From contig NW_003314324.1 in the NCBI RefSeq assembly GCF_000143415.4, positions 1,067,379 to 1,131,378 on the forward strand: a DNA stretch of 64,000 nt, given 5' to 3'. The DNA is from Selaginella moellendorffii. Taxonomy: Eukaryota; Plantae; Lycopodiophyta. Each line of letters begins with the position of its first letter. The stretch's first letter is position 1. The notes beneath the pieces were generated by a model. That model searched no databases. It saw nothing but the letters and a program-made list of their open reading frames with translations, and was not told the DNA's origin. Below are positions 1 through 64,000 of the stretch, one piece after another. The translations under genes and the position numbers were made by a program.

Positions 1-129
1 AACCTCCTCATCCTCCAATAACATTATTCCATATGTCTGTTAACAGTCTCGCCACAGCCCGTTAAGGCTGTTCTTGGGCACGGGCTCGCTCGTTCCTGCT
101 CGGTAGGAACGTGCTCACCCTACCCAGGA

Positions 130-2010
130 ACTGCCTCATTCTTTCTTTCAGACGTTTACTTCTTCATGCTTTTCAACGCCGCCCAGCAACTTTTGGTTCG
201 ATCTGACAGTTGAAATCCGCAGATATGATCCGACAAAACGTGTTGCTGTCTGATCATACTGGCGTGCTCAGCCAGTATGATCAGAGCTGGAAACTATCAC
301 AACTTAAAAGCAGTGTTACGCCACAGACTTTCACCTGAAGAAGACGGTTTCTTCCTCGCAGCGTACTAACCACGCTCCACTGCTTCCCTTGCTTCCTGAA
401 AACGAGTACAGTGGGACTTAGGAAAATAAGGAGAGAGAGGAGCTCCGGCAACAAGTTCCATTACATGCCTTGTGACTGCTAGGCTCTCATAAACAACAGT
501 TGAGCTACCGTGAGACACACATACCTGTGGTTGCTTTCATTATAGTAGCTCGATGCACATCTTTACCAGAGTATCCTGTCCAAAAAAGAAGGACAAGGAG
601 ATGAACAAAGTCGCTCAGCTCAGACTCTGCGGTCATCGTTCCCCGTAGCGTTTTCATGCTATCCTGCCTGCAAAGCCGCCCCCATCCTTGAGAATCCCGG
701 ACAGCAGCTTCCTGCCAAGCGAAAGAAAATGTTTGACGAATACCTGACGCTCTGCCAGCAGCTGGTCCTGCAAATCCTCCTCCACACGGAGCCGCGCCAG
801 CGTGCGTGCGCAAGTCGTGAAGAAGTTACTGCACAGACCACAAACTGTCCTGCGCGACTCGCTCGGACCGCTCGACTCCTGTATCCAGGTCAAGCCGTGC
901 TCGTTAGTAAGCTCGCTACTCGCTTGAGATGTGTATCGCTAACACCGCCCCGTGGACATCGTTGAGGGAATTGAGCTGGGGCAAAACTTCTGGCAGCAGA
1001 TGACACGAGCAGGACATCGTAAGAGAAGCAAGCCGATCATCACTTGAATGCTCTTACCATGTAGGCTGTGAGGTGACGTTCGTGCCAGAGGAGACTACAT
1101 GATCAAACCATCAGAGCAAGTTCCCCCCAAACTTCTCCAAATCAAGTCACCTGAATCCGGTAACATTCTACATTTGCCAACACCTGGAATCTTCATGATG
1201 AAAACGCGATAGCCACCGATTTACCGTGACAGCGAGCCTGGAGCCGAGAAGCATGAATCCCTGGAGGGACAAGTAGAGGCGGTGCTGCAGCTCCCGGACC
1301 TATCGCTTGCTGCTGCTGCTGCTGCTGCTGCTCTCGCCGCCAGCACGATTAGGCATCTGGAGACGAAGATCTCCAGAGACCAGGGAAGAAGTGGCATATT
1401 GTTTTGCAGCCGCCCAAATGCGAACACCAAGCAAGAATGTATGCTCGCAAACCTCCTTCTACACGTCTCAGCTATGGGGCTCTCACGAGCTTGTCATGTG
1501 ATTACGAAAAGCTTTTGGCGTTGACTTACAAGCAGAAAACACAATCGTTCCCGTCATGCTATAAATGAATAATCACCTATTTTATAGAGGATCATATTAT
1601 TTGCACAAGATAGTACTGCCCTCCAAGTTATCAATTTCAGAACTGAACAAACAAAGCGATAAGAAGCAACATTCCAGACTGGCAACAACATCAATGATAC
1701 TTCAGGGAGAATCAACTCACTCTGTCTCGTTTTTACCTGTTGAGGTTGCATTTCCTGCAAGATCATCATAGGGTTATCACTTTGTTCATTGTGCCCAATG
1801 TCTTAGTGGCTCCTTTCATTGCACCAGCAACAGAAAGGAAGGGAGCCAAAGAAAAATCTCTGTCGCACTTGAGCTCGACTGCCCTGGAACTTTTGAATGT
1901 GCTGCCACAATCTGATCAAATGCTGTCCGAAGTTCGTCGTTGCGCTGAAACTCGATTCCTGAAAAACAAAAAACAATTTTTCTGAGCACTGCCTTCTTTG
2001 GTGGACATGA
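130..2010 (-). CDS. Putative multi-exon gene, product unidentified; boundaries uncertain
   Basis: Several short open segments on the - strand bounded by AG/GT (e.g. IEFQRNDELRTAFDQIVAAHSK, ARLRVEEDLQDQLLAERQ, GYSGKDVHRATIMKATT). I could not assemble a consistent model or recognise a family. Confidence 0.3.
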
Positions 2011-2088
2011 GATCGCTTCCACGTGTCGTTCGTGTGGACTTTCGTTTGGGCTTTTGGCTGGCTGACGTAATATGGGTTAGGGCTGGTG

Positions 2089-3095
2089 ATGGAGCACGTA
2101 GATATCCTTTTGAAGCTTCCTGGGCCGAGTCTCTTGAGAGCCAGAGCTGTTTGCAAGGCTTGGAAAGAAGTAATTGATTCTCCATGGTTTTCAAACCGCT
2201 ACAGGGATCCATCGCCCTACATATTATTGCCATCGTCAAACCAAGAGGGCTTTCCCTTGTGTAACATATGCCACTTGGTTCTGGGTAAGTGGTTCAAGTT
2301 GGAATTTCCATCTACGTATATCCAGTCGGTCTCTCAGTCCGGGCTGGTGCTGGTCCGGGAAGGCAGAGTTTTTTGGGTGGGGAACCCATTCTTCAATAAG
2401 TGGAAACGGTATAGCTTAGAATTGCCATATGCGAAATTTGATCATGAGCTTGCAACTCTAGCGGATGATGAGCAGGGCTATCGAGTAGTATTTCGGGTGC
2501 GTAGGTTTATGCAAACAGCAGTCCTCTACTCTTGGAAGTCAGAGTGGCTCGTCACGGAGCAATGTAAGGAGATATCAAAATGGAGGATTTTGCGGATTTT
2601 GTCACATCCTCTTCCACTGTTTGTGGCAACATCATCCATTCCATTGGGTCCAAAAACAAAGTGGCACTACTAAGTTGTCGTGTAGACAATGGCAAGGTTC
2701 TTTCGCTCCGCTACTTGAAGCTGGGATCTGAAGTACTTGAAGGGCGTTTTAAGCTCTTTGGTTGGGATGGCAAGCTCTACTTGCTGGGAGAAAATGACAG
2801 TCACTTATTTGGACTCTTTGAAATAAGCGGAGAGAATGTAGTTCTGATAAGCTGGGCGCCAGAAAGCATTTCTACAAAATTTCCCTTCGTAAGGTCGGCA
2901 AGCATCTACAACAATACTATCTACTGCATTTTTCAAGTGAAGCTAGCAATGCTAGTAACTTACAACCTCAGTAAACATGGTTCGTGGCAGGTGGTACCAC
3001 TTCCAGAACCATTGCCTCCATGCATTGGAATCTTAAATATTGTGAAGTTTAGTTTAGACTTACCATTTGGGTTAGACTTGTGTAGTTCCTATTGA
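2089..3095 (+). pseudogene. F-box protein (F-box plus associated domain), split by a frameshift near 2500-2580
   Basis: N-terminal F-box motif ILLKLPGPSLLRARAVCKAWKEVIDSPWF. The plausible C-terminal half continues in another frame (ORF 2580-3095) with no intron-sized GT-AG gap. Confidence 0.65.
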
Positions 3096-3641
3096 TTTTC
3101 TTTTTCACTTAGTTGACTCTGCTCTTGATCTTCCACAGCTCCTGTCTTGTGAGATATATTTTAAGGTGACGTTTCTAAATAATTTTTCTGTGACACCGGA
3201 AACTCACTTCCACCATGACAGCCTGCTGATCCAAGAATGTTTTTTTAACTGCCATTAAAAGGTGCTTGAAAGCTAGAACCAGTTAACCTCTTATTATAGA
3301 CAATGCATACTAAGAAGTGGCCTGTCCAACAGCTTTTAAATGAACTAAAAGAAGAAATGGAAAAAACTACAAATGCAAAAGTTAGATATAACCCAAAAGC
3401 ATAAATACATTCACCATATTTAGTTAGACCCAAAACCCTAGCTTAAACACAGTGGTCCAAATTGATCAATCTACATTAATATTAATATATGGCATTATAG
3501 CCATACATACACACAGGATCAATCACAGGACACACAAAGCATTGCAGAAGGCCAAAAGTTATCTGGGAGCCGAAATGCAGCACCAGCGCCACACTGTAGA
3601 CAGAGCTTTTACTTTTAGAAAATCTCCATATACAGAATACT

Positions 3642-5458
3642 CTACTCTCGCAGGTTTTGAGGGGTGAGGCTTTGCAGGAACTCTAGGAACTCTAGGACGT
3701 CCTGAGGCGAGTCAAGGCAGCAGAGTTCTCCGTCATCGTTTCTCCGAAACCAGATGCGTCTGATCACGTCCACTACATCTTGTATGACAACTGCAACAAA
3801 AAGAGAAAACCAAGCATAATTTATAGCATGCGCTGGGAGATTGATAATCACTCACGTCGCGTGCCTGCATCTGTAGCCTCTGTGTCTGCCAAAGAGAACG
3901 AATGTGAGGAGGGCTACAGAGACTTAACCATAAACGCTACCTTGGGACGCACCAGAGTCTTCCCCGTTGTTTATATCTGCACCTAAGATATAAGCATGCC
4001 ACATACTGAACGAAAAAAACCGAAACAAACCATTGCTCGATGTAGTCTCGGCAGGATCGATAGTTCCTTGGCGTGCTTGTTCGGACAAAGATGACTCTTC
4101 CACCCTGTTTATATCTGCAACTAGAACCTAAGTATGTCACGAACTCAACAAAACAAATCGAGACAAACCATTGTTCGCAGTAGTCTCGGGTGGATCGATA
4201 GTTCTGGACGCACCAGAGTCTTCCACTAAGTTTACATCTGCAAGTAAGAGATAAGGATGTCACATAATCAACAAGACAAACCATTGTTCGCAGTAGTCTC
4301 GGGTGGATCGATAGTTCTGGACGCACCAGAGTCTTCCACTGTGTTTACATCTGCAAGTAAGACATAAGCATGTCACATAATCAACGAGACAAACCGAAAC
4401 CGAGACAAACCATTGCTCGCAGTAGTCTCGGCTGGATTGATAGTTCTGGACGCACCAGAGTCTTCCACTGCAAGTAAGACATAAGCATGTCACAAACTCA
4501 ACGAGACAAACCGAAACCGAGACAAACCATTGCTCGCAGTAGTCTCGGGTGGATCGATAGTTCTGGACGCACCAGAGTCTTCCACTGTGTTTACATCTGC
4601 AAGTAAGACATAAGCATGTCACATACTCAACGAGACAAACCGAAACTAACCATTGCATGGCTTAGACTCGACAGGAACGATAGTTTCTACAAACAAACAA
4701 CAAGATGATTCAGAGAAGACGCGATGAACAAAAGCAAAGAGAAAAGAATACAGAAGAGAAATGGTATACCTCCATCGATGGTAGCTCTTGCAACCTCGCT
4801 AGAAGCTGGTGAATCCACGGACTCTGGACAAAAACAACACAACGCGTCAGGGATTCAAATAATCTATTCATGAAACCACAAACATCACATACCGGCTCCT
4901 TGATTTCCTTCCACCGTAAAAAGCATAAGCGAGAAATCGATCATCATACCTCCATCGGAGCTGGAGCTAGGTCCAGAAGACGACGCATGCGCATCACTTG
5001 ATCCAGAAGAGGCTAGAGGAGAATCTACACGATGCAAAGGCGTCAGATCGAGACGAGGAATCAGAAAACTCGCAAACATCACAGACCGGCAGCTCGATTT
5101 GCTTCCGCCAGATTCACACGAGAAGACGCATGATCTACACCTCCTGGACGAAAGATTACGAGATATTTCTTGCCATCGCGCGACTTACCAGCGCCATCGC
5201 TCTCGTCGGAAGTGTCTGCGGCAAGACATTTCCAAGATATGTGAGATACAAGCACAGATCGATGAGAATTTCACTGACCGGTGCGCGTCTGGCACAAATC
5301 GACCGAAGTGTTGCAGCTCCCGGCGCAATCGTTAGCGCTCCCTGCAAGAACACGAGAGATCTTCGAAAATCCAGACAAGGCGAGGCACTACCAATGCAGC
5401 GCCAAGCGAAGGAGAAGAGCAGCACAAGCGCAACCCAGGAAACCCTATAAGACGCCAT
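3642..5458 (-). CDS. Micro-exon gene: predicted secreted Ser/Thr/Asp/Glu-rich repeat protein, 16 exons, 318 aa
   Basis: Exons: 5458-5392, 5341-5279, 5215-5189, 5143-5087, 5024-4950, 4907-4893, 4823-4770, 4686-4651, 4596-4528, 4467-4411, 4350-4282, 4237-4169, 4114-4031, 3976-3941, 3885-3856, 3790-3642. All introns are GT-AG, and the spliced CDS is 957 nt with no internal stop. Exon 1 is signal-peptide-like (MASYRVSWVALVLLFSFAWRCIG). TATATAAA lies at about 5498-5491. Confidence 0.75.
3941..4686. repeat. Tandem array of about 6 units of 113-138 bp, each one intron plus one exon of the micro-exon gene
   Basis: Recurring cgcaccagagtcttccact...acatctgcaagtaagacataagcatgtcac...gacaaaccattg...agtagtctcgg...gatagttctgga. 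Confidence 0.95.
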
Positions 5459-5742
5459 TCTCTTTGCGACGTTCTTCAGCGGAAGGGTCCTTTATATAGC
5501 GCTGGGATGAGCGGGAAAATTCCGAAATCAAAATGATCCAGGAATATGCGTAATCGCCGACGTGGCATTTGGGATCTTCCACGAAACAGGAAGAATGAAT
5601 AGCTTTTCTACTCTTACCTCAGATAAATTCTTCGTCTACGCTTTCTCGCCAATGCCGGAGCTCGATCCTTCGTGCCCATCGCTTGCCGTTAAACCCTAAA
5701 ATAACAATAGGGGAGAGAGGAGATTAATTTTCGGGCTAGGTC

Positions 5743-6640
5743 ATGGCGCCCGCCAAGCCAGGCGATGCGGCATTCGCGAATGTGGATCATGTGGTGAGCT
5801 GCTAAATCTCGTCCTGGATCTAGAAATTCGTGGAGCGCTCACTGTGTCTTTGTGGTTTTTTCTCGATTCTGTCCATCCTGGATCAAGAATGCAGAGCTTT
5901 TCACTCTCACCTATGGCGCCATGGTCCGGCAGCTCCTCACGGACTTCGAAGACGTGGAGGAAGTGAACAAGCAGCTCGACACCATGTAAGCGCCCGAGCA
6001 TTTCTCTTTTTTCTTTTTTTTGTTTTCATCCCCTTCTTCGTTAGCTAGCATTGATAAGAATTTCTGTGTGTTTCTTTCTCTCTATCAGGGGATACAACAT
6101 TGGAATTCGCTTGATCGACGACTTTCTCTCCAAAGCCAACGTCACAAGGTGCTCAGAGTTTCGAGAGACCGCAGATGTCATTGCCAAGGTTCCCGGTGTT
6201 CCTCTCGAAACTTTGATCGCTGGACTCTAAATTTTTTTCCTTCGATCTCTTTCGTGGGCAGATTGGATTTAAGATGTTCTTGGGAGTGACTGCCACCGTC
6301 TCCAACTGGAACGCCGATTTCACCGAGTGCAGCTTGGTTCTCGATGACAATCCCCTGGTGGATTTTGTGGAGCTCCCGGAGACTTGCCAGGGCCTCTACT
6401 ACTGCAACGTCTTGTGTGGAGTGATCCGCGGAGCTCTAGAAATGGTAAACAAAAACTATGCTTTTCCTTTCCAGCCTCGCATTAAGTCTCTTCTTTCTTC
6501 GCTTGTTCTCCTCGCAGGTATCCATGAGAACCGAAGTAAAATGGGCGAGGGACATGCTTCGTGGGGACGATGCGTACGAATTGAGGCTAAAGCTCATCGA
6601 GCATGTCGCGGAAGAGTATCCGTACAAGGATGACGATTAA
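5743..6640 (+). CDS. BET3: TRAPP complex subunit 3 (Bet3), 5 exons
   Basis: NAELFTLTYGAMVRQLL, GYNIGIRLIDDFL, DNPLVDFVELP, YCNVLCGVIRGALEMV; ends EEYPYKDDD*. Confidence 0.95.
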
Positions 6641-6828
6641 ACATGCGTTCAATGTGTTTAATGGATCATGTGGTTTGATTTAAACAACTTGAATTAAGAA
6701 AAGCAAAGGAAAAACTATTTAATCAATCTTACACAAAATTTTGTTCCAACTCTTTCATGCAAATATAATCTTGACAATGATATGTAGTGTTTACCTTTAG
6801 CTAGGGCGAGTTATTAGGGTTCTTGGAA

Positions 6829-9660
6829 ATGGAGGACGAGGAGCGTCAAAACATGGAGCGCTTCAGCACGGAGGGCGATTTCGTGGATGGCGAGTGGATC
6901 GACGGTGAGTTCTACTACCGGAGCCGCCGGAAGAGGCGGGGGCAGACCAAGGAGGAGGCGCTCTACGGCTACCAGTCGTCAGGGTCGGATTCGGATGGAG
7001 GAGGAGGAGGAAGAAGGGGCAGGAAGAAGCGGCGGGGCGGGATAATCGTCGAGGACAAGTCGAGCAAGCCCGTGAATTTCGTGTCGGCGAGCGTCCAGGA
7101 CGTGGGCACTGAGAATCAGGCATCGTCGTCCTCTAGGAAAGAGATGGAGGAAGAAGAAGAAGAAGAAGAAGTGCCTGGCGCCGGGCTGGGATTTCGAGCT
7201 AGTAGCCGGGATAGAGGAAGCGATGAGGGCGATGAGCGAGGTGGTGTTGGGCTTGGCTTTCAAAGGGGAGGGATTGGTTTCCAGGCTGATGGCGATGAGC
7301 CTGGTGGTGCTGGAACTGGTTTCCAGAGGGGAGGAATTGGTTTCCAGGCTAGCAACGAAGAGGGCGATGATCAGGCTAGGAACGAAGATGGAGTTGGAGG
7401 ACGAGGTGGACTTGGTTTCCAGAGAGGAGGAATTGGTTTCCAGGCTAGAAGTGAAGATGGTGATGGACGAGGTGGCGTGGGGCTTGGTTTTCAAAGGGGA
7501 GGAATTGGCTTCCAGGCTAGAAACGTAGATGCCGATGGACGAGCTGGTGTGGGACTGGGTTTCCAAGGTAATGGGGCTGCGAGTGCCGGGGACGATGACG
7601 ATGGCGATCTGGAGCTGCCGAGTGCTCTGGGAAAGAAGATCCAAGAGAAAGTCCGGCAGAAGACAAAGAAGAAACCCGGAGGCCCAGCTTCTAGTAGCTC
7701 TGTTAAGTATGTCTGGCAGAAGCACACCAGCGAATTTACCAACAAGATGATGTCGAAGATGGGATTAACTGGTGGTACCGGCTTGGGAAAGAACTTGCAA
7801 GGCAGGGTGGCGGCGATTGAAGTGAAGTTGAGGCCCAAGAACATGGGGATGGGATACAATGACTTTCAGGAGGTGACGACGGGTCGTGATGATCCAGCAG
7901 CAGCGACAGAAAGCGAAGAAGTGGCCCATAGGTCGAGAGCAAACGAGCAGCTCTGGATGAAGAAGAACAAAAAGAAGGCAAAAACTTTCGTTTCAGCCGA
8001 GGAGCTCTTGTCACGGCAGCAGGGAAGAACAGTTGGCAAGGTTTTGGACATGACGGGGCCACAGGTGCGCGTTGTCACGGACATGAAGGACCTCAACGCC
8101 GAGAGAATGGTTGTCGAGGAGGACGACACTCCCATGCCAGAGCTCCAGCACAACTTGAAGCTCCTAGTGGATCTCGTTGCTTCGGACATCCAGCAGTACG
8201 ACTCCAGGCTCAGGCACGACAAGCAAACCATCGCCATCCTTGAGAAGGACCGGGACCGGCTGCAGAAGGAGCTGGAGCTCCAGAGCAGGAGCCTCGAGGT
8301 GATGCACTCGATCACTTCCGCCATCGAAGGTGTCCAGCAAGAAGCTGCGTCGCGGAGGCTAACTCTAGACGGCCTGCTCAAAACCTTCGCCAAGCTCAAG
8401 GCCGAGTTCCCGGAGGAGTACAAGCTCTGGAACCTTTCAGCTCTGGCGCTGTCTCACGCAGCACCGAGGATCACCTCTCACTTCCAAGCATGGCAGCCGC
8501 TCCTCCAGCCGTCCCGAGGTGTCGACGTTCTCCTTCCGTGGATGGAACTCCTCCAGGAGCAGGAGGAGGAGGCGATCTTCACCGAGGTGGACACTGCTCC
8601 GTATAGTCGCCTGGTGATGGAAACGGTGCTGCCGCATATCAACCGTGCGGTGATCAACTGGGAAGCTCGAGAGCCGGAGCCGCTCCTCCGGGTGCTCGAG
8701 GTGTGGGAGAAGCTCCTCCCAGCGTCGGTGTTCCAGAGCGTGCTGGACAGCTGCGTGATGCCCAAGCTGCGAGCTCAGGTGGAGGCGTGGGATCCATTGC
8801 AGGACACGGTCCCGGTTCACCACTGGGTGCATCCCTGGCTGCCGCTCCTCGGCTCGAGGATGGACCCGGTGTGCGATACCATCCGGTGGAAGCTAAACAG
8901 CGTGCTGCAAGCCTGGGATCCCAGTGACGTCTCGGCGTACTTGATGCTCTCGCCGTGGCACTCGGTGTTTGATGCGGCGAGCTGGGAGCAGCTCCTGGCA
9001 CGGAACATCGTCCCGAAGCTAAAGGTGGCGCTCGAGCAGCTGGAGATCAACCCGGCACAGCAGCGGCTGGAGCCTTTCTCGTGGGTGATGGCCTGGGCTC
9101 CGGTGATGCCGCTTCGTCTCATGATCCGGATGCTGGAGGAGAAGTTCTTCCCGAAGTGGCACCACGCGCTGTTCGCATGGCTGGGATCCAACCCGGACTT
9201 CGACGAGGTGACGCAGTGGTACCAGGGGTGGAAGTCGGTGCTGCCGGCGGAGCTGCTGGCCAACGATCGCGTAAGGTGGCAGCTCAACGGGGCGCTGGAG
9301 ATGATGAACCAGGCGGTGGAGGGGGCGCCGCTGGTGATGCGCGACGCGGAGCAGTGGCAGCAGCAGTTTGTGGAGAAGAAGTTCGCGGCGGTGGCGGTGG
9401 CGGTGGCGGAGGCGGAGGCGGAGATGAGCTTGAAGGAGGTGGTGGAGAGCTTCGCGCAGGAGAAGGACGTCCAGTTCTTGCCAAAGCCGGGGCGGCTGCA
9501 CCAGGGGCTCCAGGTTTATGGATTTGGATCGGTGAGTATCGCGGTGGACAATCACAAGCAGGCAGTCTTGGCTCAGGCTGGGCAGAAGTGGACGTCCGTG
9601 TCGCTGGAGCAGCTGCTCGAGATCCACCATGCTCGAAAGGGTGGCAAGTGGAACTCTTGA
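6829..9660 (+). CDS. TFIP11: Tuftelin-interacting protein 11 / STIP-like spliceosome disassembly factor (G-patch plus GCFC), intronless
   Basis: TKEEALYG N-terminal motif, G-patch (MMSKMG..GLGKNLQG), PMPELQHNLKLLV, GCFC Trp-rich repeats, C-terminal FLPKPGR..GLQVYGFG. Confidence 0.93.
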   Translation: MEDEERQNMERFSTEGDFVDGEWIDGEFYYRSRRKRRGQTKEEALYGYQSSGSDSDGGGGGRRGRKKRRGGIIVEDKSSKPVNFVSASVQDVGTENQASSSSRKEMEEEEEEEEVPGAGLGFRASSRDRGSDEGDERGGVGLGFQRGGIGFQADGDEPGGAGTGFQRGGIGFQASNEEGDDQARNEDGVGGRGGLGFQRGGIGFQARSEDGDGRGGVGLGFQRGGIGFQARNVDADGRAGVGLGFQGNGAASAGDDDDGDLELPSALGKKIQEKVRQKTKKKPGGPASSSSVKYVWQKHTSEFTNKMMSKMGLTGGTGLGKNLQGRVAAIEVKLRPKNMGMGYNDFQEVTTGRDDPAAATESEEVAHRSRANEQLWMKKNKKKAKTFVSAEELLSRQQGRTVGKVLDMTGPQVRVVTDMKDLNAERMVVEEDDTPMPELQHNLKLLVDLVASDIQQYDSRLRHDKQTIAILEKDRDRLQKELELQSRSLEVMHSITSAIEGVQQEAASRRLTLDGLLKTFAKLKAEFPEEYKLWNLSALALSHAAPRITSHFQAWQPLLQPSRGVDVLLPWMELLQEQEEEAIFTEVDTAPYSRLVMETVLPHINRAVINWEAREPEPLLRVLEVWEKLLPASVFQSVLDSCVMPKLRAQVEAWDPLQDTVPVHHWVHPWLPLLGSRMDPVCDTIRWKLNSVLQAWDPSDVSAYLMLSPWHSVFDAASWEQLLARNIVPKLKVALEQLEINPAQQRLEPFSWVMAWAPVMPLRLMIRMLEEKFFPKWHHALFAWLGSNPDFDEVTQWYQGWKSVLPAELLANDRVRWQLNGALEMMNQAVEGAPLVMRDAEQWQQQFVEKKFAAVAVAVAEAEAEMSLKEVVESFAQEKDVQFLPKPGRLHQGLQVYGFGSVSIAVDNHKQAVLAQAGQKWTSVSLEQLLEIHHARKGGKWNS

Positions 9661-9870
9661 GCGATTGACAAGATCGAAAGGTTTCGAAGAAGAGGTCGCA
9701 AGTTTTCGATGAAGAAGAGCTCTTGAGCGATTGACAAGATCGAAAGGTTTCGAAGAAGAGTGGGCGAAAAGATTTCGTAGAAGAGCTCTTGGGCGATTGA
9801 CAAGATGGAAAGATTTCGAAGACGAAGCGCTCTTGAGCGAGCGATTGACAAGATAAGAGCTCTTGGAAAG
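9653..9870. repeat. About 65-bp tandem repeat (3 full copies plus partial) overlapping the TFIP11 stop
   Basis: ctcttgagcgattgacaagat(c/g)gaaag(g/a)tttcgaaga recurs at about 9654, 9720 and 9786, with a partial copy near 9830. Confidence 0.9.
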
Positions 9871-9990
9871 TTTTCGATCGAAAGATTTTTTTTTAACTAA
9901 ACTTTGACCTTTAACTTTGCCCTTGGATTAAATTAGACTTAACTTAGGTCACCTAGGAGTGTTCTTCCTTTTCTCTCTGGCCCGGTGGCC

Positions 9991-12900
9991 ATGGCTGCCT
10001 CGCTCTCGCGGAATTCGTCCGGCCGGGCAGCAGCAGGATTATTGCCCTATCCGGCCAAGTTCCACGTCGCGGCGGCCTACGCGGGCTTCTCAGCTGACGA
10101 CGACGACTACGAGAATGTGGCTCTTCCGCTCGGATCGCTCTTCACGCCAGAGATGGCCCTGCTCTTGTATGGTCTCTATATGCAGGTATGGATCTTCGCC
10201 ATGCTGGATCGGCTGCTAGATCGCTTGCCCTGGAAATATTTCGGTGTAATCCTCTGGAATTTTGGGATCCAGGCCACGGTCGGGCCGTGTACAGCTGCGA
10301 AGCCTCGGATGTGGAATACCCAGGAGCATTTCAAATGGAAGAGGTATAGCTTGAATTTGGAGAGAGTTGGGCTTTAACGTTTCCTTTAGTTGGAGCGAGT
10401 TTAAAGAGTTGCCATCAATTGAAGCTATGCGGCTCTTCGTTAGAACCTTGGAAGTAAGTGTTTCGATGTTTTTTCGGGAGTTTCCATCGATTTTCCTTTG
10501 CAGGAACAAGATCCAGACTGGTATTTCAAGTCGCAAGGGAGAGAAGTTGAGGCAATTGGCGAAATGGTAAGAATCTGTTTTTCGTTTTTGTGTTAGGAAC
10601 TTTAACTCTGCTGCATTCTTTCAGCCTGTGCAAGACAATGATTTAGATCCAAGTCTTCAAGAGGAGGACATCCCCGCTGTAAACAATTCTCCTCCATCTC
10701 CCCCGCTGCCATCAGCAAATGGTGGGATTGGCACGGAGGTGAAAATGGAAGAAAACGATGTCGAGTGCTCCACTATTATGGAGATTGATGTTCGCAACGA
10801 ATGGCTTTCACCTCTGGTATCTGGACGACGACCAGCAGCTCGCTATCAGGTTTGTCTTCATACGTGGGAAACTAGATCAAGAACGCTATAAACTTTTGTC
10901 TTTGCGCAGCATGCAGCAGCGGTTGTACACGATAAGATGTTCGTGATTGGAGGGAACCACAATGGCCGGTACTTGAACGATGTCCAGGTATGTAGATTTT
11001 CGCTCACTAATAACTGATGTTGCAATTTTCGTCATAGGTTCTCGATCTAAGAACGCTCACCTGGTCCAAAGTTGAACAAAAGCTCCCAACGTCTCCTTTG
11101 TCGTCGTCCATGCCTCCGATCCCTTCAAATCAGATTTTGTCACCCTGTGCCGGTCATAGCCTGGTAATTTTTCTAGCTTTATACTTTCATCTTACATTCT
11201 TCCTGAGTGTTTTTCAGATTCGGAAGAACAGGATGCTGTTTGTTGTGGGTGGCCACTCGAAAAACTCCCCCGACTCTGTCTCAGGTTAATGTAATGCAGA
11301 GGAACTTTGAGATCCATCTCACTTCAGTGCTCTCTATCTCCAGTTCATGCTTTTGATACGGAGACTTTCACTTGGTCGCTTTTCCCAACGTATGGACAAG
11401 CTCCGGTACGTGTGACATACGGTATCACGAACCCAAGATTGACCATTCGCTGTTTGTGGTGCTCAGATTGCGAGAAGGGGCCAGTCCGTTTCACTGATCG
11501 GATCCAACTTAGTCATGTTTGGTGGAGAAGACTCCAAAAGGCGTTTGCTCAATGACCTCAACATCTTTGATCTGGAAACAATGACATGGGAAGCTGTCGA
11601 TGCTATGTAAGTCGTTTGGTCTTGCTTGTTTGTATCTTTTGTTATATCCTTCACTTTCAGAGGACCGCCTCCATCTCCTCGTGCCGACCACGCTGCAGCG
11701 GTCTATGCTGGTCACTACCTATACATATTCGGGGGTGGCTCACATTCCAGCTGCTTCAGTGACTTGCATGTTTTGAACTTGAAAACGGTAGGCTTGATGC
11801 ATTGCTCCTTTGAACTTATGGATTCGTGACTTCAGATGGAATGGTCCCGCAAAGAGACTGAGTATACACCCACGCCTCGTGCAGGCCATGCTGGCGCAAC
11901 AGTTGGTGATTTGTGGTACATTGTTGGTGGAGGGGACAATAAATCTGGTAAGTATATCGTCCATTTTATGTTTGTTTTGACTGTACCATGTCCTGTACCA
12001 GGGATTTCCGAAACGATTGTACTGAACATGAAAACGCTTGACTGGTCACTTGTAACTTCTGTGCCAGCACGGACGTATATCGCATGCGAGGTATGACATT
12101 TTGATTGTCCTTGCCGGCCTTTTGCCGATTCTATTCGTCATTTTCTGTCCTGCCTAGGGATTGAGTCTCGTCTCCGCGTGTTTGAATGGCGAAGAAACTT
12201 TAATAGCCTTTGGTGGCTACAACGGAAAATACAGCAATGAGGTTTGTTGTTTTTTTCTTTTTTTGAGACTGTGACTTGTATTGAGGTGGAAGCTTTCAGA
12301 TGCATGTACTGAAGACGGGCATAAGCCAATCAAAGGCGTCTCCAGCTCCGAGTTTTGGTGGCAGCCATTTTACGGAGGTTGGAGAATCTGCGGACGTGCC
12401 CGAGAGCTCAATAATTTCGAAGGAACCAGTAGATCATCAGCCTACGCCTACGGTATCTTGTTTTTACGCGTCTCCTCCCTGTTTGGTAATGTTATTTACT
12501 GTTTCTCTTTTCTTTCAAGGAGAATGGCGGCTACAACACTCCAAAGTTGCTGGAGCTTAAACGGGAGCTTGAGGTGGCTCTAGCGTCATGCCAAGACGAA
12601 AACAACAAGCTAAAGAGCGAGCTGTCGATCACTGCGAACGATCTCTCCATGGTTTTTCCTCGTTTTGTGCACGAAACGCTAGTTCTACAATTTCTCTTTA
12701 CTGTGCAGGAGTTGCAGTCAGTTCGGGGCCAGTTCGTGGCCGAGCAAACGAGATGCTTCAAATTGGAGGTAAAGTGAGCCTGCAAGAGAAACCTGTCCCG
12801 TAACCTTGCATTTTCTTTCTCCAGGTCGAAGTCGCAGAGCTGAGGCAAAAGCTCCAGTCCATGGAGGCGTTGCAAAAGGAGGTGGATTTGCTACGACGGC

Positions 12901-13022
12901 AAAAGGCTGCCTCGGACCAAGTCGCGGCCCAGCTCGTCCAGCAGAAGCAAAACGCCTCTGGAGGTATGTGGTCGTGGCTCGCAGGGACTCCCGGCGAGGG
13001 AGGCAAAGTTTTAGATTCCTGA
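9991..13022 (+). CDS. ACBP4: Class IV acyl-CoA-binding protein (ACB domain, kelch repeats, coiled coil), about 18 exons
   Basis: LPYPAKFHVAA..LLLYGLYMQ/ATVGPC ACB domain, kelch motifs GGNHNGRYLNDVQ, PSPRADHAA and PTPRAGHAG, C-terminal EQTRCFKLE and GGMWSWLAG. Confidence 0.92.
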
Positions 13023-14012
13023 AAGAAAGCTTAGCTGCACGAAGGAGAGAAAACTTAAAAACCGTGACGATGAGAAGTGGAAAAAGAAGCTCGGCTTCGA
13101 GATTTTGTGGTAATGCGAGGTAATGGTTTTTTCCAAGCTCTAGATCGTGTTAACTCGTTAGATTCCGGGCCGTTTTATAAAGATATTAATCGGTATTTTT
13201 TAGCGAAGCCATCGAACGCTGTGTAACATTGGCGGTACAGCAAATAAATTTTCATTCCTTTCGTGCTGAGAAATGTCAAAACTAAAATATTAGATCAAAT
13301 ATATGCTAAGTTGATTATTACTTTTTTTAGTCCTATTATTGTTTTTATTATTATAATATTGGACCTTAAAGGTCCAAAAAATTAATAATTGGTTCTTATA
13401 CGGCATCAAAGCCGTACACCATCGTTGGCCTCCATATAAAAATTCCAAAGAGTGCAAGCTAGCGAGCCATTGAAAGGTGTGTATCATCCATCGCCCATGG
13501 AAAAGTGAAAAGAAACTCCTATCATTCCTTTGGATCTTTCGTGCTACAGCGAAGAACGCAAACTCTCTTGGCATGATCTTTGTCTCGTATCATTGGCTCT
13601 TCGGAGAATTTGCGATTAGTTTAAAGGTAAAAAGCTCTTTAGTGCCTTGCTTTTGGCAGTTGTGTGTTCGAATCTCACCCGATTTAAATATTTGGGCCAC
13701 GTTTCGGTGATTTGGGCCACCGGCCGGTCGTCCGTACTGGCGATTATAAAGCTCCCATGGCTATGGCGATCGTGAGGTTTCTGTCGTAATAAAGGAGACG
13801 CCGCGGCTGCGCCTTTTCCCTCGCGGTGGTAATGCGTCGCCTTTTCGGCGCTGTCAGCGCCTTGCGCGTGTTCTTGAAATAGCAGCGGCGATCGATCGAT
13901 CGGGCATCGGCGGCATTGGTGAAGCGCGGAAGAATCCCTGGCGCGCCTGCATTTCGCGTTCTCGCATTGCTCGATCCTCCGGTGAGAGATTCTTGCGCGC
14001 GCGATCGATATT

Positions 14013-15235
14013 ATGGCCGCGGTGGAGAATGGCGGCGACGGCCGATTGCACAGCGCGGTGTTTGGCGGATGCGCGCCGTGTCGATTGCCGTGGAGGAGCC
14101 GCGTGCCAGCGGATCACTCCGGGAGCGTGCTCCAGCACTTGCGGCACCAGCAAGATTGCAGCACCAGCAGCGATTTCCCCAGCTCCAGATCGGTGTCGGC
14201 CGTCGCCAAGGTCTTCTCGGTCCAGAGGAGTCGATTGAAATTCGAGTCTGGCAAGAATCTCATCTTTCTATGTAAGTACTCATTTCCATTTCCTTGGCTT
14301 GCTGTGTAGTAGGGTTAAAATATGCTGTGTCCTTTCTTTCTTTACAGACGAGCCCGGTAAGCAAGTCGCGAGCGCCGTGAAAATAAAGAATGTGAGTCGA
14401 TCGCCTGTCGCATTTAAGGTACCTGGGCATCACACTTTTGCTCCTCTCTCTCGGCCGCTCACTCAAACGTTTTTCCCTGTTTGGTTTTTTCTCGCAGTTC
14501 CAGACGACAGCGCCCAAAAGCTGTTTCATGTGCCCCCCAAATGGCGTTATCATGCCCAACGAGACAATCGTCGCTAAAGGTAATAAGCCTTGATAGATTA
14601 TACCATTTGGGAAAATCCAAAGTCTCTGAGCTATCGTGCTACAGTTGTAAAATATGTCGAGGTTCCCGAGGGGCCGCAGCAACAGCCAAGGAAGCTCAAA
14701 GACAAATTCCGGATTGTTAGTCTCAAAGTGAAGGAGGGAGTGGAGTACACCCCAGAACTGGTACGTTTTGTATGCATGTTTTACTGGCTGGCTAACCATC
14801 TGGATGTGAGAAGTTCGACGAGCAAAAGGATCTTGTGGCGGTGGAGAGAGTCTTGAGAGTGGTTTTCTTGGATCCGCAAACAGCATCACCGGTCTGTATC
14901 GATTTTATCTTAAGATTGTTTTTATCTCCAGCGACTCACCGTTTGTCTTGTCCTCTTTGAAATCAAGGCGGAGCTGGAGAAACAACAGAAGCGCTTGGCC
15001 GAGGCTGACGCTGCACAAGAGGCCCGAAAAAAGCCTCAAAATGATCGATCTCATAAAGGAGGTGCTGTACAGGGATTTGTGATTGATGAATGGGTATGTA
15101 GCTTCCTTCGTCACATTATCGCTCACAAATTAGCTGTTCTTCTCTTCTCTTGTTTTTTTTTTTTTCGTTTTGTAGAAGGAGCGCCGCGAAAAGTATCTAG
15201 CTAAGCAGCAAGCCGAAGCTCAGGATTCCTACTAA
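14013..15235 (+). CDS. Vesicle-associated protein (VAP27-4-type, MSP domain, no C-terminal TM)
   Basis: EPGKQVASAVKIKNVSRSPVAFKFQTTAPKSCFMCPP, KDKFRIVSLKV, C-terminal GFVIDEWKERREKYLAKQQ. Confidence 0.88.
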
Positions 15236-15501
15236 AACTTAAAGGTCTGAACATCAACCTCTTCCTTTCGTCAAAGCCGAATCGGTTGCTCAAGTTTGTA
15301 GCAGTAGTGGGCTTGAGAGAGTTTTGAGTCGACTTTTCCTTTACTACTGGGAGCAGCTTTGAAGCTAAGCCCAGAAGCAATGCGTCAGATCCCGAGAGGC
15401 GAGGAAACTGTGTCCAGCTAGCCTCTCAACATCATCTCCGCTTGCAAGTCAATGGGTGGTGGTTACTAGTGTTGTTTTCTATGGCCTGCTTATCTGTTGA
15501 A

Positions 15502-15507
15502 AGAGAG

Positions 15508-15545
<38 letters not shown>
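15502..15545. repeat. (GA)n microsatellite
   Basis: Directly visible. Confidence 0.95.
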
Positions 15546-15548
<3 letters not shown>

Positions 15549-16449
15549 GGTCGTCTGGCTCCGCTAGTTGTCGCAGCAAACGAACGAACGTGGTCTCGAG
15601 ATAAATCACAAAACAATGGGGGTGCGGATGTCCCTGTCGAAAGTGTCTCGTGTGTGGGTGTGAGATGAACGAGCTGAGTAATGCTCGATGCATGTTGTGT
15701 TTGTGGAGTTCTTTTTCTTAAGTTTCCATAGTTTCTCAGGGGCTAATAAGCGTTGTTTATGAAGTTTCATTTGTACGCGCTTGTGTGTTTGTGTTTTGAT
15801 GTGTGTGCGTGTGGGTGTGGTGTTTGCAGGGATGATTTTCAATTTCACATGGAAGTTACGCACACTTGGTGGTTAGCCTGTTGACGTCTGTTCACGCAAA
15901 CGGAGACGCGAGGTCTGTTGACTTAACGGAGATTCTGGCGTTGCTGCAAGAATTCAGGTACATGGCATACGATTGAAAATCTGGGAGTGCGTATTTATAA
16001 ATATTTCTGGTGTTGCTTATGTGTTGCTTATTTGCTTTGCTGTGGCGGATTTACCCGTATGTATGGCCGATTGATTGATTGATATGTCCAGAGTGGTAGG
16101 AGTTCTGGCGTGGGATTATAATTATCTATGCATTTTCTTTTATATCCAACAAGCATGGATATATATTTTGTATGCCCCTCCTACTCCCTCTTTCTTCTTC
16201 TCTCTCTCTCTCTTTCTCTCTCTCCTGGCCGTGTGTGCATGCCGCTTAGCTATTAGTAATCCAGATCCTGCGCTGCTTCCGGTGATGACGATGATGGCTG
16301 TGGCTGTGCTTGCGTGGTTTACAAAGCAGTGAAGTACTCATAAGACTTTATATTGTAGATCTGCGTCCAGGCCAGGAAAAGCAAGTTATTTGGGTTCTCG
16401 GTTCCGTGTCTTCTACACCGGCGGCAGGAGGTGTACATGTAGTCCAGGA

Positions 16450-18509
16450 ATGAGGATCAGGAAGCGTCCCTCCTCGGGACCGCAAAAGCAGCGTTTGATT
16501 CAGCAGCTGCCGGCGACTTACAAGTACGTTTTTTCAACGGGTTGGTTGTTGAAGAGAGCATATGAAGAGCATGACAAGCAGCAAAGTACGGGGGTGTTAG
16601 ATTCAAGGTGTAGCAGGCTTCCTGAAGAACGGGGATTGTCGCTTCATGGTGGATTGTGGCAGTCCAAAGCAGGGTACAGGGAGGATGGAGTAGCAAACAC
16701 GTCGTTACAATGTTGCAGGTGTGAACAGCAAGAAAAGAGCTCGGGTGTAGGCAGGGAATGCAAGCAGCCTCCGCAGCAGCAGCACCCAATTGGTGAGGAG
16801 GCAATTGGGGAGGAGCCGCGAACGCCACCTCCTTTCTGCGGCGAGAAGCCAGCCTTGGCACGGCAAAGGTCCGAGCATGAACTTCATCCGGGGCCGGTCG
16901 TGGACGAGAAGTTTTGCTCCTGTGGAAAAGACCAGCAGAAGCAGAAGCGGAAGCAGCAGACGAAGAAACCAATTCAGGACTTGGTCAAAGGGGAATCTTC
17001 GGGCTCAGGACGGAAGAGAACGAGAACCCGCGTGGTGGAGCAGCACCAGCAGCAGGAGGCGGCGAGTGAAGATGACCATGGCCTTCTGCGTGCTTCTTCG
17101 AGACTACGGGTAAGACGCGTCGTCCCGTCTACATGCCATTTTCCTGCTTTAGTGCTCGCTGCTTTTTCTGCGTTTGTGTTTGCATTGAATATTGTGTTGC
17201 ATTCCTCGCATAGGTAGCCTTCCTTTCACAGGGTAGTTGTTTTTCTGGTTGCTGGTTGCTGCTGGTGTTAAGAGGCCACTGACCAATATTAGAAGACGGG
17301 TGCTCTGGCAGGCTAGATACTTTTAATGCTTGAAGCATAAGTTAAGCAAGCTGAAACACCGGATTGAATAGTCTTGCATCGCATGGGTGCCGTCAATTCC
17401 TGCTTTTGTTCCGCGTGTTCTCTTTTCAAGCTTGCCGCTGAATTCTCCATCGAGACTAGATGGCCATTGTCGTCTAGCAGAGAATGCCTGCTTGATTTGT
17501 ATAGAAGAACTTCTGGCTGTTGCATGAGAGTGGGGCTGGATATTCTTTCCCAAAAGCTGACTGTGACATTGAATGATCTCCTTTGTGTGCTGCCATGTCT
17601 GTGTCTGGTGGCGCAGGATACAGCTGAATCAAGCGGGCGCTCTTCACATGATAATTGTGGTCCTCAGCAAAGGTAATGCGTTGCATGCAACGCTCCCACT
17701 TCTGGTTAAGCGCTAACCAAGCGAATTTTTGGTTTTCTTTTGCATTTGCGAGCAGCAGGCTCAAAGCTGGTGGTGGAGCCTCGCTTGGTGGTATTTGTTT
17801 GTTTTTGCTCCTATGCATCCAACAGCACTAGCACTTTTTGTTCGCAGGGGAGTCGTACTTGCGAGAGCTGGGCAAGATGGACCCGCTTCGCCGAGCACTG
17901 CACACGGTGGTGTCGGAGGCTGGCATCGCGGGGCTCACAGCTCGAGAAGCGGCGGACAGGATCTCGAGGCGGGGGTTGCTATCCGAGGCAGACATTCCCA
18001 GGTCGGTCAAGATGGCCAAGGTGATGAGAGACAGCCCATACTTGCTGGAGCTGACACGGGGTAGCAAGTTCGTGCTGTGGAGCACATTCCTCGAGGAGTC
18101 CTCCACAAAGGCTGGCTTTTTCCACAGTGGTGGTGCTGGTGCTGGTGGTGATAACCGAGCTCCGCCGGCCACCGTCACCGCCAAGGCGAGAAGAAGAACA
18201 CAGGCTCTCTACGCAGCTCCTCCAGCGGCAGCAGCAGCAGTGCTAGTCGCAAGCTCCGGGGAAGAACAACAAGTGGGAAACCAGGATGATCGGTACCGAG
18301 CAGTAAATGGTGTGAGCTTTTATAAAGCTCAAGTTCACAGGGAAGATCACGCTCGTACGAGCGTAGTACGGCAGGAGGTTGGTGGTGGTGATCTGAGGGA
18401 AGCGATTGGAATTCGGCAAGATCACAGAGAAGTTCTTGGGAAGGAAGTGGTGAAGCGGCAGTTCTTCGACTTGAACCTAGCTCCGCAAGAACAGGAGGAA
18501 GAAATGTGA
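16450..18509 (+). CDS. MRIRKR-start protein with HARE-HTH-like winged helix and C-terminal EAR-like motif, 4 exons
   Basis: Exons about 16450-17109, 17617-17672, 17759-17790 and 17848-18509 join in frame (phases 0,2,1). The last exon has LRRALHTVVSEAGIAGLTAREAADRISRRGLL..FVLWSTFL and FDLNLAP. Confidence 0.6.
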
Positions 18510-18862
18510 GCTCCGGGAAGAAACTTTGATAGAAGGAAGGCCAGGGAGCAAAGAATTGCTTGGGGATTCCAATCGATGGATTGGGCGAAAGAAAAAAGGT
18601 GTGATCGATCGATCGATCGATTCGATCGATCCATTATTTTTTCATTCCTCTTTCTTTTAACTTTATATAGACTGTCGGTTCGTCCGACGTGGCAAGCGCC
18701 CATTGGCTGTTCAAAGGACGCCCGAAAGGAAAGAGGAAGCACAAAAGGAGGGTTTGATTTTTTAGGGTTGAGACAGGCAGCTAGGGTTTGGTGGTTTGTT
18801 GTGTCCGCGGCCGATTCGACTCGAGTCTTCTCTTCTCCCCAGGCGCGCCGGCAGTAGCGAAT

Positions 18863-19637
18863 ATGAGTGGCAAGCAGCCCGCGGCGAAGAGCTCCTTCAA
18901 GCAGGAGCATGATCTCGGTGAGAGGAAATTTGCCCCAAAACGGTTTTTTGGGTGTACTTGATTGTGGCTTTTGTTTCGATTGCGCAGATTCTTTTGATTG
19001 ATTTGTCGCTTACTGTTTCATAGCATGGAATTCGTTCTCACCCTTTTTGTTTTGCTCTCTCGCTCGCAGAGAAGAGAAAGGCCGAGGCTGCTAGGATTAG
19101 GGAGAAGTACCCAGAGAGAATTCCGGTAAATAACTGTCCTATAAAGGATGAATTTTTCGTTTGATCTTTCTGGCTGGATGTTCTAAAGTTCGCTCGTTCT
19201 TTTCTCCAGGTGATTGTTGAGAAGGCCGAGAGGAGTGACATCCCAAACATTGACAAGAAAAAGTGAGTTTTTATCCTTTTTTGTTTTTTTCCCTTTTCTC
19301 GTTCGCGAGCTGACCGAAAGGTGCAGGTATCTAGTTCCAGCCGACTTGACGGTTGGGCAGTTTGTCTACGTGATCCGCAAGCGGATTAAGCTCAGCGCCG
19401 AGAAGGCGATCTTCATCTTTGTAAATAACGTTCTCCCTCCCACTGGTACGTTTCTTGCCCGCGACCCTTTACATCTTCCAGGCGTTGTCCCGAAGCTAAA
19501 GACTTGGTTCTTTTTTTCCATTTTTTCTTTTCTGTGCAGCCGGAATCATGTCTGCAATCTACGACGAGCACAAAGACGAGGACGGTTTTCTGTACGTTAC
19601 ATACAGTGGCGAGAACACGTTCGGCCTCTCGCTATGA
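18863..19637 (+). CDS. ATG8: Autophagy-related protein 8, 5 exons
   Basis: [47 protein letters not shown]...[11 protein letters not shown]. Confidence 0.97.
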
Positions 19638-20669
19638 AGGAAGAATTCCCGAAAAAAAAAAAAGGAAAGAGAAGATGATCCCCATCCACAACAGCCGGCA
19701 ATCACACACTTCGCGCCACCACACCTCCTTTCAAGTCTAAGAAGAAGCTGTACATTTGCTAAAAGGGTCACTATTGCTGCTGTTTAGAACAGGGTCAGTC
19801 TGTCCAGGTCTTGATCTCCTTTTCTTTCTGTTTAGGTGGGCTTTTCATGTACATATAGTTTGGAACTTGAAAACTCTTCTCTTTTTGAGTTCCAGCCAGG
19901 TCACTGCCACGCTGGCGGGGGATATGCTCCGACGTGGCGTGCCCTAACCTGAGTATGGAATATTTCTAAAATTATCTCCTTGGGAAGTTTCATACATATT
20001 GGATGATCCAATTGTGTTATACAGTTTTGACAGGGGAAACTCACACACACACACACACACCCACACATCAATCACATGTTGCTGTTAGAACTGTTGCACG
20101 AATCACAAGGCGGACCTGGGAAAAAGCATGCATTCTCCACCCCCTTTTTTTTCCTCTTGTCACTCACAAGGAGAGTGGTGCTTTTGTGCTTATATAAAGG
20201 TTTTCAGTGGCTACACTTGCTTAGCTAGGAACCCACTTTACTAAATCTCCCCTCTACAGTGCAATAATTTTTTAAGATGGTAGTTTTAAGGGCTAATCTG
20301 ATTTTTTTCTAAAAGCATTTTCTTTTCTCTACTCCTTCCTGGGAGAAAAAAAAGGGGGTTGAGGGGGGAGAAATGCCTTGTCATGCAAGGGAGCATATAC
20401 CTTCTTGCATTTCCAAGGATATGCTGGGCCTGCTGTGCCCCCCTACCCCATTGTCTTTGCAATTTGAGGGCTCTCACTCACAGCCAGTTTTGGTGGTGTA
20501 GTTCTCTCTCTCTTCTTCTTTTTTCCTGGTTTGCCTGCTGGTTTGCCTGTTGCTTTGTGTGGGAGGAGCAGTGACTAAGTGAGCAGCTACCTAGCAGGAG
20601 CAAAAAAAAAAAAGAAAGAGTCAAGAGGAGAAGAAAAGTGAGAGGAAAAATAACAGGAGGGCAGCAAAG

Positions 20670-22174
20670 ATGAGAATAAGGAAGCACTTGTCCGCTGTTC
20701 ATCTTCCTGCAGTTGCCAATCCCATCTTGAGGTCGCAAATCACTGCAGCGGCAAAGCCAGCAGCAGCAGCAGCGGCGGTGGTCACTGCAGCTCTAGCTCC
20801 TGGTAACTTTCCTGGATGCAAAGATGAGAAAGAAGAAGAAGAACAAGGAGAGAAATCCTTGCCTGGAAATCGAGGAGCGGTCCCGGCGAGAGCTCCAGCG
20901 CTTGTAGGGCTTGTAGCAGTCGAGGAGGAAGTCGGGGATAAGGTAGCAGCAGCAGCAGCGGTAGCAGCGGTGGAAGGAAAAGGCCGGGGCTTGGTTGCCG
21001 AGGTTTGTAGCAGCATTCGGACGAGCAGCAAGAACCAAGACGACGCCGCCGCTATGGTGCTGCTGCAGTCGAGCTCGTTGCAGCAGTTCCCGGATCTCTC
21101 GTCGCCCATGACTCCGGCGGTCTCGCTCCCCACCAGGCCAAAGAGGACAAAGCCCCGGAGCTGCAGTGCGGCTAGTCCCAGCTTTGTTTGTCCTCCGCCG
21201 CCTCCTCCTCCTCCTCGTCCGGGCCTCGAGCAGCGGCAACTCCAACTCGCCCCAGAGATGGCTTGCATGCAGCAGCAGCAACAGCAGCTCCTCCGAGATC
21301 ACGGCGGCGGCGAGCTCGACGATGACGACTCAAGTCCCAAGTCAGTGAAGGTAACTTGTAGAGAAAAATCGTTTCTTTCCTTCTTTCCTTCTTCTGTGTC
21401 TGTGCCTCATGTCCCTGGAATGCCCCCGCGCTGATCCAATTCCTGGTATACTTTCTTTCCTGAGCTTGCTGCTGCTCTAAGTTGCTTCTCCACCTAATTG
21501 TCTCCTGGAGCTCCACCAAACCATTCAACCCAATTCCTTTCTTTCCCAAGCGAGCCATTGTTTGCTGACACCAATTCTTTTCTCTTTGCCTTTTCTCCAT
21601 TTCTGTGGCCTGCAGGTAACTTCGGATCTTATCGACGTTTCATCGCCTCCGAGGTACGTTGTAACTTCTTCAGGTTCTTTCGTTGCCGAGCTGATGGTCG
21701 CAATTGTAATTGCAGGGAAGCACCACCACTGCAGAAGGAAGCAGCAGCAGCAGCAGCGGTAGCAGGAGATACCGACACCGGTGAGTGGAAACGACTTTGC
21801 CTTTAGTTTTTGTCGATCGATATCCTGCTGAATTCTTCTTTTCTTTCACAGTGGTGGTTAGTGGAGCACTAATAGAGCAGAGAAGAAGTACCAGGAGGCC
21901 GAGGAGTAGAAGCGCTAGCTTGAGGAACCTACAAGAGCTGGAGGACGACGGAGAGGCGAACGAAGGTAGCCAGTGCCGGCGAATGGACGGCAAAGGATGG
22001 AGGTGCCACCGCACGACTCAGCCCGACTACTCGCTCTGCGACTATCACCTGGACAAATTCCGAGAAACCAATCAGCGAAAGCTTAGGAACGCAGCGACAG
22101 CTCAGGAAGCAACAAGGAGACGCAGCCGAGTGAAGAGGAAACCCGTGAAAGCTCGATCACTCATGTCGATCTGA
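20670..22174 (+). CDS. WRC zinc-finger protein (no QLQ seen), 4 exons
   Basis: Starts MRIRKH. WRC motif CRRMDGKGWRC..YSLCDYH, C-terminal KRKPVKARSLMSI. Exons join with phases 0,2,1. Confidence 0.8.
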
Positions 22175-22291
22175 GAGTCGAGAGAGTCATGACAAGGCAT
22201 GACTTGGAAGTCACTCAAACAAAAAGCCTGAGGGAAAACAAGCACTCAAGCGGAAAGAGGAGCTTGGAGCAGTTTCACAGTACCCGGTTTT

Positions 22292-23355
22292 TCAGTGCTG
22301 GTTGCTCCTCCTCCGCTTCCGACACCTCATCTCCGCCTTGAGAGGCGTGCCTTTCCTCGTCTTGCTTGGTGCTGGATTCTGCATGTCGTTAGGATTGCAA
22401 GCGGACGCTGCCATGGGCCTCCGTCTCAGCGCAGCTGTTCTGCATTCCCTCCTCAGGAACGTGCTCCATAAAATAAACCTCCCGCCAGCTTCTATGAAAT
22501 AGGCGTTCTTTCGCATAGCTCTTGCAACTTGCACCGAAAGTGGGACGTCCTCGGGCTCAAAGAGTTTCAATAGCCCCTGCTGTAACACCTTCCTTCCTGC
22601 CTCACGGACTGTTAAGCCCGTATCTCCAGCTTCAGAGACCATTGTATAAAGCGCATGTGCAAGCGAGCTGGAGGTGGAGCTGTCTACAAAAAGCAAAGGA
22701 CGGGTTTTGAGTTTGTTGAAGCATAGCGAGCCCGAAGCAACCAAAAGTACCTTCTATGGTGGCGCTTGCATCCCGACTTTCTCCATTCCTGGAAAAGATG
22801 GAGCACACAAGTTAAGTTTGGTAGTCTGCACTGATTTCGACCCCGGGTCCGTACCTCCTTCGATCCTCGGCCTCCGCAATTTTATCCTGCAGCGGATAAG
22901 CGGAGCGTAAGGATTCGTTTGATCCTCGAGATTCGAAAGTACTTACGAGTAGACTTGCCTCGGTGGCGATTTGAGCCATTGGAAAACTTCGATTGCGTTG
23001 CTCTTCAAGTCCGAGAGGGCGTATGAGAAGGCGGGGGCTCCTACGTCTGTTGTCGCTTGACGAGGATCTTTCTACGCAGTGTTCAAGCTTACTGGAGTTC
23101 CCGTCTGCCGGATCTTTGTTCCGGCCCTCGTCCGAGTTCTTTGTCACAACACATTCATCTTTCCGCTGCCTACTATTCCCTCGCTCTTTGACGAGCGGAC
23201 AAATTTGCATCTCGGGCCCATCACCTCCTTCCACTACCTACAAAAGTTCGAAACAACCCTGTTGTGAGAAACCAAGAAAAAGTGTACCAAGAAACAGCTC
23301 TACACCTTACCTCTGCTTCTTTTTGCCTCAGCAGCGACGATAGCAGAGAGCCCAT
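22292..23355 (-). CDS. HARE-HTH-like protein, paralog of the 16450-18509 gene, 4 exons
   Basis: MGSLLSSLLRQKEAE | VVEGGD..EDRR | NGESRDASATIE | DSSTSSSLAHALYTMVSEAGDTGLTVREAGRKVLQQGLL..FILWSTFL. Phases 0,2,1. Confidence 0.65.
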
Positions 23356-23527
23356 TACCACAATTGCCCGTTCTGAGCCGCCTTTAAGCAAAGAGAATGA
23401 ACGAGAACGACTAGTCTGATAAGATAATCAGCAGCACTTGGGCATATAACTGTAAAGCTAATGTATATGTCAATTCTTCTTGGCGCGCTCAAGGCAATAA
23501 CCGTACTGGTACGACAGAAGAACCACT

Positions 23528-25114
23528 TCAAACCTTCGTCACGCGTTTGCGCACCGAATACGTAGTCACGCCATCGTGGAAGCCCGTCTCCAGTTTTTGA
23601 AGCTTCACGAGTATCAGGAGGCATGCCTTCTGGATTTGCGGTTCTGCATAAGTTAAACCCACGATCATCCAAATGAGAACTGCCGAGGCTTAAGCTTACC
23701 GTACGCCAGAGACAACAGATCATCTGGTTTCAGCGCTTTTACGTCATCTGTGGGCTTCCCACATAGGCTGTCAGTCTTTAGGGAGAACAGATTGTTCAGC
23801 TTAGAAACAAACTCATTGAGTAGCTGAACAGAAAAGAACACTTCAAGATAATGCCAGCTGAAAACTAATAGCACATTACCTCTATGGAGACCTGCCACTT
23901 GAGCCACGATGGCGCAGCGTTAAATTCTTCAGAGGCCACAGGCTCCAGAAGGCCAGTACTCGACCCTGTACAAAAGATTAGATAGAAAAAAATGTTGTTA
24001 CGGAGAAACTAACGTACCGTTACAGTTAAGCGGCCGCTTATCGACAAGATCATCGGCAGAGCCGAGCTCAAGCTCTCGTAGGCTCCTTCAAAACAAAAGA
24101 TATAAAATTGATCTCATTCGCAATGAACAGTAAAAGTACCTAGAAGAACTGTTTCGAGAGACTTGTTCTTTAGATGGTTCTGTTACTAAGTGGTGTACAG
24201 CCGAATCCGAGTCAACAATGTGAGCAGTATCTGCATCATGAAGTGTATCAGTGGTAGAAACAAGAATCAAAATACTTGACGATATACCTGCGTCAGGGAC
24301 GGAGAGAGCAGCAAGACTGGACGCTGATAAACCGAGATCCTTCAAGCTAAGGGACTCCAGATACCTGCACTCTAGTTAAGATCAACTTACACAGAAGAGC
24401 CAGTCCTTTTTTTTTTTGGTTTGGATACGAAGAACCAGTGTGATCACGCCTTTTGTCAAGCGTGGCAGACACTCCTTCTCTTTGGACCTCTAGATAAGCC
24501 TCCTTGATATCTTGCCTGGCTTTGGCTTCGTAGCTTTCTTCCGCAAGAGAGAAGTCATCACCTTGAACAGTTACTTCTGTGACAGCCTGGGAAAAATTCA
24601 AGGCAACAAGTTGAAAACTCGTAGAAAACTAGGAAAATCTAAGCAATCGAGCAGCTCCTTCTGTCTATCAAAGCATACTCACAAGGAATAAAAAAACACC
24701 ACAAGAACTCAAGAAGGCAAAAGAGAAAGCATACCTCTTGCGATTGCTTGTAGCCATGCCGTTCAAGCTCCATCTCTAGCAGGCGATTGGTGTCCTCGTT
24801 TTTCTTGTACACCTCGTTGCAATGGCCGAGTAGCTCGTGGAAAGAAATAGTGCCCATTGTCACTGCCTTGAGAGTTTCTAGTCGAGCAGTCACCGATAGA
24901 ACCCTGTCGTTGAGCTGATCCACAAACCTAGCAGCGGCTCCTGGACGAAGAAGAACCTAGAGAAAGCGTCCAGGAGAGATTGCTTACCAGATTCTTCCAG
25001 CGCTGTTACTCGGCCAATGCTGGTGTGCAGGCTTGTGCATTGCGTCTCCAGACGCGAGCAAAATCCCCGGAGCTCCGCGCAGAAATACGAGACGAGGCGC
25101 GGGCAGTCATCCAT
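23528..25114 (-). CDS. SKA3: Plant spindle- and kinetochore-associated protein 3-like
   Basis: FCAELRGFCSRLETQCTSL, GTISFHELLGHCNEVYKKN, LKDLGLS and last exon CLLILVKLQKL match my recollection of plant SKA3. Confidence 0.75.
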
Positions 25115-25199
25115 GGCTGGATCACGAGAAATATTTTAAATCAAAACCCTAACCCTCTAGAAATGTTAAACCTAAGAGTTTTAGTAAAACCTAAAGTTT

Positions 25200-26090
25200 A
25201 TATTTTAAACAAAATTCTGTGAGAGAATAGTTTTCCATTAAATTACAGTTTATTCAATTTTTTTTTTAAAAATGCAATTTAACATCTGCTTCTAAATCTA
25301 TGGCACTAATATTATTAATGTTAAATAATATAATATTAAATTTAAAATACTGATTAAAATACTTTTCAAATTTCAATAAATTTTAATTCCATCAAAACCC
25401 TTTAGCATAAACGTTAAATGGATGTTTTTTTACTTCATGGGAGAATATAAAGTTTTAACTTATATATATATATATATATACATGGTGGTTATTAATGATT
25501 AATTTATAAAAAAAGTTAAAGTGTTTTTGTTGAAAAATTTTAATATAATAAATATATATTTTACTATGTTTCAACATTCTTTTAAAATCACATTTAATAA
25601 TAAAGATTATGACTAAAATCTATAATAATCTTAAATACATTTGTTTAAAATTTATATTATTTTATTGCTATTAAAGTTTTTATTTAATTTATTTCATATT
25701 TTATATTATTTTTCATTAGAGTTTGAAAGTGATATTTACTATCATATGCATTAAAAATGATCACTATTAACTTAAATAATAGGAATTTCTTGAGTTGTAA
25801 AAACAAAAATTTTAATTCACACAAATAAACATGATTCAAATTTAGGATAATATATAAACTGCAATCTTTGAGAAAGTCATTTGAAAAATAATAAACATTA
25901 AAACTACTAACAATTAATTAAATAATTATATATTATTTAACTTACATAAATTCATAATATCAATATCAACATCAATAATCTTTAATGTATGATCTCCATG
26001 GAAAGCAGATCTTTTAAGCTGGCACTTCAAACAATTACCAAATTCATTCTATTTGAGTTCTAATATGCACATAAAATAATCTTCATATAT
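25200..26090. other. Extremely AT-rich noncoding island
   Basis: Abrupt compositional shift, no ORFs, (TA)n tract near 25460. Confidence 0.8.
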
Positions 26091-26120
26091 CTTTTCGTCA
26101 TCATCACGGTTCTTCTTCCA

Positions 26121-28274
26121 TCAGGTCTGCATTTCCATCATCCATTAATCCCAAATGCAATCAAGCATCTAGAAGAACACTTACGGAAGTTCGATAAGGT
26201 ATGCTTCTCAGCTTGGTGGCCGCAACCGATGGATCCAACGCCAGCCCAGCGGCAGTTGATCCTGTTAATCCTGCTTGCCTCTGGTAGAAGCTCGCAGCCG
26301 CAGCAGCAACATTCTGGATGTCTGTCCATGCGCCAGCGCCTTGAGCTCCCAGCAATCCCGCCATGCCAAATGCTCCAGCGGCAGCCTACGCGTTCATCAC
26401 AAGTTTAGCATAGGAAAAGTATGAAAAAGACACTAGAACTGCTTAACAAAGTACCTGTTGCTGGAGAAGCAGAAGCTGCAAAGCCGGGTCAAGCTGGCCC
26501 ATGCTAAACGGCAGTCCTCCTGTGGCCACGATCATTTCACTGCAACAGAGACAGAGAGAGTTCCAAAGAATACAACTTCGAAGAAGAAACACTTTAAAAA
26601 GTTTGAAACTTACCTCTTGGTGGCTCGGAAAAGCTCGATGTAGCGGGAGCCAATGTTGTTGCGGTGGCGTTCCATGGCCCGCTGTGCCTCCTTGGAAGAG
26701 ATAAACTCCACAAACGCCTCCCCCGTCGGACGGTCTGTAGCTCCAATCACGACGTAGATTCCATTTGGGACGATCCTGTAGCCTTGGAAAAACTCCGTAA
26801 TCTCTCTGGGTCCGGAATTGTATGGAAGACCCCGCATCTTAATGCACACGTCCTCCGAAATGTCTCCTATAGCTCCAGGCCCCGGCGATTGTACTGCTCC
26901 TAAGTTTAAAGCCCCTACTCCTTGCATTCCATATCCTCCCAACATACCAGGAATCTAAGACCACAGAAAAATTAGTTTTTTCTTTCAGAAAAACAAGACT
27001 CAACTTACTTGGCCGAGAGATCCAACTGGTGACATGTTACCAACACCAGCGAACCACAGCTTTTGTTGAACTGAAGTCATCATCTCCCCTTTTGTACTTT
27101 TGAAAAGCTCCACATAACGCTGAAATGGACACGAAGGCGTCAAAAGGCGATAAAGAAAAACGTAAAACGATAACCGGAAAACAAACTTACCGAGCCCATC
27201 GGCTCTCTGTGGAGCTGCATCGCTCGAGCGGCTGTTTCTTCGTTAATAAACTCCACAAATGCCTGTAGTGGCCAGATTTGAAGAGAAAAAACTAAGAGCC
27301 ATTAAACGGTAGGTCCAAAAAGGCTCACTTCACCAGTTGGTCGGCCATCAGCATGTGTACACAGGAAAATCCCATCCGGAGCAACTTGCATTCCCTTAAA
27401 GAAGGCCATGATATCGGCCGATGTGCAGCTGAAACCAGCAAGAATAAACGTGAGGACAAGCAGGGAGAATTGTTACTGCTCAACTCACCTGTAAGGCATT
27501 CCTCTCATGCGCACAACCCCCGTGAAACGCATGTCGGGATTACCAGCCATGCCAGGAATCCCAGTCCCTTGCAAGCCTGCTGCTCCATAGGCGCCGGAAC
27601 TCCCTCGGCCGGCCATTCTCATAGCTCCCTGTTGAACAAACATTAGCTAAGAATTCGCCATTTCGAGAGCAAAAAACCTGCATGTCTGCTGGATGGCCCT
27701 TGAAAACTTCTATGTAGCGGCTTCCAATGTGTTGCCTGCGTCAAAGATCTTATTTGATATCGGGGTGACACAAATCACAAACCTGTTTCTTTCGAGGGAT
27801 TTATTAGCCAGCTCAGCGGTTGCAAACTGGACATAAGCTTGGCCAGTGGACCTCCCTGAGCAACCAAAACTTAGCAAACAAACAAAGCAAGCTTGGGTGT
27901 TTGTTACCTTGAAAGTTGACACAGATAACGATTCCATCAGGCCCGAGGTCCAGACCCCGAAAAAACTCTTTAATATCAACCTCCGTGGCACTGAAAGGAA
28001 GTCCTCGGAGTCGAACAACATTGCTTCGCTTCCTGACACACGCAAGTTTCACGGGTGAGGCCTCAGAGTGTTTGTTTACCGGAGAAAGTAAAAACAAAGT
28101 TAAAAATCTCCTCCATTTCCCGGTTCCACGATCATAAGTTCTTTGAGCAGAAAGAGCAAGCAAAGAGCTCAGTAGTAGCAGCAGCGCAAGTAGCAGTGGA
28201 GCAATCAACACAAGTAGCACTCACAATTCATCATCGAGAGCACTTCCTCCCACCAGCCCTCCTAATCCCGCCAT
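26121..28274 (-). CDS. hnRNP F/H- / ESRP-like protein with three quasi-RRMs (5' end uncertain)
   Basis: VVRLRGLPFSA, GVVRMRGMPY, CIKMRGLPYNS, RPTGEAFVEF, GSRYIELF / RYVELF. Confidence 0.85.
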
Positions 28275-29619
28275 GGTCCAAATCCAAACCAATGTGCTGC
28301 AGTTAAATGCATGTCAAGAGAGAGGCAGCAGCATCACCCAGGAATTCTTCTTTCGGGAGCCCAGGCCCATAGTTCTTCCTTAACTTCTTACGTGAAAGAA
28401 CGAAAGAGAGAAAATAAAATAAAATAAAGGAGCGAGAGAGACAAAAAGAAAGAGATGGGAAAAAACAATCGAAAGAAAGAAATATGCCAGGAAAAAAATT
28501 CAAGCAATCTCAAAGTAACCTTCAATCGATCGATCGCCCGCGCTCGTCGCCCAGGGCGCACAGCGAGAGAGAAATCCCTGGAGCAGCAGCAATGAGAAAA
28601 CGCGGGGATGGAAAAACCCTAACCGCAAAATTCGCCGCAGGGAGGAGATTCTAGCGACGCAATGCGGCAGCGCCGGCGATCCGATCGATCCAGCTCGAGC
28701 TCGGCGCTGGAAACTGACACTGGCGCGCGGCGCTGGCGGCGACGATCATCCTCCAAATCCCCCGGACGGGAAGAAAATACCACCAAAGAATATTCTCGGA
28801 CAATGTCGGGACTCGCCACGTGGACGAGAACCCCAGATATAGTCTTCTTTAGGGTTTCGCAATAACGAGAAATAGTGCCACGTGGGTGAAATGTGTACGT
28901 CCGTTGCGCAGATGCTATTTTGCCCGCGTGGCGGGGGTCATAACTCAAATTTCATCTCTCTTCTTCAATTTGACCTCTCCCTCGGTATTGACTACAGTAA
29001 GAATGCGGCAACACAAAACGCCATAGCCAAACCATCACAGGCAACAAACCCTTGTTTCTTCCTCTTTCTTTCGCGTTTCCTAGGAGGACGGCGGCGGCGC
29101 GGCGAGCTCGGGGAGCTCGAGCAGGCATCGAATCGATTGGCGCTCGTCGGCAGGAGCTCTCGCGGCAGCAACGGCGGCGCCGCCGCCTTAACGGCGCCGC
29201 TGCATTCATCGGCTCTCCAATCCGGCCGGCGCTCCCGGCTCTGGATCGCGGCATTAGGTGCGGCGGCGCGGCGTCACAGATGGTACGCTTGGAGCTAGGG
29301 TGAGATTTCTCGCCGCTTTCGCCATTGCTCGCGGCAGGACGGGGCATGCGGTAGAGCGCGTCATTGCACCGGCCGGTGCGGTGGGTTCTTTTCCAGAAGG
29401 TGAGCTATTCTCCTTTCTTCTTGCTTTTCTCGTTGATTGCGCTATGGCGCACTTTTGGGGGTTTTGGAGAATCGATTGCATTTGCGGCATTCATTGTGTG
29501 AGTTTTTTGTGAGATCGTGATGCAAGGTTGGAGTCCTTTGCTTGCTTGTTGCATTCCATTTTTGCTGCTGTTGCTGTTCTAAATCCTGTTTTTTTTTTCT
29601 CTCTTTTGTTCTTGTAGGT

Positions 29620-31051
29620 ATGTTTAAGAATCAGCTCCAAGAGCTTGCTCAGAGGAGCTGCTTCAATCTTCCTGCGTATTCGTGTATAAGAGAGGGCCCC
29701 GACCATGCCCCTCGATTTAAGGCCACTGTGAATTTCAACGGGGAGGTTTTTGAGAGCCCAACATACTTCAGCACACTGCGGCATGCCGAGCATGCTGCTG
29801 CTGAGGTTGCTCTCAATACTCTATCTCGGCGAGGGCCTCCACAATCGTTGGCTGCGAGGATTCTGGTAAAAGAATGATTTTGTCGGTGTTGTGAGATCTT
29901 AATACTATTTGTGCTTTTGTTTTTTAGGATGAGACTGGAGTATACAAGAATCTCCTGCAAGAGACTGCCCAGAGGGCTGGTGTTCCATTGCCTATTTACA
30001 CCACGGTGCGCTCGGGGCCCGGGCACTTGCCGGTTTTTACTTGCACAGTGGGGGTAGGGGGTATGATTTTTACTGGAGAAGCTGCGAAAACGAAAAAGCA
30101 AGCAGAGAAGAACGCGGCCATGACCGCATGGAGCTCTCTCAAACAATGTAAGTTCTTTGATGTCGAGAACGCGTGTTTGATGATTGAGAGTATTTGTTTT
30201 TCACAGACGCGAAGCAAGGTGGAACGTCAGCAACTTTATTGGAGTCGGAAGTGACCGAAGAACAGGAGCAGAATTTTGTAGCGCGTGCATTAGCTAGAGC
30301 TCACGGCAAAGACGAGAGGAGCGTGCTGCTCGCCCAGCAGTCGACGCCATCGAGGACGAGATTGCTACCGGGAGGTGGTCACAGCGGGCAGTATCATCCC
30401 GGGAGTTGGCTCCTCGACGCCAACTCGGAGACGTCCCAGTCTCACAGGTTTATGCACAGCTCTCAACACCACAGCAACGGCATGGTTCTTGGGAATGGTC
30501 ACTCGTACCGCTCCATACCGCGACGAATGCCACCAGGGGCAGGGACTTCTCGTGACGTTCCTGGCATCGTTCCCAGCCGGAGCATGGCAGGAAACATGCC
30601 AAGGGTGATCCCAACGCAGCTGCGAAGCATTCCTACGGTCATTCGCAGGGACAGACATGACATAAGTGTGCCTCTGGAAGAGCACCAGAGGGACGAGGAC
30701 GAATGGCTTAGAGGCGGCAGCAGCGAAAGCAAACAGGATGATCGCAGGGAGCTTAGAGACTCGGAGGCGAGCAGCTCCAGCTTCAGCTCAATGTGGTCGA
30801 ATCCATCGTCGTCTCACTCTCGTTCGCCGTGGTGGGGGATGTCTTCTCCGGCTTCTTCAGGATTCGACGGCATGCCGGGGCCGCCTTACCGTGCCGGCTA
30901 TGGAATGGCTCAGCCTGTGAGGATTCGCTCGGTGGTGGCTGTGAGTGCCGCGCCGCCTCCTCGGCGTCCCGAGCCGCGAGTCGAGAACGAGAGTGATTCC
31001 AACGATGGTGAAGCGGCTACTCGTCAAGTGCTGAGCCAGCTGAGTTTGTGA
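29620..31051 (+). CDS. DRB2: Double-stranded RNA-binding protein, DRB2/3/5 clade, 3 coding exons
   Basis: MFKNQLQELAQRSCFNLPAYSCIREGPDHAPRFKATV, second dsRBM YKNLLQETAQR..KTKKQAEKNAA, PVRIRSVV motif. Confidence 0.92.
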
Positions 31052-31433
31052 GATGGACAAAGGCAACGAAGATGGCGATCGATCGATCAATGCGACGAAG
31101 ACGAAGGAGACCAAAGAAGCAGTGGAAGAGGAGGAAGAACAGAGGAACTCTGGGATTGAGGAAGAGGATCAAAGAGGCTGGAAGGACGAACGAAGCTATA
31201 TCTTAAACGAGGACGACTTGGATGGAGAATGAGGTTGGTGTTTTTGTCTTCTTTTTTTCTCTTTTTTTTTTCCTTGATTTGCATTCATTATATAAATTAT
31301 GGGAAAATTTTCAAAGGCCTTGCGCTAGGGCAATTAAAAACGTTTCTAGGGTTTTTGGAAGCGCTCTCGCTCACGACGATCGCCGGTGTCTCGCGGCTCG
31401 CTCCCTGCGCTGCGCTGCGCTGCCAATCGCGCC

Positions 31434-32788
31434 ATGCCTAGGTAAGATCGGCGCCTGTTCTTTCCAGTTCCGAGATGGATTCGATCGATTTGCTCCGTGT
31501 GATAGATACTACTGCGATTACTGTGATACGTATCTCACGCACGACTCGGTAAGGCTGGAGAGCTTGTTCTTCTTTCTTGCTGACCTACATTTTGTGTGCA
31601 GCCGTCGGTGAGGAAGCAACACAATGCGGGGTACAAACACAAGGTAAGGATTATCAAAATTTGTAGAGGAATGACGTCCTTTCTATCTTTCAGTGCTTAT
31701 AGTGTTTTTTAGTTCCACTCCTTTCTAGGATTTAAATGCTTTTTTTTCTATCTTTTGTTTGCTTTTTTTTCTATCTTGCGTTCACTCAATTCTTATAATG
31801 TTTTAGTTCCACTCCTTTCTAGTTTTCGTTTTCTTCATTCTGTGATCTTTTTAGTTCTGGATCCGTTTTTGTGATGAATTTTGATGTTCGATTTCATTTT
31901 AGTGTGTTCTTGTTCATGTTCGGTTTCGTGGTAGTGTGTTCTTGCGTTTTCGTTTCAGTTTTTTATTGCTTTCTGCTAGTTTTTATAGTTCTCAAGCTTG
32001 ACGTTTTTTTTTATCTTGTCTTTCCAGGCGAACGTCAGAGCTTACTACCAACAGTTCGAGGAGCAACAGACCCAAAGCATCATCGACCAGAAAGTCAAGG
32101 AGCACCAACACATGGCCGCGTTCCAGGGATTCAAGCAGATGGTGCCAGTGCTCTCACGGCCAGGCATGGGACTGCCGGGCTCGTCTCCGGCACCAATGAT
32201 ACAACCAATGCGTCCTCCAGTGATGCATCCTGGTGCACCAGGTGGAGGTGAGCGAAAACTTCTCCATTCATTCCAATTCCGCTTTTCTCTTGTCTCGTCT
32301 TTGTTTGTTTATTCACAGCCAGAGTCTGCAAGTCTTTACAGTCCCTCTAGTCTTTTCTGCGGAAGCATTTGACTGACATGCAAGCGTTTTTTTCTTTTTC
32401 TTTGTGCCTTTTTTTCGCAGGCTATCCTCCTGGCCCCGGTGGATTCCGGCCCCCCGTAGCACCAGTTCCTGGCAACACGCAACCAAACGGCGTTTACAGA
32501 CCTCCAATGACACCACCGGGTGCTCCAGGTCGACCACCACCCGGTTCCACAGCTCCAAACGGTATGCCTTCTTCCGGTGGTGGCTACTCCCAGCAGCCAG
32601 TGGTACCTGGTCAATCCGGCGGCGGCGGCGGCGGTGGTGGTGGTGGTGGTGGTGGTGGCTATGGTGGCTACGGTGGTTATTCACAGCCACCACCGGGTCC
32701 CGGCTATGGTTCGCAGCCTCCTCCTCCTCGACCAGGTATGTCCTCTGGCTATGGTTACTCTCAACCTCCTCCAGGCAGCGGAGATTGA
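31434..32788 (+). CDS. SNRPC: U1 snRNP C protein
   Basis: [38 protein letters not shown] followed by a Pro/Gly-rich tail. Confidence 0.95.
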
Positions 32789-34273
32789 CAAACCAAGTTC
32801 CGCGATCTCGATCTCTCCGAGGGAAGTTCTCTTTTTCCTTGTTCTCAGCTCTACTTTTCGTCCCTTAAATGCGTTTTCTATTGCTTTAATACTATTGTGG
32901 TGGTGCGATTTAGCAGCAGCTAGATCGAACATGGCATGAATTTGTGGGACGAGAGCCGTGAATCAAAACGTGTTGTTCTTCCTCTATTTTTTTTCGCTCG
33001 CCGTTTGTTTTGGTTCTTCCAAGCCAGGGACGAAGGAAAGGACAGATTACCTGGGCGCGAGAGGCAGCCATCTGTACGTGTGGCAACTGGCTATGTGCTC
33101 AAAACGCGTATGGAGGCGATAGAGTGGTGTGCAATTCGCAAAACACGAGCACTTTTCGTCCGGTTAAAGATCGCGCCGCCCGCGTTGTCCACGTGTCCTA
33201 CGGACAGAATATTTATAAGAAGATTCCTGGAGATGCATCATGGGGTTAATGTCATGGCCATCATGTTTTTATTTTATGACCCATTCGATGGATTCATACT
33301 TTAATCTGAAATCATTGTCTTTCAAAAGTCTTCAGTTTTCAACAACTCACAAAAACACTTGCATTTTTTTTCATCATCAGTTTCGTGTTTCAAGAAGAGT
33401 AAATAGATAGATAATTCTACTTTGTGCATGACATAATCTGAGGTGTTATCATTGAAAACTATAATTTACTTCCAGATCTTAAATCATATCCCAGAAACAA
33501 CTATAAAATCGATAGAAAATCTTTACTTACTTAATCTATTATCATTACTCCACCATGAAAAGCAAGTCACTAAAGGCTGACCTGAATCAGAAGATGAATG
33601 AACAGCATGACATGACATGTCATGAACTCATACTATGGCCATTGTATGTATATAAAAAGTACATAAGTTAATCAATCAATAGAAGTACGACACGTGGACT
33701 ACGTGCGGACGTGCGCGGCGGGGGCAGTGTCCCAAAGAGAGCGAGGTAGCTTTGTTTCTTCCTGGGCATTACTTTATCATTTTTGCTTTACCTCCGCGTG
33801 GTAAAAAGCGGTGAAAGGGTTAAACCGTTCTCCCACTGCTTTGCATTTTTGTGTGTGTGGGGAGTAGTGTGTCCTTGTAACACAGTAGCGCCTCTCCCCG
33901 GCTAGGGTTTAGTGAAGCGCGCTGCCAAGAGGAAGAAGCGGAGGAGTAAGCAAGGGCGCGGCGCTAGCTCGCCACTCCATCTCGCGAATCTATCTATCCG
34001 CGCGACGAATGGTGTGCCGAAATCCGGTAGGGTGGGAGCAGCAGCAGTGATTCTCGCATCGGCGCCCTGGCTGGGAGATTTCGGCCGGCGGATGGGAATT
34101 CCGTGGCGCTGAATCCATTGGATCGGCCACGGATCAGGTGGATCGGCAGGACAAGACTTGTTCTAGAGCCGCGGCAGTGGCGGCAATTTCTTGCTCTTGG
34201 TCCGATCTGCCAGAGCTGACGGGGTTTCCAATGCGTTGCTGAGAGTGGTACGGAAGGCCGTAGCTCGGAGAAA

Positions 34274-36176
34274 ATGGGATGTATATTTTGCTTTGGAGGA
34301 GGCAAGCAGCAAGAGAGCCGGGTTGGAAGCAAGCCTGGAGCTCGGACGGCTCAACAGGCACCTGGGATCGTGGAGAAGGAGAAGTCGCTGGCAAAAATTC
34401 CCTCCGGTAAGATCGCTGGATGCCTAATTTTTGTTCGAGTTTTGGATGCCAGATCTCATGTCTACGTTTCTGGCTTTTCTTCCGTTTTTTTGCTACTATA
34501 GATAAGGTGAAGCCGGCAGCTTCTTTGGATCGCAAGAAGGAAAATGCACCCGGAGATTCCACTCCAGCCATTGCTGCTCAGACTTTCACGTTTCGAGAGC
34601 TTGCAGCAGCCACGAAGAACTTCAAGGCCGAGTGTCTCTTAGGTGAGGGTGGTTTTGGGCGAGTGTACAAAGGACGACTGGAGAATTCGGGACAGGTTTG
34701 TGGATTGGTTTTGTAGAGCGGTTTTCTTATACGTTTGTTGTTGTGAATTCAGGTAGTCGCTGTGAAGCAGCTGGATAGAAACGGATTGCAAGGCAATCGA
34801 GAGTTTTTGGTCGAGGTTTTAATGCTGAGTTTGCTTCACCATCCAAACTTGGTCAACCTCATTGGATACTGTGCAGACGGTGATCAGAGATTGCTAGTTT
34901 ACGAGTTTATGCCGCTCGGGTGTTTGGAGGATCACTTGCATGGTACGATACTTTCTCTTGGTCTTGACGGGCTTACCTTCCTCTTGTTTTTGCTAGATAT
35001 TCCCCCGGAGAAAGCCCCGCTCGACTGGAACACGCGCATGAAGATCGCGGCTGGTGCTGCGATGGGTCTAGAATATCTGCACGACAAGGCCAATCCGCCG
35101 GTGATTTACAGGGACTTCAAGTCATCCAACATTCTTCTTGACAACAATTTCCACCCAAAGCTCTCCGACTTCGGGCTTGCAAAGCTCGGCCCTGTCGGTG
35201 ACAAGACGCACGTCTCAACGAGAGTTATGGGGACTTACGGCTATTGTGCACCAGAGTATGCGATGACGGGACAGTTGACATTAAAGTCGGACGTATACAG
35301 TTTTGGAGTCGTGCTACTAGAGCTTATAACAGGTAGAAAGGCGATCGACAACTCAAGACCAGCTGGAGAGCACAATCTTGTGGCCTGGGTACGCAGCTTT
35401 GCTACTTTTAGTACTGACGATGTGGCAAAGCTTGTTGTTCTGACCGTTGTTTTGTTTTCATCCAGGCAAGGCCCCTGTTCAAAGACCGGAGAAAGTTCCC
35501 GTCCATGTCGGATCCGCTGTTGCAAGGCAGATATCCAATGCGCGGCCTGTATCAGGCTCTGGCAGTCGCTGCGATGTGCCTCCAGGAGCAAGCGGGCACG
35601 AGACCACTGATCGCCGACGTAGTCACCGCTCTAAACTATCTCGCCAGCCAGACATACGACCCCGGCGTTCATCCTCTCTCCAACAGCAGGCTGACGCCAC
35701 CATCGTCCAGAGAGAAGCGGGAGAAGGACAAAGAGAAAGAGAGGAAGCTGTCACTCGCAACTCCTGCTGCTGCTGCTGCTGCTGGTGATGATCGCGGCAA
35801 GAACAATGGCGTGCATTCTCCGAGCGTCACAGCCAAATCGTCCGCAAAGTCATCTCCAAATGTCCGTGTGAAAGACGAGGACAGTCCCAGGAACTTACTG
35901 GAGGAAGCCAAGCTGCACGATAGCAGCAAACAGCGAGAGGCGGACGACTGGGAGATGTACGACAGGAACTCGATGAGCCCCAGCCGCACCAACAAGATCT
36001 TCAAGGAAGGATTCAAGATCTTGGATCACGACCGGGAGAGAGCGGTGGCGGAAGCAAGGATCTGGGGGGAGAGCTACAGGGAAAGGAAGCGAGGCAACAC
36101 ACAGGGTGGTGGTGGGGGCGGCGGCGGCAGTGGTGGTGGCAGTGGTGGTGGTGGTGGTGGTGGCACCGATTGCTAG
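34274..36176 (+). CDS. RLCK-VII kinase, PBS1/PBL27-type
   Basis: MGCIFCF acylation motif, [47 protein letters not shown]-terminal [13 protein letters not shown]. Confidence 0.93.
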
Positions 36177-36302
36177 AGCGAGAAGAGCAGAACGAGCGAA
36201 TTTTGTCCTCTGAGCTGATGCCTCACGAGCAGGCCAGGTTTTAAAATTTACATTTCTCTCCCTCTCGCTGTTACAGTGATCTTTTCTTTTTTGTTCTTGT
36301 TG

Positions 36303-36407
36303 TATAGCTTCCAGAGCTCTTCTAAGTTCTCCGAGCGGCTATAGCTTCCAGAGCTCTTCCAAGTCCTCCGAGCGGCTATAGCTTCCAGAGTTCTTCCAAG
36401 TTCTCGG
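36303..36407. repeat. About 34-bp tandem repeat x3
   Basis: tatagcttccagag(c/t)tcttc(t/c)aagt(t/c)ctccgagcggc repeated between two convergent genes. Confidence 0.9.
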
Positions 36408-36413
36408 CTACTT

Positions 36414-38351
36414 TCAGTGGTGCCAGGGAAAGCCGGACGTGAACTGGGCCTCGAGCTTCTCGTTGGTCTCGTACAGGATGCTGTCCTCGATCTTATAGTC
36501 GGGCTTGAGATCGTCCAGTCCCTCGAGCATGAAGTCGGCCTCGTCGATCACTTGGTGGAAGTCGATGGGTGGCGGCGGGGGTTGCAGAACCGGGACCACG
36601 ATTCGAGGCTGGTGATTGAGAGCTTGCGGCGATGACGATGACACCATGCTGCCACTGGGGGATTTCTTAAACTTGAGCTTGACGACGCCCGCGCGGCTAC
36701 TAGGAGCTCTCTCCGTCTCGACTTTCGTCCGTTTCCTCTGGTGGATTTCTTCCAAGCTGTCTCTCCGCGTGGACGAGGATTTGTCGCCGCTTCTCGAGAA
36801 CCTGGAACGAGGAAAAAGAAAAAGAAAAAAAGCATGAGTTTCTTTCTCCATGCTCGAAGTCGATCGATCGCTGCTGTGAGAAAAAGTGAGCTTTGTTTTT
36901 TACCTCTCGCGGAGTATCTTGAACGCTTCCTTCGTGGCATACGGCTGGCCTGTCTTGGGATCTTTGTACCTGCGCAAAGACGCAAAAAACAAAACACCAG
37001 ATTTTTGTCCCAGTTTTCGCTTGTCCTTGTAAAGAAGAGAAAAAATGACTCACCTGGCTGGCTGGCCTGTTACAACGCATAAAGCTTTCTCGGGATCTGG
37101 CGTAGAAAAGAAGAAAAGGAAAAAAACAAGAGAGAAAGTGAGAATCGAGGGTGAAAACGAGAAAGAATGAGAAAGGAGAGTGACTCGTTTACAAGGCTTT
37201 GCTTTGGAGTTAATGGCGCTAGGAAGCGTGCTCACTTTGGTGAACTCCAGTACATTGTATCCTGAAAGTGTGAGAGCGTTAAACAAAGACGATCTTTGGA
37301 AATGCTCGAGATTGCAGTACCGCCTTTGGAAATGAATCTGACTTGAGGACCATTGTACACCGTTTTCTGTATGATTGCCTTCTTCTTAACTTCTTCTTCT
37401 CGAGCGAGCATGCGTTCCAGAGACTGTAAATTGATAACCTCTGCGTTCGTAATGAATGAGTCGAGAAAAAATATGGAGCGAATGTACCTGTTTGAGCTGC
37501 CTCGAGAAGCATGTCTTCCTGAGACATCTTCTTCTCTTCTTCCCGTTTTCTCTTCACTGGCTGGATAGAACAGCGAAAACGAAAAAGCAAAAGATCAAGC
37601 AAGAGACAAGAGAAGGCTTGCATGAAAACTGAAATCGTACCTTGGGTGTGGTTTGCAAAGCTGCTTTGGCGGCTCTCTCAGCTTGCCTCGCCACAACGGA
37701 CACTCTCGTGGATTTTCTGATGATCCTCTCGCTTTCTCCATCGCCATCCTCCTGATCACTTGGCCGGGGCGGTGCCTTTTTCTTTGGCTTCGGCTTGTCT
37801 GTGCGTGCAACGTTTTTCAGTAGAAAGCTGACGCTCTTTTTCTTCTTGTCCGCCCCGGGCTTCTTGTAGGGAAACTTTCTCTTCTTTTTGACAACCTCTC
37901 TATAAAATGGAAAAGAAAAAAAAAACGCTAAGAACTTTTCTTCGAAAAGAGAAAGAGTGAGAGAGCTTACTTTTCTTCTTTAACTTCGTTTTCCGATTCA
38001 GGTCCCTGCAAAAACCTCATACAAATATCACACGAAAAATGAAAAGCAAAGAATGCGAACCTCGTCTTGATCAAAGTCACTGTCGAATTCATCAACCTCT
38101 TCTGCCTCTTCCTGATATTCCTTATCATTGTTTTCCTGCGAAGAAGCAAAAATTAAACACTCTAGAGCACAATGTAGCAGTGATCATCACCTCCTTGAAC
38201 GCTTCCTGGCCCCAAAACGAGTTATCCGCCTCAACCTCATCATCCAGCAGCTTCGTGAGCCTAGAAATCCGATAAAAAACCGGGCAAATCTCCCCAAAAA
38301 CCCCCACCTTTTCCCTCGCGTCGCCCGCGCCGAGCGCGGCAATTCCTCCAT
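36414..38351 (-). CDS. SWC2: SWR1 complex subunit 2 (YL1/Vps72)
   Basis: RSARATRGKR, FWGQEAFKE, DEFDSDFD, MSQEDMLLEAAQTE, YL1_C CVVTGQPARYKDPKTGQPYATKEAFKILRE. Confidence 0.92.
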
Positions 38352-39036
38352 AGCTCAAAATCCCAACAAGAGCCCTAGATGCAACGCATATTCTCCACCG
38401 AAAGTCCACTTACCAGAATATCCGCCGGACCTTCCGTGCGGCAGACATACGTTAGCATATTCTTCTAAAGCTAATCTTAGCCGCTTGTGATTGGCCACCG
38501 CAGGATAAAGACGCCGCACGCGGCAGGAAAACCGCATCTGCGGCGCCGCACGATCGGACGCACGCCACGAACTGGCGGCAAAAAGCCAACTGTGCGTTTG
38601 CTCCACACACATTCTCCCTCTCTTCTTCTCTCACATACATTCTTGTTTGCCACAGAGCTTTCGGGGAGTATCCCTCTCTTGGCTATGGCGCAGGGTTAGG
38701 GTAAGAGGCAGTGTAGGTCTTCGCGTCTTGGCGCCTTGGCGGCTCTGGTGCTGCGGATTAGCTTCTTCCTCGCGACGCGAATCAGAGGCGCTGGTGACCG
38801 GCGCTGCGTTTGCGTGTGATTCCAGGTGAGAGCGCCAGATCGATCGCTAGGGTTTGAATCTTCCGAGAGTGACAACAGAGCTCTCGGCAGTTATTAGGTT
38901 CTAGATCGTTTCGCGGAGCTTGGAATATCGTTCTAACGCTTTTGGTTTGTCTTGTGTTCTAGGATGCGCCCAAGGCAGCTAGAGTTCTAGCGAGCTCGGC
39001 TTTGGGTCGTTTTTTATTTTTACTTCTTCTTGCGCA

Positions 39037-40439
39037 ATGGCTGCTGAGGGGCACATTCACGCTCATCACCAAAATGTGCACAGTATGCACGTCGACGACA
39101 CGGATGAGGTGGGAGAAGAGATCGAGGGGGTAAACCATCTCCATCCTCACTCTCATATGCATATGCACGAAGACCACGGGCTCCACGATCACCACCACGA
39201 CATTGAGATCGAGGACCAAGACGACGAGGAGCAAGATGGCGAGGGCCTGGACGAGGCGGAGATGCATTCCGATGGTGGTCACCCCGTAGAGCCTCCGGCG
39301 GCTCTCACCGGACGGTCTCATGCCACGACCCAGCTCACGCTCTCGTACCAAGGAGAAGTTTATGTCTTCGATACAGTTGCTCCAGAGAAGGTACTGTTTT
39401 TTGCTGCTCTTCATTCGTTCTCGTGGTTTCCTGGTGTCATGATCAACTAAAAACTTGATTTTGATCTTTGGTTTTGGCAGGTCCAAGAGGTGTTGCTACT
39501 GCTGGGAGGCCGGGAGATACAGTCGAGCCTCCCTGGAGCGAGCATGCCCGGGCACCACTATGGGAAGGTAATGCCACTGTTCTCGTATGTATATTCGAAC
39601 CAAGTGTCAATATCTCTGGGCTTACAGATCGCTTGGAATGAAAACAGGGCCTTTCGGAACTCCCGTCGCGAATGAACATGCCGCAGAGAATCACGGCGCT
39701 CACGAGGTTCCGGGAGAAGCGGAAGGAGCGCTGCTATGACAAGAAGATCCGCTACACTGTTCGCAAGGAAGTTGCACAGAGGTATTGAGTGTGCGGTGGA
39801 ACTGTTGTGCTTTGCCTTTCATCAATTAATATCAATCTCTTCTTGTTTTTTGTGTCTCTTTTCTCGGCAGAATGCATCGGAAGAAGGGTCAGTTCGCGTC
39901 CTCCAAGGTACTCCAGGAGGAAGCGGCAGCCAAAGCTAATGGAAGCAGTCCTCCAACACCTGGACAACCCACTCCACCGGGTGGTGCTCCTCAACCAGAA
40001 ATCCTGTAAGTCATCTGGCCTTTTGCAACTTAGTTTCCTCATCTTTTCCTTTCTTTGTTCTGTCTCTAGATGCACACATTGTGGCACTGGTGAGCGATCG
40101 ACACCGATGATGAGACGAGGCCCCTCTGGACCGAGGACGTTGTGCAATGCCTGCGGATTAATGTGGGCCAATAAGGTAGACACCCAAGTTCTCTCTATAA
40201 TCCCGGTTTCGCTGTTAAAAACTCAAAAGCCGTTTCAGGGTGTCTTGAGGGACCTCTCCAAAAACGCACAAGCACCAGGCTCCGTTCTCCAGATTCCTAC
40301 TCTTACACAAGTAAGCTCTCCCAAGGTTTCCAATTTTCTCTTAAGTTTTCCTCTCCAAGTTTCCATTTTTCTCTCTTCTAACTTCTCTTTGTCTGTGTAA
40401 CAGAGTGAATCAGAAGGCCACAAACCTGACCCAGCCTGA
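39037..40439 (+). CDS. ZML: ZIM-like GATA factor (tify, CCT and GATA finger)
   Basis: [75 protein letters not shown]. Confidence 0.93.
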
Positions 40440-40703
40440 GATACAAAGCATTGTTCTAAAGCGAGAATAAGAACTCCATACAAAGCAAAGGAACGAGAAG
40501 AGGTGGGTGATTCGCTGTTTGATGCAATATTGTACACGAATGTGTTCATAGAAGCATACTTAAAATTATAGATTCTCCTGTTCTTGCTGTAACTTGTTGC
40601 CATGAAACCAAATGTACTAACATGGAAAAAGTCAGTTTCCATGGTATCCATTGTAAAAATCCTTGATACAACCTTATTGGAGTTGGAATCCAAGCGATTT
40701 GTT

Positions 40704-41654
40704 TTACGGCGTTGTGGTGGCCTCAGTCTCTGGCCCAGACTTGAGATCGAACTTTTCCTGGAGTAGCGTGAGAACTTCTGCCAGAGATCTCACCTTGAAA
40801 GTGGGGCGTTGGAGCAAAGACAGATGCGAGACGATGTATTTGTCGTCTTGATCCAAGAGACAAGTCGCTGTTCCAGCCTTGTTGCCACAAACAATCTACA
40901 AGAACTTATGAACTTCAGAAGCAATAGATAGAAATCGAGAGGAACTTACATCATCTTTTGGATGGTCTCCAACCATGAGAACTTCGTGCGGGGGAACTCC
41001 CCATGCGCTACAGATGTGGAGGAGCGGGGCCGGATTTGGTTTGTATGGACGGAATTCTCTGCTTAGAGCTGGGCTAAAGTGTGGTTTCTGCGAGGAAGTG
41101 AGTAATTAGCTACGATCGAAGAGAGAAAAGGATAGAGCACCTCGAATCTAGCATGGAAGTAATCGACAGCAGCCTTGACGTTGCGAGTGATCAATCCCCT
41201 CCTGCGATTTACTGCTCAAAAACTTAGGGAAGAACTAACAAGCTTCACGTTACTTACTTGAGCTTCTTCTCGTCGATGAAGTCACACAGCTCCTTCGCTC
41301 CTACACACACAAGAACAGAGAACTGAAATTTCCCGAATTGGAGCTTGTCCAAGCCAAATTCCAAATCCAAATCTGTGAGCGCTTACCAGGCATGAATTGG
41401 AGCTTGTCCAATCCCTCCTTCTCGTACTCGGCAATCGTCGCATAGGCGCGCTGCTGCTCCTCCGGGCTCCACTGCTCAATCTCGTGCAAAATATCGATCG
41501 CCTTGTCCGAGCTCGGCTGATGCCGGCTCCCCAGGACCGCCCTGTACAGCGCCGGGAAATCGATCACTGGAATCGTGAGAGTGCCGTCCATATCGAAGAC
41601 GACGCCGCGCAGTGTCCCGCGCAATGCGGGCAGCGCCATAGCCGAAATTCGCAT
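40704..41654 (-). CDS. HAD-superfamily hydrolase (At2g33255-like)
   Basis: VVFDMDGTLT motif I, LITRNV, PYKPNP, MVGDHPKDD. Confidence 0.88.
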
Positions 41655-41764
41655 AAACCCTAAGCTCTGTTTTCTAGGGTTTTTATGGGCCTCTTCTTTT
41701 TAGGGTTCTAACGATCCAAGATTTGGTGGTATTCCATTTCGAAATGTAGCCGGCCGGCGCGACT

Positions 41765-41826
41765 CCCGCCAAATCGCCATCCAATCGCCGCAATCCACGT
41801 GCCTCCTTTCAATGTGGGCGGGAAAA
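41765..41826. promoter_or_regulatory. Two E2F-type sites in the divergent HAD/RNR1 promoter
   Basis: CCCGCCAAA at 41765 and GGCGGGAAAA at 41817 are reverse complements of TTTSSCGS-type motifs. Plant RNR genes are known E2F targets. Confidence 0.7.
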
Positions 41827-42032
41827 TATCGCAACGAGGAAGCTTTTCGGCTATAGGGTTTTATACCGTGTGGCGGTTTAGGAGGGAGCGTTACTTGGAG
41901 GCGCTCAATCGATTCCTCCGCGAGCTTGCTAGCCTTGCTCATTTCGGTCCCGCTGCTCGTCCGAGAATTCCCAGGTGAGATTTCTAGTGTCGGCGGCTTC
42001 GATCTGTTGCTAAGCCTTGCAAATCCAGGAAA

Positions 42033-45000
42033 ATGTATGTCATCAAGAGGGATGGGAAGCAAGAGGCTGTGCATTTCGACAAGATCACCGCCCGGCTCAA
42101 GAAGCTGAGCTATTCCCTCAATCCCGACTACTGTGATCCCGTGATTGTGGCACAGAAAGTATGCGCTGGGGTTTACAAGGGTGTTACTACCAGTCAGCTG
42201 GACGAATTGGCTGCCGAGACTGCGGCTTCCATGACTACAAGTCATCCTGACTATGCAATTGTAAGCTAGAAGCTTGTTCTCGTTTGTTCTGCAAGCCTTT
42301 TTCTTTGTCAGTTTACTTATAGTTTTCACAGCTTGCTGCCAGGATTGTTGTCTCGAATCTTCACAAGAAAACTAAAAAGTCCTTCTCAGAGACGTAAGTT
42401 TTCTTCGAGAATTTCTCTATTGTCTAACCAAAGCTGGGCTATCAGTGTGAAGGAGATGTACAGCCACGTTGACGAGAGGTCTGGACTGAAAGCTCCTCTC
42501 ATTGCTAATGATGTCTACGATATCATTATGAAAGTGAGTATTCCCGTCATTGGTTCTCCTTTTCTGTTCTCATCAGTTTCTCTTTCTCTTTTCGTCCAGA
42601 ACGCGGCGAAGCTTGATAGCGAAATCATCTATGACAGGGATTTCGACTATGACTACTTTGGATTCAAGACGCTCGAAAGATCATACCTCTTGAAAGTGAA
42701 CGGGAGAGTCGTTGAGCGGCCTCAACACATGCTCATGCGAGTATCTGTAGGCATACACAAGGAGGACATTGAAGCTGCAATCAAGACGTACCATCTCATG
42801 TCTCAGCGTTGGTTTACCCATGCCTCACCAACACTGTTTAATGCTGGGACTCCTCGGCCTCAGGTTGGTTGCTTCGTGATTCTCCTTTTGTAGTTTACTT
42901 CTAACTGTGACTTCTACAGCTTAGTAGCTGCTTCCTTCTCTGCATGAAGGAGGATAGCATTGAAGGCATTTATGATACCCTGAAGGAGTGTGCAGTAATC
43001 AGCAAGTCAGCCGGGGGTATCGGCCTCTCTGTCCATAATATTCGCGCCACTAACAGTTATATCCGTGGAACGAACGGCACGTCGAACGGGATTGTTCCTA
43101 TGCTTCGAGTGTTCAATGATACCGCTCGCTATGTCGATCAAGGGGGAGGCAAGAGGAAAGGTATCATGTACAGCTTTTCAACATTTATAATCATCATTAT
43201 TACTTTTGTTTCGTTTTTTACCACATGCAGGAGCTTTTGCGATCTATTTGGAACCGTGGCATGCAGATGTGTTTGATTGGCTTGATCTTAAGAAAAACCA
43301 CGGGAAGGTAGTGTCTTTTTGTCCTGCAATTCATTTTTAGTTTCTTGCATCAACGCACAGGAGGAGAACCGTGCCCGTGATTTGTTCTATGGCCTCTGGA
43401 TTCCTGATCTTTTCATGGAACGAGTTAGGAGCAATAGCGATTGGTCTTTGTTTTGTCCGAACGAGGCTCCTGGATTGGCTGACTGCTGGGGTGAGGAGTT
43501 TGAAAGCTTGTACACGAGATATGAAAGGGAGGTCAGTCTCCTTGCTCTACTTCTTTTATGAGCTTAATTTTTGCGGTGTTTATCAGGGGAGAGCTAAACG
43601 TTCCTTATCAGCTCAGAAACTTTGGTTTGCAATTTTGGAATCTCAGATGGAAACTGGCAATCCGTACATGGTTTTTAAGGTGTGAACTCAAGGAGTGTCT
43701 TCTTATTTCTGACGCTTTTTTCCGTTTCAGGATACTTGCAACAGGAAGAGCAATCAACAAAATCTGGGGACTATCAAGTGCTCAAATCTCTGCACTGAGA
43801 TTGTGGAATATACCAGTCCCTCTGAGACAGCCGTGTGTAACCTTGCATCCATTGCGTTACCTCGGTTTGTTCGTGAACAAGGAATAAACTCGGAAACGAA
43901 ACTGGTCGGTAGCAAGGGATGCAAAAATAGAGTTTTTGATTTCCACAAACTGGCTGAGGTAACACAGCTTTCATGATTCTCTAACATCAACTTGGAGATT
44001 GTTTCCAGGTGACAACAGTAGTGACTGAAAACTTAAACAAGATTATTGACATCAACTACTACCCAGTTGACACAGCAAAGCGTTCAAATCTTCGACATCG
44101 TCCAATTGGGATTGGTGTCCAAGGATTAGCTGACGCATTTATTCTCCTTGGGCTCCCATTCGACTCCGAAGAGGTACAACGTTTTTTTCTTGTGGCCGTC
44201 TTACGTTTTCTCTTTTACAGGCTCGTGATCTGAACAAAGACATTTTTGAGACGATCTATTATCATGCCATGAAAACGTCAAGCATTCTGGCAGAATTATA
44301 TGGAGTTTATGAAACATATCCTGGAAGTCCAGTCAGTAAGGTTCGGGTAGTGAGTATTATCTTTTTCTGTATCAATGCTTTGTCTTTCCAGGGAGTCTTT
44401 CAACCAGATATGTGGAACGTTATACCGTCTGGTCGTTGGGATTGGGCAGCCTTGAAGGAAATGGTCGCCCGCCATGGAGTACGCAATTCCTTACTTGTTG
44501 CTCCAATGCCGACAGCATCAACAAGCCAAATTCTTGGAAACAACGAGTGTTTTGAGCCTTATACATCCAATATTTACACTCGACGCGTTCTAAGGTATGC
44601 CTTCTTTCTGTATCAGCTGTGATACTTATGTTGCCTGCCACAGTGGTGAATTTGTTGTGGTTAACAAGCATTTGCTGAACGATTTGACCGATTTGGGAAT
44701 ATGGACACCGGATCTGAAGAACAAAGTAATGGCTTATAATGGCTCCATTCAGAGCATCGAAGGGATACCGGACGATCTTAAACAAATATACCGGTTTGTT
44801 TGTGGACAAGTTTTTATTCTTTCTGAACCAAGTCAATCAGGACTGTATGGGAGATCAAGCAACGGACGATCGTTGATATGGCTGTGGAACGCGGAGCATA
44901 CATTGACCAAAGCCAAAGCCTGAACATTCATATGGAGCAGCCCACAACGACCAAATTGACTTCACTACACTTCCACGCATGGTCAGGGGTAAGGACACTC

Positions 45001-45270
45001 AGCATATTAGCGTTTTCTATGCCTGTCTTCAACGAAATTAATTTCAGGGCCTAAAGACTGGTATGTACTATCTACGATCGCAAGCTGCTGCGGACGCTAT
45101 CAAGTTCACTGTCGATACGGCCTCGTTAAAGGTAGGATTCTATTTTCTACGGTTTTATCTAACCTTATCTTCTGTACCAGAGTCCTACAAAGACAACCGA
45201 CGAAGAGCTATTAGCGCAGATGGTTTGCTCACTCGAGAATCGTGAGAACTGCTTAGCGTGTGGTAGCTAG
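42033..45270 (+). CDS. RNR1: Ribonucleotide reductase large subunit, multi-exon, apparently intact
   Basis: ATP cone [44 protein letters not shown]-terminal CLACGS*. Confidence 0.97.
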
Positions 45271-45750
45271 GTACATGTTTAGAATGTGTTTTACGCTACG
45301 TAGGCCAGCAGAGCTCTAACTTAGTGCTCAGTAATCTACACTCGAAGGCCTGTATATGATATTTGAGGTAAGAAATCCTGTTCCGAATTTTTGGGATCCC
45401 TTTTGGGTGTGAGCGTTGACGCCAGTTACAGGTGACTAGAAAGAAGAGACTGATGCGTTTATCCTTATAAAACTGTCCTCTTTGGGGTTTTAATCGCTTT
45501 ATTTCACGCAGCGTAGCTCAGCGGTCATCGTCTTTGTGGGTGTGAACAGTAATAACCTTGATCGGCCTCTCTGTGAGTATACTTATGTCTTTCAATTTTC
45601 GTTTCTCATCTAGTTTCTTAAGCAGCGACGAAGATGCGATTACTGGATCTCTCGGCCGTGAGGTACGCCCAGCGACTGATAGTAGGACATAGATCTGTCT
45701 GGTTAATTTCTCCGTGGAGAGTTTAGATCTCTCTCACACTCATCAGAAAG

Positions 45751-47609
45751 ATGGAAGGCTTGAGCAGAAGCGAGCCTGCAGATTCAAGGGGGTTTACACA
45801 GGATACAGGCCTCCTGATGAACGATGGCTCGAAGCAGACAAGCACGTATCAGCTGTTGTCGACTAGCACAGAATCAGGGAAGCATTTTTATCGATACGTT
45901 GTTTGGTGCGCCCTTTTGGCATCTCTGAATTCTGTGCTACTTGGATATGGTATGTGTTTTGTTTCTTTACTTAGCATTGAGTTTTAACTTTGTGTCTTCC
46001 AGACATTGGTATCATGAGCGGAGCAGTCTTGTTCATAAAGGAGGATCTGAAAATTCATGAGCTACAGGAAGAGGTTCTGGTAGGCTCGCTAAACTTGATA
46101 TCTTTAGTCGGCGGAGTTTTAGCAGGCAGGCTTTCGGACTCCATTGGCCGAAAGAAAACAATGGCAATAGCTTCCGTCATATTCTTTCTCGGAGCAGGGG
46201 TGATGGGGCTGGCTCCAAATTTTGGTATCTTGCTGGGTGGCCGTATAGTGGCAGGGATAGGAGTAGGATTCGGGCTTATGATAGCACCAGTCTACACTGC
46301 AGAGTTGGCACCAGCAGCAAGCAGGGGTGCTTTGGTTTCGTTTCCAGAGATATTTATCAACGTGGGAATACTGCTGGGATACATTGTCAGCTACTTACTG
46401 TCGGGATTGTCTGCGGGACTCAGCTGGAGGCTGATGCTCGGGGCAGGATGCATCCCAGCGATCGTTCTGGCCGTTGGTGTTCTTTTCATGCCAGAATCGC
46501 CGAGGTGGCTCGTCATGCAAAGCAGAATACCCGAGGCGGAAGTGGTCCTTCTTAAGACCTCGAGAAGCAAGCAGGAAGCGGATGAAAGGCTGGCGGATAT
46601 AATGGCAGCCGCGAAGCTCAACCAGCAAGCCGGCAAGAGCCAAGGGGAAGGAGTCTGGAACGAGCTTCTGTGGCCGGTTCCATCCGTGAGAAGGATGGTC
46701 ATCGTGGCCTTGGGTATCCAGTTCTTCCAGCAAGCCTCAGGGATCGACGCTCTCGTGTACTACAGCCCAGCGGTCTTTAACCAGGCCGGGATCACAAGCA
46801 AAGCAGGAGTTCTAGGAACCACAGTGGCGGTAGGATTCACCAAGACGGCTTTCATTCTCGTGGCAACGTCTTTGCTGGATAAAGTCGGCCGGAGGCCACT
46901 GCTTCTCGCGAGCAGCGTCGGGATGGCAGCGTCACTGGCGACAGTGGCTCTCGGCTTTGTCTTCTACGACAGTGCCATGGATCCAAGCAAGCATCGCCAC
47001 CTTCCAGTCCAGTCTACAGCTAAATCCCCCGGAGGAAGCTCGGACGTAGCTCTAGCTCTGATCATCACCGCCATATGCGTCTTCATGGCTTCCTTCTCGG
47101 TGGGATTCGGGCCGATCAACATGGTTCTAAACTCCGAGGTGTTTCCTCTCAGGCTCCGAGCTCAAGCCGTGAGCCTGGGACTGCTCGTCAACCGGCTGGT
47201 TAGCGGCACCATCGGGCTCACGTTCTTGAGCATCTCCGAGGCACTGTCACTGGCCGGGACGTTCTTTCTCTTCGCGGGCATCGCGGCAGCGTCGGTGGTG
47301 TTCATCTACTTTCTGGTTCCCGAGACCAAGGGGAAGAGTTTGGAGGAGATCGCTGGGATGTTTGAGCGGGAGGGGATGCTCGCTGGATCGCCAGAGCTTG
47401 TGGAGCTTTCTTCATCCACGGCGGTGGCGGGAGGCCAATCTTTCAAGTACGAGGACGTGGGGAGTGCTCCTCACGAGCACTTGGAAGTGGAGGGGAGCCA
47501 TGAAGAAGGTGGTGGGCGGCTTGGGCAGCAGGGAATGTATGATGAAGAATCTCACAAGAAGCTGCTAGCTAAAGTCAAGTTGATTGCTGCGAAACAGGGC
47601 AATGTTTGA
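45751..47609 (+). CDS. PLT: Polyol/monosaccharide transporter (MFS sugar porter), 2 exons
   Basis: LLGYDIGIMSGA, DSIGRK, PVYTAELAP..RG, MPESPRWL, QQASGIDALVYYSP, PETKGKSLEEI. Confidence 0.93.
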
Positions 47610-48119
47610 ACCAAGTGTTTCGGATGATTCAGAATTTGGGTATTTTTATTTTAACAAAATTGTTAAATAAAATTCAAATCCAAAAGTTTTGTGTTGGCCA
47701 GGATTCCAAAGACGTTTTCTTAAAAGAGAGTTAACAACAAATCAAAAGGTGATTGTGTGCAATTGAAAAGGTGTAAATAAAAGTATTGTCGGGATTTATT
47801 ATCACAAGTCATATACGACTGACATGCGGTTAGGGTTTGTCTTTCCCACCCAACATTGACACGGCAGCAAGTATTATGGAACTAGAGGGCATTGCTCATC
47901 CCCCAATTCCTAGATGGAAACATATAGCAAGTGCTTGAATGGCAATTTCCCTTCTCTCCCAAAAGTTCCATGGAAACAAATGCTTGAATGATAACTTCCA
48001 TTTTCTTCCAAATCTCCAACTATAAACACAAGTATCTATTTATTTATATTTACGTAATCCTCAGTTTTATTAAAGTTGCATACAAGCTGATATAGACATA
48101 CACACTAGTGCATTTCATT

Positions 48120-49577
48120 TCATGCTCGCTTCTTGAGCTCGGTGAAAGGATAGACCGAAGAGGTACCGCTGATGGACGCATCCCCAAGCTTGAACGAATC
48201 GTAGTGCAGGAAGAAATCCGCAAACAAGATCCGCGTAACCAACACCACAAAGTTCTTCCCGGGGCACTGCTTGTTGTCCACGCTCGGCGAGCTCGTCTCG
48301 GGGCCATTCGACCAGAAAACATGCTCCAGCAGGCGCTGCCCCTCCTCCCCCATGAACCTCCGAGGCTTGAACTTCTCGGGCTCCTCAAACACCACCGGGT
48401 CGCGCGTCACCAGCGGCTGGTACCCGTACAGCATCTCCCCGGCCTTGATCTTGAACGCCTCGACGTGCGTCTCAAGGACAAAGTCCACCTTGGCCTTGCC
48501 GTACTGCGACTGTACCGGGGGCTCGATGCGCAGCACCTCGTACACCGTGGACTGCAGCAGCGGCATGGCGCCCAGTGCCGCGGCGTCCACGCCGCCGCGG
48601 CCCACGGCACGCCGCACCTCCTCCCGCAGCTCCGCCTGCAGGTCAAACTCGTCAAAGTCGCTCACATTCTTGAACAGCGCGGGCCACAGAATGGTCAGCC
48701 CCCCGAAGGTGTTGAAACAGATGAAGAAGACAAGGTTGTGCAGGGCCTCGTCGGGGTCGATACCGTGCGGCACCGCGAGCGACACCGCGCGCTCCCCGTT
48801 GGCCTTAAAGAAGCGCACGATCTTCTGGTACTCGGGCGCCACGATGATGAAGGGTATGGGCGCGGTGTGGAGCAGCGGCTCCTGGATCACGGCGGGCAGG
48901 CCCGCGTTGAGCACCGGCGCGATCTGCGGCGCGAGCCACAGCTTGATCCCGGTCTCGGTGAGCGCATTCCCGTCGGTTGCATCCTTGTCCAGCACCGTCT
49001 TGGTCAGGAATCGGAGCGCGATCTTCCCCAGCACAGGGTTGAGCTCCGGTGGATCATCCGGGAGCAGCCCCGAGACAATTCCGCCCAGCAGCCCCCCGGA
49101 CTTCTTCGGCTTGTTGAGCTCGGCGTCCCACTCGGCGTACCCGGCAGCCGCTGCCGCACGGAGCTCCGGGATCCAACGGTCGTGGTTGCTGCTGAGGATG
49201 TCCATGCAGTACGACTTGAGCTGCGCATGCTTGGGCTCCTCCTGTCCGAGATAGGACAGCACGCGGTAGCCGCCCGTGAATCCGGTGCTCGGGACGTAGG
49301 TGCCGGTGAACACATTCTTCTTACTCACCTTAGTGAGATCGAACAGGACAGGGAAGCTCTTCTGATCCAGCAGCGCAATGACTTTGGAATCGGGGAAGAA
49401 AGGTGGCCCAGGGGGCATGTTGACGCGGAAGACAGTGCTCCCGTACTCGTCCCTCCGCTTCTCGAAGAAATTCTTGCCGTAGAAACGGTCCAGCCGATCC
49501 AGCACGGAGCCGAGTATGGGCGCGCCATATTCACCAGGCACGTCGCGCTTCACCTCCAGGTTCCTGTCGTTGCTCAT
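48120..49577 (-). CDS. CYP74 cytochrome P450 (oxylipin pathway, AOS-like motifs), intronless CDS
   Basis: STVFRVNMPPGP, VFTGTYVPS, HNLVFFICFNTFGG, YEVLRIEPPV, WSNGPET, heme ligand NKQCPGK. Confidence 0.92.
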   Translation of the reverse strand: MSNDRNLEVKRDVPGEYGAPILGSVLDRLDRFYGKNFFEKRRDEYGSTVFRVNMPPGPPFFPDSKVIALLDQKSFPVLFDLTKVSKKNVFTGTYVPSTGFTGGYRVLSYLGQEEPKHAQLKSYCMDILSSNHDRWIPELRAAAAAGYAEWDAELNKPKKSGGLLGGIVSGLLPDDPPELNPVLGKIALRFLTKTVLDKDATDGNALTETGIKLWLAPQIAPVLNAGLPAVIQEPLLHTAPIPFIIVAPEYQKIVRFFKANGERAVSLAVPHGIDPDEALHNLVFFICFNTFGGLTILWPALFKNVSDFDEFDLQAELREEVRRAVGRGGVDAAALGAMPLLQSTVYEVLRIEPPVQSQYGKAKVDFVLETHVEAFKIKAGEMLYGYQPLVTRDPVVFEEPEKFKPRRFMGEEGQRLLEHVFWSNGPETSSPSVDNKQCPGKNFVVLVTRILFADFFLHYDSFKLGDASISGTSSVYPFTELKKRA

Positions 49578-50244
49578 CACTGCAAAGCAAAGAAGTGAAG
49601 TGTGAGCTGCTAAGAACACACTACTTGAGTACAAGGTGTGCTTGTGTTGGGCACAAGCTCGGGGCTTTTAAGCAAGGTGGTCTCTATAGTGTTTCCCGCA
49701 GCATGAAGAACGTGGGTGCAAGCGACAGATATCATCCACAGGGACCAAGCTTACAGAATCAGAACGCTGTAATGTAAGACAGCTGCTTCTTCAGCTGTTT
49801 GGTGGGATGTCAACTAGATACGGACACTTCATCCGGTCTCATCGATAGGCCTTGGATTCCTTCTCGCCAGATTACTTTCAATACCCAGTTCGCGTCAAGG
49901 ACCTGAAACTTATCTTCAGCATGGTGCTTTGTTGTTCTTCTGCCTCCTCAAGCATGAAGAGCCTGGGTCCAAACGAGAGAGGTCATCCACAGGGACCAAG
50001 CTTAAAAGCCAAAATGAAAACAGATAACAAGCAATACAATATACAGGATAGGCCCCTCTTGTATATTTTGGCAGGATGTCACGGTCAGTTTGGTTATTCC
50101 TCCAGAAAAAAACGTGCAGAGAATAAGGGTTAAAATATTATAAAGAAATCATTTCAATAGTTTGGACTTTTTTTAGGTTTTTATGCAGCATAAAAAAGTA
50201 AGTATGCAATATAAAAAACTAATTGCTACACGTTGCATGTAGCA

Positions 50245-50750
50245 ATGCTTGGTTTGCTTAATAGTAGTGTTATTATTACTTATTAATCCAATTGATCAAA
50301 TAATGTTTATAATTATAAGCATGTTTGTAATTTATAAACACAAGATTAATCTTATTTCATATCAATAATTAGATGATAGAATAAAAAATAATATACTAGA
50401 AAAGGTTTAAGAAAGTTTATAAATTATAAATACAAGATTAATCTAAATGAATAACAACCATTAGATAATAGAATATTCTAGAATATCTAAGTATATTCTA
50501 AATATATTCACTACCATCCTTGTTTCTAAATGATTAAAATCCTAGAATATCCAAGCATATTTTAAGTATATCCATTACTATCCCAAATACCACAACATAA
50601 TTACCCTTCCATAATCACTCCTTTATGCAATAAAGTAATCTAATTTATGAGGAACAAAAGAAATTCCGAAAACGATTTGTCCAACCTAAAAAGTAGTAAT
50701 TGGTTTGATTAATAAATATGAATAATACTACTATTAAGCAAACCAAACGT
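50245..50750. mobile_element. MITE-like element, about 500 bp, AT-rich
   Basis: Imperfect TIR of about 45 bp: ttggtttgcttaatagtagt(g/a)ttatt at about 50249 and its reverse complement ending at about 50746. No clear TSD. Confidence 0.65.
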
Positions 50751-50819
50751 AATTATTAGTGTTTATATATATATATAGCCCCATCCAAATCCTAACTAGT
50801 AGAATATTTATTTTAATCT

Positions 50820-51178
50820 ATAAACTCCGAGCCGTGAGCCTGGGACTGCTGGTTAGCGGCAGCATCGGGCTCACATTCTCGAGCATCTCCGAGGCACTGT
50901 CACTGGCCGGAATGTTCTTTCTCTTCGCGGGCATCACGGTGTTCATCTACTTTCTGGTCAAAGGAAAAAGTTTGGAAGAGATCTCTGGGGATCGCCAGAG
51001 TTTGTGGAGCTTTCTTCATCCACGGCGGTGACGGCTCTCAAGTATGAGGACGTGGGAAGTGCTCACCAGCACTTGGAAGTGGATGGGAGCCATGAAGAAA
51101 GCGGGGGCATGTTGGGCAGCAACGAATGTATGATGAAGAATCTGACAAGAAGTTGCTAGCTTGCAAAACAGGGTGATT
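50820..51178 (+). pseudogene. Decayed copy of the PLT 3' end (source about 47128-47608)
   Basis: Direct nucleotide similarity with multiple small deletions. Confidence 0.9.
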
Positions 51179-52269
51179 TTAATTCCTATGCCCAGTTAAG
51201 TTTACATTAAAACTCGTGCTACACATAAATGAAATATTTTCTTGGATCCAAAGTTTTGACAATTCCCAACTGGAACACGCATCTCGAAAAGTCAAGCGGG
51301 ATGACTTTGAGAAACATCGATCCTGATCGTGCCAATGCGACTGGCCTCGGTTTCTGCAAGGGGATGGAGCTAGATCCACAAACTTTCAACCGAAGCATTG
51401 TAAAGCTCAGGGGGAGAGATTTTGATCCATGGACGAATTTCAGGGTCAAGACAGCTCCAGAAGCAGCAGGATTCGACATGTCCCAGCGAGTCGTCTTTGC
51501 GAGTAGGCCACGCAGAAACCTTTGCCTTCTTGGAGTTGACAACTCCTCAAGCAGCAATTCCATTACCTCGTCAGTCGACTTGATGACCACCACGACACGT
51601 GTCGACGTTCTGGGATCTTTCATGTCTCACGTCAAGAATTCTTACATTCAAGTGCAGAACTCGGCCCTGGATCTCAATCATCCAGCGTCGGATTTCTGGG
51701 TGGCAGCAGTAGCTCTTCCCAGTGCCTTCATAGCCGTCGTGGCAGCACTTTCATCAATCTCCAGCTCAGGCTCTTCACGAACTTGACGAATTTCCGGCGA
51801 TGGAAGACATTGATGCTTTGTGTGAGCATCTCGGTTGCATCTTACTCTGCTGTGATTGCCGTCACCCCTGCCGAGCTTCAGAGGGAGAGGAAATTTGCGA
51901 CCTGGGGGCTGCTGGTAGACCAAGTTCCAATCACAAAGCGAGGGGTTGAAGTTCTCGTTGTTGTCAAGGGCGAGTCGGTCTATAAATCCAGCAGCCTCAT
52001 ACTTGCATGGTGCTCCACTGCAATCTTTGTTCCAGTGGTCGCGTGCATCACATTCTTTAGATGCAAGCAAGTTTTTTACAGGAGGCTCCGGAAGAACGAA
52101 TCCTTGATCTTGAAGCAATAGAAATGAACGCAGTGGAGCAGCGGCGGCCGGAGAGGGAGCATAGAGAGTTGACTTATTTAAAATAAAACATTTTAACAAT
52201 TTTTATAAGAAAGCTACTAAAAATCCTCGTTCGCAACCTTGGATTATCTAGGTATATCCATTGGTTTTT

Positions 52270-52850
52270 CTAAAAAAAATTCCTTTGGAAAAACCATTAG
52301 TATGGACATAGTCTTTATACACAAAGTTTTCTTCCAGGAACGCTGTCCCTGCACTAGCCATTACAAGGCCTGCAACTATAAGCTTGAGAATGATCTCCTG
52401 AGGAATTCCTGTAGCAACAGTAAACACCACTGTGGCCGTTTGTGTTGTGTTCTTACAGATGCTCGATCGATACCAACAGCACACACTGAATTGCTCCTCG
52501 TGTAGGAACGCATTCAAAGCTTTCAAGGTCGCTGGGAGAGTTCTCATTGGATCAATGGCAGGCAATCACTTTACCTATTTCTTGGACAGAACAGTCGATG
52601 GACAGAACAGTCGATGGTAAAGGCTGGGTTTTGCTAGTTCCAGCGGCCCACTTCGGCTCACCATTGCCATGCTTGCGAAGCCAGTAGAACAAACCTGTCT
52701 GCTTGAGTGTGAGTAAACGTAATCTGCGAATACTTGGTGTTGGTGTCTCCTCCTGTTGCCAAAAACTTCTTCTCTTGGCCTTGAAGAACTATCATGTCGC
52801 CATCGTAAACTTTGTTGGAAGTCCAGTGTTCGTGCCATCGTGGTACCAAA
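52270..52850 (-). pseudogene. PAO: Pheophorbide a oxygenase 3' fragment with an internal inversion
   Basis: On -: WHEHWTSNKVYDGDMIVLQGQEK..TQADRFVL, QPLPSTVLS and ENFVYKDYVH. On +: MLDRYQQHTLNCSSCR. Confidence 0.85.
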
Positions 52851-52922
52851 GAGAGAGTTAAAAAAGATCTAAGAATGACATGGAACTTGCCTGCCCCCAA
52901 GCAGGGCCGGGCATGAGAAACG

Positions 52923-54554
52923 CTGATCTTTTCATGGAACGAGTTAGGAGCAATAGCGATTCGTCTCTGTTTTGTCCGAACAAGGCTCCTGGATTGGCTG
53001 ACTGCTGGGGTGAAGAGTTTGAAAGCTTGTACACAAGATATGTCAGTCTCCTTCTAATTCTTTTACGAGCTTAATTTTTTGCAGTGTTTATCAGGGGAGA
53101 GCTAAATGTTCCTTATCAGCTGGTTTGCAATTTTGGAATCTCAGATGGAAACTGGCAATCCGTACATGGTTTTTAAGGTGTGAAGTCAAGGAGTGTCTTC
53201 TTATTTCTAACGCTTTTTTCCGTTTCAGGATACTTGCAACACGAAGAGCAAAATCTGGGGACTATCAAGTGCTCAAATCTCTGCACTGAGATTGTGGAAT
53301 ATACCAGTCCCTCTGAGACAGCCGTGTGTAACCTTGCATCCATTGCGTTACCTCGGTTTGTTCGTGAACAAGGAATAAACTCGGAAACGAAACTGGTCGG
53401 TAGCAAAGGATGCAAAAATAGAGTTTTTGATTTCCACAAACTGGCTGAGGTAACACAGCTTTCATGATTCTCTAACATCAACTTGGAGATTGTTTCCAGG
53501 TGACAACAGTAGTGACTGAAAACGTAAACAAGATTATTGACATCAACTACTACCAGTTGACACAGCAAAGCGCTCAAATCTTCGACATCGTCCAATTGGG
53601 ATTGGTGTCCAAGGATTAGCTGACGCATTTATTCTCCTTGGGCTCCCATTCGACTCCGAAGAGGTACAAAGTTTTTTTCTTGTGGCCGTCTTACGTTTTC
53701 TCTTTTACAGGCTCGTGATCTGAACAAAGACATTTTTGAGACGATCTATTATCATGCCATGAAAACGTCAAGCATTCTGGCAGAATTATATGGAGTTTAT
53801 GAAACATATCCTGGAAGTCCAGTCAGTAAGGTTCGGGTAGTGAGTATTATCTTTTTCTGTATCAATGCTTTGTCTTTCCAGGGAGTCTTTCAACCAGATA
53901 TGTGGAACGTTATACCGTCTGGTCGTTGGGATTGGGCAGCCTTGAAGGAAATGGTCGCCCGCCATGGAGTACGCAATTCCTTGCTTGTTGCTCCAATGCC
54001 GACAGCATCAACAAGCCAAATTCTTGGAAACAACGAGTGTTTTGAGTCTTACATCCAATATTTACACTCGACGCGCTCTAAGGTATGCCTTCTTTCTGTA
54101 TCAGCTGTGATACTTATGTTGCCTGCTACAGTGGTGAATTTGTTGTGGTTAACAAGCATCTGCTGAACGATTTGACCGATTTGGGAATATGGACACCGGA
54201 TCTGAATATACAGGTTGGTTTGTGCATACATTGACCAAAGCCAAAGCCTGAACATTCATATGGAGCAGCCCACAACGACCAAATTGACTTCACTATTTCT
54301 ATGCCTGTCCTCAACAAAATTAACTTCAGGGCCTAAAGACTGGTATGTATTATCTACGATCGCAAGCTGCTGCGGACGCTATCAAGTTCACTGTCGATAC
54401 GGCCTCATTAAAGGTAGGATTCTATTTTCTACGGTTTTAATCTAGCCATCTCTTCTGTACCAGAGTCCTACAAAGTCAACCGACAGAAGAGCTATTAGCG
54501 CAGATGGTTTTCTCACTCGAGAATCGTGAGAACTGCTTAGCGTGTGGTAGCTAG
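52923..54554 (+). pseudogene. Partial RNR1 duplicate (3' half, introns retained), frameshifted
   Basis: Near-identical to 43404-45270 apart from indels, e.g. aactactaccagtt versus aactactacccagtt, and deletions near 53040, 54205 and 54295. Confidence 0.95.
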
Positions 54555-54997
54555 GTACTTGGTTAGAATGCGTTTTACGCTACGTGGGCCAGCAGAGCTC
54601 TAACTTAGTGCTCAGTAATCTACACTCGAAGGCCTGTATATGATATTTGAGGTAAGAAATCCTGTTCCGAACTTCTGGGATCCGTTTTGGGTGTGAGCGT
54701 TGACGCCAGTTACAGGTGACTAGAAAGAAGAACCTGATGCGTTTATCCTTATAAAATTGTCCTCTTTGGGGTTTTAATCGCTCTATTTCACGCAGCGTAG
54801 CTCAGCGGTCATCGTCTTCAGCCACTCTGAGTATACTTATGCTTTCAATTTTCGTTTCTCATCTAGTCTCTTAAGCAGTGACGAAGATGCGATTACTGGA
54901 TCTCTCGGCCGTAAGGTACGCCCAATGACTGATAGTAGGACATAGATCTGTCTGGTTATTTTCTCCGTGGAGAGTTTAGATCTCTCTCACAGAAAGA

Positions 54998-55767
54998 TGG
55001 AAGGCTTGAGCAGAAGCGAGCCTTCAGATTCAAGGGGGTTTACACAGGATGGTGAACGATGGCTCGAAGCAGACAAGCACGTATCAGCTGTTGTCGACTA
55101 GCACAGAAGCAGGGAAGCATTTTTATCGATACGTTGTTTGGTAAGGGCGCCAAACAGAGAATTGGCATCTCTGAATTCTGTGCTACTTGGATATGGTATG
55201 CGTTTTGTTTCTTTACTTAGCATTGAGTTTTAACTTTCTGTCTTCCAGACATTGGTATCATGAGCGGAGCGGTCTTGTTCATAAAGGAGGATCTGAAAAT
55301 TCATGAGCTACAGGAAGAGGTTCCGGTAGGCTCGCTAAACTTGATATCTTTAGTCGATGGAGTTTTAGCAGGCAGGCTTTCGGACTCCATTGGCCGAAAG
55401 AAAACAATGGCAATAGCTTCTGTCATATTCTTTCTCGGAGCAGGGGTGATGGGGCTGACTCCAAATTTTGGTATCTTGCTGGGTGGCCGTATAGTGGCAG
55501 GGATAGGAGTAGGATTTGGGCTTATGATAGCACCAGTCTACACTGCAGAGTTGGCACCAGCAGCAAGCAGGGGTGCTTTGGTTTCGTTTCCAGAGACTTT
55601 TATCAACTTGGGAATACTGCTGGGATACATTGTCAGTTACTTGCTGTCGGGATGAGACTGATGCTCGGGGCAGGATGCATCCCAGCAATCGTTCTGGCCG
55701 TTGGTGTTCTTTTCATGCCAGAATCACCAAGGAGGAAGTGGTCCTTTTCAAGACCTCGAGAAGCAAC
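54998..55767 (+). pseudogene. Partial PLT duplicate (5' half), frameshifted and truncated
   Basis: Copy of 45751-46570, contiguous with the RNR1 copy through the shared intergenic region. Confidence 0.93.
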
Positions 55768-55769
55768 CA

Positions 55770-57147
55770 AGAAGTGAAGAGAAAATGAGTTACAATTCAC
55801 ATGTCAATCATGCTCTATATGCAAGCTATTCCTGACTGATTGGTGCGTGATTCCTGGAGACCTGAGCAAACCAACAACTGCTACCTTCCACACGCCCTCC
55901 TTGATCTACTTCATGTATTCCAAGTTTTCTCCTGAGGTGGAAAAACTGTGCCTCATCCAATGCCTTCGTAAAGATGTCTGCTATTTGCTGCCTTGTTGGA
56001 ATATACTCCAGGGTCTGTTTTTTCTTGACTTGGCCACAAACAAAATGATTTTGAATCTCTATATGCTTTGTCCACCCATGAATCACGATGGCAATGCAGC
56101 TTCTGCTATCTGTAAAAAGTGGAGTGGCATCCTTTTGCTCATGTCCAAGTTCCTGTAGCATAAGCCTTAGCCATACTATCTCCTATGTTGCTGCTGAAGC
56201 TGCTACATACTCTGCTTCTGCACTGGAAAGAGCCACCACACTTTGTTTTTTACTCAGCTAGTTCACTGCTTCCCCAGAAAGTAAACATCATACTCCAGAT
56301 GTTGATTGCCTAGTATCCACATCGCCTGCCTAATCTGCATCCAAGTATGCAACGAGTTTGAGTGTAGAGCTAAACCAAACTGCTTAGTCCCTTTGAGATA
56401 TCTCAATACTCATTTGGCTGCCTTCATGTGTTTCTCTGCCGGACAAGAGGTGTAGCGATTGAGTACTCCAACTGCAAAAGCAATGTCAAGCCATGTGCAA
56501 GTGGAGATGTATAAAAGGCTGCCAACAAGTTTCTAGTATGGTCTAATATCTTGAAGTACCTCAAGCACAAAAGATTGAGAGTTTTGTACTAAAGACTATT
56601 GGTGTTGGAGCCGACTTGCACTCTGTTATGCTGTGTTCATGAAGTATCTTATCAACTTGTGCACACTGTGTGATTGCAATGCAGAAATGATTTGGGCTTT
56701 GATGAACTTCCTTACCAAGGATTTTTTGGACCTTCCCAAGATCTGTCATCCTATACCACTACATCAAAATTTGCTTAACCTTTTTAAGGTACTCTTCTCC
56801 ATTGCTAACAGGTAAACAATCATTGACATACACTGCTATGACCAAAAAATCTATTCCTTCTTGCTTCTAATAAAGGTTTCCATATGAGTTGAGCTTTTGG
56901 AAACCTTCTCCTGCAAGAAATTATCCAAGCACTTATACCACTCCTTTGATGCCTATTTTAGCCCATAGATGGATTTTCTTAGCTCCCAAACAAAGTCAAG
57001 ACTTGTTTCAAAACCTTCTAGTTTATGCATGAAGATCTCCTTGTTCAAAGTGGCATTTAGAAAAGCTATCTTGATGTTTATATGATGAACATGTAAACCA
57101 AACTTAGCAGCAAAAGCTTTTAGTGTCCTCAAACTTGTCACCTTCAC
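55770..57147 (-). mobile_element. Degenerate Ty1/copia RT-RNase H remnant with PPT and LTR stub
   Basis: IKIAFLN..EIFM..ELRKSIYGLK, MTDLG, SSAEAEY, TKHIEI, QIADIFTKAL, with many stops. Purine tract aaggagggcg precedes TG at about 55892. Confidence 0.85.
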
Positions 57148-57760
57148 TGTAGTGCATGTGGTTTTCATTTTTTATCTTATGATGATTTATTATAGGATAA
57201 CTATGAAGTGGAACTTAAACTTTTCATATATCACATATCACATGCCACATGCCACATATTATATATTGAAGGATAACAAAGTAGAACCAAAATTTCAAAG
57301 CCTTAAGCCATTAAATGAAGGAACAAAACCAAAATCCCAAGCATAAAGCTTAGAAGCAAAAGTACTGAAGTATGCATTGACTCTTGAATGTAAAGCTTAA
57401 GGAGTGAAGGGACAAGAGTATGGAGTGATTTAGAACAATCCTAGAGCATCTAACATCCTAATATTAAGATTAGCATGCAATATGGAGCTAAATAGAGTTT
57501 GGCATTATTTCAACATACCGATGGCTTAACACAAGGATATGGTACTCCACTAGCTAGCATAGTGTGGAACTTCAACTTAGACTTAAGCCAAATATAGAAC
57601 AAGGACAAATATGAAATAATAGCTAGACTATATCTCAGATTGGTTAGCTATACCCAACCTACCCACCATCCCTACTATACATTTAGAACCCTCCATAGCC
57701 CCCCTCCCCCCTTGAGGAATGCACACTTTGGGCTTGTACTTTTAGCTAAGCCCATAGGCC
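57148..57760 (+). mobile_element. LTR-like repeat family A, AT-degraded copy abutting the copia RT
   Basis: Starts TGTAGTGCATGTGG and is colinear with 61493-62200. Confidence 0.75.
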
Positions 57761-58049
57761 TGACTACTAATCCCACTATCCTTTAGGACTTCCTCACCAT
57801 ATGACTGTATCCTTAGTCACTACACCAGAGGATTGCTCCTTTTCTATTCCACAATCTAGGATTTTAAGACAACATTTCAGAACACTATAGCCCTACATGA
57901 GCACCCCACCTTCCACCTTTAGGTGCTCTAGCCATGGGCTAGAGCGAGGTTTCGTTGAGCCACACCAGGTATCTAAGTAGGTAATGCCACCCATGTTTGG
58001 ACTAGGAACATCGACCATTTGATCTCCCAAAGGAACTAGAGCTAGCTCT

Positions 58050-58930
58050 TGAACACTTCACCAAGCTACCCCACTGTCGCGCATGTGACTTCGGGTATCG
58101 AAAGATACTTGTCGGCTAGTACTTACGGACTCTCTCTCCTTACTGCCACGACGGCAGGAGGTCAGTACTGCTGGTTCCCTTTATGGTCTCCGCCCAAGCT
58201 AGTTGAGAAACTGGTCAGCACATGTGCACTTAGATCGGAAGGGCACTAAGGAAGGAAATCCTAAGTTGTCATTAAGTCAAGCATACTTGACACGGTGATG
58301 AGAAACTCATGATGTTGACTTGCACTTGCTAGTGTTGGGAACCCCCGCGATATTGAGACTAGTCCCTCAATATTCGCTAGATGATAGCTTACCGTGTTTG
58401 CCAAACACCCTCGCTATCACGCCCTTTGTGTTAGTCTCGTTTCGGTCCCAAATGCTATTTATGGAAAGTGTCTAGATTCGCTCATTTGGCATATCTACGG
58501 AATGTTGAGGTCGGCCTGAACACAATGGTGTTCGTCCCATGTCCAAATTCGCAATCTAAGGCCATTCCATATTTAGTAAGTTTTGAGCTTGTCCCAGAGA
58601 CTAACTCCTGGTACTAAGGGTGGCTTGGGGTGAAAGCCCAAAGCGTGTGTCCCTCAAGGGGGGGGGGCTGTGGGGGGTTCCAAATGTATAGTAGGGATAG
58701 TGGTTGGAATGCATGTCCGACCACCTGAGACATTAGTTTGGCTCCCGCTGGGCTGTGTCGCTCCTTGTTCTGCGTCCGGCTTGGGTCTAAGCCCAAGCTC
58801 CACGCTGCTCTAGTCGGTGGAGTACCCTCCTTCTCGCGTTAGGCCACCGGTATGCCAAAATTGTGCCAGACTCCGTCTGACACCATTTTGCGTGCAGGTG
58901 CTGGATACGGGGAGCTGGTGCTCGTGGGAT
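58050..58930 (-). mobile_element. LTR-like repeat family A, inverted copy
   Basis: The reverse complement aligns by eye with about 61790-62780. Confidence 0.75.
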
Positions 58931-59469
58931 TGTACCGGACCCTCGTTTCGTAGCGCAACGGGCTTGGAGTTCGGCTCCAAATTCAGGTGCGCTACACCCA
59001 CTGGTAAGTCTGTATTCACTCTAGCCTTGGACTCCTTAATGGATATATCATCACCCAACACGTGGGCATAACCTTCCCTGGGTCACACTGGCCTTTCTTG
59101 GCCAAACTAGTTCCACTAAGATCTAACCCCCACACTCTCCCTACTATACTTTTGGAACCCTCTATAGCCCCCCTACCACCCGGGGGACAATTACTTTGGG
59201 AAGGCCCAAGGCCCTAGGAAGGGCAAGGACCAATGAGCTGTAAGGTACTTGAATTTCCTTGGGTGGCCCCTCCAACACCATTCGAGTCCATGCTCACTCC
59301 CACCCAAGGCCCCTCAACCCTAGTCTTAACCTCAAGTCAATTTGGAAGCACTACTGAAGAGTTCCTTCAAGATTAGTTCCTAAACCTCACTATCCCTACT
59401 ATATTTTTGGAACCCCCTATAGCCCCCCCCGGGAGACATACACTTTGGGCTTTCACTCCACAACTTGTA

Positions 59470-59705
59470 TTAGTATTCAGACTCAATCTTAGACTTGATC
59501 TCGGACCCGACCTTGAACTTAGTCTTAGACTTGGTCTCGAACCTAATTTCAGATATCAGATTCAGTCTCAATCTCGGTCTTAGACTCGGTCTTGGACTTG
59601 GTCTTGAACTCGGTCTTAGAGTCAATCTCAAACTCAATTTCGGACTCGGTCTCGAACTTGGTCTCAAAGTCAGTCTTGGACTTGATCTTGAACTTAGTCT
59701 CACCA
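59470..59705. repeat. Degenerate 6/12-bp periodic minisatellite
   Basis: gactcggtcttg / aacttggtctcg-type units. Confidence 0.8.
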
Positions 59706-59941
59706 ATAACCTCCTTATCATTTTGGTTATGCTTTCGGGGATGCTTTAGCATTGGGGAGTTGGTTCCTTATAGTTCCTTATTTGGTTTAAAAGAGCGTGA
59801 TAGTTTAAATAACTCTAACTACCTGTTTATAATAATCTATCTAAACCTTACCGACGGGTTTGGTTTCTTTGCTCATGAGGGTTGGGACCTCTAACTTCTC
59901 ACTATGTCCCTGTAGGGGTATATCACACTTTTGTAAGCTAG

Positions 59942-60521
59942 TGTAAGCAACCAAAGGGAACAATTCGAGAGATAATCTATGAGGTTCAAATATAAAGGGA
60001 AAGGGCCCATGAATAAGAGTGCACCCCCTTTTCCAATCGGTTAAGGGTCTTGGGATATTTGGGGTTAAGCGTCCTTGCTGGGCTGGGTGACCTCCCAGGA
60101 ACTCAAAGTTCATGAGTTTACATTTGGTATCAAAAGGGTCTCGAGTCCGACTCTATTGGTTGGCTAAAAGAATCACACCACATATTGATTGACATTTGGT
60201 TGGTTCAATTTGCTCCCGCTAAGCTTGACCCAAGGGGTAGGGTGTCAAGAGAGTAGGGCTCTTGAGAGAGTTGTGGCTCTTAGCTTCTATTCACGAGGGC
60301 ATGAACTTGTAGGGAAGTGTGGTGGATTGTAAACAACTAAAGGGAACCACTTGAGAGACGATCTATGGAGTTCAAATATAGAGGAAAAGGGCCCATGAAT
60401 AAAAGTGCACCCTCTTTTCCAATTAGTTCAGGGTCTTGGGATATTTGAGGTTAAGTGTCCTTGGGTTTAAATCGTATTGGGCTAGGTGACCTCTTGGGAA
60501 CTCCAAATTCATGAGTTTACA
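59942..60521 (+). mobile_element. Structurally complete TRIM, Cassandra-type (5S rRNA-derived LTR segment)
   Basis: TG..CA LTRs at 59942-60122 and 60328-60521, PBS TGGTATCA at 60125, purine-rich tract at 60311-60326, perfect 5-bp TSD GCTAG, 5S-like A/C boxes. Confidence 0.9.
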
Positions 60522-60879
60522 GCTAGATGCCACATAGAGCAGCAAGGGTGGTTAACTTCGTTAGTTATTTCCTTGTCAGTGATAGTTAGAAGGTGTCTAA
60601 ATTATAGTGCATTTACGTTAAACAGAGAGGTTACTTTAACTCATTTAAGTTAGCACATTTTTCACAAAATGTGAACATCATGAATTTTTTTTGGAGTTGT
60701 TTCCTTGGCAGGGTTATAAACTAAAGTATGCATTGACAAAGACGTCAATCTTCCCTAAGGGGGGGGAGAGTGTCATAAATATGACTGTGGGTATCAAAAG
60801 TTATTTGTCAGTTAGTCCTTTTAAATATTCTTTCTTTACTACCATAAGAGCAAGAGGTCGATATTGCTAGATCTTTTAT

Positions 60880-61290
60880 TAGTCTCCAATATTGCAAGGG
60901 TTCCCAACATTAGCAAGTGCAAGCCAACATATAAAGTTTTCATACTGGGCTAAGTATACTCAGCAAGAAAAACATAAAAGTTTCTACTTTATATTTATTC
61001 ATCATAAGTACATATATGATGATCAATTTCTTAACTAGCTTGGGTGAGCTTGGTCCCTCAATATTTGCCAAATAATAGCTTACTATATTTGCTAAACACC
61101 CTTGCTATCATATATCTTATATTAATTCCATTCAATACCAATTGCTATTTATAGAAAGTGTCTAGATTTACTAATTTATCATATTTATGGAATGCAGAAA
61201 TTATCCTAAACAAAATGATGTTGGTCCCATATCTAAATTTAGTGCCATTCTATATTTAGTAAGTTTTAAGTTAGTCCCAAAGATTAATTA
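60880..61290 (-). mobile_element. LTR-like repeat family A, AT-degraded partial copy
   Basis: Colinear with parts of 58320-58610. Confidence 0.7.
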
Positions 61291-61492
61291 CTAAAGTTTG
61301 ACCTAGTGGCAGTGTTGGCGAATACGACCATGAACAGAAAGGGGCTTAGTGGGGACTAAAAAAGGGATATTGGGGAAGGTTATTCCCCATGTTTATAAGC
61401 ATCCTAAGGATGCTAAGGAGTGGATCTAGGATTATCACTCATGGATAGATGGCCCAGTCTTTGAGAGACGGGACTGTGATGTAGGTGGTGTT

Positions 61493-62790
61493 TGTAGTGC
61501 ATGTGGTTTTTACCCTTTATCCTATGGTGATTTACCATAGGATAACACCACAAAGCAGAACCTAAACCCTCTTTGTGCCACATGATAGATGCCACGTGTC
61601 ACATGCCATGTGTCCAAAGGACAGTGGTGTGGAACCCGAGGTTCAGGGCCTTGGGCCACTGAACGAAGGAACGGTGCCAACCTCCCAAGCATGGAGCCAA
61701 GGAGTGATGGAACTGAACCATGGAGCAACTCCCGAGCATATAGCCCAAGGAGCGAAGGGACAGGAGCCCGAAGTGACTTGGAACAGTCCTGGAGCAATCA
61801 GCATCCTAATGCTAGGACCAGCACGCAAAACGAAGCCAAATGGAGTCTGGCGCTATTTCGGCATACTGGTGGCCTAACATGAGGACATGGGTACTCCACC
61901 AACTAGCATGGAATGGAATTTGAACTTAGACCCAAGCCGAATGCAAAACAAGGACAGGCACGCAAGCGGGAACTAAACTATGCCTCAGGTTGGTCGGCCA
62001 TGCCCGACCTACCCACTATCCCTACTATACATATCCCTACTATNNNNNNNNNNNNNNNNNNNNNNNNNNNNNNNNNNNNNNNNNNNNNNNNNNNNNNNNN
62101 NNNNNNNNNNNNNNNNNNNNNNNNNNNNNNNNNNNNNNNNNNNCCCCCCCCCCCCCCCCCCCCCCCCCCTGGGGAACACATGCTTTGGGCTTTCACCCCA
62201 AGCCTCCTTTAGTATCAGGAGTTAGTCTTTGGGACAAGCTTGAAACTTACTAAATATGGAATGTCCCTAGATTGTGAATTTGGACACGGGATGAACACCA
62301 TTGTGTTCAGGCCGATCTTTACATTCTGTAGATATGTCAAATGAACAAATCTGGACACTTTCCATAAATAGTATTTGGGACTGAAATGAGACTAACACAA
62401 AGGGCATGATAGCGAGGGTGTTTGGCCAACATGGTAAGCTATCATCCAGCGATATTGAGGGACTAATCTCAATACGCGAGGGTTTTTGTCATTAGCCAGT
62501 GCAAGACAAAATGAGACAGGAACTTCTTACCAGACTAAGTATGCTTAGCTAATAACACGTAGGAATTCCGTCCTTATGCTCGTCTGGTCTAAGTACACTC
62601 AAAATGCTCAGTTAACTCCACTAGCACAAAAGGGACTGATAAAGGGACCAGCAATACTGACCTCCTGCCGTCATGGCAGTAAGGTAAGAGTGTCCGTAAG
62701 GACTGGTTGACAGGTAACTTTTGATACCCGAAGTCACATGCACGACAGTGTTGGACCACCGATGTGACCAAGGTGAATAAGTATGGCCTT
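61493..62790 (+). mobile_element. LTR-like repeat family A, least degraded copy (contains the gap)
   Basis: TGTAGTG start; similar to the three other copies. Confidence 0.75.
62044..62143. other. Assembly gap (100 N) next to a poly-C run
   Basis: Directly visible. Confidence 1.
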
Positions 62791-64000
62791 AGCATAACAG
62801 GTTGGTATGTTAGTAGTTTTAGATATCAGTCATAGGATTGGACATGTGAAGCATTTGGACCAAGTGCCAAGGTTGAGTGGTATGGATGCCATTCTCGAGG
62901 CTAGTAAGTTCTAGGTCTAGAGTAGGACTTATGAAGGTTGTGAGTGAGACTCCTCCAAGTGGTTAAAGGTATAATTAAATCACTAAAGTAGAATGGAAAA
63001 TTTAGTCACTTACACTTGAGTTCATATCAAACTCCATCTTAAACTCCACTTTAGATTCCTTTTCTAACTCCATTGTGGACCCTTTCTTGGACTCATTCTT
63101 GACACTTCCATATGTCATGACACTTGCCATGTGTTAATTCTTCTTGTGTCACTTTTTGAGAGATTAATTCACTGATTATTTTATGCTAATTCCTCGAGCA
63201 CTTTGTTTGGAGTTCCACTTCCACTCTCGACTTTTCAAGTCGGAGCCTTTGGTCCAAACATGTTACGCTTTTTGGACTTTTGCTTCGATCCTACCATGTG
63301 ATACCCTTTTTACTCACTTTGGAGTTGAGGGATTTGTGTCTCACAACTCCACCACCTATAAATGAAGTCTGATATTTTCATCGAACAAAAAACCATTTTA
63401 TAAAGTAATACTAACATGTATTACCCTTTTCATCCTTAGTACTAAGCTAATATTCATTGATGGTTTGACACCAAAGGCTCACTATGCCTTTCCTATTCTC
63501 TAAGGAGTATAGTCTCTTCAACTTAAAGACTTATTCGACCACTTATAGTGGTTCTCTTCCTTTATTGGTTTAGTCCTTGCTAAACCCATTAAAGACACAT
63601 ATCTCAATCCCATTACTCATTTTCGAGTAGTCTTAGCTTCTATCAATATAACTATTGCATTTTAAAACTTTTATTTTGACTTCTCAAGTCAGTTTCTTAG
63701 GTGTTTCCAACATTTTACATTGCACATATGGTGCAAACTCCATTTCCCCATCTTAGGAAGTTCTTTACTTGAAGGCACCATTATCCTCTCTTCTATTTCA
63801 TACCATACTATATATCCATAATTTATGCTATGGTTATCCATAATTCTATTATTTGATTAACTTGCTGTCTTGGAGCTTTCATTTTCGCTAAATTAAGAAT
63901 CCATCCTTAGAAATATATTTCCTTTCCCATAATTCATTAGCATTAAACACATGAGTGTTCCTCACCTAACTTTGCCATTTAGATTGTTTCCAATGATTTC

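Follow-up and report, generated by a model that had tools for sequence, protein, structure and literature searches.

Introduction

By Patthy's rule, only symmetric exons, mostly of class 1-1, can be shuffled or duplicated in frame, and this rule is well established. The short exons of micro-exon genes (MEGs) are flanked by long introns. In schistosomes, symmetric exons of 6–36 bp account for the larger part of the coding region in MEGs, which form many families, are reported from platyhelminths only and yield protein variants by exon skipping (PMC3961193, PMC4350168); the encoded proteins evolve fast (PMC4350168). A link between symmetric exons and protein disorder has been documented (PMC3632108), and a published definition is available for exitrons (Marquez et al. 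2015, PMC4484396; PMC10985678). In Selaginella moellendorffii, intron retention is the main mode of alternative splicing, accounting for 42 % of events (PMC5310277), and it is regarded as the prevalent mode in non-animal eukaryotes generally (PMC6142364).

Here, we analyse a gene in a window of S. moellendorffii DNA, the window being the whole stretch of 64,000 nucleotides that was analysed. A first-pass annotation, made from the sequence alone, had described it as a hidden micro-exon gene of schistosome layout, encoding a secreted protein that could be diversified by combinatorial exon skipping. We consider it probable that the locus is an orphan gene with a disordered body consisting partly of tandem-duplicated symmetric cassettes, and that its length variation is tolerated and not the outcome of a selected combinatorial system.

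Results

Gene identity and annotation status

The gene at positions 3642–5458 on the minus strand of the window was identified as LOC9644991 of S. moellendorffii, JGI model SELMODRAFT_423843; fetching the DNA of this locus on scaffold GL377628.1 and comparing it with the window revealed a base-for-base match. On the minus strand, the ATG lies at 5458 and the TAG stop at 3644–3642. A HMMER search of 1.84 billion representative proteins with the 48-aa last exon gave a single real match, XP_024539445.1 ('uncharacterized protein LOC9658980 isoform X7'), and this protein as a query led to two loci only, LOC9658980 and LOC9644991, both of S. moellendorffii. Seven models were recovered for LOC9644991 (isoforms X1–X6 and JGI SELMODRAFT_423843) and nine isoforms for LOC9658980 (X1–X7, X9 and X10), while the RefSeq isoform counts are six and ten, respectively, all in frame. 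The designation of the gene as hidden was wrong, since it is annotated by both JGI and RefSeq; no paper naming the gene, the locus or the UniProt entry was found by literature search. LOC9644991 is a real, already annotated, uncharacterised gene.

LOC9658980 is located on scaffold GL377603.1 and is about 97.5 % identical to the window gene. Both loci have the same neighbours, namely a TRAPP/Bet3 gene, a TIP_N/G-patch gene, an ACBP-kelch gene and an F-box gene. Because the S. moellendorffii assembly carries both haplotypes, the two loci were read as alleles, and they are labelled haplotype B (the window locus, LOC9644991) and haplotype A (LOC9658980) in the following, with isoforms prefixed accordingly. 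The window gene and the TRAPP/Bet3 gene have in common a divergent promoter region of 285 nt, which contains a TATA-like box (Table 1), and the sequence of about 120 nt upstream of the ATG is nearly identical between the haplotypes.

Exon–intron structure and fit to public models

The exon chain was recovered by a depth-first search with the proposed exon lengths and GT-AG introns of 38–100 nt, taking the best acceptor at each step. It reproduced exactly, at 3642–5458 on the minus strand, the 16 exons with GT-AG ends, uniform phase 1 and a stop-free protein of 318 aa that had been put forward in the first-pass annotation, and recomputation confirmed the internal exon lengths given there as well as the intron range of 42–83 nt. 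The 15 proposed introns measure 50, 63, 45, 62, 42, 69, 83, 54, 60, 60, 44, 54, 54, 55 and 65 nt, and the acceptors mostly end in cag or tag after pyrimidine-rich tracts.

For comparison with the annotation, 16 public protein models (seven of LOC9644991, nine of LOC9658980) were threaded exactly onto their own loci. Fourteen of the 15 proposed introns are in use in the public models, and 13 of the 15 are used by RefSeq models that retain both flanking exons. The annotated internal exons have lengths of 63, 27, 57, 132, 54, 36, 69, 57, 69, 69, 84, 36 and 30 nt; all 13 of them, like all 14 proposed internal exons, are multiples of three, and every intron is in phase 1.

The two very short introns, about which caution had been expressed beforehand, fared differently. 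Two of the seven models of the locus splice out the 45-nt intron; for the 42-nt intron (4908–4949), the annotation shows retention alone, in all 16 models and in both haplotypes. The proposed 15-nt micro-exon is likewise without support, as it forms part of an annotated exon of 132 nt, a multiple of three; its acceptor, with ggtggaag at the exon boundary, is poor and without a pyrimidine tract. Isoform X2 (332 aa) corresponds to the proposed 318-aa protein plus 14 residues of the 42-nt segment. The peptides encoded by the 42-nt and 45-nt segments, GMMIDFSLMLFTVE and KSRDGKKYLVIFRPG, respectively, are hydrophobic or basic, unlike the acidic body, so that splicing out both segments was a reasonable choice by composition, but the annotated splice backs that of 45 nt only.

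Table 1. Features of the window gene LOC9644991 with their positions in the window; exons are numbered according to the proposed 16-exon chain.
Feature	Position	Strand	Basis
TATA-like box TATATAAA, 33–40 nt upstream of the ATG	5491..5498	minus	read from sequence
Exon 1, 67 nt; ATG and signal-peptide-like MASYRVSWVALVLLFSFAWRCI-G; phase 1 end	5392..5458	minus	7/7 locus models
Exon 2, 63 nt; C-x3-C-x6-C and one NTS N-glycosylation sequon	5279..5341	minus	translation and threading
Exon 3, 27 nt	5189..5215	minus	separate exon in X2 and JGI model
Exitron-like intron, 45 nt, in frame, stop-free; retained peptide KSRDGKKYLVIFRPG basic, hydrophobic	5144..5188	minus	threading
Exon 4, 57 nt; skipped in JGI model; normal donor deleted in other haplotype	5087..5143	minus	
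Annotated 132-nt exon, equal to proposed exon 5 (75 nt, 4950–5024), 42-nt intron and 15-nt exon 6 (4893–4907)	4893..5024	minus	single exon in 16/16 models
Exon 7, 54 nt	4770..4823	minus	chain search and threading
Exon 8, 36 nt; resembles second half of repeat unit (TIVPVESKPCND vs TIDPPETTASND)	4651..4686	minus	shuffle p ~0.01 and threading
Tandem array, six intron+exon units (introns 8–13 with exons 9–14)	3941..4650	minus	TRF and similarity
Array exons 9–14	4528–4596, 4411–4467, 4282–4350, 4169–4237, 4031–4114, 3941–3976	minus	
Six additional exon 13 bases; alternative upstream acceptor in X5	4115..4120	minus	threading
Exon 15, 30 nt	3856..3885	minus	chain search and threading
Exon 16, 149 nt including TAG stop	3642..3790	minus	chain search and threading

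Tandem array and origin of the symmetric exons

Tandem Repeats Finder (TRF) detected a period of 113–117 nt over positions 4148–4646. The array consists of five full units of 113–138 nt and a last unit of 90 nt that closes in the half-unit exon 14. Within the array, introns 8–13 are 74–96 % and exons 9–13 are 81–98 % alike; in addition, exon 14 resembles the first half of the repeat unit (shuffle p ~0.001) and exon 8 the second half (Table 1). The reservation that part of the exons are repeat-derived and not independent applies to introns 8–13, exons 9–13 and the half units in exons 8 and 14. For exons 2–7 and 15, similarity to the repeat unit was not above that of shuffles; older rounds of duplication as the origin of these exons were rejected at this level of similarity, and they were counted as independent. 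Elsewhere in the window, the intron motif of the array was not detected, and neither tblastn nor the intron motif revealed a paralogue there.

Because the array exons are one family, the number of independent symmetric exons is about seven. By our estimate, all of them would be symmetric by chance with a probability of approximately (1/3)^7 per gene (~5e-4); such a value is notable, yet not extreme when a whole genome is considered. As in other tandem exon+intron duplication arrays, a class to which the array belongs, homologous units are arranged head-to-tail, the exons are symmetric and the copy number differs between haplotypes.

Fourteen of the 15 introns are inserted after the first G of a codon (G/NN), the junction codons being those of Asp (eight), Gly (three), Glu (two) and Val (one), while the remaining intron interrupts a Leu codon. 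This phase-1 bias may result from composition, because Gly, Asp, Glu and Val codons are the commonest in the protein and a leading G would also suit the exon side of the donor, i.e. a proto-splice-site effect. A second reason for the uniform phase may be that only symmetric cassettes can duplicate or drop out without a frameshift. An unspliced reading of the array, with ORFs of 129 and 132 aa in other frames, was also considered; it was rejected, since these ORFs would simply follow from the amplification of a stop-free unit, the length of which is a multiple of three in some copies.

Protein features and homology searches

The encoded protein comprises about 320–350 aa. By inspection, the N-terminus encoded by exon 1 is signal-peptide-like, as had been noted, with a charged R5, a 12-residue hydrophobic core (W8–W19) and small residues at positions -3/-1 (C-I-G/S), and the protein is probably secreted. 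The other modules of the first-pass annotation were also found, namely a three-Cys exon 2, in which one NTS sequon is present as well (Table 1), an acidic, Ser/Thr-rich body (57 D+E vs 17 K+R in the mature protein of 295 residues) and a distinct terminal exon 16. This last exon encodes the only non-repetitive, non-acidic module. This module of 48 aa contains a Cys-Cys pair and two predicted helices around RRNDDGELCCLD. An EF-hand, considered as a lead for the C-terminal helix-loop-helix RRNDDGELCCLD, was not supported, there being no Pfam match and loop position 1 being Arg, not the Asp of the canonical 12-residue loop. An AF2 prediction from the single sequence of X2 gave a mean pLDDT of 42.9, with 272 of 332 residues below 50, and helices were predicted at the N-terminus and, with low confidence, at residues 276–297 and 312–323, with none elsewhere. 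This model suggests that the body is disordered.

No Pfam family was matched by single exons at E up to 10 or by the whole protein at E up to 1, and no relative of the protein was found among PDB sequences. In the HMMER search with the C-terminal exon, the 1.84 billion representatives contained, beyond the other haplotype, two low-complexity chance matches only. Word-indexed searches with the whole protein, its C-terminal third and its N-terminal 52 residues retrieved nothing beyond the two loci and no transcript-derived fragments. Judged by these searches, in which no homologue outside S. moellendorffii was found, the gene appears to be a lineage-specific orphan. RefSeq labels X2 and X3 as 'dentin sialophosphoprotein', with which they have a Ser/Asp-rich acidic low-complexity composition in common; homology to that protein was rejected, as it is without Pfam or PDB support, and the name reflects compositional likeness only.

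Comparison of the two haplotypes

Divergence between the haplotypes amounts to 2.6 % in exons (24 of 933 aligned sites) and 2.3 % in introns (19 of 840). The exonic changes comprise 19 nonsynonymous and five synonymous ones over 721 and 233 sites, respectively, giving a Ka/Ks of about 1–1.2, an estimate from 24 substitutions only, some of which lie in repeats and may be affected by gene conversion or misalignment. A Ka/Ks of about 1 would fit positive selection as well as neutrality, and the gene sequence appears to be either weakly constrained or diversifying.

Haplotype A exceeds the window gene by one whole cassette, by 12 nt at the exon 10 acceptor and by 16 nt in intron 11. Furthermore, a deletion of 44 nt in haplotype A removes the end of exon 4 together with its donor, and in RefSeq the remaining intron sequence is read through in frame, resulting in an exon of 279 nt. 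Both copies keep the frame, the ATG, the TATA-like box, the signal-peptide exon, the C-terminal exon and all splice sites but one, and the exonic length indels are 12 nt and preserve the frame. The ORF is intact in both haplotypes, which together with these frame-keeping indels points to some constraint and means that the variants may have a function under selection.

The conserved elements also bear on the question of whether the locus could be a decaying gene or a proto-gene without a functional protein, the frame of which is kept open only by the amplified stop-free unit. Exons diverging as fast as introns at a Ka/Ks of about 1, the loss of the exon 4 donor in one haplotype and the lack of a homologue are what would be expected of such a gene, and the array has further open frames of about 130 codons. 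However, amplification cannot explain the open frame of the unique exons 1–7, 15 and 16, and it takes splicing at good GT-AG sites to keep the frame open through all 16 exons; together with the retention of ATG, TATA box, signal peptide, C-terminal exon and all splice sites but one, and with indels of 12 nt in frame, this leaves us with little credence in a decaying or proto-gene.

Annotated isoform variation

Over both copies, the annotated variants comprise cassette skipping, the exitron, an alternative donor and acceptors shifted by 6 or 12 nt, all of them in frame. At LOC9644991, five RefSeq isoforms (X1, X3, X4, X5 and X6) retain the 45-nt segment 5144–5188, which X2 and the JGI model splice out. 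Exon 10 is skipped in X4 and exon 12 in both X5 and X6; X5 uses an acceptor 6 nt upstream, so that its exon 13 begins at 4120, and in X3, where an alternative donor is used, exon sequence ends at 5141 and only 3 nt of exon 4 remain. In the JGI model, exon 4 is skipped and exon 14 begins at 3982, owing to an acceptor 6 nt upstream. At LOC9658980, X1–X4 represent the four combinations of the +12 and +6 acceptors, the first repeat exon is skipped in X5, an alternative donor is used in X6, the 84/90-nt exon is skipped in X7, and two repeat exons are skipped in X9 and X10. The claim that internal exons can be removed in frame holds for any one of them, all being symmetric (phase 1-1), and RefSeq annotates such in-frame variants.

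To judge the ambiguity of each novel junction, the longest junction-spanning string that is also present in a full-length mRNA was determined. For the skip in B-X6, identity with the constitutive exon 12–13 junction covered 59 nt on the upstream and 299 nt on the downstream side. Only reads that reach beyond 59 nt upstream of this junction can separate exon 11 from exon 12, the two being 97 % alike. The junction string of B-X4 (75 nt upstream, 37 nt downstream) is found verbatim in a full-length mRNA of haplotype A, and that of A-X5 (131 nt upstream, 41 nt downstream) in one of haplotype B. Three repeat-exon skips, one of which is common to two isoforms, are thus indistinguishable over 59–131 nt from constitutive or other-haplotype junctions, so that short reads could create them, and ambiguous or cross-haplotype short-read alignment could be the source of the skips in B-X6, B-X4 and A-X5. 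No such confusion arises for the exitron, the alternative donor (B-X3, A-X6), the +6 acceptors and the skip in A-X7, all of which lie in sequence that can be distinguished, and the A-X9 and A-X10 skips are separable when a read reaches more than 21 nt upstream of the junction.

Extended to all cassette-skipping isoforms, this reasoning would make them artefacts of ambiguous short-read alignment among repeat exons, of cross-haplotype mapping or of template switching by reverse transcriptase, leaving one or two real products that differ at the exitron. It draws on the near-identity of exons 11 and 12, on the verbatim recurrence of the B-X4 and A-X5 strings in mRNA of the other haplotype and on the presence of both haplotypes in the assembly, but is at odds with the events in unique sequence (exitron, alternative donor, +6 acceptors, skip in A-X7) and with the independent skipping of exon 4 in the JGI model. 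We regard such a general artefact as a serious possibility, albeit on the unlikely side. In practical terms, users of the RefSeq isoforms of this genome should be aware that repeat exons combined with a two-haplotype assembly can inflate isoform counts.

Discussion

Our preferred reading of the locus, an orphan gene in which length variation is tolerated, can be formulated as follows. The six units arose by tandem duplication of one intron+exon cassette, and this cassette still behaves like a minisatellite, since one whole unit and in-frame exon indels of 12 nt distinguish the haplotypes. Every cassette is frame-neutral and encodes disorder, so that changes may be tolerated at the DNA level (gain or loss of units, loss of a donor with read-through) as well as at the RNA level (exitron, alternative donor and acceptors, some cassette skipping), and all of these leave the C-terminal module in frame. 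The variation is most likely a tolerated length change in a fast-evolving spacer.

Of the combinatorial diversification that had been suggested for the gene, the frame-neutral cassettes and the annotated in-frame variants stand, whereas a Ka/Ks of about 1 and the tiny introns give no adaptive sign. An adaptive combinatorial system is unproven and unlikely on present evidence.

In its strongest form, the suggestion would make the locus a plant analogue of schistosome MEGs, where selected combinatorial skipping creates a pool of secreted variants, for example at a microbe or cell-wall interface. All internal exons are symmetric, exon 1 encodes a signal-peptide-like segment, and RefSeq lists six and ten in-frame isoforms, including events that cannot be confused with other junctions, i.e. 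the skips in A-X7, A-X9 and A-X10 and the alternative donor in B-X3 and A-X6; the Ka/Ks of about 1.2 recalls the fast evolution also seen in schistosome MEGs (PMC4350168). However, most exons measure 54–132 nt and not 6–36 nt (PMC3961193), and there is one locus without a family. The skips in B-X4, B-X6 and A-X5 are ambiguous, and Gnomon multiplies isoforms by combining independent events. Moreover, introns are 44–83 nt long and intron retention is the main mode in the species (PMC5310277), which together make frequent regulated exon skipping less likely. On balance, a selected plant analogue of MEGs seems improbable to us.

A still wider idea is that, owing to the very short introns of Selaginella, intron+exon cassettes of about 110–140 nt act as spliced minisatellites, and that the locus belongs to a class of secreted or membrane orphan proteins found across the genome. 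Their frame-neutral cassettes would vary by allele, through unequal crossing-over, and by transcript, through regulated skipping, forming the plant counterpart of the flatworm MEG strategy for diversifying extracellular proteins; we regard this as very unlikely. Were the variants real and regulated, a plant would diversify a protein by cassette skipping, a mechanism that in the literature examined has so far been described for flatworm MEGs only (PMC4350168).

With tolerated length variation as the preferred reading, the locus is a small and clear example of how a symmetric exon with a very short intron is duplicated, building and resizing a disordered protein of extracellular type. It also shows how intron becomes coding sequence, through the exitron and, in one haplotype, through donor loss with in-frame read-through.

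Comparison with known systems

With schistosome MEGs, the window gene has in common the symmetry of its exons, any of which can be skipped in frame, between a signal-peptide-like exon and a distinct terminal exon, as well as fast protein evolution and several annotated in-frame transcript variants. The differences are that only four of the 13 annotated internal exons, corresponding to 129 of 783 nt, are 36 nt or shorter, that introns of 44–83 nt replace the long ones of MEGs, and that a single plant locus without sequence relatives stands against many MEG families. The assignment to schistosome-type micro-exon genes therefore fails on exon size and on family membership.

Tandem duplication of exons with their introns, as known for LPA kringle IV-2, is matched in that the unit is exon+intron, the exons are of class 1-1, the copy number depends on the allele and the encoded region is of extracellular type and disordered. 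The differences are the plant lineage, the orphan protein, an array that is a spliced minisatellite-like one, and a tiny unit of 113–138 nt, which is owed to the very short introns of Selaginella.

The segment 5144–5188 fits the published definition of exitrons in having GT-AG ends, a length that is a multiple of three and no stop codon, and in occurring in both states among the annotated models, coding in five RefSeq isoforms and spliced in X2 and the JGI model. Both states are annotated for this one segment, whereas the 42-nt candidate is only retained.

The known kinds that come closest are exitrons and the tandem duplication of disorder-encoding 1-1 cassettes of exon and intron. The locus neatly illustrates gene growth by a known route and is not a proven diversification system.

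Haplotype comparison of the orphan gene

In haplotype A, the second-haplotype copy of the orphan gene (LOC9658980, read as an allele of LOC9644991), a 44-nt deletion was observed that spans the boundary between exon 4 and intron 4. It takes away 22 nt on either side of this boundary, and with them the donor site. The remainder of intron 4 is translated in frame as LIPRLDLTPLHRV in the RefSeq models of this haplotype, where the resulting exon measures 279 nt. The haplotype offers a fresh example of intronic DNA turned into coding sequence.

At the 3' end of the gene, the haplotypes are distinguished by a 48-nt indel located in the 3' UTR, a few bases past the stop codon. Upstream, the 120 nt adjoining the ATG of the orphan gene were nearly unchanged between the haplotypes, with indels found farther upstream. 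The TRAPP/Bet3 gene, with its ATG near position 5744 of the plus strand, diverges from the orphan gene at a distance of only ~285 nt.

Additional reading frames in and around the gene

Both exons and introns of the array, the six tandem intron-plus-exon units inside the orphan gene, are crossed by two ORFs that read through without splicing (129 and 132 aa), encoding Cys-rich repeats such as CRCKHSGRLWCVQNYRSTRDYCEQWF. These ORFs are most likely a by-product of the amplification of a stop-free unit, the length of which is divisible by 3 in some of the copies.

Of the neighbouring reading frames, those of 195 and 171 aa look like pieces of one F-box/kelch-type gene; the allelic locus gave a 335-aa product, for which the F-box matches were faint. 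In the 945-aa ORF, a GLGFQRGGIGFQA-type repeat occurs about five times within the N-terminal third, and the product of its allelic counterpart matched TIP_N, G-patch and GCFC.

Coordinates of the features in the window and in the haplotype A DNA (L001)
Feature	Position	Strand	Remark
Intergenic region, orphan gene/TRAPP/Bet3 gene	window 5459-5743		divergent pair; ~285 nt
279-nt exon	L001:8244-8522	 	RefSeq models of haplotype A; compared with window 5025-5143
48-nt haplotype indel	window ~3640 vs L001 just after 9902		3' UTR
Unspliced ORFs, 129 and 132 aa	window 3937-4326 and 4260-4658	minus	frames other than that of the orphan gene
Pair of ORFs that overlap (195 and 171 aa)	window 2086-3095	plus	
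Single ORF, 945 aa	window 6823-9660	plus	similar to TFIP11/STIP-type G-patch protein
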